NCBI GenBank assembly: GCA_050742015.1
Contig: JBOGEV010000039.1
Coordinates: forward strand, 660-64,659
Length of the DNA: 64,000 nt
Origin: Acidimicrobiia bacterium
GTDB lineage: Bacteria > Actinomycetota > Acidimicrobiia > Spongiisociales > ZC4RG35
Reading direction: 5' to 3'
A program made the translations under genes and the position numbers. This document shows positions 1 to 64,000 of this stretch, piece by piece (positions within the stretch are counted from its first letter, which is position 1; each line of letters begins with the position of its first letter). The notes under the pieces were generated by a model. That model was given only the letters and a program-made list of their open reading frames with translations. It was not told where the DNA came from and did no database searches.

Positions 1-2
1 AC

Positions 3-200
3 CTCCATGCCGAGACGTTTGGCGTCTACCCGGCTGGGATGGGTGACCAACCCGTGTTCCGTGACGACACCATCACTCTCGGGATGGGCCAACGAGCGGT
101 CATCGAGTTCGCCCTTCCGACGGTCGGGCGTTACATGTTCCACCCCCACCAGCACTGGCTCGCAGAGCGGGGAGCGATGGGGTGGTTCGCCGCTGTCTGA
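3..200 (+). CDS. C-terminal fragment of a cupredoxin / multicopper-oxidase-like protein (5' end outside window)
   Basis: Frame 3 is open from the window edge to TGA at 198-200. The tail ...GRYMFHPHQHWLAERGAMGWFAAV resembles the last copper-site strand of multicopper oxidases (HCHxxxHxxxGM) but has HPH instead of HCH. Absent from the ORF track because no start codon lies in the window. Confidence 0.35.
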   Translation, partial: LHAETFGVYPAGMGDQPVFRDDTITLGMGQRAVIEFALPTVGRYMFHPHQHWLAERGAMGWFAAV

Positions 201-311
201 GATATAGGGCTCCCGACCCGTGATACCAGCCCAATCGCTTTCCGATTCTTAAAATGACGAGAACCAGCGGGTCAGGCCCGGCCTGATCCTGAGAGATCGG
301 GTCGGTGTGAG

Positions 312-1166
312 ATGAACTATCCACTGCACTATCTGGAGCATCTCAGCCAGCGAGACGTCGAATTGCTGGCGGGGATCGCCGGGATCGGCGACGCCACCCT
401 CAAGCAACGGATCGTGGAGAAACCGGCGGTGATCGACGACCTGCTCGCGTCCCGGCGTCTCTTCAAGACAATCTTCGAGCCTTCCCAGGACCTGCTCGAC
501 CCGGGTGCCTCCAGCTTCCTCGCCTTCGGGGTCCTGGTGGGACGGGCGGCTCGGGACCTCCACGAGGCAAGCTATGTGTCCGAGTGGTCCGGCCCCGGCA
601 AACGGCTGCCGGTGTTCGACGTCGAGCCCCTGCGCCAGTTCTTCGACGATGGGGCGCGTCGCTATTTCTTGATCGAGTTCCTGAACTCCTTCAACAAGGT
701 GGCCAGTGGCAACTTCGTCGTGAAGACCCCCGACGGGTACCGGCGGCGACGGTTCAACGAGCTCGACCCGCTTCGCCTCGCCGAGATGGTCGAGCTGTTA
801 CCCCCGGTTGAGCGTGCCGGCGGCTATCGGCGGCTGGGCGACGTCGCCCTGTTCCTGAGTGGTGTCCTCCCCGACCACACCGCACGGCATCCGTTCCCGG
901 TGGCACAACGGGAGCAGCTGGCCCGGTCGGCCGCCATCGGTCCCACCCAGGCGCTGGTCGAGGACGAGGGTCTGCGTTTCCTGGAGTCCGCCGGAGCCGG
1001 CTGGTACCGAAGGTCGGTCGACGAGGCCGAAGGCGCCATGGGCGCCGGTCCCACGTTCCTCAGGGGCGTGGCCGACCGCTTCGGCGATGCCCGTCGAATC
1101 CTCAACTACCTGGCGGACCGGTACCTGTTCCGCCGCGAGCTGGGGATGGCCGGGCACCCGGGCTGA
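312..1166 (+). CDS. hypothetical protein (284 aa), no family recognised
   Basis: Long ORF with coding-like composition and ATG start. No motif I can assign. Confidence 0.55.
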   Translation: MNYPLHYLEHLSQRDVELLAGIAGIGDATLKQRIVEKPAVIDDLLASRRLFKTIFEPSQDLLDPGASSFLAFGVLVGRAARDLHEASYVSEWSGPGKRLPVFDVEPLRQFFDDGARRYFLIEFLNSFNKVASGNFVVKTPDGYRRRRFNELDPLRLAEMVELLPPVERAGGYRRLGDVALFLSGVLPDHTARHPFPVAQREQLARSAAIGPTQALVEDEGLRFLESAGAGWYRRSVDEAEGAMGAGPTFLRGVADRFGDARRILNYLADRYLFRRELGMAGHPG

Positions 1167-1267
1167 TCCACTGAGCCTTCGACCAGCGGGCCGGCGTTTC
1201 CGCCCGGTCCTTGGGCCGGCACTCCTGCCGGGGTACGTTGACCGAAACTCGGCCCAAGGAGGACGGG

Positions 1268-1684
1268 ATGATTCTCGATTTCTTCGGTGAGCTGAACTGG
1301 CTCGCCATCGTGGTGGCGACCGTCGCCTGGTTCGCATTCAGCGCGATCTGGTACTCGTTGCCGCCGTTGAGCAAGGCATGGCAGAGGGCGGCGAAGGTCG
1401 ACATGACGGCGGGCGGGCCGCCGTTGGCACTTCTCTTCATCCCGACCCTGATCGGATACTTCGTGACCACAGTCGTGATCGGCTTGATCGCAAAAGCAAT
1501 CGGCGCCACGGAGGTCATGGATGGCGTCTGGCTCGGTGTGGCGCTCGGAGTGGGATTCGGTGCTGTCGGCGCCCTGGTCAGTCAGGTCTACGAGCAGAAG
1601 GGCCGGAACTACTGGCTCATCAACGGGATCAATGCGGTAATCGCCTACGTGATCGTGGCGGTGATCGTCACGGTCTGGGAGTAA
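1268..1684 (+). CDS. DUF1761-like small membrane protein
   Basis: ATG at 1268 preceded by AAGGAGG. N-terminus MILDFFGELNWLAIVVATVAWFAFSAIWYSLPPLSKAWQ matches the DUF1761 pattern. Multiple TM segments. Confidence 0.7.
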   Translation: MILDFFGELNWLAIVVATVAWFAFSAIWYSLPPLSKAWQRAAKVDMTAGGPPLALLFIPTLIGYFVTTVVIGLIAKAIGATEVMDGVWLGVALGVGFGAVGALVSQVYEQKGRNYWLINGINAVIAYVIVAVIVTVWE

Positions 1685-1694
1685 CCGACCCCGG

Positions 1695-2075
1695 TCAAGC
1701 CAGGCTCATCTCCTCGATCACCCCGGCCTTGATCCAGAACCCGCGGATCTCACCCGGGGCGGCGATCAGATACATCCAATCCGGCTCGAGGCTGGCCTCC
1801 ACGTCGGTCATCGAGGGCATGGCCGGTCCCTGAGGGTGGGAGTGAAAGACGCCGCCGAGCTCCCAACCTCTCGACTCGGCATGAAGCAGAGCATGGAAGT
1901 GCTCGTCGGGATCCACCGTGTACGAGACGGGTGACGGATCGGCGTTGGTCAATGGGTAGGCGAACCTGATCCGACCGTCGGCATCGGTGGCGAGCAGGCC
2001 GCAGCACTCGTCGGGGGCACAGTTGTCGGCGTGGGCGAGGATCGCCCAGCGAACCTGATCAGGGAGCCGTGGCAC
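1695..2075 (-). CDS. JAMM/MPN+ metalloprotease (Mec / Mov34 family)
   Basis: JAMM motif HSHPQGPAMPSMTD (H-x-H-x7-S-x2-D) plus an upstream Glu. GTG start overlaps the upstream gene end by 17 nt. Confidence 0.85.
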   Translation of the reverse strand: MPRLPDQVRWAILAHADNCAPDECCGLLATDADGRIRFAYPLTNADPSPVSYTVDPDEHFHALLHAESRGWELGGVFHSHPQGPAMPSMTDVEASLEPDWMYLIAAPGEIRGFWIKAGVIEEMSLA

Positions 2076-3237
2076 GTGCCACGCTGCCGGCGGGGCGACA
2101 GGCCTCGTCGTAGTCGACGATCAGAGGAGGATGGTCGGGATCGGAGCAAGCCGGGCAATCCGGATCCCGGCCAATTGTGACCGTGCTGAAATCCTCTTCG
2201 AGCGCGTCGTAGATCAGCAGTCTCCCGATCAGGGGCTGGCCGAGGTCGAGCAGCACCTTGATCGTCTCCATGGCCTCTATCGAGCCGATGATGCCGGGCA
2301 GGACGCCGAGGACCCCGGCCTCGGCACACGACGGCGCCAACTCCGGCGGTGGAGGCTCGGGGAAGAGGCACCGGTAACACGGCCCCTCATAGGGGTCGAA
2401 CACCGACACCTGGCCCTCGAAGCGGAAGATCGAGCCGTGGACCACCGGGACCCGCAGATGCAACGAGGCGTCGTTGACCAGGTAGCGGGTGGGAAAGTTG
2501 TCGCCGCCGTCCAGCACCACGTCGTAGCCCGACAGGATCTTGAGTGCGTTCTCGGCGGTGAGCCGCTCGTTGTGGGTGACGACCTTGACATCGGGGTTGA
2601 GTGCGGAGAGTGTCTCCCGGGCCGACTCGGTCTTTGCCATCCCGACCCGGTCCAGATTGTGCAGGATTTGCCGCTGCAGGTTGGAGGTGTCGACGACATC
2701 GTCGTCGACGATCCCGACCGTGCCGACTCCGGCGGCGGCGAGGTAGAGGGCGGCAGGCGAGCCGAGGCCGCCGGCCCCGATCAGCAGCACCTTCGAGTCG
2801 AGCAACCGGGTCTGTCCCTCCAGCCCCACTTCGGACAGGAGCAGGTGCCTCGAATAGCGGTCCCGTTGCTCGGCGTTGAGGCCCTCGCCGACCCCCCAAG
2901 GCCTGCCCTCGCCCTTCCAGCGATCAAACCCGCCGGCCAACGACGAGACGTCGCGGTAACCCATGCCGATGAGGCTCACCGCGGCCAAGGCCGAGCGCCC
3001 GCCGCCGGCGCAGAAGAGGACCACGGGCCGGGACGGATCGGGGACCACACCGGAGATCTGGCCCTCGAGCAGCCCGCGCGGGATGAGGCGTGCTCCGGGG
3101 ATGGAGCCCTGCTCGTGTTCCCCGGTCTCGCGGACGTCGATCACGACGAATTCGGAGAGTCGCCGTTCCAGATCCTCGGGCAGGATCTCGGCGATCTGCG
3201 ACCGGGCGCTGGCGACGAGGTCACGATAAGAGGTCAT
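2059..3237 (-). CDS. rhodanese-ThiF/MoeB fusion (E1-like adenylyltransferase/sulfurtransferase, MoeZ-like but with N-terminal rhodanese)
   Basis: N-terminal rhodanese with active-site loop FCAGGGRSA. ThiF/MoeB Rossmann motif LLIGAGGLGSPAALYLAAAGVG. Two CxxC pairs (CYRC, CPAC). ATG at 3237 shares one base with the aceE stop (TGATG). The ORF-track 508-aa version carries an Arg/Pro-rich N-terminal extension that I reject. Confidence 0.9.
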   Translation of the reverse strand: MTSYRDLVASARSQIAEILPEDLERRLSEFVVIDVRETGEHEQGSIPGARLIPRGLLEGQISGVVPDPSRPVVLFCAGGGRSALAAVSLIGMGYRDVSSLAGGFDRWKGEGRPWGVGEGLNAEQRDRYSRHLLLSEVGLEGQTRLLDSKVLLIGAGGLGSPAALYLAAAGVGTVGIVDDDVVDTSNLQRQILHNLDRVGMAKTESARETLSALNPDVKVVTHNERLTAENALKILSGYDVVLDGGDNFPTRYLVNDASLHLRVPVVHGSIFRFEGQVSVFDPYEGPCYRCLFPEPPPPELAPSCAEAGVLGVLPGIIGSIEAMETIKVLLDLGQPLIGRLLIYDALEEDFSTVTIGRDPDCPACSDPDHPPLIVDYDEACRPAGSVARATAP

Positions 3238-5957
3238 CAGTGGGCGCGGGCCGGGTCGGGCGCTTCGGGATCGATCTCGTATCTCTCGAAGGCGTCCCGG
3301 ACCACGGATTTCGGTACATGGCCGTCGAGGGCGAGGGTGGAGAGGGTGGCGGCGACGATGTGGCCGGTATCCACCTCGAAGAATCGGCGCAACGCCTTGC
3401 GCGCATCGGAGCGGCCGAAGCCGTCGGTGCCGAGGGTTGTGAAGCGACCCGGGACCCATCGCGATATCTGGTCGGGCACCAGCTTCATGTAGTCGGTCAC
3501 TGCGATCACCGGCCCCACGACTCCGGACAGGGTGCTCGTCACCAACGGGGTGCGCGGGCTCTCCTCGGGGTGGAGGAGGTTCCACCGGTCAATGGAGAGG
3601 GCCTCCTCGCGCAGCCTCTTGTAGGAAGTCGCGGACCACAGCTCGGCGCTGACGTCGTAGTGCTCCGCCAGGTCCTCGGCCGCCTGGCGAGCGGCGAGAT
3701 TGGCCGAACCGGAGAAGAGGATGGCGGCCTTCGGGCCGGAGGCGTCCGGTCCGTCCGCCCACTTGTAGAGACCGTCGACGATGCCCTGCCCGACGCCTTC
3801 GGGACGCGCAGGCTGGGGGTAGTTCTCGTTGTAGAGCGTGAGGTAATAGAAGATGTCTTCGGGCTGATCGCCGTACATCCGCTTCAGCCCGTCCTCGACG
3901 ATGGTGCCGGCCTCATAGGCGAAGGCCGGGTCGTAGGCCTCGCAGACCGGGACCGAGGTGGCGAGCACGTGACTGTGCCCGTCCTGGTGTTGGAGACCCT
4001 CGCCTTCGAGAGTCGTCCGCCCCGCGGTGGCGCCCAACAGAAAACCCCGGACCCTGGAGTCGGCTGCCGACCAGATCAGGTCGCCCACCCGCTGGAACCC
4101 GAACATCGAGTAGAAGATGAAGAAGGGGACCATCGGCACGCCCCGTACTGCATACGAGGTCCCGGCGGCGATCCATGAAGCGGTGGACCCGGCCTCGGTG
4201 ATCCCCTCCTCGAGGATCTGCCCACTCTGGGACTCGGCATAGGAGAGGAGCATCGAGGCGTCGACGGGCTCGTAGAGCTGGCCCTTGGAGGCATAGATCT
4301 TGAGCTCCCTGAACAATGAGTCCATCCCGAACGTCCTCGCCTCGTCGGGGACGATCGGGACCACGTGCTTGCCGAAGCCCTCAGAGCGGGCCAGACCGCG
4401 CAGGAGACGGGTGAAAGCGGTAGTGGTGGAGGCCTCGGCCTTGCCCGAGCCGGCGTAGACCTCGGCGAAGGTCTCGGTCGAAGGGAGAGTCAGGGAATTG
4501 GGCGGTACCACCCGGCTGGGGAGGAATCCTCCCAGCTCCTGACGACGAGCGTGCAGGTACTCGTATTCGGGGGTTCCCGGCCCGGGTCTGAAATACGGCG
4601 GCACCTTGTCTCCCTCGAGGGCCTCCTCGGGGATCTCGTTCTCCAGGCTCAAGCGAGCGCGCAGACCCAGGAGCTGCTGGTTGGTGAGCTGTTTGATCTG
4701 ATGGGTGGCATTTCGGCCCTCGACATCCGGGCCCAGGGTCCAACCTTTGATCGTCTTGGCCAGGATCACCGTCGGCTTGCCGTTGGTCAGCTCGGTGGCC
4801 ACCTTGTAAGCCGCATAGATCTTCCGGTAGTCGAGCCCGCCTCGGCGCAGGGCCCAGATCTCGTCGTCGGTCATCTCGGCGACCATTTCCTTGGTGCGCG
4901 GGTCCTTGCCGAAAAAGTGCTCGCGGACAAAGGCACCGTTCTCGGCCTTGTAGCGCTGGTACTCGCCGTCCACAGTGGTGTTCATCACGTTGACGAGGGC
5001 CCCCTCGTCGTCACGATCGAGGAGGGCGTCCCATCCCGAGCCCCAGATCACCTTGATCACATTCCACCCCGCGCCCCGGAAGACGGACTCGAGCTCAGTG
5101 ATGATCTGGCCGTTGCCCCGGACCGGGCCGTCCAGCCTCTGCAGGTTGCAGTTCACGACCCAGGTCAGGTTGTCGAGACCCTCGCGGGCAGCGAGCGAGA
5201 TCGCACCCAGTGTCTCCGGTTCGTCCACCTCGCCGTCTCCGATGAATGACCAGACCCTCGACTGTGAGGTGTCGTCCATCTCCCGGTTGAGCAGGTACTT
5301 GTTGAACCGCGCCTGGTAGATCGAGTTGATCGCACCCAGACCCATCGAGACGGTGGGGAACTCCCAGAAGTCGGGCATGAGCCGGGGATGGGGGTAGGAG
5401 GAGAGCCCGTCGCCGTCGATCTCGAATCGGAAGTTGTCGAGGTGCTTCTCGTCGAACCTGCCTTCGAGATAGGCCCGGGCGTACATGCCGGGGGCGGCGT
5501 GGCCCTGGAAGTAGACATGGTCGCCCCCACCGGGTGCGCTCTTTCCCTTGAAGAAATGGTTGAACCCGACCTCGTAGAGGGTGGCGGACGAGGCGAACGT
5601 GGAGAGATGCCCGCCGATCCCCTTGGACCGATGGTTGGCCTTGATCACCATGACTGCCGCGTTCCAGCGGATGAAACGGCGAATGCGACGCTCGATGTCG
5701 GCGTCGCCGGGGAACTCGGGCTCCTCCTCGGGGGGGATCGAGTTGATGTACGGGGTCGTGATCGCGCCCGCGACCCCTACGTTGGTCTCATGGGCCCGCT
5801 CCAGGAGCTTGGCTACGAGATATTTGGCCCGGTCCGGTCCCCGGTCGTTGACCACCGCATCGAGAGACTCGATCCACTCCTGGGTCTCGACTGGATCGGA
5901 GTCCGCCATCTGGTTGACGTATTCGTCGCCGAGGGTCCGGCTCAGATCGCCTGACAT
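3237..5957 (-). CDS. aceE: pyruvate dehydrogenase E1 component, homodimeric type
   Basis: 906 aa. N-terminus ...DPVETQEWIESLDAVV and overall AceE-type ThDP enzyme architecture. Confidence 0.95.
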   Translation of the reverse strand: MSGDLSRTLGDEYVNQMADSDPVETQEWIESLDAVVNDRGPDRAKYLVAKLLERAHETNVGVAGAITTPYINSIPPEEEPEFPGDADIERRIRRFIRWNAAVMVIKANHRSKGIGGHLSTFASSATLYEVGFNHFFKGKSAPGGGDHVYFQGHAAPGMYARAYLEGRFDEKHLDNFRFEIDGDGLSSYPHPRLMPDFWEFPTVSMGLGAINSIYQARFNKYLLNREMDDTSQSRVWSFIGDGEVDEPETLGAISLAAREGLDNLTWVVNCNLQRLDGPVRGNGQIITELESVFRGAGWNVIKVIWGSGWDALLDRDDEGALVNVMNTTVDGEYQRYKAENGAFVREHFFGKDPRTKEMVAEMTDDEIWALRRGGLDYRKIYAAYKVATELTNGKPTVILAKTIKGWTLGPDVEGRNATHQIKQLTNQQLLGLRARLSLENEIPEEALEGDKVPPYFRPGPGTPEYEYLHARRQELGGFLPSRVVPPNSLTLPSTETFAEVYAGSGKAEASTTTAFTRLLRGLARSEGFGKHVVPIVPDEARTFGMDSLFRELKIYASKGQLYEPVDASMLLSYAESQSGQILEEGITEAGSTASWIAAGTSYAVRGVPMVPFFIFYSMFGFQRVGDLIWSAADSRVRGFLLGATAGRTTLEGEGLQHQDGHSHVLATSVPVCEAYDPAFAYEAGTIVEDGLKRMYGDQPEDIFYYLTLYNENYPQPARPEGVGQGIVDGLYKWADGPDASGPKAAILFSGSANLAARQAAEDLAEHYDVSAELWSATSYKRLREEALSIDRWNLLHPEESPRTPLVTSTLSGVVGPVIAVTDYMKLVPDQISRWVPGRFTTLGTDGFGRSDARKALRRFFEVDTGHIVAATLSTLALDGHVPKSVVRDAFERYEIDPEAPDPARAH

Positions 5958-6113
5958 GAGCCAATCCTAGTGGCGACCGCATTTCTCCCCCTGAAGGGGG
6001 AGTACCGGAAGACCCCCTCCGGCCCTTCGGGCCACCTCCCCCAACGTGGCTTCGCTCCTGGGGGAGGAAACGGCCGGGGAGGGGGGAAATCTCGGGCCCC
6101 CGAAGGGGGTAGC
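5958..6113 (-). promoter_or_regulatory. structured G-run/C-run intergenic region (hydrolase terminator plus aceE promoter/leader)
   Basis: On the - strand: CCCCC-UUCG-GGGG hairpin right after the hydrolase stop. Then CCUCCCCC...GGGGGAGG 8-bp stem, GGCCC-GAA-GGGCC and CUCCCCC-UUCA-GGGGGAG just upstream of the aceE ATG. Confidence 0.3.
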
Positions 6114-6998
6114 TCAGGCCGGGACTGTCTCCCGGGCCACCGGTGTCAGCCAGGGGAGCACGATCTCGACGAAACGGAGGGGAGCGTCCATCTGCGGGGT
6201 GTGACCGGTGTCCTCCATCTGCACCAGTTCCCACTCTGGTTGGAGGGAGCAGAGCCACTCGACGGCGGTCGGGGAGACGATGTGATCGGAGATGCCCTGG
6301 ACGACCAAAGTCGGGGCTTCGATGGCTTTGATCATCGTGACGAAGACCGAGCGCTTGGCGTACAGGGCGGCGATCGAGCTGGCCGTCCTGGCCGTTGCAT
6401 ACTCCGCCCAGGGAAGGCCCTTCCGAATGCGCGCCATGGCCCGGGTCTCCTCGATCAAAGCCATCGGCACCCGCCCCGGTTTGTGGGTGATCATGGCCAG
6501 GCTCTTCTTCACCAGCTCTTCGGGGGTGTTGTTCCGGACGAAATGCCTTCCGTAGAGCTCGCCGAGCAGCGGTGTGGCCTGAATCGCGAGCCTGATGACG
6601 GTCGGCCAGTGAAGGCGCGGGTCGGGGAAGCTGGGCGGGGTAGCCGGCGAGGCCAGCACCAGACGCTCGACGAGGTCGGGACGGCGAGCGGCGATCATCT
6701 CGGACAGAAGACCGCCCGTTGAGTTCCCGATGAGGGTGACCGGGCCGACGATGGTCTCCAGATAGGCAATTGCCGAGTCGCAATGCGTGTCGAGGCGGAA
6801 GTCGGCGCGGGGCGGGGTGAGGCCGAATCCGGGGAGATCGAAGGCCCGCACATGACCGGACCGGGTCAGCGCCGGAGCGACCGCATCCCAGTTTGTGGTG
6901 GAGCCGCCGAGCCCATGGACGAGGATCAAGTCGGGGCCGGAACCGCCGAAGTCGACCTCGTGTATCGGTCCGCAACGTGTTTCGACGTAAATGCCCAC
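6114..6998 (-). CDS. alpha/beta-fold hydrolase
   Basis: HGLGGS oxyanion region and GNSTGG nucleophile elbow. About 294 aa, typical size. Confidence 0.8.
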   Translation of the reverse strand: MGIYVETRCGPIHEVDFGGSGPDLILVHGLGGSTTNWDAVAPALTRSGHVRAFDLPGFGLTPPRADFRLDTHCDSAIAYLETIVGPVTLIGNSTGGLLSEMIAARRPDLVERLVLASPATPPSFPDPRLHWPTVIRLAIQATPLLGELYGRHFVRNNTPEELVKKSLAMITHKPGRVPMALIEETRAMARIRKGLPWAEYATARTASSIAALYAKRSVFVTMIKAIEAPTLVVQGISDHIVSPTAVEWLCSLQPEWELVQMEDTGHTPQMDAPLRFVEIVLPWLTPVARETVPA

Positions 6999-7036
6999 CT
7001 CCGGAGGCTACCGCAGGCCCGTCTTACACTCCTGGG

Positions 7037-8440
7037 ATGCGATTGCTCCTCGTGTCCACCTACGAGCTAGGGCGTCAGCCGGTCCACCTGTCCTCTCCCG
7101 CCGCGGCACTCCGGGGAGAGGGGATCGCCGTCACCACCATCGATCTGTCTGTGGAGGATTGGGATCCATCCAGTCTGGACGAGGTAGATGCGGTCGCCTT
7201 CTCCGTGCCTATGCACACGGCGATGCGACTGGCCGTCCCGGTGGCCGAGAGCATGCGCCGCCACCGGAACGACCTCCCCATCGCCTTTTACGGTCTCTAT
7301 GCCGCGGTCGGACGTGAACGGAACCTCGATGCGGTGGCCGACGCATTGTTGGTCGGGGAGTACGAGCCCGACCTGATCGCCTGGGCGCATGGAGTGGGGG
7401 ACGGGTCGATGCGCACGGGTGTGAGCCGGCATCGGGGACGCTCGCGTTTTCATCGCCCCGATCGTTCGGGTTTGCCCTCTCACGACAACTACGCCCGTCT
7501 CGAGTGGATGGGAGAGCCTCGGCTCGCCGGGGCGGTGGAAGCGTCGCACGGGTGTCGTCACCGATGCCGTCACTGTCCTATCCCCGTGGTCTACGACGGG
7601 AGGATGCGAGTGGTGGGTGCCGAGTCGGTCCTGGCCGACATCGACCAACTCGCCGCCGCCGGGGTGCAACACGTCACCTTTGGCGACCCGGACTTCCTCA
7701 ATGCCCCGAAGTACTCCATGGACCTGCTCCGGGCCGCCAACGCCGCTCATCCCGACCTGACATTCGACTTGACGGTGAAGGTCGAGCACATCCTCGCCCA
7801 CGACAGGTTGTGGGCGGAGATGGCCACGCTCGGAGTGCTATTCGTCGTGAGCGCATTCGAGAGCACCGACCGTCGGACACTGGACATATTGGACAAGAAC
7901 CACACGGCGGAGGACATGGCCCGCGCGGTGGGAGTGCTCCGCTCGGCCGGCATCCATGTTCGACCGACGTGGCTGCCATTCTTCCCCTGGACCACTCCGG
8001 AGCACATGGTCGATATCGTCAGGTTCCTCGATCGGCATGGGCTGTGGTCGGCGACCGATCCGGTGCAACTGGCGATCAGGCTCCTGATCCCCGAGGGCTC
8101 TCTCCTCGAGAATCACCCCGCAGTCGCTCCCCATCTCACGGCGTACCGGCCGGAGTCTCTCTCCTGGTCCTGGGAATTCGAGAACGCGACCATCGAGCGC
8201 ATGCACGCTGAGATCGATTCGATCGCGGCCGAAGGCTCCGATTGTGGGGCAGAGTCCATCGAAACTCTGGCCACGATTCGGGACCGAATCGGAGCTATGG
8301 CCGGCGTGGACTTCGGCCCGATGCCCGTCTCGGCGCCGACACCCCGGCTCACCGAGACGTGGTTCTGCTGCGCCGAGCCGACGGCAGCCCAGGCAACCGC
8401 GGTCGGACTGACCATCGGTAGGGTGCCGCAGACGCCTTAG
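7037..8440 (+). CDS. B12-binding-domain radical SAM protein with CCAEP tail (CUAEP/CCAEP-tail radical SAM family)
   Basis: ATG at 7037 (MRLLLVSTYELGRQP...). Radical SAM cluster motif HGCRHRCRHCP (CxxxCxxC). C-terminal WFCCAEPTAAQ tail. The upstream 48 codons of the ORF-track entry overlap the divergent hydrolase and are rejected. Confidence 0.85.
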   Translation: MRLLLVSTYELGRQPVHLSSPAAALRGEGIAVTTIDLSVEDWDPSSLDEVDAVAFSVPMHTAMRLAVPVAESMRRHRNDLPIAFYGLYAAVGRERNLDAVADALLVGEYEPDLIAWAHGVGDGSMRTGVSRHRGRSRFHRPDRSGLPSHDNYARLEWMGEPRLAGAVEASHGCRHRCRHCPIPVVYDGRMRVVGAESVLADIDQLAAAGVQHVTFGDPDFLNAPKYSMDLLRAANAAHPDLTFDLTVKVEHILAHDRLWAEMATLGVLFVVSAFESTDRRTLDILDKNHTAEDMARAVGVLRSAGIHVRPTWLPFFPWTTPEHMVDIVRFLDRHGLWSATDPVQLAIRLLIPEGSLLENHPAVAPHLTAYRPESLSWSWEFENATIERMHAEIDSIAAEGSDCGAESIETLATIRDRIGAMAGVDFGPMPVSAPTPRLTETWFCCAEPTAAQATAVGLTIGRVPQTP

Positions 8441-8451
8441 GGAGAGCATGG

Positions 8452-9390
8452 ATGACCACGGTTCTGGCCGCTGACGGCCTCACCAAGAGCTTTGACGACC
8501 TGATCGCGGTCAAAGAGGTCAGCTTCGAGATCGCAGAGGGCGAGACCTTCGGTCTGCTCGGGCCGAATGGAGCGGGGAAGACGACCTCGATCTCGATGGT
8601 GGCCGGCCTTCTGGAGCCGGACAGCGGCTCGGTCCACGTGGCCGGCACCCCGATCCGCACCAATTCCACCGCAGGGCGGGCGGACATCGGCCTCGTTCCC
8701 CAGGAGGTGGCGATATACCCGGATCTCACCGCTGAAGAGAACCTGAAGTTCTTCGGCCGTCTGTACGAGATGAACGGCACCGAGTTGGACAGGCGGGTCG
8801 GCGAGGTCCTCGACGTGATCGGGCTGGCAGATCGCAAGGACGATCTGGTCAAGGAGTTCTCCGGGGGCATGCAGCGGAGACTCAACATCGGGATCGGCCT
8901 GCTCCATCGTCCTCGTTTGCTGATCCTGGACGAGCCGACGGTCGGGGTCGACCCTCAATCGAGGAACGCGATCCTCGAATCGGTCGAGGAGCTGTCAGGC
9001 CAGGGGATCGCCGTCCTTTACACCACCCACTACATGGAGGAGGCGGAGCGGCTTTGTGATCGGGTGGCCATCATCGACGAGGGTGTGATCAAGGCCGAGG
9101 GAACCCGTCGTGAACTGGTCTCCCTGGTGGGTCAGAAAGACAGGATCAGCGTCACAGCGAGCGGGGATCTCGGAGATGTTGCCAAGGTCGCGGCCGGTCT
9201 TGCCGGCGTCACCGACGCCAGCGCATCAGATCAGGGGATCGATGTCCTCACCGACGACGCCGCCACGCTGCTTCCGTCGCTGATGAGTTGTTTCGCCACC
9301 GCCGGGACGACCATCACCGCGGTGCAGATATTCGAGCCGAACCTGGAGGCGGTGTTCCTCCACCTCACGGGCAAGGCCCTGCGCGACTAG
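8452..9390 (+). CDS. ABC transporter ATP-binding protein (ABC-2/DrrA-like)
   Basis: Walker A GPNGAGKTT, signature FSGGMQRRL, Walker B LLILDEP. Confidence 0.9.
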   Translation: MTTVLAADGLTKSFDDLIAVKEVSFEIAEGETFGLLGPNGAGKTTSISMVAGLLEPDSGSVHVAGTPIRTNSTAGRADIGLVPQEVAIYPDLTAEENLKFFGRLYEMNGTELDRRVGEVLDVIGLADRKDDLVKEFSGGMQRRLNIGIGLLHRPRLLILDEPTVGVDPQSRNAILESVEELSGQGIAVLYTTHYMEEAERLCDRVAIIDEGVIKAEGTRRELVSLVGQKDRISVTASGDLGDVAKVAAGLAGVTDASASDQGIDVLTDDAATLLPSLMSCFATAGTTITAVQIFEPNLEAVFLHLTGKALRD

Positions 9391-9408
9391 TGACGGCGGG
9401 CCCTTGAG

Positions 9409-10590
9409 ATGAGCGCCGCCACCCGCATCGCGGGGAAGGACCTGAAGCTTCGGCTTCGCGACCGCTCGGCGTTCATCCTCGGTGTGGTCACGCCACTGGC
9501 GCTGTCTTACATCTTCTATCTCGTGTTCGGGAACGCATTCGTGTCCGAGAGCCTGGATGTCGAGATCGGGCTGGTGGACCTCGACAACACCGAGATCTCG
9601 CAGTCGCTCGGCGAGGTCCTGGGGGAGATCGAGGATCAGGGCATCATCGGGGTCACCTCCTACGAGGACGCCGGGTCGGCCGAGGCGGCTGTGGAGGAGG
9701 GCGAGATCGGTGCCTTCGTCCTGCTCGGGGCCGGGCTGGGTGAGGCCGCCCTGGCCGGAACCCCGTTCACGATCGAGGTGGTGGGCGACATCGACAGCCC
9801 CACGACCACTCAGATCGCCGACTCCGTGGCATCCGAGTTCGGATCCGGAATCGGGCGGGCGCAGCTCTCGGTGTCGACGGCAATCGGCCTGGGGGAGGGC
9901 CCACCGCCGGCCGAGGTCGTGGACTGGGGCAGTGAGGCAGCGCAGCGACCCGGGGCTTTCACCTTCGTCGATATCTCAGCCGAGACCCGTCAGCTCGACG
10001 CGTCGACCTTCTTCGCCGCCGGGATGGCGGTGTTCTTTCTCTTCTTCACCGTTCAATTCGGCGCCATCGGCCTGCTCGAAGAGGAGCAGAACGGCACTCT
10101 CTCCCGTCTCCTCGCCGCGCCCATAGGCCGGACCAGCGTCGTGGCCGGCAAGGCGATTCTTTCGTTTGCCCTTGGGATCATCTCGATGACGATCCTGATC
10201 GTGGCCACCCATTTCCTCATGGAAGCCAGGTGGGGCCCTCCGCTGGGAGTGGCACTCCTGGTGGTCACCGGGGTCCTGTCGGCGTGCGCCATCATGGGTC
10301 TGATCGCATCGTTCGCCCGGACGCCGGAAGGCGCGGGGAACCTGGGCGCCATCGTGGCGGTCGTGCTGGGAATGCTCGGGGGGACCTTCTTCCCGATCGG
10401 GCAAGGCAACGCGTTCCTCAGCCGTCTCACGCTCCTCACCCCCCACGCCTGGTTCATGCGTGGTCTGTCCGACATTTCCGGCGGAGCCGATTGGACCGCC
10501 GCGCTGCCGGCCGCAGGGGCCCTCCTATTGTTCTCGGTCGTCTTCGGGTCGGTGGCCTGGGTGCTCCTGCAACGGAGGCTGGCCCGATGA
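9409..10590 (+). CDS. ABC-2 type transporter permease with large extracytoplasmic loop
   Basis: N-terminal TM, a roughly 150-aa acidic loop, then 5 C-terminal TMs, which is the ABC-2 topology. Follows the ATPase. Confidence 0.8.
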   Translation: MSAATRIAGKDLKLRLRDRSAFILGVVTPLALSYIFYLVFGNAFVSESLDVEIGLVDLDNTEISQSLGEVLGEIEDQGIIGVTSYEDAGSAEAAVEEGEIGAFVLLGAGLGEAALAGTPFTIEVVGDIDSPTTTQIADSVASEFGSGIGRAQLSVSTAIGLGEGPPPAEVVDWGSEAAQRPGAFTFVDISAETRQLDASTFFAAGMAVFFLFFTVQFGAIGLLEEEQNGTLSRLLAAPIGRTSVVAGKAILSFALGIISMTILIVATHFLMEARWGPPLGVALLVVTGVLSACAIMGLIASFARTPEGAGNLGAIVAVVLGMLGGTFFPIGQGNAFLSRLTLLTPHAWFMRGLSDISGGADWTAALPAAGALLLFSVVFGSVAWVLLQRRLAR

Positions 10591-11750
10591 AGGTCCTTGC
10601 CATCGCCTGGTCCAACGTGCGTCGGATGCTCCGTGAGCGCTCGAACATCTTCTTCGTCTTCATATTTCCCATTGCCCTGATCCTTCTGATCGGAGCCCAA
10701 TTCGGAGGTGACTTCGACCCGGCCGTGGGAATCCACCAGGAGGATCAAGACCCTCTGGCTGCCGCGGTGACCGAGGAGATCCAAGCCAATGAATCGCTTG
10801 CGGTCACCGTCTACGCCTCTGAGGAGGAGTTGACGACCGCGGTCGAGAGTGGATCGGCCCAGGCCGGGGTATTTCTGCCGGCGGGCATGAGCGATCAGGC
10901 TGCGGCCGGCACGCAGATCGAAATCGGATTCGTGGCCCGGCCCGATGGCGCCGGACCCCAGCTCCAATCCGTGGTTGCGGCAGACATTGCCACCGTGATG
11001 ACTCCGGTTGGGGCGGCCCAGTTCGGCGCCGAGAAGACCGGGGCAAGCTTCGACGATGCACTGCAGGTGGCGATGGCACAGTCGGGCTCGGCCCCCGGCC
11101 TCGACGTCGAGACCAGGGATGTGGGGGAGTCCCTCTTCCCGTCCACGCTGGGAAGGTTCGACCTGGGAGCACCACAGCAATTGGTGCTGTTCACCTTCCT
11201 GACGGCCCTGGCCGGTTCGGCGGCACTGATCCTCAGCCGGCGACTGGGCATCTCGAGACGGATGCTGTCCACCCCGACTTCGACCGGGACGATCGTCGTG
11301 GGCGAAGGCACCGGCCGTTGGGCGGTGGCCATGGTTCAAGGTCTCTACATCGTGATCGTCACTCTGATCTTGTTTCGGGTCAACTGGGGGGACCCGTGGG
11401 GCGCCCTGCTCATCCTGGTCACCTTTTCCGCGGTCGGGGCCGGCGCCGGGATGCTGATGGGAGCCACCTTCAACAACGACCAACAGGCTGGTGGCGTGGG
11501 AGTGGTCGTAAGCCTCGGTCTGGCGGCGCTGGGCGGATGCATGCTTCCCATCGAGCTGTTCTCCCCAACCATGACCCAAGTCGCCCACCTCACCCCGCAC
11601 GCCTGGGCATTGGACGGGTTCGCCGAGCTGATTCGCCGAGATGGGGCCGTCGCCGACATCCTCCCCGAACTCGGTGTGCTCACCGCCTACGCCGCTGTTC
11701 TGCTGTTGCTGGCTGCGTGGCGCTTGCGGGTAGTGCTCACCCGTCCTTGA
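10587..11750 (+). CDS. ABC-2 type transporter permease (second subunit)
   Basis: ATG at 10587 in an ATGA overlap with the upstream permease stop. Same topology as its neighbour (MKVLAIAWSNVRRMLRERSNIFFVF...). Confidence 0.8.
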   Translation: MKVLAIAWSNVRRMLRERSNIFFVFIFPIALILLIGAQFGGDFDPAVGIHQEDQDPLAAAVTEEIQANESLAVTVYASEEELTTAVESGSAQAGVFLPAGMSDQAAAGTQIEIGFVARPDGAGPQLQSVVAADIATVMTPVGAAQFGAEKTGASFDDALQVAMAQSGSAPGLDVETRDVGESLFPSTLGRFDLGAPQQLVLFTFLTALAGSAALILSRRLGISRRMLSTPTSTGTIVVGEGTGRWAVAMVQGLYIVIVTLILFRVNWGDPWGALLILVTFSAVGAGAGMLMGATFNNDQQAGGVGVVVSLGLAALGGCMLPIELFSPTMTQVAHLTPHAWALDGFAELIRRDGAVADILPELGVLTAYAAVLLLLAAWRLRVVLTRP

Positions 11751-11764
11751 TGTTTGAATGACGG

Positions 11765-12370
11765 GTGATGACCAACGAAAATGTGAACCTCCTCGGTCTC
11801 TTGGGCCGGCTCCTGACCGTCGTCGGTGCCGCCTGGTTCGCTGCCGTGTTCTTGGGGCGCATCGGCCTCCTCTCCGAGCTAGGGCTGGGGAATGACTTCC
11901 TCGCCGGGCTGGGAGGCGGGATCTTCCCTGCGCTGCTCCTCCTCGTAGCCGGCCGGGCCCTTCGTCGCCGGGCCAAGGCCGCTGAGGATAAGAGCCTGCC
12001 GGTGCCGGTGACCCGCGAGCCCACAGCCTCCGAGAAGCGAGTTCCCACCAGCCGATCCCAGACCTCCACGCCCGTCCTCACCCCGCCCCGGTTGCCGGAT
12101 CCCATCCCGACCCCACCGGTGAGGAGCCCGACACCGAGCCCACCGGTGCCCCGCCAGATCGACCCGCTCCCGTCTCCATCGGCCACATCGATCCCGGAGC
12201 CGGAGAGCCCGGCCTCCGAACCACGAACCTCACCCTCCGTCGCGGCACAGTCCGCCCATTTAAAGACGGCTGCCGGGCAGGCCAAGACATCGAAGGAAGT
12301 GCCGGTCAAGACCTCGAAGCAGATGTTGGAGGAAGCTCACAAGAAGTGGGGTCGGGGCCGTTCCCGATAG
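11765..12370 (+). CDS. membrane-anchored protein with Pro/Ser/Thr-rich disordered tail
   Basis: Two N-terminal TM segments followed by low-complexity PxP repeats (PPRLPDPIPTPPVRSPTPSPPVP). No family recognised. Confidence 0.5.
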   Translation: MMTNENVNLLGLLGRLLTVVGAAWFAAVFLGRIGLLSELGLGNDFLAGLGGGIFPALLLLVAGRALRRRAKAAEDKSLPVPVTREPTASEKRVPTSRSQTSTPVLTPPRLPDPIPTPPVRSPTPSPPVPRQIDPLPSPSATSIPEPESPASEPRTSPSVAAQSAHLKTAAGQAKTSKEVPVKTSKQMLEEAHKKWGRGRSR

Positions 12371-12375
12371 GCGGG

Positions 12376-14700
12376 CTACAGGCCGACCGCGGCGAGGTCA
12401 CGGGCATTGCGCACCTCGGAGGCGAACTCGGCCCTGCGGGCCGCCACCCCGACGGAGTCCTCGATCAGGTCCCGGTTGGAGGCCAGTGACAGCGCCGACT
12501 TGAACAACACCTGGCTTGCGCTCTCCCCCGAGATGAGGCGTTGTTCGATCCGGTACATGCGGGCCCGCGCCAGGCAACCCTTCAGGAACGACTTCTCGTC
12601 GTAACGGCCTCGCAGCGCCTCCAGCTCGTCGCCGACGACCTGATAGGCATCGAGGAAGGGGAGTACCGCCCAATGGGCGAGCGGAGGCCCCAGCTTGGCC
12701 TGGACCTCGCCTGCGCCGGTGGTGACCAGCACATGGTCCCAGCCGGGGACGTCGACCGCGATGTCAGCCTCGACGTTGGCGAGGAACTCATCCTTCTCAG
12801 GGAAGAAGAACTCGAACTTGAGCAGATCCCGGAAGGCGAGCAGCTGTGCGCGAACGAGGTCCGGCTCCTCCTCCCCGGTCCCCGCAGCGGATCCGATGGC
12901 CATCTCGGCCACGGCGCGGTTGACGAAGAAGTGCACGATCATGTTGCGGTAGTAGGAGATCCGGATCATCTGGTCGTCGGTCAGCCAGAAGACCCGTCGC
13001 CCCAAGGCCTCGTGGCTGCTCACATTGTCGTGTTCGGCCAGCCAGTCCAGCACGGACCCGACCCGTGACGGATCGAGCAGGTCCGAGTCCTCCGTGGTGG
13101 ATAGGCCTCGGGCGCGAATGAACTCGACCAGGCGAGTCGTCTCGTCGGTCAACTGTTCGGCCGACGTCACGCTCCCGTGTACCGATAGCAGGGCAACGCT
13201 GACCATCGCAGTGGGTGTGATCGGAGTCACCTGCCCGATCCGGTACATGACTTCGAAGGCAAGCTTCTGCAGATCGACCGAGGTCTCGTCGTTCGCGGCG
13301 GCCGCTCCGAGCATTTCCCGGGCCGAGACCGCCTCACCGAATCTGATGTGAATGTCGCCATAACGGCGGCGGAGGGAGCGGATTGCCCGGAGCATCCAGC
13401 CCAGCGACTCCTTCTCCTTGTCCTTTCCCTGTGCCTCGCGGGCGTAGTCGGGAACATCCTGGATCTGGTCGTATGCGATCGACACCGGGACCAGATGGAG
13501 GTCGTCGGCTTTGCCCCGTCGCATCGAGCCGACCACATAGCTGAGCAGGCCGAGACGGGGCGGCAAGAGCTTCCCCGAGCGGGAACGGCCGCCCTCCATG
13601 TACCACTCCAGGGGGAATCGCTTTTCGACGAGGTAGTCCAGGTAGGCGCGCAACACCGTCCTGTACAGCGGGTTGTCCTTGAAGGAGCGTCGGATGAAGA
13701 ACACCCCGGTGCGACGGATCAGAGGCCCGACCGGGAAGAAGTTGAGGTTGATGCCGCCGGCGGTGTGGTTGGGCGGGAAGTCGTTCTCCCAGAGCATGTA
13801 CTGCAGGCTGAGCCGGTCCAGATTCGACCGATGAGAGGGGAGGAACACGATGGCCCCCTCGCCGAGTGTGGCTAGACGCTTGACGTCCTCGTCGGTGTAC
13901 TTGATGTCGCCGTAACCCTGGCTGTACAGCTTGTGGATGGCGTTGGCGATCAGATCGATCACGTACGGTGAGTGGGTCGCAGCGATCTCCCGGAGGTATC
14001 TCTCGGATTTGTCCCGAGCGACGGTCGGTGCGATGCCGGTTTCCGATGCGACGCCGTCCACCGCGTCGAGGAATTCGCGGCGCGACGAGATGGCCTCGGG
14101 CACGAAACGCGGGACCTTGTATCGGTTGCCGACCAGCTTTCTCTCGGCTCGGTCCAGCACCAGCCACGCCCGCCGCGTCACGTAGTTGGCCAGAGGGTCG
14201 ACCTGCCCCGATACCTGATAATCCTCAGCCAGGGCCGATGCATGCTCACCGGCCGCGGCGACGAGGCGCACCCGGCCCGGCCTGGCCACTCGAATCCATC
14301 GAGCACGCAGCCCGCGCGGGTCGCGGGCGTCACCGGGACGCAGCACATCCCACCAACTGGCAGTCCGGCGACCCTTCTTGAGCGGCGCCAACCAAAGGAC
14401 GCGTAGCGGTATCAGGAAAGGGTCGTCGGCCGCGCCCAACGCCTCGGCCAGCCCCTCTGCATCCCCGCCCTTGCCCCTCCGGGAGGACGTGATCCGGACC
14501 GTCTCCACCGTTCTGGCGCGGCGAACTGACCCTATAGGGTCAGATCGCCGCGCCCAATGCGGTTCGCCGCCCAGCTCCCGGGTGACCCACTTCTCCAGGA
14601 TCGAGGCCTCGTGGTTGGTCGCCGCGTCGAGCAAGTAGACGACCCTCGACTCGGGTGGGCCGGTAAGCAAACGTGGGGGAGCTGCGGGTCGTCTGGCCAC
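12376..14700 (-). CDS. plsB: glycerol-3-phosphate 1-O-acyltransferase, PlsB type
   Basis: All PlsB acyltransferase blocks present: LPSHRSNLD (HX4D), [37 protein letters not shown]. Confidence 0.85.
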
Positions 14701-14735
14701 GGCGTCACTCTATTGAGATGCCACAATCGGCCTCC

Positions 14736-15191
14736 GTGCGAATTGTCTTGCAACGGGTCACCAGGTCGGCAGTCAGAGTCGAAGGGAGGGTCGTTGGTTC
14801 GATCGACCAAGGGCTCCTGATCCTGATCGGTGTCGAGCCTACGGATACGAAGGACGATGTCGATCGGGCCGTGGAGAAAGTGTCGGCACTCCGTGTGTTC
14901 TCCGACGCAGACGGGCACATGAACCTGTCGCTCGTCGATGTCGGCGGGTCCGCCCTGGTGGTGAGTCAGTTCACCCTTCTCGGAGACGTGCGCAAGGGTC
15001 GGAGACCCTCGTTCACCCGAGCCGCGCCACCGGAACATGCCGCGCCCATCGTGGAGTCGTTCGTGGATGCGATGCGCGAGGCCGGAATTCACACCGAGAC
15101 CGGTGTCTTCGGCGCTTCTATGGCGGTCGAGCTGGTCAATGACGGCCCGGTGACCATCCTGCTCGAGGTCAGCGAGCAGCGGGTGAGCTGA
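14736..15191 (+). CDS. dtd: D-aminoacyl-tRNA deacylase
   Basis: [17 protein letters not shown]...[11 protein letters not shown]...[11 protein letters not shown] aligns end to end with Dtd. The GTG at 14736 matches the canonical N-terminus. An ATG at 14718 is an alternative start. Confidence 0.85.
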
Positions 15192-15768
15192 GCCGACGAC
15201 GGGCATCGCGCCAGTGCTTGGGCCCGATGATGACGGCGATGCTGGCGATGACGACCAGGAGCATGGTCGGCTCGTCCACGCCCCAGGGGTTGGAGATTCC
15301 GAACCGCCCCCAAGCGAGGGCAGCGATGCCCAGTACTCCGATGGTGGCCAGCGTCCCGATCCCGGTGGACCGGGTCAGGGCCGAAGCCAGGGCGAGCACG
15401 ACGACCACGACCGGAAACATTCCCGGCCAGAGGCCGAGCAGCACCCCGCCGCTGATACCCAGGCCCTTGCCGCCATGGAACCCGAGCCAGAGGTTGAACA
15501 CGTTGCCCATGACCGCGGCGATCCCGGCCACGACTGCTCCCGCCTGTTCGGCGACGAGGAGGCCGACGACGACTGCCGACAACCCCTTGGTGATCTCGAT
15601 CAGGAGGATGAGTAGGGCCAGGGTCGTACCACCCAGCCGCCGGGCGTTGTTGGCGCCGGGGTTGCCCGTGCCCTCCCGCCTCAGGTCGACACCCCAAATG
15701 CGCCCGAGCCAGGTCGCGGTGGGAAGCGAGCCGATCAGATAACCGACCACGCCGGCCAGGACTATCAC
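15169..15768 (-). CDS. plsY: acyl-phosphate:glycerol-3-phosphate acyltransferase
   Basis: [15 protein letters not shown]...[15 protein letters not shown]...GGKG motifs. Proposed GTG start at 15768 forms a GTGA overlap with the adnB-like stop. The ORF-track start at 15828 would overlap that gene by 64 nt. Confidence 0.8.
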
Positions 15769-18700
15769 GGCCCGCCCACCTCCTGCTTTCCCGGCTCGCA
15801 GAAACGGAGAAAGTCGCAGTGATGGCACCAGTTTCCGGGGACGGCGTCGAATCGGTCCTCGTCGATGGCCCCGGTGAGCTTTTCGAGATTCTCCCGGGCC
15901 ACCTGGCGCCAGGGCTCATCCGCCCGCTCGGTCTCAACGTCGAGGCCACCGCCGAGATAGGCAAAGGAAACGTCGATCTGGTCCGGTTTATCGATCCCGA
16001 AATCGACCTCGGTGGCAGCCAGGGAATACGCCTGAAGCTGGACCATTCGCGAGGGATCGTTCTTGCGCCGTCCGCTCTTGAAGTCGACGATCTCCCAGCA
16101 GCCGTCCCGGGCGTAGACGGCATCGATGCGGCCCCGCACCTGATAGCCGTTCTTCAGCTCGATGGTGAAAGGGGCTTCGACCAGATCGGCCGCCTCGGTG
16201 CCGTAGCGGGACTCGAGGAAGGCCTTGAACCCACCTCCCTCCACCACCTCGTCGACGGCGTCGTATAGAGAGGGCTCGAGGACCTCGAAGGGAACCTGTC
16301 CGCGCTGATGGAGCTCGATGCGACGATGCAGCTCGGTCCCGGCGATGGCGGCATGGTTGCGGCGACGGGGCAGGGGGTCGATCTCGGACCAGAAGAACCG
16401 CTTGGGGCACTGGGCGTAGGTCACCAGCCCGGTGACCGAAACGGCTCGGGCCCCGTGTGGATCCTCGGGGATGGCATCGACGCTGTCGAGCTCGAACAAC
16501 CTTCCCTTGATCGCCTCGACGCGCTGCTCATACTCATCGGCGATACCGAGAGCCCGGGCCTTCTCGGCGAGGATCGCCACGTCTCTGACCGCTTCCCGCA
16601 GCACCCCGTCCCATCCGGTCTCGAACAGGGGGTCCGGCGTCGCCCCTGCCGGATCGGCTCGGAGCACAGCCGGCCGGGGCGGCTCCTCGGCGTGACCCTC
16701 GTTTCGTGAAAGGGGATGCTGCTCGATCAACTCGAAGAAGGGGGACGGCTTCTTCGCCTTCACCGTGGGCTCGGGAAGCCCGTACCAGTAGGCGCCGGTG
16801 GCGATGAGCATCGACCTGGCCCGTGTTGTTGCGACATATGCGACCCGCCACTCCTGGAGGTCGTTCTGACGGCGGAAGTAGTCCTTGCGCCCGTCCTCGT
16901 CGGCCGGCATGTCGGCGATGGCATCGTCGATCCGGTGCTCCGCGGGGAGATATTCGGCGAACCGGGCCGGGTCGGGGAATATCTGAGCCTTACCCGGGAA
17001 GCTCCCTTCGGTCAGGGCGGGGATGGCCACGACATCCCACTCCAGCCCTTTGGCTCGATGCACCGTGACCAGGGTCACCGCCTCTTCTCCGGATAGGTGT
17101 GCGGAGTCGAGCTCTTCGGCGGGTTGATCCTCCATGGCGCCCAGATAGTCGAGGAATGCGGCGAGCGAAGGCCGGCCCTTGAGCGGGCTCCACTCCTCGG
17201 TCAGGTCGAGAAGTCGATAGAGATTGAGCCGGGCCGTGGTCCTCTGGTTTGGCGGCAGGGCCTCGACGTCCTGCCAGGCACGAGTCCGGTCGAGGATAAG
17301 CCGGCAGACCTCGACCAGGCTCGCCCCCTGGCTCTCGGTGAGGACCTCCCGGTAGATGCCGATGAAGTGCTCGAGTGCCGCTCTGGCCTCCGGTCGCAGG
17401 TCTTCGATCTCTTCGACGTGCTCGATGGCTTCGAGGAGCGTGAGACCAGGGACGTCGTCGGCGTCGGCTTCCTCGGGGGCGGAGCCAGTGAGCCAGCGGG
17501 TGAGCGGTGCGATGTCGGCATAGCCAAGCCGGTAGCGGCTGCCAAAGAGGATTTGGACCAGGGCCGGCGACTGCTCGGGACGGTCGACCACGGTCAGCCA
17601 TGCCCGCAGGTCGGCTACCTCGGGCACGGCGAGCAGTCCGCCGAGGTTGGCCACCTCGACAGGGATGTCATGACGGGCCATCGCGTCGACGACGACGGCG
17701 AAGTCCTTGTTCTTCCTGAAGAGGATTGCCATGTCAGACCACTTGGTTCCTGCCTCGTGCATGGCCTCGAATCGCCGGGCGATCCAGTCGGCCTCGGCGA
17801 GCGCGTCACCGGCCCAATGGGTGACGACCTGCCCCTCTCGATCCGGGTCATGGGAGACGAGTGCCTCTGAATCGGGATTGGCTCGCCGCCGGACCTCGTT
17901 TGCCACCTCGAGGATCACGGGCGCCGACCTCCGGTTGAGAGTGAGGGCGCGTTGGCGGGCTTCGCTGCCGTCGACCCGCCGGAAATGAGATGGAAAGAGC
18001 TCGAAGTTCTCCGCCGAAGCTCCACGCCACTCGTAGATCGTCTGGTCCTCGTCCCCAACAGCGATGACCGGAAACCCGTCTCCGAAGATCGTGGTGAGGA
18101 GCACCCGTTGTGCCGGGTTGGTGTCCTGGTATTCGTCGAGGACAACCGCCTGATAGCGATTCCGGATCTCCTTCGCCAGCTCGGGATACCGGGTCAGCAG
18201 GTCGGTGGACAAGGTGACCAGGTCGGAGTAGTCGACCACCCCGAGTCGCCGCTTGTCCTGCTCGTAGCGACGCAACGTCTCCAGCATCTCGATTCTGGCC
18301 GCCCAGACATCGTCCTTCGGCTCGGCTATGGCAATGAGATCGGCGGCCGTGAGCAGATGGTCTCCCATACGGTCTCCGAGGGTCCGGATCCTGTCCAGGC
18401 CCCGCACGTTGGTGATGTCGAGATGGGTGTACGAGGTGTGTTGATAGGTCTCGGTCAGGATCTGACGGGAGAAGGTCGGGGTGATCACCCGCACCCGGCT
18501 ATCGACCTCGACCAACGCACCGAACTCGGCCAGGACCTGGGCGGCGAAGCCGTGGTAGGTGTGGACCTCCGCCTGACGCCCCTCGTCGACAGCCGTTCCG
18601 AGGAACGACTTGACCCGCTCGGCCAGCTCCGATGCCGCCTTGTTGGTGAAGGTAATCCCGAGGATCTGCTCGGGATCGAGAGCGTGGACCTCGACCAGAT

Positions 18701-18821
18701 TGGCGATGACGAGGGCGACGGTGGTTGTCTTGCCGGTTCCGGCGCCGGCCCGGATGCGGATGCTGTCGAGCCCGAGCTCGAGGATCCCCTGTTGCTCGGG
18801 GGAAGGATTGAGACCGTTCAT
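15765..18821 (-). CDS. adnB: UvrD-like helicase / RecB-like nuclease subunit (AdnB-like)
   Basis: Walker A AGAGTGKTT, UvrD motifs (VLDEYQDTNP). C-terminal PD-(D/E)XK module ending in the Cys cluster CHHCDFLRFC. ATG at 18821 in an ATGA overlap with the upstream subunit. Confidence 0.8.
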   Translation of the reverse strand: MNGLNPSPEQQGILELGLDSIRIRAGAGTGKTTTVALVIANLVEVHALDPEQILGITFTNKAASELAERVKSFLGTAVDEGRQAEVHTYHGFAAQVLAEFGALVEVDSRVRVITPTFSRQILTETYQHTSYTHLDITNVRGLDRIRTLGDRMGDHLLTAADLIAIAEPKDDVWAARIEMLETLRRYEQDKRRLGVVDYSDLVTLSTDLLTRYPELAKEIRNRYQAVVLDEYQDTNPAQRVLLTTIFGDGFPVIAVGDEDQTIYEWRGASAENFELFPSHFRRVDGSEARQRALTLNRRSAPVILEVANEVRRRANPDSEALVSHDPDREGQVVTHWAGDALAEADWIARRFEAMHEAGTKWSDMAILFRKNKDFAVVVDAMARHDIPVEVANLGGLLAVPEVADLRAWLTVVDRPEQSPALVQILFGSRYRLGYADIAPLTRWLTGSAPEEADADDVPGLTLLEAIEHVEEIEDLRPEARAALEHFIGIYREVLTESQGASLVEVCRLILDRTRAWQDVEALPPNQRTTARLNLYRLLDLTEEWSPLKGRPSLAAFLDYLGAMEDQPAEELDSAHLSGEEAVTLVTVHRAKGLEWDVVAIPALTEGSFPGKAQIFPDPARFAEYLPAEHRIDDAIADMPADEDGRKDYFRRQNDLQEWRVAYVATTRARSMLIATGAYWYGLPEPTVKAKKPSPFFELIEQHPLSRNEGHAEEPPRPAVLRADPAGATPDPLFETGWDGVLREAVRDVAILAEKARALGIADEYEQRVEAIKGRLFELDSVDAIPEDPHGARAVSVTGLVTYAQCPKRFFWSEIDPLPRRRNHAAIAGTELHRRIELHQRGQVPFEVLEPSLYDAVDEVVEGGGFKAFLESRYGTEAADLVEAPFTIELKNGYQVRGRIDAVYARDGCWEIVDFKSGRRKNDPSRMVQLQAYSLAATEVDFGIDKPDQIDVSFAYLGGGLDVETERADEPWRQVARENLEKLTGAIDEDRFDAVPGNWCHHCDFLRFCEPGKQEVGGP

Positions 18822-21775
18822 GGGAGGTAGGCGCCTTTTCCCTCGGCCCAGGCCGGGCATGAGAGGCGGAAGTCGCAGTTCTTGCAACGCTCGCTGACTC
18901 TGGGCTCCCACCTCTCGTCCCTGATCGACTCGGTCACATCTTCCATGGTCTCGGCCACTTCCGACAGCAGGTCGAAGTCGAGCTTCCGGGTGACCACCGC
19001 CTTTCCCTTGGCCCGGGGAAACCACATCTCGGCGGCTACCACCGGCTCACCGGTCTCCTCGGCCACCGCGGACGCGTAGAAGGCGAGCTGTACCGACCGA
19101 TTGGCATCCGCCACCGCGGTTGCGGTCTTCGATGTCTTGTAGTCGATGACCCCGAGACCTGCGTCATTTCTCTCCAGCCGATCGATCACCCCCACCCACT
19201 CGACCCCGCCGATCTCGGTCTTCACCCGCTTCTCCACGTCGACCGGCATACCGCTGCCCGGCCATTCCTCGTAGAGCTTGACGATGCCCTCTCGCGCCTG
19301 GCGGAGCCAGGCTTCGTTGAGCTGGGGTGTCCCGAAGTCTGCTGTGGCCCACACTCTTTCCAGATGGCTGAGCGCCGTCGATAGGTCGGCATGGGTGGAG
19401 CCGGTGCCGATGATCTCGCGCTCCGCCCCCTCCAGGGCGGAGTGAACCAGGGTGCCCAAAGCAGCGTATGGGGAGTTGGCGTCAGTGAGCCGCAGTCTTC
19501 GCTCCAGGGCGTAGCGCCGGGGACATGAGGCGTACGAGTCGGCCTGGCTCGGTGACAGTCTGAGGGTCGGCCCGAGGATGGGCCGATCGGGGCCGGGCTC
19601 GGGCACACCGGCAAAGGCCATCGGATTCCACCACTTGCCGGGGGGATGGGCCAGGAGGTGGGCGGAGGCGAGACGCTCGACGCCGGCAGCTCCCGGGTCG
19701 AGCAACGCCCTTCTCAGCCCCACCTCCGCCTCGCTGAGCGATATCGGAGGCCCGGTGATCTCCTCGGGCGGCCCCAACGGGCCGTCGCGGCCGGGATCGG
19801 CGGCGGCCAGAAGGAATCGGGAGGGGCGGTGCTCACCCTGATCGACTCCGGCCGAGGTCGCGGTCCAAACCACCTTGGACTTCGCTCGGGTCATCGCGGT
19901 GTACGCCAGCCGCATCTCCTCCTGCACCTGGAAGAGATGCTGTGCCTCAGAATCGGTGGTTCGCTCGGGAGAGAGCAGCTCGGGTCGGAGCATCCTCCGG
20001 CCCCGTCTCAGATCGGGGAATACACCCTCGACGGCGTTGGCGATGTACACCACCTCGAATTCGAGCCCTTTGGCCTGATGCAAGGTGGTGAGCGTCACCT
20101 GCTCTTCGGTCGGCCGATAGGGAAGCAGGGGAGTCGACTCGATCCCCTCCTCGTCGGTGAGGGCGAACACCCGATCCAGGCTCACCTCGGGATCACGCTC
20201 GGCTTGGCGCTCCAGGACCTGGGAGAACGAGGTGAAGGCCAGCCGCCATCCCTTCCGCTCCGGATCGAGGACCACCCGGTCCAGCTCGTCGATGTGGGTC
20301 CAGATGTGCCAGAAGCCGTCGATGGCAGGAAGCGACGTGCACCATTCGTCGTTATCGAGGAGTGTGGCGAGACCGGGGTGCTCGGGGAGTTCGCGGGTCA
20401 GCACGGTCGGCCACGCGTCCCAGCTCCGGCGTCGGGAGCGGAGCACCTCGCGCTCCTTGCCCAGACCGATGCCGACCAGCGGGCCCAGCAGCAGACGTCT
20501 CATCGCCCGGTCGGCCTCGGCTGCCTCCACCGGCGTGAGCAGGGGAATCGGGCCACCGAGCTTGGCGGCGGTCACCATGTCCTGGATCATTCGCACAGCC
20601 GGGTGCTCGACCAGACGCGCCTGCGGGGAGTCGTGCGGGACACCCTTCCGGGTCAGGGCCCGGCTCAGCTCGTTCAACATCTCGCGCTTGGAGCGGACCA
20701 AGACCGCCATCGTTGACGGCTTGCGGCGTTCCACCCTGAGCTGGTGCTCGATGTCACGGGCAATCCATTCCGCCTCGGCCGTCTCCTGGTCGAACACGTA
20801 GGTCTCAACCCTCCCGGTGTGGGCCGCCGGGCTGACGGGGCCGGCCGCGCCGGGAAGCTCGCCGGTGGACACGATGCGGAGCGCGGAATCCAGGATCTCA
20901 GCCGGAACCCGAAGACTCCGCTCCAGCACGATGCGCCGGGAATCGGCGTGGTCCTCGGTGAAAGCGGCGATGTTCCTCAGCTCGGCCCCACGGAAGGAGT
21001 AGATCGACTGGTAGGGGTCGCCGGCGACTACGAGGTTGCCGTGGGGGCGGGCCAGCAGCCTGGCGATCTCGGCCTGAACCGGTGACGTGTCTTGGTACTC
21101 GTCGACCACTACGTAGTGGTATTGCCCGGCAAGCTCCTGTCCCTCGGGGGTGCCGAGGAGCGTGGCCGCCGAGACAAGGAGGGTGGCGTAGTCGGTGCGG
21201 CCCGACTCCTCCAATGTGCGGCGATAGCGGCGGAACAAGCCGGGGATGCCCTTCCAATCGGCCCGAGCCGCCGCCTTCTCGTCCAACTCGTCAGGCGAGA
21301 GCATTCGTTCGGAACATCGCATCATGAAGTCGGCAACCTCGGCGGCAAACGCGGGTGTGGCCAGGATCCCCCGATACATGACGGGCCACCCATCGGGCTC
21401 CTCGGTCGCCAGGAGATCTCCCACCAGTCCGATCTGCTCCGGCGTGGTGAGCGGAATCGGTCGCTCCGACTCCGGGCCTGCTTCGAGGAGACGCAGGGCC
21501 AGGGAATGGAAGGTCGAGGCGCCGATAGGCATGCCCGAGCCGCCCAACGCCAGATCAACCCGGCGCCGGATGTCGGCGGCAGCCCGTCGGGAGAATGTGA
21601 GCACCGAGATCTGATCCCGACGAGCCTTGCCGGTCTCGATGAGAAGGCAGAGACGCCTGACCAGGAACTCGGTCTTCCCGGTGCCGGGCCCGGCCACCAC
21701 GATCTGGGCGCCCTCGGTGTCGGCGAGAACGTGGTCCCAGTCGTCCGGATCGAGCCGGATCTCGTTCACTGGCAC
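18818..21775 (-). CDS. adnA: UvrD-like helicase / RecB-like nuclease subunit (AdnA-like)
   Basis: Walker A GPGTGKTE, VVDEYQDTSP. C-terminal nuclease module with CKNCDFRLSC. First gene of the helicase-nuclease pair, as in the mycobacterial adnA-adnB order. Confidence 0.8.
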   Translation of the reverse strand: MPVNEIRLDPDDWDHVLADTEGAQIVVAGPGTGKTEFLVRRLCLLIETGKARRDQISVLTFSRRAAADIRRRVDLALGGSGMPIGASTFHSLALRLLEAGPESERPIPLTTPEQIGLVGDLLATEEPDGWPVMYRGILATPAFAAEVADFMMRCSERMLSPDELDEKAAARADWKGIPGLFRRYRRTLEESGRTDYATLLVSAATLLGTPEGQELAGQYHYVVVDEYQDTSPVQAEIARLLARPHGNLVVAGDPYQSIYSFRGAELRNIAAFTEDHADSRRIVLERSLRVPAEILDSALRIVSTGELPGAAGPVSPAAHTGRVETYVFDQETAEAEWIARDIEHQLRVERRKPSTMAVLVRSKREMLNELSRALTRKGVPHDSPQARLVEHPAVRMIQDMVTAAKLGGPIPLLTPVEAAEADRAMRRLLLGPLVGIGLGKEREVLRSRRRSWDAWPTVLTRELPEHPGLATLLDNDEWCTSLPAIDGFWHIWTHIDELDRVVLDPERKGWRLAFTSFSQVLERQAERDPEVSLDRVFALTDEEGIESTPLLPYRPTEEQVTLTTLHQAKGLEFEVVYIANAVEGVFPDLRRGRRMLRPELLSPERTTDSEAQHLFQVQEEMRLAYTAMTRAKSKVVWTATSAGVDQGEHRPSRFLLAAADPGRDGPLGPPEEITGPPISLSEAEVGLRRALLDPGAAGVERLASAHLLAHPPGKWWNPMAFAGVPEPGPDRPILGPTLRLSPSQADSYASCPRRYALERRLRLTDANSPYAALGTLVHSALEGAEREIIGTGSTHADLSTALSHLERVWATADFGTPQLNEAWLRQAREGIVKLYEEWPGSGMPVDVEKRVKTEIGGVEWVGVIDRLERNDAGLGVIDYKTSKTATAVADANRSVQLAFYASAVAEETGEPVVAAEMWFPRAKGKAVVTRKLDFDLLSEVAETMEDVTESIRDERWEPRVSERCKNCDFRLSCPAWAEGKGAYLP

Positions 21776-21790
21776 GTAACGATCGTAGGG

Positions 21791-21928
21791 TCAGGCGGCC
21801 TCGGGGAGACGCCCGATCACCTCCACCAGCTCGGCTTCGATGCCGTAGGTGGAGAGGTAGACGACAGGGTCGTCGAATGGGTCGAGGGCGGGCTCCGTCT
21901 CTCGTTCTGCTCTGGTGAAGTAGCTCAT
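21791..21928 (-). CDS. possible small acidic protein (45 aa) upstream of adnA
   Basis: MSYFTRAERETEPALDPFDDPVVYLSTYGIEAELVEVIGRLPEAA. Ends 15 nt before the adnA start. No clear RBS and no family recognised. Confidence 0.3.
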   Translation of the reverse strand: MSYFTRAERETEPALDPFDDPVVYLSTYGIEAELVEVIGRLPEAA

Positions 21929-21987
21929 AGGAGACAAGCTATTTGCCGGGTGTGACAGAAACCCCTTGGAGCGTCCCAACGCATAGG

Positions 21988-23295
21988 ATGAGAGAACGTG
22001 CGTCTACTGGAACGGAGGTCTCGGTGACCACGGTGGTTGGCAACGAATTCGACTCGCCGATGTACAAGGAGGCCGCCGGGCAGTTCGACCGGGTGGCAAG
22101 GTTGATGGGGCTCGACGACAACGTCGCGGACCGGCTTCGCGTGCCTCAGAAGTCGACGATGGTCAGCTTTCCCTTTCGCCGCGACACCTACTCCGAGGTC
22201 GAGACCTTGTTCGGCTACCGGATACAGCACCTGACCACGATGGGCCCGACCAAGGGCGGGATTCGCTTCGCCCCCGATGTGGACCTGGGCGAGGTGGCCG
22301 CCCTCGCCATGTTGATGACCTGGAAGTGCTCGATCGTCGGTCTCCCCTTTGGCGGCGCCAAGGGAGGGGTGCGGGTGGACCCGATGGGTCTTTCCCGGGC
22401 CGAGCTGCAACGCGTGACCCGCCGATTCACCATGGAGATCATCAATGTCATCGGCCCGGAGACCGACATCCCCGCCCCTGACCTCGGGACCAACGAGCAG
22501 GTCATGGCGTGGTTGATGGACACCTACTCCCAACATGTCGGGCACTCGGTCCCTGCGGTCGTCACGGGAAAGCCGCCGGCCCTCGGTGGCAGCGTGGCTC
22601 GACGCGAGGCGACCGGGCGGGGACTCATGTTCCTCGTCCCCCAGGCCGCCGGTGTCCGCGAACTGGACCCGAATGAGCTCACCGTCGCCATCCACGGTTT
22701 CGGCAATGTGGGCCGCTACGCCGCGATCGCTGCGCATCAGATGGGGATCAGGGTTGCAGCGGTCTCCGACATCTCGGGCGCCCTGTACGACCCCGAGGGA
22801 TTGGAGGTCGAAGCCGTGGCCAAGTGGGTCGACGAGAACCGGTTCCTCGAGGGGTACCCGGATGCCGACTTCATCGACGGGGACAAGATCTTCAGTCTCC
22901 CCGTCGACGTGCTGGTGCCGGCCGCAGTCCAGAACGTCATCCGAGGTGACAACGCGGGCGAGATCGAGGCCAAGATCATCATCGAGGGAGCCAATGGCCC
23001 CACCACCATCGAAGCGGACGAGATCCTGAGGGAGAAGGGGGTGCTGGTCATCCCCGACGTCCTCGCCAACGCCGGTGGGGTGACGGTCTCCTACTTCGAA
23101 TGGGTTCAGGACGTCCAGAAGTACTTCTGGACGGAGAACGAAGTAGTGGCTCGGCTCCGGGAGATCATGACCCGTGCGTTCAGCGACGTGCACAACATCG
23201 CCATCAACGAAGACGTCGACATGAGAACCGCAGCCCTGATCAAGGGCATCCGCAAGGTGGCCGACGCCAAGTTGGTTCGAGGCATCTTCCCCTAG
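21988..23295 (+). CDS. gdhA: Glu/Leu/Phe/Val-family glutamate dehydrogenase
   Basis: Catalytic region GPTKGGIRF and GLPFGGAKGG, NAD(P) fold HGFGNVG. Start uncertain (ATG 21988 or TTG 21943). Confidence 0.9.
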   Translation: MRERASTGTEVSVTTVVGNEFDSPMYKEAAGQFDRVARLMGLDDNVADRLRVPQKSTMVSFPFRRDTYSEVETLFGYRIQHLTTMGPTKGGIRFAPDVDLGEVAALAMLMTWKCSIVGLPFGGAKGGVRVDPMGLSRAELQRVTRRFTMEIINVIGPETDIPAPDLGTNEQVMAWLMDTYSQHVGHSVPAVVTGKPPALGGSVARREATGRGLMFLVPQAAGVRELDPNELTVAIHGFGNVGRYAAIAAHQMGIRVAAVSDISGALYDPEGLEVEAVAKWVDENRFLEGYPDADFIDGDKIFSLPVDVLVPAAVQNVIRGDNAGEIEAKIIIEGANGPTTIEADEILREKGVLVIPDVLANAGGVTVSYFEWVQDVQKYFWTENEVVARLREIMTRAFSDVHNIAINEDVDMRTAALIKGIRKVADAKLVRGIFP

Positions 23296-23302
23296 TGGGC
23301 GA

Positions 23303-24088
23303 CTAGGCGTCGCTGGCCCACGCGGGGCAGATCTCCTTGAACGAGCACCAGTTGCACAGGGTCCCTGGTCGGGTGGGGAAAGTCCGGGTGGCCAGGGCGC
23401 GATCGATCGCATTCCACAGGGCACGCAACTGGGTGTCCATGGCGTCGAGTTGGCGGTCGTCGATATCGAGCCGGTAGATGGTCGGGCCGTTCAGGTACAT
23501 GAGCCGAAGCTCTTTGGGAGTCTCACCCGTGCCGCGTCGGATGAGCAGGGCGTAGATCTTCAGGGCGAAAAAGGCAGGGAGGGCGTAGCGCTCCGGGGGT
23601 GCCTTGCCCGTCTTGTAGTCGGTGATGATCAGACGACCGTCCTCGTCCCGGTCGATTCGGTCGAGGATCCCCCTGATCGTGATGCCATCCAGATCCTCCA
23701 ACATGTCGAGCTCGCGGTCGACCGGGTCGAAGCCGGTGGGGTCCTCGATACTGAAGTAATTGGCGAGGAGCTCGAGAGACTCCACACCCCACTGCCTCTC
23801 TTCTTCGATGCCCTCGAACAGCGCCTCGAACTCCTCGCTTCCCCGGAGCTCCGTCCACGCCTCACGGAACAAGTTGTAGAGAAGCTCCGGCGATCGGTCC
23901 TGCGATGGGTGATCGAAAAGCCGCTGCAGGGCGAGATGGGCGGTTGTTCCCCGCGCCTGGTAGACCGATGGCGGCTCGCTGAGGCGGTCGATGGCCCGAA
24001 ACTTGAACAGTTGCGGGCAGGTCTTGAAGTCTCCTGCCCGACTGGGGGAGAGGGTCTCCAAAGGCGCAAGTTCCAGTTCTACGGTCAC
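23303..24088 (-). CDS. RecB-family PD-(D/E)XK exonuclease (Cas4-like fold, stand-alone)
   Basis: N-terminal Cys (FKTCPQLF), nuclease core (ITDYKTGK) and C-terminal CNWCSFKEIC cluster. Confidence 0.8.
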   Translation of the reverse strand: MTVELELAPLETLSPSRAGDFKTCPQLFKFRAIDRLSEPPSVYQARGTTAHLALQRLFDHPSQDRSPELLYNLFREAWTELRGSEEFEALFEGIEEERQWGVESLELLANYFSIEDPTGFDPVDRELDMLEDLDGITIRGILDRIDRDEDGRLIITDYKTGKAPPERYALPAFFALKIYALLIRRGTGETPKELRLMYLNGPTIYRLDIDDRQLDAMDTQLRALWNAIDRALATRTFPTRPGTLCNWCSFKEICPAWASDA

Positions 24089-24133
24089 GATGGCGAGTGT
24101 AAGTCGGGGGTGTGACAGGAAACGGGAGATCGA

Positions 24134-24769
24134 TCAGATAGGCCGCCAACGCAGCCAGAGCTCGGCGGCCGCGGCGTGAATCACGAAGGCGAGCCAGAAG
24201 GCGAGCCCGAATGCTTCGTCGAAGTCGAGGACGCCCAGAGCTTCGAACAGCGCGACCCACAGCCTGATCGTCCCAACAGCCAGACCTACGGCGAAGGCCC
24301 TGAGCATCCATCTCCGGTGCCGCACTGTGTCCCCGGCCCTGACCGACCGGTATGCCATCAACAGGGCGAGGATGAAGTAGATCCCAAAGATCACTGAAGC
24401 GCTGGCTTCGGCGAAGCCCCCGAAGGAGAAAAAGAAGCCGAAGATGATGGCGAACACGCCGGTCAGCACCCCGGTCGGGACCAGGATCCGGCCCATCCTT
24501 CGATGGAGGCCGAGGTGATTGTTGCGAAACCGGCGCGAGATCTGGAACGGGGCCATCACCAAATAGACCACGCCCGGGACGATGTGGGCGTAGGCCAGCA
24601 CCGGCTGTTGGGCATAACGGCGATCAAACTCACCCTTGGGTGGGATCACGCCGGCGGCGAGATTGGAGCTGTCGTTGACTACCCGAATGACTACGAAGAC
24701 CAAGACCACCGCGATCAGGAAGAAGACCGTTCCCCAGGCCGCCGGGACCCTCTTCGGGGTCGTTTCCAT
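24134..24769 (-). CDS. DUF2306-like integral membrane protein
   Basis: Six predicted TMs with PFQISRRFR...HRRMGR pattern. Confidence 0.6.
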   Translation of the reverse strand: METTPKRVPAAWGTVFFLIAVVLVFVVIRVVNDSSNLAAGVIPPKGEFDRRYAQQPVLAYAHIVPGVVYLVMAPFQISRRFRNNHLGLHRRMGRILVPTGVLTGVFAIIFGFFFSFGGFAEASASVIFGIYFILALLMAYRSVRAGDTVRHRRWMLRAFAVGLAVGTIRLWVALFEALGVLDFDEAFGLAFWLAFVIHAAAAELWLRWRPI

Positions 24770-24785
24770 GCGGGAGGAGGGTAAA

Positions 24786-24859
24786 CGCGAAAAGATGCCC
24801 TACACCGCGAAAACTTGGCCCCCATTTGGCTTGACGGGTCGTGTGACGTTTCGTACCTT
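24786..24859 (+). promoter_or_regulatory. candidate promoter A: two CGCGAAAA boxes plus TTGACG-17-TACCTT
   Basis: CGCGAAAA at 24786-24793 and 24806-24813. A 17-nt gap to TTGACG (24831-24836). A 17-nt spacer to TACCTT (24854-24859). Same layout as promoter B. Confidence 0.45.
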
Positions 24860-24865
24860 GCGCTT

Positions 24866-25012
24866 ACCGACACGGGTTCGCCCGGGACGGGGAAGGAGAG
24901 ACTTCGGTCCCTCCGGATCGCCACCTGACCGGGGGCCCGCTTTCCCGGTCGCGTGGCACTGAGAGCCCCGAGAGGGCTTCGGCTTCGGCCAGAGCTTTCT
25001 CGGGGTTTCTCG
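24866..25012 (+). ncRNA. candidate orphan structured sRNA A (about 145 nt), family unknown
   Basis: Hairpins CGGG-UUCG-CCCG (24873-84), GGAGAGAC-UUCG-GUCCCUCC (24895-914), GACCGGG/CCCGGUC (24927-50) nested in GCCAC/GUGGC (24920-57). Terminal hairpin CCCCGAGA/UCUCGGGG (24966-25005) followed by UUUCU. No + strand gene downstream. Confidence 0.4.
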
Positions 25013-25071
25013 CGTCCGGGGGCCTTGTTGAGGGAGCCACCTCACAAGTGGCTCGTGGCACACGACACCCG

Positions 25072-26124
25072 TCACCTCAACTCATAGAACCGGAAAAAGC
25101 CGGCTTCGCCCACCGCGCGGAACCCGCTGAAGCCGGCCTCCTCGGCGTATGCCTGCAATATGGCCGGGCGCATCACGGTGCCGGTCCCGACCGACGGCTG
25201 CGAGGAGAGGCCGTCAGGAAGGCAGATCAGGATGCTGAACCCGTACATCAGCTTCTCGAGCTCGTCGCCCTCGCCGGTGAAGACTTCGCCGACTGCCTCG
25301 TCCATGATCACCACGACTCCGTCCGGTTCGACCATCCGGCGCATGGCTGCCAGCACCGGCACTGGCTGGGCCATGTCGTGGATGCACTCGAAGGCGACTG
25401 CCACGTCGTACCTGTCGTTGCCCGAGAGTGACACGATGTCGTCACCGCTGAAGGCCACCCGATCCTGCAGACCGGCCTCGCTCGTGTTCTGCACCGCCAT
25501 GTCGATCGACGGAAGGTCGACGTCGAAGCCGCGAAAGGTTGCTTCTGGATAGGCCCGGGCCAGAGCGAGGGTCGACCACCCGGCACCGCACCCGATGTCG
25601 GCCACGCGGGAACCGGGCCGGATCAGCAGCTCGTGGACCGGACCCAGGCCAGCGAAGATGCCGGCCAGATCGTTGTCGAAGAACGGCCGGTTCATTTCCG
25701 CCTGGCTCTCCCGCATCTCCTGACCGAACGAGTCCCAGGAGACACCGCCACCTGACCGATATGCCTCCAGCAGGAGGCCCATCCTCTCGCCGGCGGTGGT
25801 GAGCATACGGGCGAGTGGTGCGAGATATGACCCGCTCGCCGGGTCGGCCAAGACTTCACGGTGAGTGTCGGGGAGGGAGAACACCGGTTCGTCACCGGAG
25901 AGATCGACCTCGACGATGCCGTAGGTGGCCTGCTGTTCCAACCACTCGCGGGCATACCGCTCGTCGATGCCGGTCTCGACGGCAAGACCCATGCTCGTCC
26001 TGCCCTCTGGGATCATGGCCCGGTACAGGCCGAGTCTGTCTCCGATGTGGATCGAGTACGTCTCGGCGGCATTCAATGCCGATGCGAAGACTCGATCGGC
26101 GAATTCCTCGACTGTGGCTGACAT
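25072..26124 (-). CDS. class I SAM-dependent methyltransferase with N-terminal winged-helix domain
   Basis: SAM motif I VADIGCGAGWSTLALA, acidic loop GFDVD. RBS GGGAGG upstream of the ATG at 26124. Confidence 0.85.
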   Translation of the reverse strand: MSATVEEFADRVFASALNAAETYSIHIGDRLGLYRAMIPEGRTSMGLAVETGIDERYAREWLEQQATYGIVEVDLSGDEPVFSLPDTHREVLADPASGSYLAPLARMLTTAGERMGLLLEAYRSGGGVSWDSFGQEMRESQAEMNRPFFDNDLAGIFAGLGPVHELLIRPGSRVADIGCGAGWSTLALARAYPEATFRGFDVDLPSIDMAVQNTSEAGLQDRVAFSGDDIVSLSGNDRYDVAVAFECIHDMAQPVPVLAAMRRMVEPDGVVVIMDEAVGEVFTGEGDELEKLMYGFSILICLPDGLSSQPSVGTGTVMRPAILQAYAEEAGFSGFRAVGEAGFFRFYELR

Positions 26125-26177
26125 TGTCTCTCCCTCCCAACCGCGGCGCCCTGACCGAACCTAGCCCAGATCTGCCT

Positions 26178-26252
26178 CGCGAAAACGAGGCTGAGCCTCG
26201 CGAAAAACAATCAGCCTGTGGAGTTGCCGCCTCGGGGCGGGATGTCTACGTT
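26178..26252 (+). promoter_or_regulatory. candidate promoter B: two CGCGAAAA boxes plus TTGCCG-17-TACGTT
   Basis: CGCGAAAA at 26178-26185 and 26199-26206. A 17-nt gap to TTGCCG (26224-26229). A 17-nt spacer to TACGTT (26247-26252). Confidence 0.45.
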
Positions 26253-26257
26253 TCCGA

Positions 26258-26623
26258 CCACGCCGCAGGGGAAACCCGGCGGCGGACCCGAACCAAGAGG
26301 TGCGGAGTGGTGAGAGCCACACCGAGGCCGTGGAGCGGGTACCCGGAGCCACTGGGAAACCGAGGGCGCCGGGGACGATCGGAAGATCGGACGGGGATCC
26401 TTCGGGATCGTCGAGCGGTTTTTCGGACGGCGGGTTTCACGACCCGCAACAGCTTCTCGGAGACGAGGAGCAGCGATCTTCGGATCGCACCCAGCCGGCG
26501 GCTTCGGCCATCGGCAGGAACTCCAATCGGAGTTGGGTCCCCGGCCCGACACCGACTGGACGAGAGTCCCGAGAGGGTTGCGGCTTCGGCCAAGGCTCCC
26601 TCGGGACTTTCTCGTTTTTTTTT
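26258..26623 (+). ncRNA. candidate orphan large structured RNA B (about 365 nt), family unknown
   Basis: At least nine local hairpins with GNRA (GAAA, GGAA, GAGA) or UUCG loops. Possible long-range GGACCC/GGGUCC pairing (26284-89 / 26535-40). Strong intrinsic terminator with T9. No credible CDS in any frame and no downstream + strand gene. Confidence 0.5.
26562..26623 (+). terminator. rho-independent terminator of RNA B
   Basis: GAGA-GUCCCGAG...(inner GGC-UUCG-GCC)...CUCGGGAC-UUUCUC hairpin followed by nine T (26615-26623). Confidence 0.75.
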
Positions 26624-26909
26624 GTGCGGGGGGGCGACCCCCCTGCACCCCCCGCTCGGGGCCGGGTCCGTCCGTCCGCTCTGAACCGGGTCAACAAGGG
26701 GGACCCGTACAACGCGTCCACGGCCAGGCCCACGCGTCTGCCCTGACCTGTGTGATTGTGCGGGGGGCGACCCCCCTGCACCCCCCGTCCGGGGCTAGGC
26801 CCACGCGTCTGCTCTGAACTGTGTGATTGTGCGGGGGGCCACCCCTGCACCCCCCGTCCGGGCTAGGCCCACGCGTTTGCTCTGAACCGGGTCAACAAGG
26901 GGGACCCGT
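26624..26909 (+). repeat. tandem array (3 units) of a G/C-run palindromic repeat family, locus 1
   Basis: Cores GTGCGGGGGGGCGACCCCCCTGCACCCCCCGC at 26624-55, 26758-87 and 26829-56. Shared modules CGCGTCTGCTCTGAA and CCGGGTCAACAAGGGGGACCCGT. Unit lengths 134 and 71 nt. Confidence 0.85.
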
Positions 26910-26966
26910 GACACCTGGCAGTTGTTCACCGTCGTCGGCTGACCGAATCCTGGTCCGCCCGGGGAG

Positions 26967-28274
26967 TCAGATCGGCCAGATCTCGGTTTGGCGGCCGTCG
27001 AGGAACTCAGGCCTCACCCCGTCGAACCAGGCGTTCTCCTCGAGCATGATCCGGACCGGGTAGTTGTCCCACTCCGGGACCGGCGACTCGGCCATCAGTT
27101 CGATGGACCATGCGGTGTCGGCGACCAGCTGGCGGTCGCCTTCCCCCGGGACGCCGTCCTGTCGGTCCCAGAGACCGATGGTTGGCCCGGCGCCGTGTCC
27201 ATGAAATCCGATGGGGTGGGTGTAGACCTTGCCCAGGATCGCCTCGTACGTGGCCAGATCCAGCGTTGCGGAGAGCACATCGTTGCCGGTGCGCCCCAAC
27301 TCGAAATTGTCGAGGAGGATGTCCTGCAGGCGGTTGGCGATGGCCAGGGCCGCCTTCAGTCCCTCGGGCACTTGGGCCTCGCGGTCCTTCAGCACGTACC
27401 CGTGCTGTTGCTGATCAGAGCACAGAGCGTGCCACACGATGCCGAAGTCGATGTGGACCAAGTCGCCTGGCTCGATGGTCACCGCTCCGGGGTGGCTGGC
27501 CAATGAGCCGCGCAGGTCCCCGGAGTGCCGTTGCGTCGAGACAGTCGGATGGAACCAGACTTGGGTGCCCAAGTCCTGGACGGCATCCCTGAGCCACCAC
27601 TCCACGTCGTGTGTCGTCGTGAGACCGGCATCGATCACCTCAGATGAGAGAGCCCGTCTGAGCAAGCCGTGGGCAGTGGCGCAGGCCTCGGCGAGTGTCG
27701 ACCGCTCCTCCGGGAGCCGGGTCTCCAGCCATCCCACGCTCAGATCTTCACCGGGCACCAAGCGGGCGGACAGAACTGGGCCGAGAGCTGCGACCAACGT
27801 CTGGTGCTCGGTTTCGGTCAAACCGTCGCCGTGTGCGAAATGGGTCGAGGTGTTGACCGCGATTTGCCTCGGGTCCCGCTCCCGGATCAAGCCTGCGAGA
27901 GCCTTCATTTGATCCGGCTCGGCGTCGGTATCCCACCGGGCAGGAAACAGGCCGTCGACTTCGTAACGGGACACGGCGGCTCGATCGACGCCTTCTGACA
28001 TTCGAAAGAAGACGAGGATGGTGCGTCGACGAGAGGTGATCCAATTCGCCGGGAGCATGGTCAACACCACCGGGTCATCGGCGTACTCGCGGGAGAGGAG
28101 GACCCAGCAGTCGATGTCGGCGTGGTCCATGAGGCGGGGCACGATTGTGTCGAGCCGTCTCCTCGTGGTCCGGTCGCGAGTCTCGGCCGAGACACGCAGG
28201 TTCAACTTCGGGATCACCGCAGAATCCTGCCACGCCGGCCTGCGAAGGGATAACCCCGATCGGTAGCCTGGCAT
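26967..28274 (-). CDS. M24-family metallopeptidase (Xaa-Pro aminopeptidase/creatinase-like)
   Basis: Pita-bread metal-site pattern VHIDFG...HPIGFHGHG...IELM. The start may be the GTG at 28217, because the 28274 start leaves only 2 nt to the divergent gene. Confidence 0.8.
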   Translation of the reverse strand: MPGYRSGLSLRRPAWQDSAVIPKLNLRVSAETRDRTTRRRLDTIVPRLMDHADIDCWVLLSREYADDPVVLTMLPANWITSRRRTILVFFRMSEGVDRAAVSRYEVDGLFPARWDTDAEPDQMKALAGLIRERDPRQIAVNTSTHFAHGDGLTETEHQTLVAALGPVLSARLVPGEDLSVGWLETRLPEERSTLAEACATAHGLLRRALSSEVIDAGLTTTHDVEWWLRDAVQDLGTQVWFHPTVSTQRHSGDLRGSLASHPGAVTIEPGDLVHIDFGIVWHALCSDQQQHGYVLKDREAQVPEGLKAALAIANRLQDILLDNFELGRTGNDVLSATLDLATYEAILGKVYTHPIGFHGHGAGPTIGLWDRQDGVPGEGDRQLVADTAWSIELMAESPVPEWDNYPVRIMLEENAWFDGVRPEFLDGRQTEIWPI

Positions 28275-28276
28275 GC

Positions 28277-28888
28277 ATGCGATACCCAGAGAAGCTGCTC
28301 AGCCCCGGTGAGGAGATCAAGGCCCAGTTCAGGCCACACTGGTCGCGGATCGCCAGGGAGGGGATTCTCTCGATTCTCGTACTGGTGTTGATCGTCCTGA
28401 TCGCCACCCAGGGCTTCAGCGGGGGCGGCTGGGTGATCGTGGGCTTGATCGTCGCCTGGTTCGTCGTTGTGATCGCCGAGTTCATCCGGTGGTGGACGAC
28501 CCAGCATGTGATCACCACCGAGAGGGTGATCCACCGGATGGGACTGATCTCCAAACAGGGCAAGGAGATCCCACTCGAGGTGATTAACGACGTCGCCTTC
28601 AAGCAGTCGGCCTTCGAGCGAATCTTCGGGACCGGGGACCTCCTCATCGAGTCGGCCGGTACCCATGGTCAGACCCGCTACAGCGACATCCCCGAGCCGG
28701 AGGCGGTGCAGTCTTTGATCTATCAAGCCCGGGAGGATCGCCAGGTAGCCCTCGAGTCCGGCCTCAGGTCGACGGCGAGCGAGAGCCCGGCGTCGCAGCT
28801 GGCCACCCTGTCACGACTCCACGACGAGGGGAAGCTCACCGACACCGAGTTCGAAGCAGAGAAACGCAAGCTGCTCGGGGACGCCTGA
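28277..28888 (+). CDS. membrane bPH (YdbS/DUF304-like) domain protein with C-terminal SHOCT domain
   Basis: MRYPEKLLSPGEEIKAQFRPHW..., two TMs, PH-like core. C-terminus LATLSRLHDEGKLTDTEFEAEKRKLL is a SHOCT motif. Confidence 0.75.
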   Translation: MRYPEKLLSPGEEIKAQFRPHWSRIAREGILSILVLVLIVLIATQGFSGGGWVIVGLIVAWFVVVIAEFIRWWTTQHVITTERVIHRMGLISKQGKEIPLEVINDVAFKQSAFERIFGTGDLLIESAGTHGQTRYSDIPEPEAVQSLIYQAREDRQVALESGLRSTASESPASQLATLSRLHDEGKLTDTEFEAEKRKLLGDA

Positions 28889-30498
28889 TGCCGCACATGC
28901 AGGACGACTTCCCGCTCAACCTCTCCACCCTCTACGACAGGGCGGTCTGGCTCTACCCGGACCAGGAGATCGTGTCGGTCGAGTCGGACCGATCGTTGGT
29001 CCGCACCAGTTACGGCGCGACCGATGCCCGGGTGCGCCAGTTGGCCACCGCATTCCGGGACCTGGGGCTCTCGCCGGGTGAGCCTGTGGGGACATTCGCC
29101 TGGAACAACCGCCGTCATCATGAGCTGTACTGGGCGACGGCCAACACGGGTCTCGTCTGTCACACGATCAACATCAGGCTCTTCGCAGACCAGATTGCCT
29201 ACATCGTGAACCACGCCGGGGACCGGGTGATTTTCGTCGACCCCGACCTCGTCCCGCTCCTGGCTCCGATCGTCGGTCAACTCGAAACGGTGGGGACCTA
29301 CGTGGTCATGGGGGCGTCGGCGTCCGATGCCATCCCCGGGTCGATCGCATACGAGGACCTCATCGGCGACGCCGAAGAGCACGGCTCTTGGCCCCAACTC
29401 GACGAGCGTTCCCCGATGATGTTCTGTTATTCGTCGGGTACCACGGGCAATCCCAAGGGCGTGGCTTACACCCAACGCTCGACTTACCTGCACACCATCT
29501 CCAACCTGGCCAACTTCGCAATGCTCCCCACCGACAACGTGCTTCCGGTGGTCCCCATGTTCCACGCCGCGGCGTGGGGCTACCCGTTCATGGCCGTGAC
29601 CCAGGGGGCCAAGCTCACCTATCCCGGCCCCGATCTCACTCCGCAGGGTTTGGTCCCGCTGCTGGAGAATGAGAAGGTGACGTTCAGCGCCGGCGTTCCC
29701 ACCGTCTGGCTGGGGATCAAGCAATACCTCGAGGCCCACCCCGAAGCCGACCTGTCGTCGATCCGGGCTTTCCTCTGCGGTGGTTCGGCAGTGCCCAGGG
29801 CCATGATCGAGTGGTACTGGACCGCCAAAGGGATCCGCGTGGTGCAGGGCTGGGGGATGACCGAGACCAATCCCGTGGCGTCGATCAGTGTCCTCAAGCC
29901 GGAGATGGAGGATTGGGACCTGCAACGACAGCTCGATTTCCTCGAGACCGCCGGTGTCCCCGCGCCCGGCCTGGAGGTCAAGATCGTCGACGAGATCGGC
30001 GAGGAGCTTCCCCACGACGGGGAGGCGTTCGGCGAGCTGTTGATCCGCGGCCCCTGGATCGCGGCCGAGTACTACAAGGACACACGCTCGGCCCAGTCCT
30101 TCGAGGAGGGCTGGCTGCGCACGGGTGATGTGTGCAAGATCACACCCGAGGGATACATCAAGATCACCGACCGGGCCAAGGACGTGATCAAGTCGGGCGG
30201 GGAGTGGATCTCTTCGATCGACCTGGAGAACGCCCTGATGGCCCATCCCGACGTGGCCGAGGCCACCGTCGTCGGCCTCAAGCACGTGAAGTGGCAGGAG
30301 CGCCCGGTTGCGTTCGTGGTAGTGCTCGAGGGTGCCGAGGTGTCCGAGGCTGATCTGCTCGGATTCCTCGAGGATCGGGTCGCCAAGTGGTGGCTCCCGG
30401 ACCGGATTCTCTTCATCGATGAGATACCGAAGACAGGCACCGGCAAGTTCGACAAGAAAGTGGTCAGAACCGAATACGCCGACCTGTTGATGGAATAG
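28888..30498 (+). CDS. fadD: long-chain fatty acid-CoA ligase (AMP-dependent synthetase)
   Basis: AMP-binding motif [20 protein letters not shown]-terminal lid with PKTGTGKF. Confidence 0.9.
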
Positions 30499-30523
30499 CG
30501 GACGCCTCGAGAGGAGGCCACCA

Positions 30524-30904
30524 ATGCTGAATCGGTTCAGGGTCTATGCGGTCCTGCCCTCGACCGACCTGGAACGAGCGAGGGCCTGGTACGAGGACAA
30601 GCTGGGGATGACTCCCGACAAGGAAGACCCGGGTGGTCTCTGGTATCAGTGTGCCGAGGGGACCTGGCTGTTTGTGACCAGAAGCGGCTACGCCGGCACG
30701 GCACAAAACACCGCGGCGTCTTTCCAGGTGTCCGGAATCGAGCAGGTCATGGCCGATGTGCGGGAGCGTGGCGTCGTTTTCGAGGAGTACGACCTCCCCG
30801 AATTCAAGACGGTCGACGGGCTTTTCTCCTCAGGGCCCTATCGGGCAGCCTGGTTCAAGGACATCGACGGGAACATCATCGAGATCTCAGAGGTCATCGA
30901 GTGA
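30524..30904 (+). CDS. VOC/glyoxalase-family protein
   Basis: About 126 aa, with the C-terminal [13 protein letters not shown] strand typical of VOC folds. RBS GAGGAGG upstream. Confidence 0.75.
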
Positions 30905-30950
30905 ATGTCGATTTCGGCTGCCCTCGACCTCCCAATGGGGTCGGCTGAGC

Positions 30951-31241
30951 TCAGATCCCCTTGGGGCGGAAGACGAAGGACATCCCGTCGTCCCCCCGAC
31001 TTACGTCCATCACCGCCGCTGACAGGGGCTCGGCCACCTCGGGGTCGATATACATCTCTGTGCCGGACTGTTCCGTGACCTGATCAGCGTCGTCGGGACT
31101 TTCGACGAATTCGAGTCGGACTTCGAGATCGCCACCGGGCTTAAGGCCGCCGGTCAATCTTGTGCCGTGGGACTCGGGGATCCCCTCATTGCGACGGATG
31201 TTGTCCAACGCCGCTGCGGCGCTCTCGGTCAATTCGAGCAT
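30951..31241 (-). CDS. HesB/IscA-like protein lacking the conserved cysteines
   Basis: MLELTESAAAALDNI...LRLEFVESP...MYIDPEVAEPL has the IscA-fold pattern, but there is no C-terminal CGCG motif. Confidence 0.5.
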   Translation of the reverse strand: MLELTESAAAALDNIRRNEGIPESHGTRLTGGLKPGGDLEVRLEFVESPDDADQVTEQSGTEMYIDPEVAEPLSAAVMDVSRGDDGMSFVFRPKGI

Positions 31242-31351
31242 TGCGCACTCCTTGCGTGGGCTCCCTTTCCACCATAGGCAGCCCCTCAGGTTTTGCACAC
31301 CGGGTGGCCCTCAGGGCCGGTCAATCGCTTCTGGGCGTGCCCTCCCGGTCT

Positions 31352-33289
31352 TCACCGCCCGTCGGTGCTCTCCGATTCCGTGACGACGCCCCGATCGGCG
31401 CGATTCGACCGTCGTGCCCTGACCGCGGGGAGCACCTTGAGTTGCAGCACCTGCTCACGATGGCGCTCCTCCTCCAGCATGCGGCCTCGGGCATGGAGCA
31501 GGTCGAACTGGGTGAGCAGCCCCACGAGTTTGTCCGGGGCTCCGCGTTCGACCACAGGCAGGACCCCGAGCTTCGCGTCGGCCATACGGTCAGCAACCAC
31601 TCGCAGCGTCTCGTCTCCGAACGCGACGAGCACCTTGCGATACATGACGTCATCCACGACTCCGCCGAGCTCGCCGCGCGATGCTCGCTCCAGCACGTCG
31701 TTCCACGGCAGCACTCCAACCATGCTTCCCGCCGCGGTCGTAATGGGGAGCAGTCGCTGATAACGCATGCCGGATCGTTCGAGCACCATGCGGTAGACGT
31801 CTTCGAGGCGGCTTCCAACCTCGACCGTCAACACCTCGGTTGCCATCACATCGCGGACGAACAGCACCTCCAGCGGCCCGACCTCGTATTGACGTAGGAC
31901 ATGGAATCCGCGACGGGCGACCTTTTCGGTGAGTATCGAGCGTTTGAGGATGAGGACGCTCACCAGGTAGGAGACCATCGCCACCAGGAGGAGGGGCATC
32001 AGAACCTCGACATCGTGGGTCAACTCGAGGGCGAACACCACTGATGTGAGTGGTGACCGCATGACCCCGGCCATCACCGCCGTCATGCCCATCAGGGTCC
32101 AGAATCCTTGAGTGGCGGAGGGGAGTAACGGGGTCAGGAGACCGCCAACCGAGCATCCCATTATGAGGATCGGGGCCAGAATGCCGCCGCTCGTGCCCGA
32201 GCCCAAGGCGACTGCCCATATGACCAACTTGACCAGGAAGATCGACGCCAGGGCTCCGATGGCGAGTTGGCCGGCGAGCTGGTCGGCGATTGTCTCGTAG
32301 CCCACCCCCAGCGCGCGGGGCTCGATCAATCCCCCGATACCAACAACCACTCCGCCGATGGCAGGCCACCACATCCAGTGCACGGGCAACTTCTTGAAGG
32401 CGTCCTCGGCTCCATACACGGCGACGGTCAAGAGCCATGCGGCGCCCGCCCCGGCGACACCGATGAGGAGCGCACCCATGAACGGGCCGAATCCCCGTGC
32501 CAGATCGATGTCGGCAGGGAACAAGGGCTCGACGGGGAGGAGGCTCCAATCGGCGAGGACCATCCTCAGGGCTTCGGCCACTGCAGCGGCGATACCGATC
32601 AGGACCAACGACCGTGGTTTCCACTCGAAAACCAGGAGCTCGACACCGAGGAGGACAGCGGCCACCGGTGTGCCGAAAACGGCGGCCATGCCTCCGGCCG
32701 CCCCGGCCACGAGGAGGCTCCGTCGTTCCGAGGCAGAGAGGTGGAAGAACTGGGCCAGCACCGACCCCAGCGCCCCGCCGGTCAGGATGATCGGTCCCTC
32801 GGCGCCGAACGGCCCACCCGACCCGATACTGACCGCGCTCGAGATCGGCTTGAGGGCAGTCAGGCGAGGCGCCACCTTGCTCCCTCCGACGAGGATGGTC
32901 TCCATCGCCTCCGGGATGCCATGACCACGGATCTGCTCTGACCCGTATCGGGCCATGACACCCACAATCAACCCACCGACCACGGGGATCGCGATGGAAA
33001 TGACACCAAGTGTGTTGTCGGCGGGCGATACCTGGTCCAGCGAGAACCGCTGGAAGTAGAAGAGATTGGTCAGGAGGTTGATCATGGCGAGGAGGACGAG
33101 GGCGACCCCCGCCGAGATGGCTCCGATTACGGCCGCGAGCGGCACCAGACGCAGTACCGAGACCGGGGTGGTGAAGTCGCCCAGCTTGCGCTCACCGCCG
33201 AGGGCGCCTCGAGTGTCCTCGCCGAACACAATGTCGGTCGGTAGCTCACGTTCGTGCAGGGGCGGCTGATCTTCGGGTGTGGGGCTCAC
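31352..33289 (-). CDS. ClC-family chloride channel/antiporter with C-terminal tandem CBS domains
   Basis: GSGIPE-like GHGIPEA, GGPFGAEGP and GTSGGILAP selectivity motifs. Two CBS repeats at the C-terminus. GTG start. Confidence 0.9.
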   Translation of the reverse strand: MSPTPEDQPPLHERELPTDIVFGEDTRGALGGERKLGDFTTPVSVLRLVPLAAVIGAISAGVALVLLAMINLLTNLFYFQRFSLDQVSPADNTLGVISIAIPVVGGLIVGVMARYGSEQIRGHGIPEAMETILVGGSKVAPRLTALKPISSAVSIGSGGPFGAEGPIILTGGALGSVLAQFFHLSASERRSLLVAGAAGGMAAVFGTPVAAVLLGVELLVFEWKPRSLVLIGIAAAVAEALRMVLADWSLLPVEPLFPADIDLARGFGPFMGALLIGVAGAGAAWLLTVAVYGAEDAFKKLPVHWMWWPAIGGVVVGIGGLIEPRALGVGYETIADQLAGQLAIGALASIFLVKLVIWAVALGSGTSGGILAPILIMGCSVGGLLTPLLPSATQGFWTLMGMTAVMAGVMRSPLTSVVFALELTHDVEVLMPLLLVAMVSYLVSVLILKRSILTEKVARRGFHVLRQYEVGPLEVLFVRDVMATEVLTVEVGSRLEDVYRMVLERSGMRYQRLLPITTAAGSMVGVLPWNDVLERASRGELGGVVDDVMYRKVLVAFGDETLRVVADRMADAKLGVLPVVERGAPDKLVGLLTQFDLLHARGRMLEEERHREQVLQLKVLPAVRARRSNRADRGVVTESESTDGR

Positions 33290-33401
33290 CCGTCGATCAT
33301 AGAATGGAGAGTCCCGGGGGGCAGATCGGGCCTGAAGCGCCGTGTTCGGCTGTCCGTAGGGGTGTCGAGACCTGTCCCGGTCGGCGCCCGACCCGGGAGT
33401 C

Positions 33402-33662
33402 TCAGACCTCCATCAGTTGACCTGTGGTCAGGTCGAGCACGAACTCCTTGTTGCTTCTCGAGTCCGCGATGAACTGGGCCAGACGAGCCCCGGGTTGACG
33501 GACCACCCACCAGGTGAAGTCCTGCAAGCCCGACTCGGCGAATATCGCCTTGGCCGCCCTGGTCGCCTCCACCGCACTGACCTCGTCCGGATACGTGCCG
33601 ATGACCCTCTCGTCGGGGTCCTCGCGTCCACGAATCTCTGTGAACTCCACCGCCTCGAACAT
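33402..33662 (-). CDS. hypothetical small protein (86 aa)
   Basis: ATG at 33662 preceded by GGAGGAGG at 7 nt. No family recognised. Confidence 0.45.
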   Translation of the reverse strand: MFEAVEFTEIRGREDPDERVIGTYPDEVSAVEATRAAKAIFAESGLQDFTWWVVRQPGARLAQFIADSRSNKEFVLDLTTGQLMEV

Positions 33663-33695
33663 GTAACAGCCTCCTCCGCCGCGATTGTACCGAAG

Positions 33696-34094
33696 ATGCG
33701 GGCTGAAGAGCCTCGTTCCTATGCTCATTTTTCCTTGAGCGACTTCCATACCACGTGGGGCTATATCGCGGCCGGTGTCAGCGGTGTGGTCGGTTTGTGG
33801 GGGGTCTTGATCAGAAATCGGGAGCCCACGCCTCGAGCGTTCTACTACGGGGTCGGGGTGGCCGTCGTCGCGCTGCTACTCCAGATCCTGGTCGGGGTGA
33901 TCGTGGCCGGCGGCGGAGTGGACCCCGGTAACCAGCATGTGTTCTACGGTGTCGTAATCGCAGTGACCTTCTCTTTCGCCTACATATATCGATCGCAGTT
34001 CCGCAAGCGACCCGCCTTCTACTACGGGCTCCTGCTGCTGTTCACGATGGGTCTCAGCATCCGGGGGATACTGACGTTCGGCGGAAATTTCTGA
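33696..34094 (+). CDS. hypothetical 4-TM membrane protein
   Basis: Hydrophobic segments WGYIAAGVSGVVGLWGVL, VAVVALLLQILVGVIV, FYGVVIAVTFSFAYIY, YYGLLLLFTMGL. Start uncertain. Confidence 0.5.
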   Translation: MRAEEPRSYAHFSLSDFHTTWGYIAAGVSGVVGLWGVLIRNREPTPRAFYYGVGVAVVALLLQILVGVIVAGGGVDPGNQHVFYGVVIAVTFSFAYIYRSQFRKRPAFYYGLLLLFTMGLSIRGILTFGGNF

Positions 34095-34104
34095 GGAGGA
34101 AGTG

Positions 34105-34890
34105 ATGCTGCTCGGGGAAAAGAAGCTCCTGATCACCGGGATCCTCACCGACGATTCGATCGCCTGGCATGCGGCGAGGATCGCACAGGAGGAGGGCGCC
34201 GATGTCGTCGCAACCGGCTTCGGGCGAGGTCTCCGCCTGACCGAGAGGTCGGTGCAGCGTCTTCCCAACCCGTGCCCGGTCATGGAGCTCGACATCAACG
34301 ATCCGGACCAGGTGGCCGCCCTGGTGGCCGACCTGACAGATCGATGGGGAAGGATCGACGGTGCCCTGCACGCAATCGCATTCGCCCCGGAGGACGCCCT
34401 CGGGGGCAACTTCCTCAACACGCCGGCCGAATCTGCCCAGACCGCCTTCATGACCTCGGCGTTCTCCTACAAGACGCTGGCCGTGGCGCTGCTGCCGCTG
34501 ATGGAGGCCTCTGGCGGGGGCGCACTGGTGACCCTGGACTTCGACAACTCCCAGGCCTGGCCCGCCTATGACTGGATGGGTGTCGCCAAGTCGGCGCTGC
34601 AGAGTGTCACCCGATACCTGGCGCGGGACCTGGGGCCGCACGGGATCCGGGTCAACGCGGTATCTGCCGGGCCGTTGAGCACGGTCGCCGCCAAGTCGAT
34701 CCCGGGTTTCGACGCCTTCGATCGGGTGTGGAAGGACCGGGCGCCGCTGTCATGGGACGGGACGAACCCGGACCCCGTCGCCAGGATGATCTGCGTCTTG
34801 CTCAGCGATTGGGCGCCGATGACATCCGGTGAGGTGGTTCACGTCGACGGCGGTTTCCATGCCATGGCCACTGGGGTAGACGAGACCTAG
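34105..34890 (+). CDS. fabI: NADH-dependent enoyl-ACP reductase (FabI/InhA type)
   Basis: LLITGILTDDSIAW (InhA-type dinucleotide fold) with the catalytic Tyr/Lys region YDWMGVAKSAL. SD GAGGAGGA upstream. Confidence 0.9.
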   Translation: MLLGEKKLLITGILTDDSIAWHAARIAQEEGADVVATGFGRGLRLTERSVQRLPNPCPVMELDINDPDQVAALVADLTDRWGRIDGALHAIAFAPEDALGGNFLNTPAESAQTAFMTSAFSYKTLAVALLPLMEASGGGALVTLDFDNSQAWPAYDWMGVAKSALQSVTRYLARDLGPHGIRVNAVSAGPLSTVAAKSIPGFDAFDRVWKDRAPLSWDGTNPDPVARMICVLLSDWAPMTSGEVVHVDGGFHAMATGVDET

Positions 34891-34909
34891 TTGTTGTCAC
34901 AACTAGGTC
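34884..34909. terminator. perfect 11-bp hairpin between convergent fabI and kinase genes
   Basis: GACCTAGTTGT-TGTC-ACAACTAGGTC. Both stop codons lie inside the stem arms. Confidence 0.6.
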
Positions 34910-36681
34910 CTCTGCAACGCCGGGGCGAGGGGTAGCTCGACCACGAACGTGGCGCCACCACCCTCGGTGACCTCCACCCTGACCGCACCGTGCATCACCT
35001 CGGTCAGGCTCTTGACGATGGACAGCCCGAGGCCGGTGCCTCCCTTCGATCGGGTATCTGACTGGTCGATCTGGGTGAAGCGCTCGAAGACCCGATCCTT
35101 CTCGTCGTCCGGGATGCCGGGGCCATGGTCGACGACTGCGATCACGGCCTTGTTGGGACGTTCCCATGCGTATAGCTCGACGGGGCTCCCCACGGCGTAC
35201 TTGGCGGCATTCTCCACGAGGTTGATGAGGATCCGGCTGAGGTGGTCCCTGTCGGCTTCGACAGTGAGGTCGTCGGGCTCGATGGTGAATGCGGGCTCGA
35301 CGGAAACGACCCGATTGACCTCTTCGAACGCCAGTTTCAGCGGGACCGGCTCGAGATGAACCGGAATCGCCCCTCGATCGATCCGGGAAACCACCAGCAG
35401 GTCGTCGATGAGACGTTGGAGACGACCGGCCTGGCGCCGGGCTGTGGACAGCAGTTGCTGGGCCGTGGGCTGGGTCGGTGCGAGCTCGGGCCGGTTGACG
35501 GTGTCGAGAGACCCGATGATCGATGTGAGCGGCGTGCGCAGCTCGTGGCTGACGGTGGAGACGAAATCCGTCTTCATCTGGGCCACCTCCTCGAGGCGCT
35601 TCGTCATCTCGGCCTGCGCTTCGTACCGGCCGATCTGGGACAGAACCAGGCCGGCCGGGGCTGCCAGCGACCCGAGCTGGTCGAGCTGGCCTTCGTTGAA
35701 GCTGCCCACGTAGGGGTCGCCGACGATGATCGCCCCGACCCTCAGGCTCTCGACCTTCAGTGGCGCCACCAGAGCCTGACGCAGCCCGAGCTCGTTGAGG
35801 AGTACATGGGCGTCGGTGTCATGGTCGATATCCCGGACGAAGAAAGGGTGGCCGGAGCGATACACCTGGGCCACGATGGCCGGCGAGGCGACGTCGAGCA
35901 CGATGGGATCGGTGTCGAGCGGGTACCCGTTCACCCAGATCGGGCTCATGACCTCCAGCCGGTGACGCTCCGTTTGATAGAGAAGGACACACCCGACCTG
36001 GGCGTCGAGGTACTTGCAGATCGTCCCGACCAGATACGGGACGATCTCGGCAAGCGACTCGGCCCGGGCCAGGGTGGCGCTCACCTCGTAGAGCCGCTCG
36101 AAGTCGAGCCTCTGCTGGTCGATCTGACCGACTCTGGCCGCGGAGCGGACCGCCTCCCGCTCGAACTCCATACCGACCAGAGCGGTGGCCGCAGACACCA
36201 CCGTGACCGTCAGTACCGGGGCGATCACGTCGGCGATGGCGTCGGCCTGCCCGGTGTTGAAGGCGATGAATGAGATGGCCAGCCCGATCAAGACGGTCAT
36301 GAAGGCATGTGCCCACCAGGTGAGGAGGAGACCGGACACGGCTGCAATCCCGTAGAGGATCGGCGTGGCCGTGGCCTCCAACTCATCGATCAGGGCAAAG
36401 GCGGTGATCCCGAGGAGGAGCCCGGTGAGCCAGGCGATGGCGATCCAAGGGGCATAGCGGGTGGCCATCGGTGCGTCCCAGCGCCCAGCGGTCGACACGA
36501 TCAGCATCCCGGCGAGACCCGCCATCGGGATCCAGAACCCGGGCTGGGCGAACACCTGCTCCCGGACCGCCTGGGCGCCAATGATGATCAGGACCACCCA
36601 GGCCACGGCCGAGGCGCGGCGAAGCAGCGAAGCCCGGAACCGGGCCATCGCCTGGTGCGTTGTGGGTGTCATCCCGTCCAT
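34903..36681 (-). CDS. membrane sensor histidine kinase with GAF domain
   Basis: N-terminal TM bundle, GAF region, H-box SHELRTPLTSIIG, N/G boxes (NLVENAAKY, GTGLGLSIV). No response regulator adjacent. Confidence 0.85.
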   Translation of the reverse strand: MDGMTPTTHQAMARFRASLLRRASAVAWVVLIIIGAQAVREQVFAQPGFWIPMAGLAGMLIVSTAGRWDAPMATRYAPWIAIAWLTGLLLGITAFALIDELEATATPILYGIAAVSGLLLTWWAHAFMTVLIGLAISFIAFNTGQADAIADVIAPVLTVTVVSAATALVGMEFEREAVRSAARVGQIDQQRLDFERLYEVSATLARAESLAEIVPYLVGTICKYLDAQVGCVLLYQTERHRLEVMSPIWVNGYPLDTDPIVLDVASPAIVAQVYRSGHPFFVRDIDHDTDAHVLLNELGLRQALVAPLKVESLRVGAIIVGDPYVGSFNEGQLDQLGSLAAPAGLVLSQIGRYEAQAEMTKRLEEVAQMKTDFVSTVSHELRTPLTSIIGSLDTVNRPELAPTQPTAQQLLSTARRQAGRLQRLIDDLLVVSRIDRGAIPVHLEPVPLKLAFEEVNRVVSVEPAFTIEPDDLTVEADRDHLSRILINLVENAAKYAVGSPVELYAWERPNKAVIAVVDHGPGIPDDEKDRVFERFTQIDQSDTRSKGGTGLGLSIVKSLTEVMHGAVRVEVTEGGGATFVVELPLAPALQRT

Positions 36682-36740
36682 ATCCCTGAATGGAAGCCTT
36701 TCGACTGTATTCTCGGCATCTCCGAACGAGGACTAGATAC

Positions 36741-37487
36741 GTGGCTTTGCGCGCAATCGCCGAGGGCGCACTGTTCGCGGAGACGTTTGGCGACGGTTCG
36801 CCCCGGGTGTTGGCACTTCACGGATGGGGCCGGCGTGGCCGCGATTTCCAGCCTTCATTGGGCGATTTCGACGCTCTCGCCCTCGATCTTCCCGGGTTCG
36901 GAGCCTCACCGCCCCCGTCGGATGTGCTCGGAGCCGAAGGTTACGCCGCTCTCATCTCCCCGGTTCTCGACGAATTCGACCAGCCTCCGGTGCTGATCGG
37001 GCACTCATTTGGGGGCCGGGTGGCGGTTTGTCTGGCCGCGGCTCACCCGGGGCGCGTCGGCCCCCTGGTGATCACAGGTTCACCGTTGATCCGGCTCAGC
37101 CCGGGCAGGAAGCCGCCATTCAGCTACCGGGTCCTCCGGTTTCTCAATCGAGTCAGTGTCATCGGGGACGTCCGAATGGAGCAGATCCGGAAGAGCCGGG
37201 GCTCAGCCGACTATCGGGCAGCCAATGGGACGATGCGTGACGTCCTGGTCAAGGTGGTCAACGAGGACTACGAACCCCAACTCCGGGAGATCGAGTCTCG
37301 GGTGATCCTCCTCTGGGGCGAGGACGATCAGGAGGTCCCGGTGGCTGTGGCGGAACAGGCGTTGCGCATCATCAGACAGGCGGGCGGGTCGGCGGAGCTA
37401 GAGGTTCTCCCCCGGATCGGTCATCTGGTTCCGGTTCAGGCGCCAGAGGCGATCACCCGGGTGGTGGGGGAAGCGCTGGGGCGATGA
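36741..37487 (+). CDS. alpha/beta-fold hydrolase
   Basis: LALHGWG, nucleophile elbow GHSFGG, C-terminal GHLVP. GTG at 36741 is preferred over the ORF-track start at 36690. ATGA overlap with the next gene. Confidence 0.75.
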   Translation: MALRAIAEGALFAETFGDGSPRVLALHGWGRRGRDFQPSLGDFDALALDLPGFGASPPPSDVLGAEGYAALISPVLDEFDQPPVLIGHSFGGRVAVCLAAAHPGRVGPLVITGSPLIRLSPGRKPPFSYRVLRFLNRVSVIGDVRMEQIRKSRGSADYRAANGTMRDVLVKVVNEDYEPQLREIESRVILLWGEDDQEVPVAVAEQALRIIRQAGGSAELEVLPRIGHLVPVQAPEAITRVVGEALGR

Positions 37488-38977
37488 TCCGGGCCCTGGC
37501 CGCCGCTTGCGTTCTGGCGAGTGTCCCCGCCGGCTTGCGCTGGCTCCGGGTTGCCCAGCGAGAGCATTACCTGGCTGGTGCGGTAGCCACGTTCGCCGGG
37601 CGCTGGTGGACCAACGGCCCGATCAACATCGCACTTCTGGTCGCAATGCTCATCGGACTGGTCGGATCGTGGTGGAGCCCCTGGTGGGGGTTTCTGGTCC
37701 CGCTGGCCCAAGTCGGCCCGGTAGGTCTCACCATCAAGGGGAGGACCTCGCCGCTGGTGTGGACCGCCCGTCTGCGCCGGGTCGCCGTCCTGGCCGCCGT
37801 GATGGCGGTAGCCGTGTACTGGGGCGGGGTCGCCCTCGAATCCGGGTTCTTCATCGGCATCGGCCTCTTCCTCCTCCCCACTCTCATCGATCTCGCATTG
37901 CTTGCAATGGGTCCGATCGAGCGCAGCATGGGGAACCGATGGGTCGATCAGGCGGCGGCCAGATTGAAGGCATCTGGGGCCAAGGTGGTGGCGATCACCG
38001 GGTCCTATGGGAAGACCACCACCAAGCTCTACACCGCCCATCTTCTCGCAAGTGCCTTCCGCACCGTCGCCAGCCCAGCGTCGTTCAACAACCGGATGGG
38101 CCTGGCCCGGGCGATCAACGAACAGCTGGCCCCGGGCACCGAGGTCTTCGTCGCAGAGATGGGGACCTACGGGCCTGGGGAGATCGAGGAGCTGACGGAG
38201 TGGATCCCACCCGACGTCGCGGCCATGGTCGCCGTCGGGCCGGTTCATCTCGAGCGATTCAGGTCCGAGGAGCTAATCGTTGCGGCCAAGGCAGAGATCC
38301 TCGACCGTGCCCGCGTGGGAGTGATCGCTGTCGACCATCCGCTCCTCGCGGCCCTGGCCGAAGAACGGCGGAGGGAGATGGAAATCATGACGGTGTCCGG
38401 GGAAGGAGGTCGGGCACAGGTCACGATCACGGATTCGGCCATCGAGGTGGACGGCGTGGAGGTGGCCAAGACGCCCCCGGATGTGTTCATGGCGAATCTC
38501 GCAGTGGCCCTCGGCATCGGCCTCGCCCTCGGCCTCGGCATCGACGACCTGATCACACGACTCGACGGTCTCCCCCGGGCGGAGCATCGGCAGACTGTTT
38601 CCAGGTCGGAGAGAGGTTTCACAATCATCGACGACACCTTCAACTCCAACCCGGCCGGAGCCAGGGCGGCGCTTGGCCTGCTGGACCGGGTCGGGGACGG
38701 CGGACGCAAGGTCGTAGTGACCCCGGGGATGGTCGAGCTGGGGCAGAGGCAGGACGCCGAGAACCGGGCGTTTGCCCATCAGGCGGCAGCCATCGCCGAT
38801 CATCTCGTCATCGTCGGTGGCACCAACCGCCGTGCCCTTCTCGAAGGTTCCGGGAAGGACAACGCCTCGGTTACCGTCGTGGCGTCGCGCGACGAGGCGG
38901 TGGATTGGGTCCGGGAGAACCTCGGCCACGGAGACGCCGTGCTCTACGAGAACGACCTTCCCGACCACTATCCCTGA
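37484..38977 (+). CDS. MurF-like Mur ligase with N-terminal 4-TM domain replacing the usual UDP-binding domain
   Basis: P-loop ITGSYGKTTTK at about residue 165. MurF-type C-terminal motifs DDTFNSNPAGARAAL and PGMVELG. The first 150 or so residues form four hydrophobic helices. Confidence 0.8.
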   Translation: MIRALAAACVLASVPAGLRWLRVAQREHYLAGAVATFAGRWWTNGPINIALLVAMLIGLVGSWWSPWWGFLVPLAQVGPVGLTIKGRTSPLVWTARLRRVAVLAAVMAVAVYWGGVALESGFFIGIGLFLLPTLIDLALLAMGPIERSMGNRWVDQAAARLKASGAKVVAITGSYGKTTTKLYTAHLLASAFRTVASPASFNNRMGLARAINEQLAPGTEVFVAEMGTYGPGEIEELTEWIPPDVAAMVAVGPVHLERFRSEELIVAAKAEILDRARVGVIAVDHPLLAALAEERRREMEIMTVSGEGGRAQVTITDSAIEVDGVEVAKTPPDVFMANLAVALGIGLALGLGIDDLITRLDGLPRAEHRQTVSRSERGFTIIDDTFNSNPAGARAALGLLDRVGDGGRKVVVTPGMVELGQRQDAENRAFAHQAAAIADHLVIVGGTNRRALLEGSGKDNASVTVVASRDEAVDWVRENLGHGDAVLYENDLPDHYP

Positions 38978-38986
38978 GGAGGCTGA

Positions 38987-40063
38987 ATGGCGAAGCCGGC
39001 AGTGATCTTCGGCGGGCCGTCCGACGAGCACGACATATCGATCCTCACCGGGCTCCAGGTGACCCGGGCTCTAGGTGACGTCCATGCGGTGTATTGGTCC
39101 AAGCTGGGCGACTGGTTCGAGGTCGATACCGACCTGGAGGCCGTCGACTTCGCCGATGGGGTGCCGCGCAAGTCACGGGAGCTCACATTCGTCGCCTCTC
39201 CTGGCCAGGGACTGGTGGCAAAGAGGCGGCCCCTCGACGTCGATTCGGTGGTCATCGCCTGCCATGGCAGCCCGGGTGAGGACGGGACACTGCAAGGGCT
39301 TCTCGACCTGGCCGGACTTCGATATACCGGCCCCGGCCAGGCGGCATCCGCCCTGGGCATGGACAAGCTGGCCTTTGCCGCGGCGATGTCGGCGGCCGGA
39401 CTTCCCACCCTGGCCCGCGCGTTGGTTGCCACCGGTGAGGAACCGGCACCGGCCTTCGAAGCACCCTACATCGTCAAGCCGAGATTCGGGGGCTCTTCGA
39501 TAGGCATCGAGGTTGCCGACGACTGGTCCACCGTTCTGGCCCTGAAGCGGCGTTCCTCGTTCTTCGACCAGGGTGCGGTGGTGGAGCCGTTCCTGACCGG
39601 GAGTCGGGACCTGCAGGTGGCGGTGCGCACCTATCCCAAATGGCAACTGTCCGCGATCGAGGCCCCGTCCCGTGCCGCCGACGGGATCTACTCCTACGAT
39701 CAGAAGTACCTGGCCTGGGGCGGAGAGGTGAGTGCCGGCCGCGAGCTTCCGGCCACCCTCGACGCCGGTCTCGAAGAAGAGATCCGGCTCCTTTCAACGC
39801 GCGTCACCGAGGTGGCCGGTCTGAGGGGGATTTCCCGCATCGACTACCTGGAGCGGGACGGCGAGATCGTCGTGAACGAGGTGAACACCATCCCCGGGTC
39901 GATGGGCGCTTACCTGTGGATCGAACCGCACATCACAAGGGAGCAACTCTTCCGCGACATGGTGGACGAGGCCCGAAGCGGGCCGGTGCGGAGGTTCTCG
40001 GTGGCAGGGAGCGACGGCACGGCCCTGCGGAGCGCAGGCACCATTGCTTCCAAACTGGGCTAA
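38987..40063 (+). CDS. ddl: D-alanine--D-alanine ligase
   Basis: VIFGGPSDEHDISILTG N-terminus, ATP-grasp core, C-terminal EVNTIPG. SD GAGGAGG. Confidence 0.9.
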   Translation: MAKPAVIFGGPSDEHDISILTGLQVTRALGDVHAVYWSKLGDWFEVDTDLEAVDFADGVPRKSRELTFVASPGQGLVAKRRPLDVDSVVIACHGSPGEDGTLQGLLDLAGLRYTGPGQAASALGMDKLAFAAAMSAAGLPTLARALVATGEEPAPAFEAPYIVKPRFGGSSIGIEVADDWSTVLALKRRSSFFDQGAVVEPFLTGSRDLQVAVRTYPKWQLSAIEAPSRAADGIYSYDQKYLAWGGEVSAGRELPATLDAGLEEEIRLLSTRVTEVAGLRGISRIDYLERDGEIVVNEVNTIPGSMGAYLWIEPHITREQLFRDMVDEARSGPVRRFSVAGSDGTALRSAGTIASKLG

Positions 40064-40066
40064 CCA

Positions 40067-40094
40067 GAAAGGACCGGCCGGAGCCGGTCCTTTC
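40067..40094. terminator. perfect 12-bp hairpin between convergent ddl and asnC-like genes
   Basis: GAAAGGACCGGC-CGGA-GCCGGTCCTTTC, 3 nt after the ddl stop. Confidence 0.65.
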
Positions 40095-40114
40095 TCAGTC
40101 GGTTCAAACCCGGG

Positions 40115-40348
40115 TCAGAGATGTACCACAGGGCAGGTGAGGGTGCGGGTGATGCCGTCGATCGCCTGGATCCTGGCCACTACCAGCTTGCCGAGCGAGT
40201 CGACGTCGTCGCTGGTGGCCTTGACGATCACGTCGTAGGGCCCGGTCACGTCGTCGGCCGAGTCGACACCGGGGATGTCACGCACTTCCTCTGCGACCAG
40301 AGCGGCCTTGCCGACCTCGGTCTGGATCAGGACATAAGCCTGGACCAA
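40115..40348 (-). CDS. stand-alone Lrp/AsnC ligand-binding (RAM) domain protein
   Basis: 77 aa, VQAYVLIQTEVGKA...VTGPYDVIVKA pattern. TTG start with AAGGAGG. Confidence 0.8.
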   Translation of the reverse strand: MVQAYVLIQTEVGKAALVAEEVRDIPGVDSADDVTGPYDVIVKATSDDVDSLGKLVVARIQAIDGITRTLTCPVVHL

Positions 40349-40427
40349 CTGAGCCTCCTTAGGGTCTCGGGTCGGCCGGACCCTAGTTGAAAGAGTCTTG
40401 GGTGGTAGGTGGAAGGTGACCTAGTGG

Positions 40428-40643
40428 CTAATAACCTTCCTGCCCGACCTTGACCGACGTGACGAACAGGTTCCCCTCTTCCTCCACGGTGTCGAAAACC
40501 AGACGTTGGCCCTGACGGAGGGTGCGAAAGATCGACCCCTTGAGGGACCCGGGGCGAAGAAAGACCTCAGACTTGTCGGCGTCGAGGACGACGATCCCGG
40601 CGCCGGTCACGGGGTCGTAGGTCTTGACCACCCCTTGCGGCAT
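40428..40643 (-). CDS. cold-shock-domain-like / OB-fold small protein
   Basis: MPQGVVKTYDPVTGAGIVVLDADKSEVFLRPGSL...GQRLVFDTVEE follows the CSD strand pattern without canonical RNP motifs. Starts 2 nt after the rpmB stop. Confidence 0.5.
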   Translation of the reverse strand: MPQGVVKTYDPVTGAGIVVLDADKSEVFLRPGSLKGSIFRTLRQGQRLVFDTVEEEGNLFVTSVKVGQEGY

Positions 40644-40645
40644 GC

Positions 40646-40834
40646 TCAGGCCTTCTCGATCTTCCCGGCGCGGATGCACGAGGTGCATACCCGGGCCCGA
40701 CGGGTGTTGGAGCCATGACGGACCCGCACCCGCTGGATGTTGGGCAGCCAGCGTCGATTGTTGCGCTTGTGGGAGAAGCTGACGGTCTTGCCGTAGCTCG
40801 GCTCCTTGCCGCAGATCTCACACCGATAAGACAT
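40646..40834 (-). CDS. rpmB: 50S ribosomal protein L28
   Basis: [38 protein letters not shown]... Confidence 0.95.
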
Positions 40835-40988
40835 CTCGAAGAACTCCTGGGACGGTCAAAGGATGGTTCGAAGGGTAGACGGGCCGATGGCCCGGTTCGA
40901 CCGAGGGGAAGATTAGCTGTGATCACGGCCAAGTCCTAGTCGGGATGTACCGTGACTCCGTGGGATTCGTGGACGTTCTGGAGCGGTC

Positions 40989-43154
40989 GTGGCCACGCTG
41001 AGCCGTCTGACCGAGCTATCCGTGACCGAGGTCAAGGGTATCGGCGGCAAGAGCGTCCCGGTCATTGCCAAGGCCGGGATCAAGACCGTGGCAGACCTGC
41101 TCCACCATGTCCCGCGGACTCATGTCGACCGAACCGACTCGCCTCCGCTCTCCCGTCTTCCGCTCGGAACGGAGGTCACGGTGGTAGGCGAGGTGAAGTC
41201 GATCAGCAGTAGAAGACCGAAACCGAAGCTGGTGATCACCGAAGCGCGCATCGCAGACGAGACCGCCTCGCTCAAAGTCGTCTGGTTCAACCAGAGGTTC
41301 CGGGAGCAACAACTGCCGCCGGGGACCGAGGTCGCCTTTTCGGGGACCGTGGAGTCGTTTCGGGGCAACCTCCAGATGAATCATCCTGACGTGGACATCC
41401 TCGATCACGACGGCGATCAGATCAGCACCGGGCGCATCGTCCCTATCTACCCCCAGGTGGGCGCGGTCAAGACCGGCGATTTTCGGAGATGGATCCACAA
41501 CGCGCTGATCCGGGCGCGTCCCATCCCCGATCCGCTTCCCGAAGTCCTCCTCGCAGAGCGGGGGCTCATGTCCCGCGACCAGGCCTATGCCGAGATCCAC
41601 TTCCCGGACTCCACGGACCGGGCGGACCTGGCCAGGAAGCGTCTCGCCTACGACGAGTTCTTCCGTTTGGAGCTGGCTTTGGCCCTGCGCAAACGGCGTC
41701 AGACCGAGGAAGCCACCGGATACGCCCACGAGCCCACCGGCGAGCTGTCCGCCCGATTCTTGGCGGGTCTGCCCTATGAGCTGACCGGGGCGCAGAATCG
41801 TGTCGTCGACGAGATCCTCGCCGACCTGAGAGAGGGGCACCCGATGCACCGCCTCCTCCATGGCGAGGTCGGCTCGGGGAAGACCGTCGTCGCGGTCATG
41901 GCCCTGCTCTCCGGAGTGGAAGGTGGATGGCAGGGGGCGATCATGGCCCCGACCGAGGTTCTCGCCGACCAGCACTTCCTGGGTGTCACCGGGCTCCTGG
42001 CCGGCGCCGGGCTCTCTCCTGAGCCGTTCAGCGTGAGCAGCGAGCTGGGCATGGACTCCTTGTTCGGGTCCGGTGGGCCGGCCGTGCACATCGGGCTCCT
42101 CACCGGCTCGACCGCCACCTCCAACTACCGGCCGGACATCACCCGGCAGGGTCTGCTCGCCGACGTCGCCTCGGGTCAGGTGGATATCCTGGTGGGGACT
42201 CATGCCCTGATTCAGGACGGCGTCGAATTCTCCAAGCTCGGCGTTGCCGTCGTCGACGAGCAGCACCGATTCGGCGTGGCCCAGCGGGTCCTCTTGAAGG
42301 AGAAAGCCGACTCGGTCGAGCCCGACCTGCTCATCATGACCGCAACCCCGATACCGAGGACCTTGTCGATGACGATGTACGGGGACCTCGACGTTTCCGG
42401 TCTCGACGAGATGCCACCCGGACGCACCCCGGTGCAGACACGACTGGTCGGGCGTGGTGACGAGGGACGCGTCTGGAAGATGATCGAGAAGGAGGTCTTG
42501 GCCGGCCGTCAGGCTTTCGTGGTCTGCCCCCTCGTCGAAGACAGCCCCAAGGTCGAGGCGGCCTCGGCCACAGCCGAGCACCAGCGCCTGTCCGCGCTGA
42601 TGTCCGACCTGCGGGTGGGCCTGATCCATGGCCAGCTCCGCCCTGCTGAGAAGGATGCCGTCATGTCCGCATTCCGCTCCCGGGAGATCGACGTCCTGGT
42701 CTCCACGACCGTGATCGAGGTCGGGATCGATGTCCCCAACGCCACCGTGATGGTGATCGAGGACGCCGATCGATTCGGGCTGAGCCAGTTGCACCAGCTT
42801 CGGGGTCGGGTGGGCCGGGGAGAGCATCCAGGGGTTTGCCTCCTCATCTCGGATTCCCCGGGTGCCGAGGCAGAGGAACGGCTGAGGGCGATGGAGAAGA
42901 CAAACGACGGTTACGAGCTCGCCCATGCCGACATGATGATCAGGGGCCAGGGAACCGTCTTCGGAGCCCGCCAGTCGGGCATGGCCGATCTCAAGCTGGC
43001 GGACATCTTCAGGGACTTCGACCTGCTGGTGGCGGCCCAGAAGGATGCTTTCGGCATCGTCGACAACGACCCGAGATTGAGCCGCCACCCCGAACTGGCC
43101 GAGGAGGTCATGGCCTTGCTCGGCGACTCGGTCGAATGGTTGTTCAAGAGCTGA
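40989..43154 (+). CDS. recG: ATP-dependent DNA helicase RecG
   Basis: Wedge domain, helicase motifs GEVGSGKT, VVDEQHRFG, TATPIPRT, QLHQLRGRVGRG. Confidence 0.95.
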   Translation: MATLSRLTELSVTEVKGIGGKSVPVIAKAGIKTVADLLHHVPRTHVDRTDSPPLSRLPLGTEVTVVGEVKSISSRRPKPKLVITEARIADETASLKVVWFNQRFREQQLPPGTEVAFSGTVESFRGNLQMNHPDVDILDHDGDQISTGRIVPIYPQVGAVKTGDFRRWIHNALIRARPIPDPLPEVLLAERGLMSRDQAYAEIHFPDSTDRADLARKRLAYDEFFRLELALALRKRRQTEEATGYAHEPTGELSARFLAGLPYELTGAQNRVVDEILADLREGHPMHRLLHGEVGSGKTVVAVMALLSGVEGGWQGAIMAPTEVLADQHFLGVTGLLAGAGLSPEPFSVSSELGMDSLFGSGGPAVHIGLLTGSTATSNYRPDITRQGLLADVASGQVDILVGTHALIQDGVEFSKLGVAVVDEQHRFGVAQRVLLKEKADSVEPDLLIMTATPIPRTLSMTMYGDLDVSGLDEMPPGRTPVQTRLVGRGDEGRVWKMIEKEVLAGRQAFVVCPLVEDSPKVEAASATAEHQRLSALMSDLRVGLIHGQLRPAEKDAVMSAFRSREIDVLVSTTVIEVGIDVPNATVMVIEDADRFGLSQLHQLRGRVGRGEHPGVCLLISDSPGAEAEERLRAMEKTNDGYELAHADMMIRGQGTVFGARQSGMADLKLADIFRDFDLLVAAQKDAFGIVDNDPRLSRHPELAEEVMALLGDSVEWLFKS

Positions 43155-43179
43155 GTGCCGGACCTCTTACCGTTGAGCC

Positions 43180-43728
43180 ATGAGGATCATCAGCGGACGG
43201 GCCAAGGGGCGCCGTCTCACTGCCCCTGACACCCCGGCCACGAGACCGGTCACCGACCGGGTGCGAGAGGCCGTGTTCTCCATCGTCGGCACCTGGGTCG
43301 AAGATGCCGTCGTCCTCGACCTGTACGCCGGTTCCGGCTCCTTCGGGCTCGAGGCGCTCTCCCGTGGTGCGGCCGAGGTCACTTTCGTGGAGAACGGCAA
43401 CCGGGCGCTCGAGGCACTCCGTGCCAACATCAAGACGGTGGCCCTGGGTGGCACGGTGGTCACCTCGAAGGTGCGGGAGTTCATCGATCGGTCCGGCGGC
43501 AGGTTCGACCTGGTCTTCATCGACCCGCCATGGGACCTCCCATCCCCGGTTCTGGGGGGAGAGCTGGCCGACCTCGACCACCTGCTGGGACCTGATGCCG
43601 AAGTGGTGTTGTCACGTCGTCACACCGATGAGGTCCCGACGACACCGGCCGGGTGGCGTGTTGCCACCGATAGGCGTTACGGGGATACCAGAATCGTGAG
43701 GTACGAGAAGGAAGCAGACGCCGTATGA
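43180..43728 (+). CDS. rsmD: 16S rRNA (guanine966-N2)-methyltransferase
   Basis: MRIISGRAKGRRL...LDLYAGSGSFGLEALSRGA...FIDPPW. Confidence 0.9.
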   Translation: MRIISGRAKGRRLTAPDTPATRPVTDRVREAVFSIVGTWVEDAVVLDLYAGSGSFGLEALSRGAAEVTFVENGNRALEALRANIKTVALGGTVVTSKVREFIDRSGGRFDLVFIDPPWDLPSPVLGGELADLDHLLGPDAEVVLSRRHTDEVPTTPAGWRVATDRRYGDTRIVRYEKEADAV

Positions 43729-44192
43729 CCACAGCACTTTGCCCCGGGAGCTTCGACCCGCCGACCAACGGGCACGTCGATGTCATCGAGCGAGCGATCG
43801 AGGCCTTCGACGAGGTTGTAGTCGCAGTGGTCGACAACCCGTCCAAAGAGTCGCTGTTCTCCACGCAGGAGCGGGTAGCTCTTTTGGAGGAGTTGTTCGG
43901 CGGCCGCGCCCGTATCGGGTCCTTTTCCGGGCTTCTCGTCGAATACGCCGCCGAGGTGGGTGCGGACGTCGTGGTCAAGGGTCTCCGCACCGTCGACGAC
44001 TACGAGTACGAGATGCAGATGTCGCAGATGAACCGCCATCTCACGGGAATGGAGACCGTGTTCATGGCCACCAAGTCGGACTGGAGCTTCATTTCGTCAT
44101 CGTTGGTCAAGGAGGTCGCGAAACTGGGCGGTTCGATCAACGGTCTGGTCCCTAGTGTCGTGGAGAAAGCAGTCCAGGAGCGGTTGTCATGA
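43725..44192 (+). CDS. coaD: pantetheine-phosphate adenylyltransferase
   Basis: CPGSFDPPTNGHVDVIERA, ...ISSSLVKE. ATGA-type overlaps on both sides. Confidence 0.95.
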   Translation: MTTALCPGSFDPPTNGHVDVIERAIEAFDEVVVAVVDNPSKESLFSTQERVALLEELFGGRARIGSFSGLLVEYAAEVGADVVVKGLRTVDDYEYEMQMSQMNRHLTGMETVFMATKSDWSFISSSLVKEVAKLGGSINGLVPSVVEKAVQERLS

Positions 44193-44731
44193 CCGACGAG
44201 CAGGAAATCCGGGGCCCGGAGCCGGCCCAACTGGTGGATCAGGAGCAGCGAGCCGAGCTCAGCGACCTCCAGGACACGGTCGACGACCTCATCGTCCACC
44301 TCCATGAGGCCAAGAACGTCCCCCTGTCCGGCAGCGCCATGGTCGACAGGGAGCAGTTCCTGGGGATGTTGGAGAAGATCCGGGCCGATCTCCCCGACGA
44401 GCTCCGGGCGGCGAGATGGATGGTCCGGGAACGTGAGGCCTTCATCGCCCGGACCAACGAAAAGGCCCGCGAGATCGTCGATCGCGCTCGCAATGAAGCG
44501 GACGCCCTGGTCTCGGATTCGAACATCATGGCCGAGGCGGTCGAGGAAGCGAACATCCTCGTGCGTCGGGCCGAAGGCGACGCGCGCCGTCTTCGTCTCG
44601 AGACAGAAGATGAGATCGAGCGCAAGCTGCAACGGGTCGAACTGATCCTCAACCAGGTGTTGGACCAGATCCAGGACGCCCGCGACGAGCTGCACGAGGC
44701 CCGTCCCAAGCCCCCGGACGTGCCGATCTGA
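44189..44731 (+). CDS. conserved coiled-coil protein (function unknown)
   Basis: Highly charged heptad-like sequence between coaD and the yceD-like gene. Overlaps the coaD stop. Confidence 0.6.
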   Translation: MTDEQEIRGPEPAQLVDQEQRAELSDLQDTVDDLIVHLHEAKNVPLSGSAMVDREQFLGMLEKIRADLPDELRAARWMVREREAFIARTNEKAREIVDRARNEADALVSDSNIMAEAVEEANILVRRAEGDARRLRLETEDEIERKLQRVELILNQVLDQIQDARDELHEARPKPPDVPI

Positions 44732-44732
44732 C

Positions 44733-45233
44733 ATGAGCCCCGAAGGCGAAGCGCTGGTGGTCCCGGTCGGCGACCTGATCGGCTCGCCGGGAAAGGAGCG
44801 GCCCTTCTCGGGAATCGTGTCGGTGAGCCTCCGGCTCGGCGACGCAAGGATCGATGGCCCGATGAATGTCTCGGGGAAGGTCATCGGCCTCATCGACGCC
44901 GTCGAGGCGGATTACCAGGCGGCGGCCACGGCCCAAATCGTGTGCACCCGTTGTCTGACGGAATGGGAAGCCCCGGTGACGGTGGAGTCAAAGCAGTACT
45001 TTCGGACGACACTCGACGAGGACGGATATGGCATCGTTCACGACGAAGTGGATGTCGGCGCCCCGGCCCGCGACGAGCTGGCATTGGCTCTTCCGGTCGC
45101 TCCGATCTGCAAGGAAGGCTGCCTGGGACTTTGCCCAACATGTGGAACCGACTTGAATAGTGATCCCTGCGGTGGCCATGGGGAGGATTCAGACTCACCT
45201 TTCGCCGCCCTGAAAGATCTATTCGATTCCTGA
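44733..45233 (+). CDS. yceD: YceD/DUF177 family protein
   Basis: C-terminal CKEGCLGLCPTCGTDLN Cys motif and the conserved position immediately upstream of rpmF. Confidence 0.85.
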   Translation: MSPEGEALVVPVGDLIGSPGKERPFSGIVSVSLRLGDARIDGPMNVSGKVIGLIDAVEADYQAAATAQIVCTRCLTEWEAPVTVESKQYFRTTLDEDGYGIVHDEVDVGAPARDELALALPVAPICKEGCLGLCPTCGTDLNSDPCGGHGEDSDSPFAALKDLFDS

Positions 45234-45249
45234 CCAAGGAGAGCACCAG

Positions 45250-45426
45250 ATGGCGGTGCCCAAGAAGAAAATGTCGCGCTCGCGGACCAGACAACGCAAA
45301 GCTGCGTGGAAGGTCTCACGCCCGACCGCCGTCGCTTGCGAACAGTGCGGCAAGCCGAAGCTGCCCCACCGCGCCTGTCGTGAGTGCGGCACCTACGGTG
45401 GGCGCGAGGTAATCGAGGTCAGCTGA
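45250..45426 (+). CDS. rpmF: 50S ribosomal protein L32
   Basis: Translated by hand: MAVPKKKMSRSRTRQRKAAWKVSRPTAVACEQCGKPKLPHRACRECGTYGGREVIEVS. 58 aa, below the ORF-track cutoff. Confidence 0.9.
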   Translation: MAVPKKKMSRSRTRQRKAAWKVSRPTAVACEQCGKPKLPHRACRECGTYGGREVIEVS

Positions 45427-45429
45427 ACC

Positions 45430-46401
45430 TTGGCCCGGATCGCCCTCGACGCTATGGGGGGCGACAACGCCCCGATCGAGACCGTCGCCGGAGCGGTTGA
45501 GGCAGCCGGCCGCGGAGTCGAAGTGGTCCTCGTCGGACGTCCCGAGGTCCTCGAAGCCGAGCTGGCGAAACATGGGACCCGACTCCCCATAGTCGACGCC
45601 CTGGAGGTGATCGGGATGGGAGAGGACCCGGCGCGGGCCATGCGCGAGAAGCCGGGGGCATCGATCAGTGTCGCCGCCAAGCTGGTGGCCGAAGACTCGG
45701 CGGAGGGTCTGGTCTCGGCCGGGTCCACCGGAGCGGCAATGGCCGCGTCGGCCATCGTCATCGGGAGGGTCAAGGGGGTCAACCGGCCCTCGATCGCATC
45801 TATCTTCCCCACGCCGGGGAGTCCCACGATCGTCCTCGACTCGGGGGCGAACCCCGATGTCAAGCCCGAGCAGTTGGTTCAGTTCGCCATCATGGGCAGC
45901 GTCGCCGCCGAGGTCCTGTTGGGGATCGAAGACCCCCGCGTCGGGCTGCTGTCAATAGGCGAGGAAAAGGGCAAGGGCCGCGACCTGGAGCGCGCCGCCT
46001 ATGAGCTCCTCGAGCAGGCGCCGATCAGATTCGTCGGCAATGTCGAGGGTCGTGATGTGGCCGCTGACAAGTCAGACGTAATCGTCACCGACGGTTTCAC
46101 CGGGAACATCTTCCTCAAGACGATGGAAGGAGCCGCCCAGGTGATGATGCGCTACGCCATGGAGGCGATCTCAGGGCTGGAAGGCGAAGTCCAGGAGTCG
46201 GTGCTGCCCGCCCTGGGCGAGGTTCGGCGGCGTCTCGACTACGAGACCTACGGAGGGGCTCAGCTCCTGGGAGTGAAAGGGGTTGTGGTCATCGCCCACG
46301 GCACCTCGAGCCGGGTCGCCATCGCCAATGCCCTGGTGATGGCGGCCGAAGGAGCCGAACAGGATCTCCCCGGTCGGTTGGCCGCCAGACTCGCCTCCTG
46401 A
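45430..46401 (+). CDS. plsX: phosphate acyltransferase
   Basis: ARIALDAMGGDNAP N-terminus, GNVEGRD, TDGFTGN. TTG start 3 nt after rpmF. Confidence 0.95.
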   Translation: MARIALDAMGGDNAPIETVAGAVEAAGRGVEVVLVGRPEVLEAELAKHGTRLPIVDALEVIGMGEDPARAMREKPGASISVAAKLVAEDSAEGLVSAGSTGAAMAASAIVIGRVKGVNRPSIASIFPTPGSPTIVLDSGANPDVKPEQLVQFAIMGSVAAEVLLGIEDPRVGLLSIGEEKGKGRDLERAAYELLEQAPIRFVGNVEGRDVAADKSDVIVTDGFTGNIFLKTMEGAAQVMMRYAMEAISGLEGEVQESVLPALGEVRRRLDYETYGGAQLLGVKGVVVIAHGTSSRVAIANALVMAAEGAEQDLPGRLAARLAS

Positions 46402-47075
46402 TGACTCTGGAGCAGCAGCTCGGTTACACCTTCCAGGACCCTGGTCTTCTCGCCCAAGCCCTCACCCACCGTTCGGTGAGTAGTGAGGACAGCTCACGAA
46501 GCGACAATGAGCGTCTCGAGTTCCTCGGCGACGCGGTTCTTCAGTTGGCCGTCACCAACTATCTGTACAACACGTTCCCCGATCTGGCCGAAGGAAAGCT
46601 GGCCAAGGTGAGAGCCGGCGTCGTGAGTCGGCCGGCTCTCGCCGATGTGGCGAGGAGCATCGATCTCGGCAGGCACATCGCCCTGACTCCCGCCGAGGAC
46701 CGGACAGGGGGTCGCGAGAAGGACTCGATCATGGCCGACGCCCTGGAGGCCGTGATCGGGGCCGTCTACCTGGAAGCTGGGCTCGAAACCGCCGCCCAAA
46801 TGGTGCTGCGGCTCTGGGCGGATCGCATCGACGATCGGGCGAAGCGGCCCGGCCTCAGGGACTACAAGACCCGTCTTCAGGAGGTGCTGGCCAAAGATGG
46901 CCGTCGCCCCGACTACCTGAGCGAAGGCTCCGGTCCCGACCACGAGCGGAGCTTCGTCGCCACCGTCGAGGTAAACGGTCTCGTGCTCGGCACCGGGTCC
47001 GGTCGCTCGAAGAAGGATGCGGAGCAGGGGGCGGCCGAGCAGGCGCTGAAGACGCTCATAGAAGGCTCGAGGTAG
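46401..47075 (+). CDS. rnc: ribonuclease III
   Basis: Signature NERLEFLGDAVL and a C-terminal dsRBD (GSGRSKKDAEQGAA). Confidence 0.95.
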   Translation: MTLEQQLGYTFQDPGLLAQALTHRSVSSEDSSRSDNERLEFLGDAVLQLAVTNYLYNTFPDLAEGKLAKVRAGVVSRPALADVARSIDLGRHIALTPAEDRTGGREKDSIMADALEAVIGAVYLEAGLETAAQMVLRLWADRIDDRAKRPGLRDYKTRLQEVLAKDGRRPDYLSEGSGPDHERSFVATVEVNGLVLGTGSGRSKKDAEQGAAEQALKTLIEGSR

Positions 47076-47862
47076 TCAGCGGCTCTTTGCGTGCCCGGAG
47101 GTCGATGTACCAGAGGGTGGTCATGACCGCGATCGCGGCCACGACCATGCCCTGGACCACAACCAGGACGACGAAGCCGAGACCCATCCCGATCCCGATG
47201 CCGCCGGCACCGAGGACGGGTAGGGCGACGAGTTGCACCAACTGGGCGGCGATCGACCCGATCAGGCCCACGAGGATCAGAAACCCGACCGTTGGCCACC
47301 AACGTCCCCGCACCAACGTGAAGCTGCGGCGAAGGGCAGCTGTTGGCCCGACGTTCTCGAGCGAGACAACGGCGGAAACCATCGTGAAGGATCCGAGCAG
47401 CCACAACCCGGGGATGACCAATGCGACCAGCCCAAGCGAGACCAGGACGAAGATCATGATGCCGGCGCCGACCAGCACCGGGAGACGGCCGAACGCCCGG
47501 GAGGTCGCCCCAGCAGTTCCCACCGGTTCCCCCGCGATCTCGGAGGCGACGATCCGATGCACCGTGAGATTCACGAAACCCGTGGCCAGGAGTTGGAGGA
47601 TCAGCGCGATGAGGAGTGTCTGGAAGAGGGCGAGCGTCGGCTCGACGAGCTCTTCGTCGCTCATCTCGTCGAGCACTTCGGGGTTCTCCAGGATGAGCTG
47701 GAGGAAGTCGTCCGCGCCGGTGACGGCAAAGGCGGCGATGGTGAGGGCGCCGAGGAGCACGAAAGCCCAGAAGGCGGGGGCGAAGAGCCGCTTCCAGACC
47801 CGGCCCAGCATGGTCATGCCCACGCCGAGAATGTCACCGAAGGTACGGGGGGTTATCTCCAT
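47056..47862 (-). CDS. hypothetical polytopic membrane protein
   Basis: Six or so TMs. The 3' end overlaps the rnc 3' end by 20 nt (convergent). Confidence 0.6.
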   Translation of the reverse strand: MEITPRTFGDILGVGMTMLGRVWKRLFAPAFWAFVLLGALTIAAFAVTGADDFLQLILENPEVLDEMSDEELVEPTLALFQTLLIALILQLLATGFVNLTVHRIVASEIAGEPVGTAGATSRAFGRLPVLVGAGIMIFVLVSLGLVALVIPGLWLLGSFTMVSAVVSLENVGPTAALRRSFTLVRGRWWPTVGFLILVGLIGSIAAQLVQLVALPVLGAGGIGIGMGLGFVVLVVVQGMVVAAIAVMTTLWYIDLRARKEPLTTSSLL

Positions 47863-47903
47863 GGGCCGGGGTACGGTAACCAGCCCCTCAGCCGGAGACT
47901 CTC

Positions 47904-48746
47904 GTGCCTGAACTACCCGAAGTCGAGATAACCCGACGGCATCTCGATGAGGCTATGACCGGTCGGAAGCTGACCGAGGTCAAGACGAGTCATGCGAGGA
48001 CTGCGCGTTACAACAGTGGCGGTCCCGACGAGGTCGACCAGCGTCTCGAGGGCCGGCTCGTCCTCGAGGTGCGACGGAAGGGCAAGTTCCTCGCCGCGCC
48101 CCTCGACGACGGGCAGACGCTGGTAGCCCATCTCGGGATGTCCGGCCGATTCACGGTCGGCGATCCGTCCGAGGAAGAGCCGGCCCATACCCATTTCCGG
48201 GCGACGCTCGACGAGGGCACCGAGGTCCGCTTCATCGATCCCCGCACCTTCGGCTTCGTGGCTGTCTTCACCGATGATGAGATTGCGGGCTCGGGGCTTG
48301 CACGGCTCGGCCCGGACGCTTGGGACACCACCCCGGCGACCGAAGCCCTCGCTGCCGTCCTGGCCAAGAGGACGGCGCCGATCAAGGCCCTACTCCTCGA
48401 TCAGGTCGTGGTCTCCGGTCTCGGCAACATCTACGCCGATGAGGCGCTGTTCTTGGCCCACATCCACCCACTTCGCCCGGGGAGAGACATCAGTGAAGAT
48501 GAGTTGGAGAGCCTCCTCACTGCCGTTCGGGAGGTGCTCGGCTCGGCCATCGACAACGGGGGGACCAGTCTGAGCGACCTCACCTATTTGCTGCCCGACG
48601 GACGAGCGGGGGAGAACATGGAAGAGCTCCTGGTCTACGGCCGGGCCGAGCTTCCCTGCCCGGAGTGCGGCACTCCGATCGAGCGCATCGTGATCCGGAA
48701 TCGGTCGAGCCATTTCTGCCCCAACTGCCAACCAACCCCGAAGTGA
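47904..48746 (+). CDS. mutM: formamidopyrimidine-DNA glycosylase
   Basis: MPELPEVE N-terminus and a C-terminal zinc finger CPECGTPI...CPNCQ. Confidence 0.95.
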   Translation: MPELPEVEITRRHLDEAMTGRKLTEVKTSHARTARYNSGGPDEVDQRLEGRLVLEVRRKGKFLAAPLDDGQTLVAHLGMSGRFTVGDPSEEEPAHTHFRATLDEGTEVRFIDPRTFGFVAVFTDDEIAGSGLARLGPDAWDTTPATEALAAVLAKRTAPIKALLLDQVVVSGLGNIYADEALFLAHIHPLRPGRDISEDELESLLTAVREVLGSAIDNGGTSLSDLTYLLPDGRAGENMEELLVYGRAELPCPECGTPIERIVIRNRSSHFCPNCQPTPK

Positions 48747-49039
48747 GCACCAAGGCAATCCATGCCCATGTCACCGGTCTCGTCCAGCAGGTCGGCTACC
48801 GGCAGAGCTGCCGTCAGGCCGCCCGCTCGCTGGGTCTGGTCGGCTGGATCAGGAACACAGCGGACGGCCGGGTAGAGGTGTTCGCCCAAGGTGGCGCCGA
48901 CGGCGTGGACCGGCTCGTCACCTGGCTCTGGGGGGGACCGGCCCTGGCCCGGGTGACCGGGGTCGAATCCGAGGTCGTCGCCGCGGATGACACCCTGCGT
49001 GATTTCTTCATCCATCCCAATCCGATGAAGAACGACTGA
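48743..49039 (+). CDS. acyP: acylphosphatase
   Basis: VTGLVQQVGYRQS...GWIRNTADGRVEV signature. GTG at 48743 in a GTGA overlap with the mutM stop. Confidence 0.85.
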   Translation: MSTKAIHAHVTGLVQQVGYRQSCRQAARSLGLVGWIRNTADGRVEVFAQGGADGVDRLVTWLWGGPALARVTGVESEVVAADDTLRDFFIHPNPMKND

Positions 49040-49102
49040 GTGCGTGCCCGCTGTTAGCCTGCCAGTGGTAATCACAGTCATGTCATTTGCCAGGGAATAG
49101 CT

Positions 49103-52100
49103 GTGTATTTGAAGTCTCTGAAACTCGTTGGGTTCAAGTCGTTCGCGGATAGGACCCGGCTCGAGTTCCGTCCCGGGGTGACTGTCGTCGTCGGCCCCAA
49201 CGGCTCGGGCAAGTCCAACCTGGTCGACGCACTGGCCTGGGTAATGGGGACCCAGTCGACCAAGGCACTGCGGACCGGGAGGATGGAAGACGTCGTCTTC
49301 GCCGGTACCGCCACCCGCCCTTCCCTCAATCGGGCCGAGGCCACACTCGTCATCGACAACGCCGAGCGCATGCTCCCTCTCGACCTCGACGAAGTGGCAT
49401 TGACCCGTCGGCTGTACCGGGACGGCTCCTCCGATTACGAGATCAACGGGGTCGGTTGCCGGTTGCTCGACGTGCAGGAGCTGCTCAGCGACTCGGGCGT
49501 GGGGCGGCACCAGCACGTGATCATCGGGCAAGGCCAGGTCGACGGGGTGCTCAACGCGTCGCCCGAAGACCACCGTGCGGTGGTCGAAGAGGCCGCCGGG
49601 ATCCTCAAGCACCGCCGCCGCAAGGAGAAATCCGAGCGCCGGCTGGAACGGACCGACGAAGACGTGCTCCGTCTGCAAGATCTCCTCGGGGAGATAGAGC
49701 GCCAGTTGCGGCCGTTGCGGCGCCAGGCTCGGGCCGCCGAGCGTTACGACGGTCTCAAGTCAGAGGTGCGTGACCTCCGTCTCTATCTGGCCAGGGTCTC
49801 CCTCGGGGCCCACGAGACCGAGATGGAGGAGAGTGCCGCTCGGTTGGAGGGTCTCACCTCTGGCATTGCAACCGGCGAGGCGGAACTTGCAGCGTTGTCG
49901 GCGACGGTGGAGGAGTTGGGCGTCAGGGCAGCCTTGGTAGGCACAGACCTGGATCGGGACACCGGGGCCGCGGCGCGGCTCGAAACCACCGTGGAGCGAC
50001 TCCGTCGGCTGGGGGCAGTCGCTCAGGAGCGGAGTCGCGCCCTGTCCGGGCGTCGCGAAGCCGGTATCGAGCGTCGCACCGACCTCCAGACGGAGCTGTC
50101 CGAGCTGAATCTGGAGATGGAGGAGGTTTCGAGCGCAGAGGTCGAGGCCACGGCCACCGCCGAGGCCAGGGAAACCCGATTCCGCGGCCTGGAGGACGAG
50201 GAGCGAACCATTGCCACCCAGAACTCCCTCTCACCCGAAGGGGCCTTGGCGGCGGTGCGGGGAGAGCTGTCTGTGCTCAGGGCTGCGAGTCTGCGCGATG
50301 CGCGCGAAGTCGAAGCGATCCAGCACAGAGTCGATGTCCTCGACTCGCAGCTGGGCGACGAGTCGTCGGATATATCGAGGATCAACGACGAGGTCAAAGA
50401 CCTGGACGAAGAGGTGTCCGCGCTCCAGACGGCTTATCAGAAGACCAGCCGACAGCGAGAGAGTGACCAGGAGGCCTGGTCCGAAGCCGAGGAAGCCCTG
50501 CGATCCGCACAGCTGGAGATTGCCGCCGCCGAAGCCAGGGTGGACGCGATGCAGTCGGCGCTCGCCTCTCGCCTCGACCTGGAGGCCCGGCGCGAGGTGG
50601 AGACCGCCGACGGCGCTCTGGGGTCTCTTGTCTCGCAGCTCGACATCCCCGATGGGCTCGAGAAGGCGGTCGATGCCGCGCTGGGCCGCTGGGTCGATGC
50701 CGTCGCCTTCTCGGGCGTCGATCGCCTCCAGGGGGCGGTCGAGTCGGTGAAGAGCGCAGGTGGGGGCGGGGTTCCGGTCGTGTCGGCCAGCGGAGCTGGA
50801 ACCACCCCGGCCTCTGACGTTGCAGTTGCATCCGGTGTCCAGGCCCTCGTGGATCGTCTCGGGCCGGCCGCCGACCGTGCACTGGCGGGTCGGCTGCTTG
50901 GAGATGTCCTCGTGGTCGAAGGGTGGACGACAGCGTGGGCATTGATCGCCCGACATCCTGCGCTGCGGGCCGTCACCCCCGAGGGCGACCTGATCACCGT
51001 CGACGGCGTGCAGATCGCCCATCCCGATGGTGCCGGCCCGGCGATGCTCGAGGCGGCGGAGGTGGAGGCGGAGAAGTGCCGGACCGCCCTGTCCCGGGCA
51101 ACCTCGATCCATACCGCGGCCAAGCGTGACTTCGAAAAGAGCCGCGACCACGAGAGGGTGGCGCTGGAACGCCTCGAAACCGCAGAGGTCGGCCTGGCAG
51201 GGCGAGCCGAGGCGATGGGTCGTCTTCAGAAGTCGGTCGTCGCCCTGGAAGGGGAGAGAGACAGGTTGAGGCAGCGGCTCACCTCGTTGAGCGAGGGAGC
51301 GACCGAAAGGGAGCGCCAAGTTGCAGATCTGACCGGTCGGCTCGAGTCTCTCGAAGGCGAGGAGGCGGTGCGGGTGAGGGTGTGGGAGGAGCTGGAGAGC
51401 CGTCGGATCGAGCTCGCCGCGGATCGAGAGAGGGCGCGCTCGGCGTGGCAGGAGGCAGCCTCGGTACAGAGCGGGATCATCGAGCGTCGCCGGTTGCTCG
51501 AAGAGCGCCTGGCCCGGATCCAGACCGATCTTCGCCGCGTCGAGGGCGACGAGACCCAGCCGATCGACACCGAGAAACTCGATCTGGTCGAGAGGTACGC
51601 CCGGCGGGCCGTGGACACACTCCAGGCGAGACTCGTTCGGCTTCGGGAGCGACAGGCCGGCCTCCGCACCGAGCACGACGAGACTATGACCGGGCTGACC
51701 CGCGCGCGGGACGATCTCGAAGAACGCCGTGAGGACATGACGAAGGCACGAGAGACAGTGGCTGAGCTTCAGGTGCGACTGACCGAATTGCGTCTGATGC
51801 GGGAGAGCGTGATCGAGAGCGTCCGCCGCGACGCCGACGCCGATGCAGACGCGGCACGTGGCGCTCCTCGACCCGACTACCCCGACGACGCCGATCTCGC
51901 CGGAATTCTCGAGGAGAAGGCCGCCCAGCTCCGCAGGCTCGGGCCCATCAACCCCCTGGCCGCCGCTGAGTTCGCCGAGCTCGATGAGCGGCACACGTTC
52001 CTCACCGACCAGCTGGCCGACGTCGAGTCCTCCCGATCTGAGTTGCGGAAAGTGATCAAGGCCCTGGAGGAGGAGATCGAACAACGATTCCAGGAGGCGT

Positions 52101-52552
52101 TCGCCGAGGTGGCGGATGCCTACCAGCGTTATTTCGGAATCCTGTTCCCAGGAGGCAGGGGGCGGATCCGTCTCACCGACCCCGACGACCCGCAATCCGG
52201 GCTCGTTATCGACGCCCAGCCCCTGGGCAAGAAGATCAGCCAGCTCACGCTGCTCTCAGGTGGGGAGCGGAGTCTGGCCGCATTGGCATTCCTTTTCTCC
52301 ATTTTCGAGGCCCGGCCCAGCCCGTTCTATGTGTTGGACGAGGTCGAGGCCGCCCTCGATGACGCCAACCTGCGGCGCTTCCTCCGCATCGTGGACGAGT
52401 TCCGGCAACGGGCGCAGTTGCTCATCGTGACCCATCAACAGCAGACGATGGAAGTCGCCGATGTCCTCTACGGCGTCACGATGGAGCCCGGAGGATCCTC
52501 TCAGGTGGTCCGCAAGGAGATGAGCTCCATCGGGGTCGACCTGGCCGTCTGA
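49103..52552 (+). CDS. smc: chromosome segregation protein SMC
   Basis: N-terminal Walker A GPNGSGKSN, long coiled coils, hinge. C-terminal LSGGERSLAALAFLF and YVLDEVEAALD. Confidence 0.95.
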   Translation: MYLKSLKLVGFKSFADRTRLEFRPGVTVVVGPNGSGKSNLVDALAWVMGTQSTKALRTGRMEDVVFAGTATRPSLNRAEATLVIDNAERMLPLDLDEVALTRRLYRDGSSDYEINGVGCRLLDVQELLSDSGVGRHQHVIIGQGQVDGVLNASPEDHRAVVEEAAGILKHRRRKEKSERRLERTDEDVLRLQDLLGEIERQLRPLRRQARAAERYDGLKSEVRDLRLYLARVSLGAHETEMEESAARLEGLTSGIATGEAELAALSATVEELGVRAALVGTDLDRDTGAAARLETTVERLRRLGAVAQERSRALSGRREAGIERRTDLQTELSELNLEMEEVSSAEVEATATAEARETRFRGLEDEERTIATQNSLSPEGALAAVRGELSVLRAASLRDAREVEAIQHRVDVLDSQLGDESSDISRINDEVKDLDEEVSALQTAYQKTSRQRESDQEAWSEAEEALRSAQLEIAAAEARVDAMQSALASRLDLEARREVETADGALGSLVSQLDIPDGLEKAVDAALGRWVDAVAFSGVDRLQGAVESVKSAGGGGVPVVSASGAGTTPASDVAVASGVQALVDRLGPAADRALAGRLLGDVLVVEGWTTAWALIARHPALRAVTPEGDLITVDGVQIAHPDGAGPAMLEAAEVEAEKCRTALSRATSIHTAAKRDFEKSRDHERVALERLETAEVGLAGRAEAMGRLQKSVVALEGERDRLRQRLTSLSEGATERERQVADLTGRLESLEGEEAVRVRVWEELESRRIELAADRERARSAWQEAASVQSGIIERRRLLEERLARIQTDLRRVEGDETQPIDTEKLDLVERYARRAVDTLQARLVRLRERQAGLRTEHDETMTGLTRARDDLEERREDMTKARETVAELQVRLTELRLMRESVIESVRRDADADADAARGAPRPDYPDDADLAGILEEKAAQLRRLGPINPLAAAEFAELDERHTFLTDQLADVESSRSELRKVIKALEEEIEQRFQEAFAEVADAYQRYFGILFPGGRGRIRLTDPDDPQSGLVIDAQPLGKKISQLTLLSGGERSLAALAFLFSIFEARPSPFYVLDEVEAALDDANLRRFLRIVDEFRQRAQLLIVTHQQQTMEVADVLYGVTMEPGGSSQVVRKEMSSIGVDLAV

Positions 52553-52561
52553 CGGTAGGTT

Positions 52562-53569
52562 TTGCGCCCAATGGAACCGATCTATTTCGCCCTGATCGTC
52601 ATCGCCGTGGTCCTGGTACTGGTCGCGGCCGTGATCGTGGCCGGCATTCGCCGGCGCCAGGAGGACACGGTCGGAACCGACGGTGCTGCGGCGGAGCGCT
52701 CGCGGATCGGACGGAGCGCCGCTGCCCTTGGCGCCTCGCTGCGCCGGGCCTGGGGCTCGGGGCTGGACGAGAACACCTGGGGCGAGTTGGAGGAGGCGTT
52801 GCTGAGTGCGGACGTGGGGCTCGAGGCCACGACGTCAGTGGTGGCCGGGGTCAGGGCGTCGGCGCCGGAGACCCCGGACCAGGCCCGTGAGGCCCTGGCC
52901 CGGCAGCTTCGAAAGGAGCTGGGGGAGAAGCAACGGGGACTCGATCTGGACGGCGCCCCGGCCGTGATCCTCGTGGTCGGGGTCAACGGGACCGGGAAGA
53001 CGACCACCATCGCCAAACTGGCCTCCAGGCTCAAGGACCAGGGGAGGGGCGTGGTGCTCGCCGCCGGTGACACGTTTCGCGCTGCCGCCGGAGCACAGTT
53101 GGAGACCTGGGCCGACCGGCTCGGGGTCCAGGTCGTGTCCGGGCAAGAAGGTGGTGATCCGGCCTCGGTGGCCTTCGATGCAATCGGCTCTGCCCGCGCC
53201 AAAGGCACCGACGTCGTCATTGTCGACACCGCGGGCCGTTTACATGCGAAGAAGAACCTCATGGCCGAGTTGGGCAAGATCCATCGGGTGGCTGCCGGTG
53301 ATCGCGGTCGTGTGGACGAGGTGCTCCTGGTCCTCGACGCGACCGGTGGCCAGAACGGGGTGACCCAGGTGCGGGAGTTCGCCGCAGCGGTGCCGATCAG
53401 CGGGATCGTGCTCACCAAGCTCGACGGGACCGCCAAAGGCGGGATCGTGATCGCCGTGGAGCGTCAGCTCGGGGTGCCGGTAAAGTTCGTCGGGCTGGGT
53501 GAGGGAATCGACGACCTCGTGCCTTTCGACCCGGACGCATTTGTCGCCGATCTCCTGGAGCAGTCGTGA
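52562..53569 (+). CDS. ftsY: signal recognition particle receptor FtsY
   Basis: N-terminal TM/anchor. NG domain with GVNGTGKTTT, DTAGR, TKLDGTAKGG. Confidence 0.95.
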   Translation: MRPMEPIYFALIVIAVVLVLVAAVIVAGIRRRQEDTVGTDGAAAERSRIGRSAAALGASLRRAWGSGLDENTWGELEEALLSADVGLEATTSVVAGVRASAPETPDQAREALARQLRKELGEKQRGLDLDGAPAVILVVGVNGTGKTTTIAKLASRLKDQGRGVVLAAGDTFRAAAGAQLETWADRLGVQVVSGQEGGDPASVAFDAIGSARAKGTDVVIVDTAGRLHAKKNLMAELGKIHRVAAGDRGRVDEVLLVLDATGGQNGVTQVREFAAAVPISGIVLTKLDGTAKGGIVIAVERQLGVPVKFVGLGEGIDDLVPFDPDAFVADLLEQS

Positions 53570-53955
53570 ATCGAGATGAACTGGTCGCTGCGGCGCGGGC
53601 TGCTGCCGAAAACGCCTATTCGCCATATTCAGAGTTCCGCGTCGGCGCGGTCGTCGTCGGAGCCGATGGCGAGGTGTTCACCGGCGCCAACGTCGAGAAC
53701 GCGGCCTACCCGTCTTCGAATTGTGGCGAGGCCACCGCCATCCACAGCGCGGTGGCAGCCGGGGTGCGAAAGATCGACACGTTGGCTGTCGCCTGCATCG
53801 ACGCCAAGGACGTCCAGGGGGCGTACCCCTGTGGGCGGTGCCGGCAGATCATGACCGAGTTCGGTGTCGACACCATCATCGTGGCGGCCGGTGAGGGCTC
53901 GGAGATCCGGGAGCACACTCTCGACGAGTTGCTGCCCTACCGCTTCACCTTCTGA
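53566..53955 (+). CDS. cdd: cytidine deaminase
   Basis: Zinc-site motifs C-G-E-A and PCGRCRQ. 129 aa. Overlaps the ftsY stop. Confidence 0.85.
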   Translation: MNRDELVAAARAAAENAYSPYSEFRVGAVVVGADGEVFTGANVENAAYPSSNCGEATAIHSAVAAGVRKIDTLAVACIDAKDVQGAYPCGRCRQIMTEFGVDTIIVAAGEGSEIREHTLDELLPYRFTF

Positions 53956-53961
53956 GGGGGA

Positions 53962-54384
53962 TCACCCGCCGGCACGCCATTCGCCGCGGTTCTCCTCACG
54001 TACCACGAAACGGAGCCCGGACCAGGTGTCGTCCACGGCGATCACCTTGTTGTCCACCATGCCGGTGGGAAGGAAGAGGTCCCTGAGAGCCTGCTCGGTC
54101 AGGTCGGTCTCCACACCCGAGCTCTTCTTGGGCCAGAACACCCAGATCGCCCCGTCAGGAGGCAGGTAGGTGATGGCTCGCTCGAACCCTCTCTGGGCTT
54201 CATCGGAGCGGTCGGCGAAGACGATGAATATGTCGGCAGGCAGCTCGGTGCGGTGGACAACGACGTCGGGTGGAAGGTCACCGAGATCGATGTCGAAGTA
54301 ATTGGGCATGTTGAGTATGCCAACCGTCTTCCCCTCCGTGATGCCCAGCTTCAGGGCCAGCGGTTTCCCGCTGTAACCGGCCAT
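53962..54384 (-). CDS. DUF3052-like protein
   Basis: MAGYSGKPLALKLGI... with the typical about 140-aa length. The ATG shares one base with the pirin stop. The ORF-track 269-aa version is an N-terminal over-extension through the pirin gene. Confidence 0.7.
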   Translation of the reverse strand: MAGYSGKPLALKLGITEGKTVGILNMPNYFDIDLGDLPPDVVVHRTELPADIFIVFADRSDEAQRGFERAITYLPPDGAIWVFWPKKSSGVETDLTEQALRDLFLPTGMVDNKVIAVDDTWSGLRFVVREENRGEWRAGG

Positions 54385-55391
54385 CAGCCGGTCGGGATCA
54401 TGTCCCGGTGCTCCACGGTGCCGTCGGCATGGATTGCGAAGCGCCCTTCGGTGCGATCGTGGACCGGGTCGCGGCGGGACCAGGGCCAACCGCCGAACTG
54501 GGTGCGGTGGTAGTCGTCGACGGCCTGTCGCAGCTCCTCGGCGGAGTTCATCACGAATGGCCCCATCTGGAAGACAGGGGCACCTATGGGCCGGCCCTGG
54601 AGCAGGAGGAACTCGGCCGGTTGGCCGTGGTTCTCGATCACCGCACCCAGGTCGGCTCGGAGCCTCGCGCCGGTCTTGGCCTCGAACCGCGTTCCCGCGA
54701 TGCGAACATCGTCGCCCTGGAAACAGTGGAGCATCCGGTTGACGTCGGATGGCGCCGTCGGCAGTTGCCACCTGGCGTCGGGGGCGAGTCGGATCAGCCA
54801 GATCGCCAGATGGGATTCGTCTTGTGACCCCCAGGAGTCGGGTGGGGGAGAAGGTGGTCGATGACCATCGATCGGGCCGGCGATGACATCGATGCTCACG
54901 CCTGGGGCAGGCTCGATCGTTGGGATGTCCTCACCCCACAACATCCCGAAATGGGCCGGAACCATCTTCGATCGCGGTGGCAGATTGAGCCAGATCTGGA
55001 ACAGCTCCATGGTGTTCGGCCCCGCCGGATCGATGAGGGGGAACATCTCGGCATGCATGATCCCGCTCCCGGTGGTGAGCCATTGCACGTCGCCCTGGCC
55101 ATAGCGGGCGGTGGCACCCAGGGAGTCGGAGTGATCGACGTAGCCGCGTCGGACCACGGTCACGGTCTCGAACCCGCGGTGGGGGTGCTGGGGAAAGCCG
55201 GGGACCACGTCCCCGTGATACATGCTCCACCCGTCGAGGTAAGAGAAGTCGGTTCCGACCTGACGCCCGGCCAGTGAGGCGGCAGGCCCCAGCTCGTCAT
55301 TCCCGGCCGGATAGTTATCCACGTGGTGCACGGTGAAGATGAAAGGGTCGAGACCGTGCCACGGGAAACCCAACTCGACCAGGTCGATCAC
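54384..55391 (-). CDS. pirin-family bicupin protein
   Basis: HPHRGFETVT metal-site motif and two cupin halves. Confidence 0.9.
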   Translation of the reverse strand: MIDLVELGFPWHGLDPFIFTVHHVDNYPAGNDELGPAASLAGRQVGTDFSYLDGWSMYHGDVVPGFPQHPHRGFETVTVVRRGYVDHSDSLGATARYGQGDVQWLTTGSGIMHAEMFPLIDPAGPNTMELFQIWLNLPPRSKMVPAHFGMLWGEDIPTIEPAPGVSIDVIAGPIDGHRPPSPPPDSWGSQDESHLAIWLIRLAPDARWQLPTAPSDVNRMLHCFQGDDVRIAGTRFEAKTGARLRADLGAVIENHGQPAEFLLLQGRPIGAPVFQMGPFVMNSAEELRQAVDDYHRTQFGGWPWSRRDPVHDRTEGRFAIHADGTVEHRDMIPTG

Positions 55392-55491
55392 GGGTTGGTC
55401 AGCGATGACGGCGCTCCTTTGGTCGCAGGGTCATGCTACGAGGTGGGGCGGCCTGGCCGGGACGATGAGGGCGCGGCCTTGACTCGCTCCG

Positions 55492-56439
<948 letters not shown>

Positions 56440-57198
56440 TCAGATCACCTTCCGCTCTTCGAGGAGGGAGACGATGGCCAGGTGGGCCTCGCCCTCGTCC
56501 TCGATCTTGCGTCCACCGCCCCGCTGCGGTGCGTCGACGATGGAGAGCACCAATTGCTCAGGACCTCGCTCGGCCCCGAGGCCGCCCATCGAGACCGCTT
56601 CGATTGGCTTCTTCTTGGCGTCCATGATCCCCTTGAAGGTGGGATAACGGGGCTCGACGACACCGGCGGTCACGGTCACCACCGCGGGCAGGGCGGACGT
56701 GACGATGTCGTATCCGGCTGCGGTCTGTCGGTGGATGGTCACCGAACCGTCCCCGGTCTCAACTTGGGTGGCATAAGTCAGGGCGGGAACGTCCAGGATC
56801 TCGGCGATCATCTGGGGGACCACCCCCGAATACCCATCGGTCGACTCGGTTCCGGCGATCACGAGATCGAAGCCCTCCTTCTGGATCGCCGCGGCCAGGA
56901 CCCGAGCCGTCGTCAATGCATCCGATCCCCGGAGCGAATCGTCCTCGACCAGGATCGCCTTGTCGGCGCCCATGGCCAGGGCCTGTCTGATCCCTTGACC
57001 ACTTCCGGAAGGGCCCATGCTGACCACGGTCACGGTTCCCTCATCGGCCTGGGCCAGCTGCAAACCCATCTCCACCCCGTACCGGTCGGTGTCGTCGAGG
57101 ATCTGCTCCTCGGGACGAATCAACCAGTTGTTGCCTTCTTCGAGCTTGTACGGGGTGGCCGGGTCGGGGATCTGCTTCACACAGACGACGACCTTCAT
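56440..57198 (-). CDS. etfB: electron transfer flavoprotein subunit beta
   Basis: MKVVVCVKQIPD N-terminus. Abuts etfA with no gap. Confidence 0.95.
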   Translation of the reverse strand: MKVVVCVKQIPDPATPYKLEEGNNWLIRPEEQILDDTDRYGVEMGLQLAQADEGTVTVVSMGPSGSGQGIRQALAMGADKAILVEDDSLRGSDALTTARVLAAAIQKEGFDLVIAGTESTDGYSGVVPQMIAEILDVPALTYATQVETGDGSVTIHRQTAAGYDIVTSALPAVVTVTAGVVEPRYPTFKGIMDAKKKPIEAVSMGGLGAERGPEQLVLSIVDAPQRGGGRKIEDEGEAHLAIVSLLEERKVI

Positions 57199-57364
57199 CT
57201 TCTCGTCACTCCTTGGTGGATCGTGAGCCGGCGATGGTAACGAGGCGCCCAGCTGTTGAGTAAACGCTCAAAAAGCGTCTCGTCTGATTCGGGCGATGCC
57301 GCCCCGCGACATGCCGCATAGAGGTGGGAGTGGCAACATGCACGACTCTCGAATCGAGTGATGT

Positions 57365-59140
57365 ATGACCGAGCAGCCTCTCACCACAAGTTCATTGCGG
57401 CGGTGGTGGGACAAGTTCCGACCCGGGCCGGGTGAGTTGAAGCGGGAAGCCGTGGCCGGGCTCCCGGGTGCCATCGGCAGTGTCCCCGACGGGATGGCAT
57501 CGGCGGTGCTGGCCGGTGTCAACCCGGTGTTTGGGTTGTATGCCAGCTTTGCCGGCCCCGTCGCCGGCGGCCTCACGTCCAGCACCCGCTTGATGGTGAT
57601 CACCACCACCACGGCCTCGGCCCTCGCCGCTGGATCGGTCCTGGCCACCGTGGAGTCGGCCGACCGTCCCGCAGCGTTGTTCCTCATGGTGGTCATCGCC
57701 GGAGCCCTGATGGTGTTGGCCGGGATGCTGAAGTTGGGCCGGTTCACCCGATTCGTGAGCCATTCGGTGATGATGGGGTTCCTCACCGGTGTGGCGGCCA
57801 ACATCGTCTTCGGTCAGATCCCCGACCTCACCGGCGTCGATGCCGAGGGCGCCAACTCGTTGGCGAAGGCCTTCGACGTGATCCTCCACCCCGGCAGCAT
57901 CCACGTGGCCTCGTTGCTCACCGGTCTCGCCGCCATCGTGCTGCTCCTGTTGTTGGGGCGGACATCATTGGGCCCGTACGCATCGATTGTCGCTCTCGCC
58001 CTCCCCACCCTGGTGGTACTCGGCGTCGAAGGAATCGCTCGGGTCGCGGACATCGGCGAGATCCCCAGGGGCGCGCCGCTGCCGGTGCTCCCCGACCTGA
58101 GTCAGATCACCTTCGACCTGGTCTTCGCCGCCCTGGCTATCGCCGCCATCGTCCTGGTGCAGGGAGCCGGCGTTGCCGAGTCTGCGCCCAACCGGGACGG
58201 CTCGATGTCGGACCCCAACACCGATTTCAAGGCCCAGGGAGTGGGCAACATCGCTGCCGGTCTCTTCCGGGGGATGCCCGTCGGCGGGTCGGTCGGCCAG
58301 ACGGCCCTCAACATCACTGCAGGCGCCAGTGGACGCTGGGCAACGATCTTCTCCGGGCTATGGATGCTCGTGATCCTGGTTGCCTTCTCCGGAGTCGTGG
58401 GGTTCGTGGCCATGCCAACCCTCGCCGCCATCCTGATCATGGCCGCCCTTGGATCCCTGCGGGTGGGCCAGATTCGCACCATCCTCCGCACCGGTGCGAC
58501 TCCGAAGATCGCCATGATCTCCACGTTCGTGGCGACACTGATCCTCTCGATACCGGAGGCGGTAGGGGTGGGAGTCGTGATCTCCCTGCTCCTGCAGCTC
58601 AACCAGCAGGCGCTCGACCTCAGAGTGGTCCAGCTCGTCCCCCAGGAGGGAGGAATGTTTGCCGAACAGACACCGCCAAGGAGTTTGCCCAGCCACGAGG
58701 TGACGTTGCTCGACAGCTACGGAAGTCTGTTCTACGCGGGAGCGAGGACCCTTCAGGCGCGTCTTCCCGAGATCGGCGACGCCACCGAGCCAGTGGTGGT
58801 CCTCCGACTTCGGGGTCACACCATGCTCGGGTCCACCGCTTTCAAAGTGCTCGATGACTACGCAACCGCTCTCGAACGCGTCGAGGGAAGACTGTTCCTG
58901 AGCGGAGTAGACCCGGCACTCGCCGAACAATTGGAGCGGGCCGGTCATCTCACCGACGGCGGGCCGCTGGAGATAGTCGAGGCGACGGCACTCGTCGGAG
59001 AATCGAGTCTGGCCGCCTATCACCGGGCCCAGGCCTGGATGAGCGGTCATCGAGCCGCCGACGAGCCGCTCCCTGAGCCTGCTCCGGAGACCGGGAAGGG
59101 TGTCGGGTCCTGGCTGAAGAGGCTGTTCGGGCGGGGATAG
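57365..59140 (+). CDS. SulP-family anion transporter with C-terminal STAS domain
   Basis: Transmembrane core of about 400 aa followed by a STAS-like region (LDSYGSLFYAGA...VVVLRLRG). Confidence 0.9.
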   Translation: MTEQPLTTSSLRRWWDKFRPGPGELKREAVAGLPGAIGSVPDGMASAVLAGVNPVFGLYASFAGPVAGGLTSSTRLMVITTTTASALAAGSVLATVESADRPAALFLMVVIAGALMVLAGMLKLGRFTRFVSHSVMMGFLTGVAANIVFGQIPDLTGVDAEGANSLAKAFDVILHPGSIHVASLLTGLAAIVLLLLLGRTSLGPYASIVALALPTLVVLGVEGIARVADIGEIPRGAPLPVLPDLSQITFDLVFAALAIAAIVLVQGAGVAESAPNRDGSMSDPNTDFKAQGVGNIAAGLFRGMPVGGSVGQTALNITAGASGRWATIFSGLWMLVILVAFSGVVGFVAMPTLAAILIMAALGSLRVGQIRTILRTGATPKIAMISTFVATLILSIPEAVGVGVVISLLLQLNQQALDLRVVQLVPQEGGMFAEQTPPRSLPSHEVTLLDSYGSLFYAGARTLQARLPEIGDATEPVVVLRLRGHTMLGSTAFKVLDDYATALERVEGRLFLSGVDPALAEQLERAGHLTDGGPLEIVEATALVGESSLAAYHRAQAWMSGHRAADEPLPEPAPETGKGVGSWLKRLFGRG

Positions 59141-59143
59141 GCC

Positions 59144-60442
59144 CTACTCGAGGCGTTCGATCACGAGGCCCTGGGGCTCGGGCGCCTCGTCCCCGATCGC
59201 CCAGGCGGCGGCCAATGACGCCTCCTGCGCCTGCCAGCGGGAGCTGTCGCTGTAGCGGACCCGGGCCAGAGGGTCGCCTGCCTCCACCCGGTCGCCGACT
59301 TTGGCCGCGAGGGTGATCGCCACTCCCGCGTCGATGGTGTCCTCCTTGCGCTCCCGGCCCGCCCCGAGCCTGGTGGCCACGACGCCAATGGTCAAGGCAT
59401 CGCATCGGGTCACGAATCCTCCACGAGGCGCCGTGACAACCGCCTCCTCACTGCACAACGGGAGCAGATCCGGGTTCTCGATCACCGCCGGATCGCCACC
59501 CTGCGCCTCTGCGACGTCGATCAGCTTTTGCAGCGCCTTTCCCGACTCGATGGCGTTGGTGAGGGTCTCGCGGCCCCCTTCGATCCCTGCCAGCTCCATC
59601 ATCAGTTCGCCGAGGGCCAGGGTCAGCTCGACAACGTCTTCCGGCCCACCACCTCGAAGGACCTCGATCGATTCCTTCATCTCGTTGGCGTTGCCCACCT
59701 CATGCCCGAGGGGCTGGCCCATCCAGGTGATCAAAGCGGCGGTCTTCACACCATGCCGGGCCCCGATGTCGACCATGGTCCGCGCCAGCTGTCGCGACCC
59801 TTCGAGGTCTTTCATGAATGCCCCGGACCCGGTCTTGACGTCCAGGACCAAGCCATCGAGCCCTTCGGCGAGCTTCTTGGACATGATCGACGACGCGATC
59901 AGGGGCAAGGAGGGCACGGTTGCGGTGGCGTCCCGGAGGGCGTACAGCTTGCGATCGGCCGGGACCAGGGTCTCGGTCTGGCCGGCCAGGACCAGCCCAT
60001 GTGATGTGAGGATCTGGCGGAAACGGTCGGGTTCGATCTCGGTGGTGAAACCGGGGATGGTTTCCAGCTTGTCGAGAGTGCCGCCGGTGTGCCCCAATCC
60101 CCGGCCAGACATCATCGGCACCACGACACCAACCGACGCCACCAGGGGGGCGAGGGGGATCGAGATCTTGTCACCGACTCCGCCCGTCGAGTGCTTGTCG
60201 ACCTTGGGGGCGGTGATGTCGCCGAAATCGAGCACTTCGCCCGAGTGCAGCATGGCCGTGGTCCAGGCCGTCAGCTCTTCGGCATCGAGGCCCTGGTGGA
60301 AGATGGCCATCGCCATGGCCGCCATCTGGTAGTCGGTGACGGTTCCGTCGGTGTAGGCCCGAATCAGCCATTCGATGGCATCGGGCGAGAGAGTGTTTCC
60401 GTCCCTCTTGGTCTCGATCAGCTCGACTGCTGTGAACGCCAT
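59144..60442 (-). CDS. deoA: thymidine/pyrimidine-nucleoside phosphorylase
   Basis: KHSTGGVGDK, SGRGLGHTGGTLDKLE signatures. Confidence 0.95.
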   Translation of the reverse strand: MAFTAVELIETKRDGNTLSPDAIEWLIRAYTDGTVTDYQMAAMAMAIFHQGLDAEELTAWTTAMLHSGEVLDFGDITAPKVDKHSTGGVGDKISIPLAPLVASVGVVVPMMSGRGLGHTGGTLDKLETIPGFTTEIEPDRFRQILTSHGLVLAGQTETLVPADRKLYALRDATATVPSLPLIASSIMSKKLAEGLDGLVLDVKTGSGAFMKDLEGSRQLARTMVDIGARHGVKTAALITWMGQPLGHEVGNANEMKESIEVLRGGGPEDVVELTLALGELMMELAGIEGGRETLTNAIESGKALQKLIDVAEAQGGDPAVIENPDLLPLCSEEAVVTAPRGGFVTRCDALTIGVVATRLGAGRERKEDTIDAGVAITLAAKVGDRVEAGDPLARVRYSDSSRWQAQEASLAAAWAIGDEAPEPQGLVIERLE

Positions 60443-60460
60443 CGGCCGGACGTTATCCGT

Positions 60461-61099
60461 TCAGCTCCCTCCGGCAATGGGGACAGCCGGCGCCATCCCG
60501 CGGAGTGTGGTCTCGATGACCTCACGGAACATGGTCTCGCCGGTCTCCGGCACGTCGATGAGCCAACCCGGCACCGGATGATGCGACTCTCGGGCGAGCT
60601 CCAGACCCACCGTCCCGTGGACCGCTGTCCACAGCATGTAGGCGGCGGTGGTTGGGCTGTCCGACTCGACCATTCCGGTCTCGATCGCCTGCCTCATGGC
60701 CTCCACCATGAGCAAGGATGACGCTCTGGGCGCAGCGGTCTGCACCTCGGTCGGAGGGTCGAACCCGACCACCCGCTCGAACATGAGCGAGTACAACGCC
60801 GGGTTGGCCACGGCGAAGCTCCGGTAGGCGAGGGCCAGGTTCACTGCTCGTTCCAGGGGGTCCGATGCGGTGACGGCGACCATTGCCTTCTCCAGTCGAT
60901 CGAAGCCCGCCTGGTAGACGGCATCGAGGAGACCCGCCTTGTCCCCGAACCGGGAGTACACGCACATCGTGGACACCCCGGCCGCGGCGGCGACCCGCCG
61001 CATCACCAGGGCTCCCGTTCCCTGTTCCGCCAGGAGACGGATGCCGGCCTCGACGAGGTCTTCCCGAACCGGGTCCTTATCTTGAGAAGGGGTTGCCAT
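60461..61099 (-). CDS. TetR-family transcriptional regulator
   Basis: N-terminal HTH LVMRRVAAAAGVSTMCVYSRFGDKAGLL. Confidence 0.9.
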   Translation of the reverse strand: MATPSQDKDPVREDLVEAGIRLLAEQGTGALVMRRVAAAAGVSTMCVYSRFGDKAGLLDAVYQAGFDRLEKAMVAVTASDPLERAVNLALAYRSFAVANPALYSLMFERVVGFDPPTEVQTAAPRASSLLMVEAMRQAIETGMVESDSPTTAAYMLWTAVHGTVGLELARESHHPVPGWLIDVPETGETMFREVIETTLRGMAPAVPIAGGS

Positions 61100-61115
61100 C
61101 TTCGATAACGCGGAT

Positions 61116-61131
61116 TATAACACATGTTATA
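61116..61131. promoter_or_regulatory. candidate TetR operator palindrome
   Basis: TATAACA-CA-TGTTATA, AT-rich in a GC-rich genome. Sits in the 50-nt divergent gap between the TetR gene and the Mo-oxidoreductase gene. Confidence 0.55.
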
Positions 61132-61149
61132 GCAGATCCCGGGAGTGTA

Positions 61150-62142
61150 TTGGGACGTAGGACGAATCTGGCCCTGGCCATCTTGCTGGTGACCGCCGTG
61201 GTCTCGGGTCTGGCGAGCCAGGCCATTGGGGTCGACTGGCCTCTCGACACGGCGGTGATCCACGGGGCGCTGGCCCTCGGGATCCTCCTCCTCGCTCCCT
61301 GGAAGACCAGCATCGTGCGCCGAGGTCTGCGCAAGAAGCGAGCGGGCCGGGTCTTCTCCCTGGTTCTGCTCACCGTGGTCTTGATCACTCTGACGACGGG
61401 TTTGCTCCATTCCCACGGCGCCATCTCACGGATCGGGCCACTGACATTGATGCAGATCCATGTCGGCGGTGCCGTGTTGGCGCTGGGTCTCGCCATCGAC
61501 CACTTCCGAAGGCACCCGGTGGTGCCGAAGCACTTTGACGTCGATCGCAGGGCGTTTCTTCGAGCCGGTGCCCTGACGGCAATGGCGACGGCGGTCTGGC
61601 TTGCCTGGGAGGGAACACTTCAGGCTCTGGAAGCGCCGGGTGACGATCGGCGCTTCACCGGGATGCACGAGCGGGGCTCGCACGACCCATCGGCCCTTCC
61701 CACTACCTCCTGGCTCGACGATCGAGTGCCGGAGATCGACGCCGCGGAGTGGTCGGTCGATGTCGCCGGCCGGTCGTACACCCTGGAAGAGATCGAGGCG
61801 ATGCCTCAGGAGACTTTCCCCGCCATCCTCGATTGCACCGGTGGCTGGTACTCCGAGCAGCAGTGGACCGGGGTGAGACTGGACCAGCTCGTCGAAGTCG
61901 GGGCCAATCGCAGCTTCGTCGCCTGGTCCCGGACCGGGTATGCACGGCGGTTCCCGATTCGGGACCTGGAGAGCACTTGGCTCGTCACCCGTCTCGGCGG
62001 CGTGCCGTTGAGCCCAGGGCACGGCTTCCCGGCCCGGATGGTGGCCCCGGCGAGACGGGGCTTTTGGTGGGTGAAGTGGTTGACCAGGGTTGAGCTCTCA
62101 CCCATCCCCTGGTGGCTTCAGTCTCCGTTCCCACTCACCTGA
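61150..62142 (+). CDS. membrane-anchored molybdopterin-dependent oxidoreductase (sulfite-oxidase fold)
   Basis: N-terminal TM helices. SUOX-fold region with LDCTGGW (Mo-ligand Cys) and GFPARMVAP...GFWWVKWL. TTG start inferred. The upstream part of the ORF-track entry runs antisense through the TetR gene. Confidence 0.75.
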   Translation: MGRRTNLALAILLVTAVVSGLASQAIGVDWPLDTAVIHGALALGILLLAPWKTSIVRRGLRKKRAGRVFSLVLLTVVLITLTTGLLHSHGAISRIGPLTLMQIHVGGAVLALGLAIDHFRRHPVVPKHFDVDRRAFLRAGALTAMATAVWLAWEGTLQALEAPGDDRRFTGMHERGSHDPSALPTTSWLDDRVPEIDAAEWSVDVAGRSYTLEEIEAMPQETFPAILDCTGGWYSEQQWTGVRLDQLVEVGANRSFVAWSRTGYARRFPIRDLESTWLVTRLGGVPLSPGHGFPARMVAPARRGFWWVKWLTRVELSPIPWWLQSPFPLT

Positions 62143-62164
62143 GGAAGCCCCGTCCGACCGTTTT

Positions 62165-63001
62165 TCAGCCCCGCTCCACCGGCACGTTGACCAGGGAGCC
62201 GTATTCGGTCCACGACCCGTCGTAATTCTTGACGTCGCTGTGGCCCAGAAGCTCGGTTAGGACGAACCAGGTGTGCGATGAGCGCTCGCCGATCCGGCAG
62301 TAGGCGATGATCTCGCCATTGGTGACCCCGGCGCCCTCGTACAGCTCCCTTAGCTCGTCGACGGTCCTGAAGGTCCCGTCCTCGTTGGCGGCCTTGCCCC
62401 ATGGGACGTTCTTTGCGCCGGGCACGTGGCCGGCCACGTAGGGCTGCTCTTGGGGGAGATGGTCAGGTGCGAACTTTTCGCCGCTGAACTCCTCTGGGGA
62501 GCGGACATCGACCAGTGTGGCCGACCCGAGGGTGTCGATGACGTGGTCCCGGAAGGCGCGAATCTCGGGCCGCTCGGCGCCGCCGATCGTGAACTCAGTG
62601 GCAGCGATCTCCGGGGCCTTCGAATCGAGGGGCAGCGAGTCGACGTTCCACTTCTTCCGGCCCCCGTCGAGCAGTTTCACGTTGTCGAAACCCCGGTACT
62701 TCAAGAGCCAGTAGGCGTAGGCGGCGAACCAGTTGTTGTTGCCCCCGTAGAGGACCACGGTGGTGTCGAGCCCAACGCCGGCCGCGGAGAGCAGCTTGTT
62801 GAAACCCTCCTGATCGAGATAGTCGCGACGGGTCGGGTGGTGCAGATCGTCAGACCAGCTCCAGGCAATGGCGCCCGGGATGTGGTCCTTGTCGTAGACG
62901 GTGGCGTCCTCGTCGACCTCGATGACCCTGAGGTTGGGGTCGCTCAGGTTCTCCTTGAGCCAGTCGGTGGTGACGAGTGCGTCGGGATTGGCATAGGCCA
63001 T
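62165..63001 (-). CDS. thiosulfate sulfurtransferase, tandem rhodanese (CysA2/CysA3-like)
   Basis: Near-collinear with mycobacterial CysA2: YGGNNNWFAAYAYW, LLDGGRKKW, active-site loop YCRIGERSSHTW. Confidence 0.9.
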   Translation of the reverse strand: MAYANPDALVTTDWLKENLSDPNLRVIEVDEDATVYDKDHIPGAIAWSWSDDLHHPTRRDYLDQEGFNKLLSAAGVGLDTTVVLYGGNNNWFAAYAYWLLKYRGFDNVKLLDGGRKKWNVDSLPLDSKAPEIAATEFTIGGAERPEIRAFRDHVIDTLGSATLVDVRSPEEFSGEKFAPDHLPQEQPYVAGHVPGAKNVPWGKAANEDGTFRTVDELRELYEGAGVTNGEIIAYCRIGERSSHTWFVLTELLGHSDVKNYDGSWTEYGSLVNVPVERG

Positions 63002-63168
63002 GTGTTCATTGCTCCTTTGAGATCAGAAATGAGTCGAGACGCCGGAAGGGAGATCTTTGCTCTCGGGCGGTGGCGTCTTTAGGAGCGCTGACGGTATGCG
63101 GCGTCGGCGCCCGGGCTGACCGCCCGAGAGCTCTCACAGAGACACGCGCACATCGTCGTTCGAGACAC
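63002..63168 (-). promoter_or_regulatory. long structured 5' leader of the rhodanese gene (candidate cis-regulatory RNA)
   Basis: 13-bp perfect stem (63059-63071 / 63119-63131) enclosing 47 nt. The enclosed GCUCCU (63086-63081) is complementary to the SD AGGAGC (63016-63011). Confidence 0.4.
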
Positions 63169-63174
63169 ACGAGA

Positions 63175-63203
63175 ACGATATGCGGCGGGCCCCACTAAGT
63201 CAA
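63175..63203 (-). promoter_or_regulatory. candidate sigma-A-type promoter for the rhodanese gene
   Basis: On the - strand: TTGACT (63203-63198), a 17-nt spacer, then TATCGT (63180-63175). Confidence 0.45.
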
Positions 63204-63220
63204 TGCGGGCCTCTTGCTTT

Positions 63221-63494
63221 GTGCGGGGGGGCGACCCCCCTGCACCCCCCGCCTAGGTCAGACCTCCACGTGTGCCCTGAATCGGGTCGGCGAGGTTTCC
63301 CCGCGCCGTTCTCTATGCGGGGGGCGACCCCCTGCACCCCCCGCCTGGGGTCGGGCCTCCGCGTCTGCTCTGAATCGGGTCGGCGAGGTTCCCCGCGCCG
63401 TTCTCTATGCGGGGGGGCGACCCCCCTGCACCCCCCGCCTGGGGTCGGGTCTCCGCGTCTGCTCTGAATCGGGTCGGCGAGGTTCCCCGCGCCG
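63221..63494 (+). repeat. tandem array (3 units, 92-96 nt period) of the same G/C-run palindromic repeat family, locus 2
   Basis: Cores at 63221-52, 63317-44 and 63409-38. Each is followed by ...CGCGTCTGCTCTGAATCGGGTCGGCGAGGTTCCCCGCGCCG. Same orientation as locus 1. Confidence 0.85.
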
Positions 63495-63516
63495 AGCCTG
63501 GCTTCAAGCGCATCGG

Positions 63517-64000
63517 TCAGTCGACCAAACCTTCGAACTCGGGCAGCCCCAGGGCCAGGTTCAGGTTCTGGATCGCCTGGACCGCGGCGCCCTTGAGCAG
63601 GTTGTCCTCGGCTGCGATGACGACCGCGTTGAGTCCGTCGGCACTGACCTCGAACCCGCCAACGATGACACCGTGGTATCCCGCCCCATCCTTGAGCTCC
63701 GGGATCTCGTCGGTGATCTCGATCAGCGGCTCGTCGTCGTACTGGCCCACGAACCTGGCTCTGACCGCGTCACCATCCATCACGGCGGTCAGCGGAATGT
63801 GGACAGTGACCAGGAGCCCGCGAAAGGCAGGGTGGACGTGGGGGATGAACCGGACCGGAAGGCCGAGATGCCGGGCGGCCTCCCGCTCGTGGGTGTGCCC
63901 CACCAGCATGTAGGGCATGAGGTTGTCCCGGAGACGCTCCGGGTCGTTGCGCGGGCCCGGCGTCGAGCCGGCCCCTGAGTAGCCGGACACGCCGAACACC
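63517..64000 (-). CDS. argC: N-acetyl-gamma-glutamyl-phosphate reductase, C-terminal part (5' end outside window)
   Basis: ...GVSGYSGAG...DNLLKGAAVQAIQNLNLALGLPE matches the ArgC C-terminal domain. The ORF runs to the window edge. Confidence 0.85.
   Translation of the reverse strand, partial: VFGVSGYSGAGSTPGPRNDPERLRDNLMPYMLVGHTHEREAARHLGLPVRFIPHVHPAFRGLLVTVHIPLTAVMDGDAVRARFVGQYDDEPLIEITDEIPELKDGAGYHGVIVGGFEVSADGLNAVVIAAEDNLLKGAAVQAIQNLNLALGLPEFEGLVD

Follow-up and report, generated by a model that had tools for sequence, protein, structure and literature searches.

Two transcription units of an uncultured soil Acidimicrobiia bacterium, here called A and B, are paralogous genes for structured RNAs with predicted transcripts of ~148 and ~362 nt, and they very probably belong to a three-gene family of stand-alone, hairpin-rich non-coding RNAs whose upstream pair of CGCGAAAA boxes is read by a putative regulator shared with replication genes. 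Across the order, the family comprises two to three conserved structured RNAs that have no counterpart among the catalogued RNA families, and a previously undescribed cis-element ties the RNA genes of the host to dnaA, dnaB, and nrdJ. Soil and water are rich in Acidimicrobiia, and to our knowledge almost nothing is known about regulation in this class; a dedicated regulon with its best sites at RNA genes would be a new arrangement. How Actinomycetota control the transcription of their replication genes is just beginning to emerge, through work on WhiA/WhiB2 (PMC13473873) and MtrA (PMC11215152). The window analyzed here is the whole 64-kb stretch of DNA, and the coordinates of all features are given in Table 1.

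The word CGCGAAAA occurs exactly four times in the window, all on the + strand, as the sequence-only reading had counted. Shuffles of the window contain it 1.14 times on average and 4 out of 100 reach four copies; the bare count is only mildly unusual, and it is the arrangement that counts. The four boxes form two tandem pairs (box starts 20 bp apart in unit A, 21 bp in unit B), and each pair is followed, after exactly 17 nt, by a TTGnCG-17-TACnTT promoter, which bears out the geometry described by that reading as common to both units (boxes, 17 nt, TTGnCG, 17 nt, TACnTT). In relatives, the unit A promoter has conserved hexamers and a variable spacer, and the unit B promoter reads TTGCC(A/G)...TAC(G/C/T)TT. 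The unit A promoter was not flagged by the promoter scan, which is tuned to E. coli.

Table 1 Features of the RNA gene locus and the third paralogue (window positions unless a contig is named)
Feature	Position	Strand	Remarks
Cas4/RecB-like PD-(D/E)XK nuclease	23303..24088	-	Pfam PDDEXK_1; NCBIfam AddB/Cas4-like; divergent from unit A and conserved beside it throughout the order
DUF2306 gene	24134-24769		separates the nuclease from unit A in this genome
Unit A distal CGCGAAAA box	24786..24793	+	exact match; centre ~-77 from predicted start; CGCGAAAA in unit A of 19/19 relatives
Unit A proximal CGCGAAAA box	24806..24813	+	17 nt before -35; centre ~-56; distance kept, intervening sequence variable
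Unit A promoter	24831..24859	+	TTGACG (24831-24836), 17 nt, TACCTT (24854-24859); actinobacterial sigma-A type, read from sequence
RNA A, ~148 nt	24866..25013	+	four hairpins: P1 CCGAC/GUCGG, P2 with UUCG loop, P3, 3' module; both ends predicted
3' module of RNA A	24959..25013	+	long hairpin with invariant CCCGAGAGGG...GGCUUCGGCC...CUCGGG; covariance model R1 E = 4e-20
Rv2258c-like wHTH + class I SAM methyltransferase	25072..26124	-	Pfam HTH_65 + Methyltransf domains; in variable A-B spacer
Unit B distal CGCGAAAA box	26178..26185	+	in relatives CGCGAAAA or CGCGGAAA
Unit B proximal CGCGAAAA box	26199..26206	+	17 nt before -35
Unit B promoter	26224..26252	+	TTGCCG (26224-26229), 17 nt, TACGTT (26247-26252); read from sequence
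RNA B, ~362 nt	26259..26620	+	predicted transcript; array of ~10 hairpins with UUCG or GNRA loop caps
3' module of RNA B	26560..26614	+	R1 match E = 2.7e-22; followed by T9 run, absent in relatives; terminator-like site 26602-26614
Unit C	contig C161:19570-19809	-	third paralogue; predicted RNA of ~160 nt

The 3.4-Mb genome holds 43 copies of the word and only three exact pairs with a gap of 12–13 nt. A genome-wide scan with a two-box weight matrix returned five sites with scores of 30–36 (next best 19.6), namely the three RNA genes, dnaB, and the rpmH-dnaA spacer, with the RNA genes carrying the best-matching sites of the genome. The pair-plus-TTG pattern gave 2–6 matches per genome in 31 genus genomes and its reversed control none in each of them. 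Its spacing in relatives, which the sequence-only reading had named as a test, is kept across genus and order: boxes, spacing, promoter hexamers, and 3' hairpin are present in all 30 genus-mates and across the order, and the boxes and hexamers are conserved amid drifting spacers, within the genus as well as in six further families of this order. A further box pair (C97:22804/22829), upstream of a LysM protein gene, was discarded as its spacing differs (25 bp) and no promoter follows. Our literature search returned no match to the word CGCGAAAA, nor to a dnaA/dnaB/nrdJ regulon in actinobacteria.

In each RNA gene the two direct repeats would act as a fixed-distance upstream site, with both boxes on one DNA face and their centres near -56 and -77, most likely bound by a putative sequence-specific DNA-binding protein, and the position of the pair suggests an upstream (class I-like) activator rather than a repressor. 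Phased upstream A-tracts stimulate promoters, and the pairs could in principle be intrinsic DNA features (phased A-tracts, a bend, or a UP-like element) that strengthen the promoters without being protein sites. We judge this very unlikely: the A4 tracts do share one helical face ahead of the -35, at a distance of 20–21 bp, but the CGCG part is conserved as well as the A-tract in all five classes and across the order, the proximal A-tract (-56 to -53) overlaps the classical UP element (-59 to -38) only to a small extent, the 3.4 Mb contain no more than five pairs, at functionally related genes, and the nrdJ boxes are conserved in inverted orientation, distant from the -35.

The boxes are not private to the RNA genes; they occur at dnaB and dnaA as well and, differently arranged, at nrdJ. 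Upstream of dnaB the pair was present in all relatives fetched (15/15). The rpmH-dnaA spacer also carries it, and no -10 can be recognized behind the pair at dnaA of this genome. The nrdJ promoter is flanked by single boxes in convergent/inverted orientation, ~113 bp apart and far from the -35, and boxes were seen in 7 of the 7 nrdJ upstream regions read. Given the layouts at dnaA and nrdJ, the box sites may not all be served by one protein acting in one mode. The same element at dnaB and dnaA, together with the single boxes at nrdJ, suggests that the RNAs are part of a small regulon built around chromosome replication, and it is through these shared boxes, and nothing else, that a functional tie of the RNAs to replication may be drawn.

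A replication gene set with a common cis-element, and direct repeats upstream of a sigma-A promoter, are features shared with MtrA, WhiA/WhiB2, NrdR, and DnaA autoregulation, but the box motif and spacing fit none of these and the best sites here belong to RNA genes. NrdR controls nrd genes and DnaA autoregulates; the NrdR box is a 16-bp palindrome of the acaCwAtATaTwGtgt type with tandem centres ~31–32 bp apart, and the DnaA box is a TTWTNCACA-type 9-mer. An NrdR box was rejected because CGCGAAAA is not palindromic and has a spacing of 20–21 bp; typical tandem NrdR-like boxes (resembling CCACnACATCTTGTGG) are present separately, downstream of the nrdJ promoter. DnaA boxes (TGTGGAWAA / TGTGGAWAG-type), a different word, adjoin the CGCGAAAA boxes at dnaA and nrdJ, and a DnaA paralogue was discarded as box reader since tblastn detected no paralogue of the DnaA C-domain (domain IV) in the genome. 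MtrA targets dnaA, dnaB, and rpf genes through a site of two 7-bp repeats with a 4-bp spacer (PMC11215152), and WhiA/WhiB2 targets dnaB and dnaE1, with WhiA binding GACACGCC, GACAC(GCC) (PMC13473873); both were rejected on motif and spacing. A WhiA site at the RNA starts was also dismissed, as relatives do not conserve the GACAC of unit A, which forms part of a covarying RNA stem.

Each RNA gene would be transcribed separately from its own sigma-A-type promoter, yielding a stable hairpin-rich RNA. The predicted folds have z-scores of -3.85 (A) and -8.56 (B), and in the alignments 99% of the cells are paired in A (vs. 32–60% in slid controls; 5 pairs with compensatory change) and 98% in B (vs. 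34–54%; 18 such pairs); C has 16 pairs with compensatory change, and the folds of A–C are overall 98–99% paired vs. 32–60% in slid controls. All three consensus folds are series of independent hairpins, and the paralogues differ greatly in length, with only their ends shared. Across relatives the distance from the -10 to the 3' module is 108 nt in A (106 in two relatives), 311–334 nt in B, and 113–115 nt in C; in this genome it is 315 nt in B vs. 108 nt in A, and the resulting 207 nt is near the difference of ~220 nt estimated earlier. RNA B has identities of 71–87% in all genus-mates, and the ~220 nt at its 3' side are nearly invariant in the genus. A metagenome scan with the invariant core of unit B returned 45 contigs, all > 1.4 kb and none of them transcript-sized. 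A dispersed repeat family abuts unit B.

The genus has three genes and most other families of the order two, and the RNA family is confined to this one order of uncultured Acidimicrobiia. The sequence-only reading had proposed that the RNA genes form a family, arisen by duplication and regulated jointly through a common site pair two helical turns apart, which is supported here and extended by the third paralogue, by conservation, and by compensatory changes in all three RNAs. The CCGAC element near which both transcripts were said to begin did not prove family-wide: unit B of relatives reads GCCCGCCACGCCG or TCCACCCACGCCG, and in A and C CCGAC is the 5' strand of the covarying first hairpin.

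Each RNA would open with a hairpin (with covariation in A and C) and close with a shared hairpin of ~55 nt whose core is invariant. The homology of the 3' ends noticed at first sight corresponds to this module, present in both units (covariance model E ~1e-20 to 1e-22), and covariation over 34 distinct copies revealed an invariant core flanked by covarying pairs. The module was found in 60 of 61 sampled genomes of the order (E ≤ 0.001), mostly with 2–5 matches each, some of which are the same hairpin read on the opposite strand, and elsewhere in the class only weak, mostly single matches were obtained. An intrinsic (Rho-independent) terminator is a GC-rich hairpin directly followed by a U-run. 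All module copies have the hairpin, and a T-run follows it only in unit B of this genome; in units A, C, and in relatives no U-run was seen after the module beyond the UUUCUC that pairs inside the stem, and termination in A and C is therefore assumed. The hairpin may stop transcription and protect the 3' end, and it may also be a common handle for a protein partner; its sequence conservation far exceeds the needs of a terminator.

With their variable bodies made of hairpin arrays, the RNAs look more like protein binders or scaffolds than like RNAs that act by base pairing. Duplex energies of whole A and C with the dnaA, dnaB, and nrdJ leaders were no better than with 600 random 5' regions. The invariant CGGGGAAGG linker of RNA A has 8–9 nt of complementarity to CUUCCCC, which is repeated in the conserved leader of dnaB; the chance expectation for such a match is ~0.25 per comparison of such size, and we treat it as no more than a lead.

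Searches against Rfam 15 (families covered include 6S, Ms1-like, tmRNA, RNase P, SRP, riboswitches, raiA, OLE, and ROOL) gave no match in the whole window at the gathering threshold, nor between 20000 and 32000 at E ≤ 1, with a chance miRNA match elsewhere. 6S RNA (RF00013) was not detected in the 98%-complete genome even at E ≤ 1. A divergent housekeeping RNA (tmRNA, 6S) was rejected, as tmRNA was found elsewhere in the genome and the folds do not fit. 6S RNA is a ~180-nt rod with a large central bubble between long helices; an identity with it was discarded for A, B, and C, which are serial hairpins without a match to RF00013. Ms1 was likewise rejected, since its synteny of HAD-IB hydrolase and oxidoreductase genes (PMC9130861) is missing at the locus.

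The RNAs resemble Ms1, 6S, and CoRP as structured, stand-alone actinobacterial RNAs of 150–500 nt, here without an Rfam match and in a genome without recognizable 6S, and they could be the RNA-polymerase-binding RNAs of this lineage, abundant analogues of these three that sequester RNAP core or holoenzyme. One abundant RNAP-associated RNA per bacterial species, in some cases unlike 6S or Ms1, has been proposed (PMC11077062), Ms1 was searched for only in Actinomycetia (PMC9130861), and the ~360 nt of unit B are within the Ms1/CoRP range. We nevertheless regard this role as unlikely, because the folds are chains of independent hairpins without a long closing helix or central bubble, the synteny differs, and there are three paralogues of very unequal length which have only their ends, including a common 3' module, in common; moreover, co-regulation with dnaA/dnaB suggests growth-linked rather than stationary-phase expression, provided that the boxes serve activation.

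A regulated family of sibling RNAs has close parallels in RsmX/Y/Z (with the GacA upstream activating sequence), CsrB/CsrC, GlmY/GlmZ, and Qrr1-5, which are also paralogous, separately transcribed (here predicted), hairpin-rich RNAs of unequal length with the same upstream site at a fixed promoter distance, similar terminal hairpins, and the best sites at the sibling RNA genes. Such a family calls for two or more paralogous RNA genes that have promoters of their own and a common upstream site at conserved spacing; this genome has three, and the boxes, the 17-nt distance, and the hexamers are conserved in 31 genomes. Unlike in those systems, the promoter is of sigma-A type and the site is common to dnaA, dnaB, and nrdJ. 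A protein sponge of the CsrB/RsmZ type was rejected, as there is no CsrA partner and the loops are UUCG or GNRA without a repeated GGA-loop motif; neither a CsrA nor an Hfq homologue was detectable in the genome (best tblastn E = 0.2; CsrA queries from E. coli and B. subtilis).

In a more far-reaching form of the regulon, a master regulator of the chromosome replication cycle in the order would have the box pair as its operator and the three RNAs as its main effectors or a feedback arm, perhaps decoys or scaffolds that titrate the regulator, DnaA, or another replication/repair protein via the 3' hairpin. The best sites at the RNA genes, the nuclease/adnAB neighbourhood, and the complementarity between linker and dnaB are compatible with this without being proof, and we consider it quite unlikely; if true, it would add an RNA layer to bacterial replication control. 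Experimental handles are at hand in a DNA bait of 30 bp for the putative regulator and an RNA bait of 55 nt for the putative RNA partner.

Several copies per genome with common ends, a spacer at the 3' end of unit A that takes varied cargo (including DUF222-HNH genes), and the repeats next to unit B would also be expected of mobile or repeat element copies, or the units could be cis-regulatory leaders or riboswitches of their neighbours instead of stand-alone RNA genes. This seems highly improbable, as loci, copy number, and the nuclease neighbour are conserved across the order, all three paralogues evolve under purifying selection and show compensatory changes, no Rfam riboswitch matched, and no conserved same-strand gene lies downstream. 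The ECF sigma gene downstream of unit C was rejected as a regulated target because just one relative out of 20 retains it, and a small conserved protein encoded divergently from unit C was not retained as regulator, having no family match in Pfam or NCBIfam.

The neighbours of units A and B are DUF2306, the PD-(D/E)XK nuclease, the methyltransferase, and an M24 peptidase, the last two encoded on the strand opposite to the RNA units. The methyltransferase, which the sequence-only reading described as bracketed by the two units while calling any functional link speculation, is not a constant partner: no more than 4 of 20 relatives have it between A and B, and in the others the spacer holds DsrE and an oxidoreductase, DUF222-HNH endonucleases, or no gene, and in two relatives the units are divergent. 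It is a passenger, an unrelated insertion in a variable spacer outside the system, and is thereby removed as a false lead. The neighbourhood of unit A comprises the conserved Cas4/RecB-like nuclease and adnAB, and tblastn placed the nuclease beside unit A in 11 of the 20 genus loci fetched, which have short flanking sequences, and in 5 of the 6 loci that represent other families.

Direct reading confirmed the four exact copies of the 8-mer box CGCGAAAA that the sequence-only reading had reported in the window, at 24786, 24806, 26178 and 26199 of the + strand. They form a distal and a proximal box upstream of each of two predicted structured-RNA genes (units A and B), with box starts 20 bp apart in unit A and 21 bp in unit B, and the claimed layout of box, 17 nt, TTGnCG, 17 nt and TACnTT was exact in both. 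The box count by itself is weak evidence, as at least four copies also occurred in 4 of 100 dinucleotide shuffles of the window (mean 1.14). In the whole genome (3.4 Mb, 65% G+C, 344 contigs; the window is C39:660-64659), 43 CGCGAAAA words were present and only three exact pairs with a 12–13 nt gap. The same four promoters were recovered genome-wide by two independent searches, one with a loose pattern for the proximal box and its promoter and one with a loose pattern for the pair, the second of which found one further pair as well, and a two-box weight matrix trained on 60 instances from relatives placed five sites at scores of 30–36, the next-ranked site scoring 19.6. When 31 genomes of the genus were scanned, each had 2–6 matches to the pair-plus-TTG pattern and none to the same pattern read backwards. 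In this genus, as in six further families of its order, the boxes, their 17-nt distance from the promoter and the two hexamers were kept and the intervening sequences drifted, which is the footprint of putatively functional promoter elements.

The third exact pair lies before dnaB, with a leader of ~115 nt and the layout of the RNA units, and in all 15 relatives fetched the pair was accompanied by a highly conserved leader. CUUCCCC occurs twice in this leader, which also has a hairpin with UCUUG after it and a third CGCGAAAT box. Its two CUUCCCCGC repeats could pair alternatively with a single GGCGGGG, and the whole looks like an attenuator or a regulatory leader of another kind. The top-scoring pair of the genome is found in the rpmH-dnaA spacer, upstream of the DnaA-box row, and relatives keep it; the clade of this genome lacks a clear -10. 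In all seven genus-mate regions upstream of nrdJ that could be read, a forward box lies near -315 and an inverted box near -200, the inverted one ~35 nt upstream of a TTGACC -35; a DnaA-like box is also there, along with two NrdR boxes of the classical type. Thus nrdJ shares the box word in a different geometry. A further pair on contig C97 has a spacing of 25 bp, unlike the RNA units, and no sigma-A promoter follows it.

The boxes lie on one face of the helix, with centres near -56 and -77, a placement that would suit a putative upstream activator. Several candidates did not fit: NrdR and DnaA boxes both occur separately, MtrA recognises 7-bp repeats separated by 4 bp (PMC11215152) and the WhiA site is GACACGCC (PMC13473873). 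No DnaA domain IV paralogue was found in the genome, and a full-text literature search returned no description of the box element.

Coordinates and properties of the features (positions without a contig refer to the window)
Feature	Position	Strand	Details
RNA A	24866-25013		~148 nt; fold z -3.85; 99.0% of cells paired (slid controls 32-60%); 5 pairs with compensatory change
RNA B	26259-26620		~362 nt; fold z -8.56; 98.0% of cells paired (slid controls 34-54%); 18 pairs with compensatory change
RNA C			~160 nt; 98.2% of cells paired (slid controls 33-53%); 16 pairs with compensatory change
Unit A proximal box	24806-24813	+	then 17 nt, TTGACG (24831), 17 nt, TACCTT (24854)
Unit B proximal box	26199-26206	+	then 17 nt, TTGCCG (26224), 17 nt, TACGTT (26247)
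Unit C	C161:19570-19809	-	CGCGAAGA-N12-CGCGAAAT-N17-TTGCCG-N18-TATGGT
Small protein (~93 aa)	C161:19713-19857		divergent from unit C; start codon ~50 nt from distal box
A-B spacer	25014-26177		
Rv2258c-like wHTH + SAM methyltransferase	25072-26124	-	
Cas4/RecB-like PD-(D/E)XK nuclease	23303-24088		adjoins adnAB
dnaB pair	C292:44590		N17-TTGTGG-N17/18-TAAGTT
dnaB leader	C292:44668-44781		
dnaA pair	C292:13312	-	
nrdJ control region	C118:43900-44233		two convergent CGCGAAA boxes ~113 bp apart, TGTGGAWAAC, TTGACC promoter; two tandem NrdR boxes in leader
Extra pair	C97:22804-22836		CGCGAAAA-N17-CGCGAAAT; 34-59 nt upstream of LysM-domain protein gene, opposite strand
REP-like copies	26624-26909; 63219-63405		also on C145, C161, C222, C290 and others

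The proposal of a duplicated, co-regulated RNA gene family was supported and extended by a third paralogue outside the window (unit C) and by conservation across the order. The predicted folds of the three RNAs are serial hairpins with UUCG or GNRA loops. Both transcripts in the window had been said to begin near CCGAC; in A and C this element forms the 5' side of a first hairpin that covaries (CCGAC/GUCGG, CCGGA/ACCGG, CCAAA/GUUGG), but the B units of relatives do not keep it. A WhiA GACAC site at this start was rejected (motif per PMC13473873). In every genus-mate whose locus is complete, unit B shows 71–87% identity. The distance from the -10 to the 3' module is 108 nt in unit A (106 in two relatives), 113–115 nt in unit C and 311–334 nt in unit B, shortened to 224 nt by a 5' deletion in two species. 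The small protein beside unit C keeps its position in nearly all genus-mates, and neither Pfam nor NCBIfam has a family that it matches.

As had been claimed for A and B, both RNAs finish in a homologous long hairpin, and unit C ends in the same ~55-nt module, of which nearly every genome of the genus has three copies. Across 34 distinct copies drawn from the three units, the core was invariant (CCCGAG paired with CUCGGG, followed by an A·C or A-U position and GGG) and flanked by covarying pairs on both sides. R1, a covariance model built from the module, had matches at E <= 0.001 in 60 of the 61 genomes sampled from the order, mostly 2–5 in each, some of them being the same hairpin on the opposite strand; outside the genus there were usually two RNAs, and elsewhere in the class R1 gave weak, mostly single matches. 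A T-run follows the hairpin only in unit B of this genome. Because this invariance across paralogues and the order exceeds what a terminator needs, we infer that the module may be recognised by a putative sequence-specific partner. The G-run/C-run units directly after the T9 tract of RNA B, with TGCGGGGGGCGACCCCCCTGCACCCCCC as their core, are members of a dispersed family of REP-like repeats (~21 genome copies, usually in clusters of 2–3) that is not specific to the RNA locus.

A link of the RNAs to the methyltransferase, offered as speculation, was refuted, as only four of 20 relatives had a homologue in the A-B spacer; the gene is a passenger there. A and B are directly adjacent in five species and divergent in two, and spacers elsewhere measure 0.4–2.3 kb and carry DsrE and pyridine-nucleotide oxidoreductase or DUF222-HNH endonuclease genes. 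With cargo that varies by species down to nothing, the spacer behaves like an insertion hot spot beside the 3' end of an RNA gene; no integrase was seen. The constant neighbour is the nuclease, divergent from unit A and next to it at 11 of 20 genus loci (short flanks) and 5 of 6 loci from other families.

An Rfam 15 search of the window gave no match, and no 6S RNA and no detectable CsrA or Hfq homologue were found in the genome. The units are an uncatalogued, order-wide family of sibling RNAs, with an undescribed control element common to dnaA, dnaB and nrdJ. On the best reading, the RNAs, whose transcription and ends are predicted, would be protein-binding or scaffold RNAs co-regulated with replication genes. 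The main rival is an RNAP-binding role like that of Ms1/CoRP (PMC11077062); published work on Ms1 is confined to Actinomycetia and depends on synteny with a HAD-IB hydrolase gene, an arrangement that the A/B locus lacks (PMC9130861). As to RNA targets, crude duplex-energy scans of RNAs A and C against the dnaA, dnaB and nrdJ leaders gave no signal; the invariant linker CGGGGAAGG of RNA A has a complement in the dnaB leader, CCUUCCCCG, which is a lead only, since a chance match of such length is not improbable. The tmRNA is located elsewhere in the genome, where ARAGORN reported two genes (tags AEDNFALAA and ANDNFALAA), which in a metagenome bin of 344 contigs suggests a strain mixture or mild contamination.

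Follow-up and report, generated by a model that had tools for sequence, protein, structure and literature searches.

A two-gene family of predicted structured RNAs at a fixed locus in the Acidimicrobiia

What is encoded by a gap that holds no credible coding sequence in a stretch of DNA otherwise tightly packed with genes? The window analysed here, 64,000 nucleotides from a member of the Acidimicrobiia, contains such a gap, for which a preliminary description made from the letters alone had proposed an orphan structured RNA that stands alone, has a promoter and a terminator to itself and belongs to no recognised family. The Acidimicrobiia, abundant in soil, sediment, ocean and wastewater, have hardly been studied genetically, and the literature yielded no description of a regulatory RNA in them. 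Promoter conservation, a terminator scan, covariation and Rfam scans upheld the core of the proposal, and the coordinates given for promoter, hairpins and T9 run were all correct. The word orphan had to be given up, since a 153-nt paralog lies 1.4 kb upstream and the family is large within the Acidimicrobiia. Judged from its sequence, the + strand of the window encodes at positions 26259-26623 a structured noncoding RNA of about 365 nt, which is the longer RNA of a two-gene family that occurs across the class.

The 5' end of the predicted long RNA was placed from the -10 hexamer and a conserved CACGCCG, and its 3' end from the T-run. Folding of 26255-26625 on the + strand gave a minimum free energy of -212.9 kcal/mol and a z-score of -8.42 against 100 dinucleotide shuffles (the opposite strand gave z = -5.28), and the long RNA contains at least eight conserved G-U pairs, which therefore assign it to the + strand. 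A scan for terminators picked up the hairpin and T-run at the 3' end; the same generic scan missed the promoter, so the support for the promoter is its conservation. The six ORFs across the region gave no credible Pfam match, the sole match at E <= 1 being DUF7514 with E = 0.33, far under the cut-off, and a pseudogene or small protein was rejected on these grounds, in line with the preliminary description, which had argued against a decayed gene and had seen no credible coding sequence in the gap. Its picture of an otherwise empty gap was incomplete: 26624-26910, directly 3' of the long RNA, holds a tandem repeat of 71 nt that contains G6/C6 palindromes. The gap, we also note, is a hot spot for insertions. 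No match was obtained in plasmid or phage collections, and the pattern of the 3' hairpin was absent from the viral contigs searched, for which reason a mobile element, phage or plasmid origin was rejected.

Transcription would start at a conserved sigma-70-type promoter (26224-26252, + strand) that stands behind two direct repeats of CGCGAAAA, 21 bp apart and specific to the RNA genes. The promoter consists of a -35 TTGCCG (26224-29), a 17-nt spacer and a -10 TACGTT (26247-52), and 121 family members are preceded by the layout TTGnnn-17/18-TAnnnT, in which TACTTT/TACGTT are the commonest -10. The distal CGCGAAAA box (26178-26185, +) lies at about -81 from the predicted start, a position that is conserved across promoters. 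The proximal box, TCGCGAAAAACAATCAG (26198-26214, +), has its CGCGAAAA core at 26199-26206, beginning 25 nt 5' of the -35 hexamer, and is near-invariant over 9 positions when judged on unique promoters, 42 of the long and 28 of the short RNA; in the loci of the family 186 of 276 occurrences fall 40-120 nt 5' of a predicted RNA start. All four copies of CGCGAAAA in the 64 kb belong to the two RNA promoters, and as a promoter element it occurs essentially at these RNA genes alone. The box pair is a candidate binding site for a dedicated transcription factor which, we infer, would co-regulate the 365-nt and 153-nt RNAs.

The promoter of the short paralog (24786-24859, +) is of the same type, with CGCGAAAA boxes at 24786-93 and 24806-13, a -35 TTGACG at 24831-36, a -10 TACCTT at 24854-59 and the same box-to--35 spacing as in the long RNA promoter. 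The predicted short RNA (24866-25018, +) folds into four hairpins, carries an invariant stretch GGGGCCCGCUUUCC at 24932-45 and ends, at 24960-25012, in the same 3' hairpin as the long RNA; this motif has two copies in the 64 kb, at the two RNA genes only. The short RNA folds with z = -4.6 and has compensatory changes in 15 of its 43 pairs, and in P3 alignment columns 92-95 covary with 110-113 beneath an invariant apex. A pseudoknot between a CGGGGAAGG box and the P3 loop was considered and rejected, because the box varies without compensation and because 100-nt 'mini' variants of the short RNA keep the P3 loop and lack the box.

Homologs of the long RNA were detected by nhmmer with E = 1.5e-50 (L001), 3e-33 (L017) and 1.7e-23 (L002) in three Acidimicrobiia/actinomycete genomes that had been picked by their M24 protein and not by the RNA, and they occur in at least 120 metagenome contigs. 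When loci were picked by the bPH_2 protein alone, both RNAs were present in four out of four; the bPH_2 homologs are named as Acidimicrobiia. The window's own M24 peptidase protein had no entry when looked up. The homologs, 236 to 542 nt long, always lie between a PD-(D/E)XK nuclease/AdnAB-like operon and the bPH_2 gene, and none of the neighbourhood genes scanned is an obvious RNA-binding protein gene. This distribution suggests a class-wide, housekeeping-like RNA. Most homologs were gathered with a pattern for the 3' hairpin, so that conservation of this hairpin is partly by construction; seven loci are free of that bias.

Covariation in the long RNA was assessed in an alignment of 20 sequences, which are related to each other. 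Their consensus fold comprises 16 local helices with 97.1% of cells paired, compared with 34-56% when partners were slid, and 26 of its 88 pairs show compensatory changes. Double changes affected 26 pairs and 78 cells, against 10.8 ± 2.0 and 19.9 ± 4.5 in shuffles, and the observed value was reached in none of 500 shuffles, controls that overstate significance because the aligned sequences are related. Thus the preliminary description's helices do have covarying homologs behind them, and six of its nine hairpins recur in the consensus fold (26261-84, 26307-20, 26396-409, 26430-47, 26452-71 and 26500-09). Of the remaining three, hairpin 26376-89 is weakly supported (84% paired, two pairs with double changes); 26473-88 is 89% paired with two double-change pairs, and the consensus fold uses another register there; 26519-34 is 88% paired without a double change and competes with a better-supported hairpin at 26523-59 (12 double-change cells). 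The long-range helix GGACCC/GGGUCC is unsupported: none of its pairs covaries and 14 of the 20 sequences lack its A-U pair, and the only long-range pair proposed by RNAalifold never covaries in the same 20. In its predicted fold the long RNA is a string of local hairpins, about 14 in number and with UUCG or GNRA caps, one of them directly at the 5' end.

Along this string we distinguish two classes of helix: spacer hairpins, whose pairs covary freely and whose number changes from species to species, and elements that are frozen in sequence. The hairpin directly at the predicted transcript start (26262-26283, +, GAAA loop) is present in all sequence subtypes listed, and its pair between alignment columns 6 and 25 reads CG in 15 of the sequences and UA in five. 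It is followed by a variable 5' domain (26288-26374, +; helices 3-8) made up of an irregular GAGA-loop hairpin (26288-26339) and a GGGAAAC-loop module (26343-26374), GGGARAC being present in one to six copies per RNA among 34 window-type relatives. The spacer hairpins H10-H13 (26430-26515, +), at 26430-47, 26454-69, 26473-88 and 26494-515, are variable in number and covarying, with compensatory changes in six of seven pairs at 26430-47, four of five at 26454-69 and six of eight at 26494-515; CUUCGG occurs in zero to nine copies per long RNA. Among the loops, those that recur are UUCG, GAAA and GCAA tetraloops, for the most part on generic stable hairpins, and the internal hairpins have no repeats elsewhere in the window.

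The frozen elements are three, each of them single-copy: H9, the C-rich apex of H14 and the lower stem of the 3' hairpin. H9 (26387-26418, +), with the core CGGGGAUCCUUCGGGAUCGUCG (26392-26413) and an internal G/G mismatch, has eight of 11 pairs that never vary and none of 11 with double changes in the 20 sequences, whereas the neighbouring helices covary freely. H14 (26523-26559, +) combines an outer stem that covaries (columns 321-353: GC 10, AU 7, CG 1) with a conserved apex GUUGGGUCCCCGGCCCGAC (26532-26550), which includes the C-rich GGUCCCCGGCC, shows at most one-sided changes and has an invariant core, GGGUCCCCGGC. The 3' hairpin H15/H16 (26562-26613), with its T9 run (26615-26623), forms the terminator (26562-26623, +) and is the signature of the family; its lower stem is frozen and its apex covaries, with a compensatory G-C to A-U change in L047. 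The T9 terminator of the preliminary description was found again by the scan, with the qualification that the hairpin is the conserved part and the T9 tail is lineage-specific. Transcription would end at this long hairpin, followed here by nine U.

Rfam 15 gave no match at gathering score in the whole window or in the loci of 15 relatives (100 kb in total), as the preliminary description had anticipated. Permissive scans of both RNA regions, at E <= 10, gave only noise (Scr5676 with 20 bits where the gathering score is 56, ncS035 with 17.9 where it is 79). By these scans the long and short RNAs are a new family, absent from Rfam, into which it can be entered, so that such gaps would no longer be annotated with spurious ORFs.

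Our preferred reading, which we hold tentatively, as plausible rather than probable, is that the long RNA is an independent gene for a stable RNA acting in trans, the frozen hairpins being recognition sites for a partner, probably a protein that is bound or titrated. The variable hairpin arrays and the terminal hairpins may supply stability and spacing. Size and modularity (236-542 nt, one to six GGGARAC modules, zero to nine CUUCGG hairpins) would, by analogy with 6S, Ms1, CoRP and CsrB, be more in keeping with an RNA that binds protein than with a typical base-pairing sRNA. Against this stand the generic nature of most repeated modules, the single-copy frozen elements, which do not reproduce the multi-site sponge architecture of CsrB, and the want of an obvious RNA-binding protein among the neighbouring genes scanned. 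A bolder version, speculative and on balance rather doubtful, is that the two RNAs form a previously unrecognised protein-titration system, in which the box-bound factor would switch on both and their frozen hairpins would capture RNA polymerase or a new RNA-binding protein.

The invariant C-rich apices on covarying stems (P3 of the short RNA, the outer stem of H14) sit less easily with a protein partner, as they also look like base-pairing seeds. A base-pairing sRNA, a serious but rather unlikely contender, would use these apices (UCCCCGG of H14, CCCGCUUUCC of P3) as seeds for G-rich mRNA regions, and a single transcription factor would govern both paralogs as one regulon, in the manner of the tandem OmrA/OmrB. 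Pairing of C-rich loops with G-rich mRNA regions is how 6C RNA acts in Actinobacteria, which are known to employ C-rich loop seeds and in which we know of no Hfq. The tandem arrangement of two genes with promoter boxes and terminator in common speaks for it too, as do distant members that, as read from their sequences, change the H14 stem from GUUGGG...CCCGAC to GUCCGG...CCGGAC yet keep GGUCCCCGGCC. However, 365-540 nt with ultra-stable hairpin arrays is atypical of seed-type sRNAs, and mRNA pairing offers no explanation for the paired positions of H9 and of the lower stem of the 3' hairpin being frozen as well. More distant subtypes also lack the C-rich loops of H14 and P3, though promoter and 3' hairpin are kept. 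In 0.92 Mb of sequence, complements of the invariant stretches were found almost only on the genes' own antisense strand, the few two-mismatch matches besides being taken as chance, and a target search with the short H14 motif, one mismatch allowed, returned noise only. If the partner is instead RNA polymerase, core or holoenzyme, the RNA would be an abundant buffer of polymerase availability, a counterpart of 6S, Ms1 or CoRP and a special case of the protein-binding reading. Neither Ms1 nor 6S has been reported for the Acidimicrobiia, which the Ms1 survey does not mention (PMC9130861), RNAP-binding RNAs in Actinobacteria vary in sequence and size (PMC9130861; PMC11077062), and the class-wide occurrence, fixed locus and conserved, strong-looking promoter are in keeping with such a role. 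We nevertheless regard it as unlikely: the consensus fold has no closing stem or central bubble, no Rfam 6S match was obtained, and the Ms1 comparisons described below were negative.

A cis-acting 5' leader or attenuator of the bPH_2/AMP-binding operon, split off in the window by insertion of the M24 peptidase gene, is suggested by the 72 loci in which a co-directional bPH_2 gene follows the RNA, usually 12-120 nt beyond the 3' hairpin, and the terminator-like 3' hairpin could act as an expression platform. The preliminary description had dismissed a leader because the downstream gene is convergent, an argument limited to the window and about ten relatives, as in most relatives the next gene is a co-directional bPH_2 at a distance of 16-126 nt; the conclusion stands on different ground, since bPH_2 has its own promoter. 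In 39 of 54 loci a -10 hexamer lies 5-9 nt before the bPH_2 start codon, placed for a leaderless start (background 0.008), and in 12 further loci a -10-like hexamer is found further upstream, with a Shine-Dalgarno-like motif in nine of the 12. The arrangement of a cis-leader or riboswitch, a 5' UTR with no promoter between, is thus not the one seen. In addition, the long RNA is intact despite insertions on either side (methyltransferase and HNH genes, and the convergent M24 peptidase in 10 loci, where it parts the RNA from bPH_2), the 3' hairpin recurs in the short paralog, where the long RNA promoter and not a gene comes next, no conserved alternative antiterminator pairing was seen, and the variable hairpin arrays are unlike a ligand-binding aptamer; we consider a leader very improbable. 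Hardly credible at all is a non-functional origin, by decay of a gene or by REP/MITE-like build-up of palindromes in a recombination-prone gap. Insertions at the locus and the adjacent palindromic repeat could be cited for it, but nucleotide conservation reaches 72% over 466 nt while the flanking protein is merely 63% identical, compensatory changes and a conserved promoter are present, no frame gives a credible Pfam signal, and the many dispersed copies of a REP or MITE are not found in the 64 kb.

Two large structured RNAs that keep one locus across a class so little studied genetically, together with a promoter element all but confined to their genes, would offer a ready-made putative regulon of transcription factor, two RNAs and partner. 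Were the partner RNA polymerase, the family would fill the 6S/Ms1 gap of the class with a third unrelated fold for the job in Actinobacteria; were it another protein or a set of mRNAs, a new global regulator would be defined. The protein-titration reading, if true, would give the Acidimicrobiia, which to our knowledge lack Hfq and CsrA, a novel fold and regulatory circuit of global control.

Set beside known systems, the long RNA is like Ms1 and 6S in being of medium size, in having an actinobacterial gene to itself at a constant place in the chromosome, and in its terminal hairpins and class-wide presence. Among the synteny phrases given for Ms1 (Table 3, PMC9130861) is 'PH' domain protein, which finds an echo in bPH_2 here, a weak word match given that bPH_2 proteins are common. 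Homology to Ms1 was rejected because the sequences are not similar, the folds differ and the ORFs scanned include no HAD hydrolase. Profiles of both RNAs gave no nhmmer match at E <= 10 to the RACE-mapped S. coelicolor scr3559 sequence (supplement of PMC9130861), blastn found only chance words of 7-10 nt, and the 20-sequence consensus fold is a string of local hairpins where Ms1 and 6S form a rod with paired ends and a central bubble. The hallmark HAD-IB hydrolase neighbour (Rv3661/SCO3558-like) did not appear in Pfam scans of 18 window ORFs, a part of those in the span of about 12.4-40 kb, two of them without any Pfam match. The long/short pair with its dedicated upstream boxes is a further difference. 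RNAP-binding RNAs of the phylum need not resemble 6S, as the example of CoRP demonstrates: Ms1 has about 300 nt (PMC9130861), and CoRP of Corynebacterium, 516 nt, is genus-restricted and lies between tRNA genes (PMC11077062). Like CoRP, ours is a large, highly structured actinobacterial RNA discovered outside Rfam; by description it is set apart from CoRP by its place between a nuclease operon and the bPH_2 gene.

With CsrB/CsrC and RsmX/Y/Z the family has in common paralogs of unequal length, a common upstream promoter site, intrinsic terminators and a number of modules that varies by species. This last is analogy only, since the many GGA loops of a CsrB/Rsm-type sponge are missing from the long RNA, Rfam gave no CsrB/Rsm match and the frozen elements are single-copy; we also know of no report of CsrA in Actinobacteria. 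The 6C RNA (RF01066) is similar in its C-rich apical loops on conserved hairpins, its broad taxonomic conservation and its phylum without Hfq, and differs in being a two-hairpin RNA of well below 100 nt, set against 365 nt and about 14 hairpins without an Rfam match here. In outline, the proposed action may resemble that of 6S, Ms1, CoRP or CsrB, in an RNA that belongs to none of those families and that has the promoter, intrinsic terminator and conserved covarying structure of a stand-alone bacterial sRNA gene.

A structured RNA gene of about 365 nt (26259-26623, plus strand; the long RNA) lies in the gap between a methyltransferase gene (25072-26124, minus strand) and an M24-peptidase-like gene (26967-28274, minus strand), and the preliminary description that proposed it was right in substance. 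The promoter read in the sequence (-35 TTGCCG at 26224-29, a 17-nt spacer and -10 TACGTT at 26247-52), the dense series of hairpins with GAAA, GAGA, GGAA and UUCG loops, and the long terminal hairpin with nine T after it (26615-23) are all present on the plus strand as described, and a terminator scan reported the hairpin with its T-run. The promoter was not called in a generic promoter scan, and its support must therefore rest on conservation. The plus strand of 26255-26625 folds at -212.9 kcal/mol (z = -8.42), as well as which none of 100 dinucleotide shuffles folded, while the reverse strand gave z = -5.28. The region had been held to be non-coding, and none of six ORFs across it gave a credible Pfam match.

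We used the flanking M24 peptidase protein to scan genomes for the homologs that the preliminary description had proposed seeking, which returned 17 loci. The three closest, one in the MAG of an uncultured actinomycete and two in Acidimicrobiia MAGs (M24 identity 59-63% to that of the window), all carry a homolog of the entire RNA region at the same position (nhmmer E = 1.5e-50, 3e-33 and 1.7e-23); one related locus, L001, is 72% identical in nucleotides to the window's RNA region over 466 nt. More distant M24 loci, in other phyla, held nothing resembling it. Alignments of the closest loci revealed that the 3' hairpin (26562-26613 in the long RNA) has a second, shorter copy upstream in each locus, and in the window this motif occurs once more, at 24967-88, in the 300-nt gap between the DUF2306 and methyltransferase genes. 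There it ends a 153-nt paralog on the plus strand (the short RNA, 24866-25018; 24786-25018 with its promoter boxes), which has four hairpins with compensatory changes in 15 of 43 pairs (33-sequence alignment) and carries the long RNA's paired CGCGAAAA boxes, promoter type and 3' hairpin. The long RNA is thus not the orphan it was taken for, but has a paralog with which it has a promoter element and a 3' hairpin in common. An invariant 14-nt stretch, GGGGCCCGCUUUCC (24932-45), lies on a covarying stem of the short RNA, and 100-nt 'mini' versions in some relatives consist of the last two hairpins only.

A pattern made from the common 3' hairpin, CCCGAGAGGG-N14-30-CTCGGG-N1-5-TTCTCG, was found in at least 120 metagenome contigs and in no viral contigs, giving a total of at least 153 copies in at least 124 sources. 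Among the matches listed, the upstream promoter architecture is the same in 121 of 153 copies, and the predicted RNAs fall into size classes of ~100, ~153 and 236-542 nt. Since these loci were selected via the hairpin itself, we added an unbiased sample chosen by the neighbouring bPH_2 protein alone: the four of these loci that extend upstream (L138-L141) all hold both RNAs, and the bPH_2 homologs are labelled 'Acidimicrobiia bacterium' in their source records. The RNA gene is widespread in Acidimicrobiia.

We examined covariation in an alignment of 20 window-type long RNAs, for which RNAalifold gave a consensus of 89 pairs, 26 with compensatory double changes. Over 88 sensible pairs, 97.1% of cells form a standard pair, against 34-56% when partners are slid by 1-3 columns; the 26 pairs and 78 cells changed on both sides compare with 10.8 +/- 2.0 and 19.9 +/- 4.5 in shuffles. 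No shuffle out of 500 reached the observed values, and although the sequences are related, so that shuffle counts are not probabilities, the slid-partner controls retain this relatedness yet collapse. The plus strand is fixed by at least eight conserved G-U pairs, which would turn into A-C mismatches if the other strand were the transcript. Covariation, put forward in the preliminary description as a check, bears out the structure, and we regard it as shown that the plus strand carries a conserved RNA gene in its own right. Its finer predictions fared unevenly: the proposed long-range helix shows no covariation, with one pair missing in 14 of 20 sequences, and of nine listed hairpins six recur in the consensus fold and 26473-88 has support when tested in its proposed register, whereas 26376-89 is weakly supported and 26519-34 competes with a better-supported pairing.

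Helices 26430-47, 26454-69 and 26494-515 covary freely (double changes in 6 of 7, 4 of 5 and 6 of 8 pairs) and vary in number by species. Across 34 window-type RNAs of 350-499 nt, each has 1 to 6 GGGARAC-loop modules and 0 to 9 CUUCGG hairpins; CUUCGG occurs 198 times in all 73 long RNAs, against 5.4 expected. Three elements are instead frozen in sequence: H9 (hairpin 26387-26418; CGGGGAUCCUUCGGGAUCGUCG at 26392-413), with double changes in none of 11 pairs, the apex GUUGGGUCCCCGGCCCGAC (26532-50, plus strand) of H14 (hairpin 26523-26559), and the lower stem of the 3' hairpin. The last is a real RNA helix, because loci found by another anchor hold natural variants of it, including a compensatory change of G-C to A-U in L047. 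Distant long subtypes retain the promoter, 5'-end hairpin, hairpin arrays and 3' hairpin and are without H9 or H14. The 5' strand of H9, CGGGGAUCC (26392-26400), is complementary to GGGUCCCCG (26535-26543) in the H14 apex over 9 bp with one G-U; both are invariant in 20 of 20 sequences, which places this complementarity beyond the reach of the covariation test, and the two strands may either form an alternative long-range helix or match by chance, the sequence being rich in G+C.

With the -10 hexamer as reference point, the unique promoters of the long RNA (42) and of the short RNA (28) have in common a -35 TTGnCn/TTGACG, a 17-18-nt spacer and a -10 TAC(T/G)TT. A near-invariant CGCGAAAA box starts 25 nt upstream of the -35, with a second box 20-21 nt upstream of it. 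All four CGCGAAAA occurrences in the 64 kb lie at the two RNA promoters (chance expectation 1.1), and of 276 in 767 kb of family loci, 186 precede a predicted RNA start by 40-120 nt, while most others lie ahead of further promoter-like sites built to this design. Judged by sequence, these boxes would be bound by a dedicated activator protein, with a specialised UP element as the less likely alternative; we know of no operator consensus that matches them. In a distant subtype (L026, L104, L113, L132; L107, L073, L031, L081) a second RNA lies downstream of the first, its promoter having up to four successive CGCGAAA(A) boxes and a TGGACG -35, so promoter and gene arrangements in the family are more varied than the window shows.

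The conserved gene order is an AdnAB-like operon (divergent), short RNA, long RNA, a bPH_2-SHOCT membrane protein gene and an AMP-binding enzyme gene, the last two on the strand of the RNAs. The operon (15765-24088, minus strand) encodes a 261-aa PD-(D/E)XK nuclease, a 499-aa protein with no Pfam match and two UvrD-helicase/PD-(D/E)XK fusions (AdnA/AdnB-like); where lineages lack the DUF2306 insertion, its promoter region abuts the short-RNA boxes. The surroundings of the two RNA genes (24134-28274 in the window; also L001, L017, L034, L141 and others) form an insertion hot spot, where the genes wedged among nuclease, short RNA, long RNA and bPH_2 differ by lineage: DUF2306, methyltransferase and M24 in the window and relatives, an HNH/DUF222 gene and a bPH_1 gene in L141, and one small gene each in L001 and L017. 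A stretch at 26624-26910 holds 2.5 copies of a 71-nt tandem unit (TRF array 26715-26887, plus strand), and the G6/C6 palindrome TGTGCGGGGGGCGACCCCCCTGCACCCCCC occurs three times between the M24 gene and the long-RNA terminator. This may represent a REP/MITE-like element, and L047 has a similar GAGGGGGGACGACCCCCCTC element after the RNA.

This gene order raises the possibility that the long RNA is a cis leader, given that 72 loci have a co-oriented bPH_2 gene downstream, in most cases 12-120 nt past the 3' hairpin; the nuclease gene is upstream in 55. A leader had been dismissed on the grounds that the next gene is convergent, an argument that is not general, as the M24 insertion is confined to 10 loci (and that of the methyltransferase gene to 5). 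The leader reading nevertheless fails, and we consider it very improbable, because bPH_2 has -10 hexamers of its own and the RNAs are unchanged where genes are inserted between or after them. Of 54 loci, 39 have a TAnnnT hexamer whose end lies 5-9 nt ahead of the bPH_2 start codon (background 0.008), which is the layout of leaderless actinobacterial mRNA; 12 further loci have a -10-like hexamer farther upstream, 9 of them with a Shine-Dalgarno-like motif. From these motifs, the bPH_2-SHOCT mRNA thus appears to be leaderless (window ~28260-28280 and, in the 54 related loci, directly past the 3' hairpin of the RNA), its start in the window likely being ATG 28277 and not the listed ORF start TTG 28145.

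We suggest that the long RNA acts in trans, with terminal hairpins and tetraloop arrays that would confer great stability and frozen helices that may serve as recognition surfaces. A protein partner is our tentative preference because of the RNA's frozen paired positions, its size and modularity, and its class-wide presence at a fixed locus; RNA polymerase accounts for the lesser part of that preference and is in itself a long shot. The main rival, base pairing via the invariant C-rich apices, suits the short RNA better than the long RNA, for which we think it rather unlikely, and that the long RNA is non-functional is scarcely credible.

No family reached the gathering score when the whole 64 kb was scanned with Rfam 15, a check proposed at the outset; a permissive scan of 26000-27100 gave sub-threshold noise only, 15 relatives' loci yielded no family and the short-RNA region nothing above noise. 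Plasmid and phage collections contained no similar DNA, and the RNA pair is not described in Rfam 15 or in the full-text literature searched on structured RNAs in Acidimicrobiia. Ms1, an abundant RNA of Actinobacteria that binds the RNAP core, has been traced via synteny, with an HAD-IB hydrolase as the hallmark of the neighbourhood and 'PH' as one of the secondary words, in a survey that makes no mention of Acidimicrobiia (PMC9130861). CoRP is confined to Corynebacterium, among tRNA genes (PMC11077062). The RACE-mapped S. coelicolor Ms1 is without similarity to the long or short RNA, the long-RNA fold differs from the rod with a bubble of Ms1 and 6S, and the window genes scanned include no HAD hydrolase; membership in Ms1, 6S or CoRP fails. 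What has been found is a new family of RNAs rather than a novel type of system; it merits an Rfam entry and experiment, and its mode of action could possibly be like that of Ms1, 6S or CoRP.
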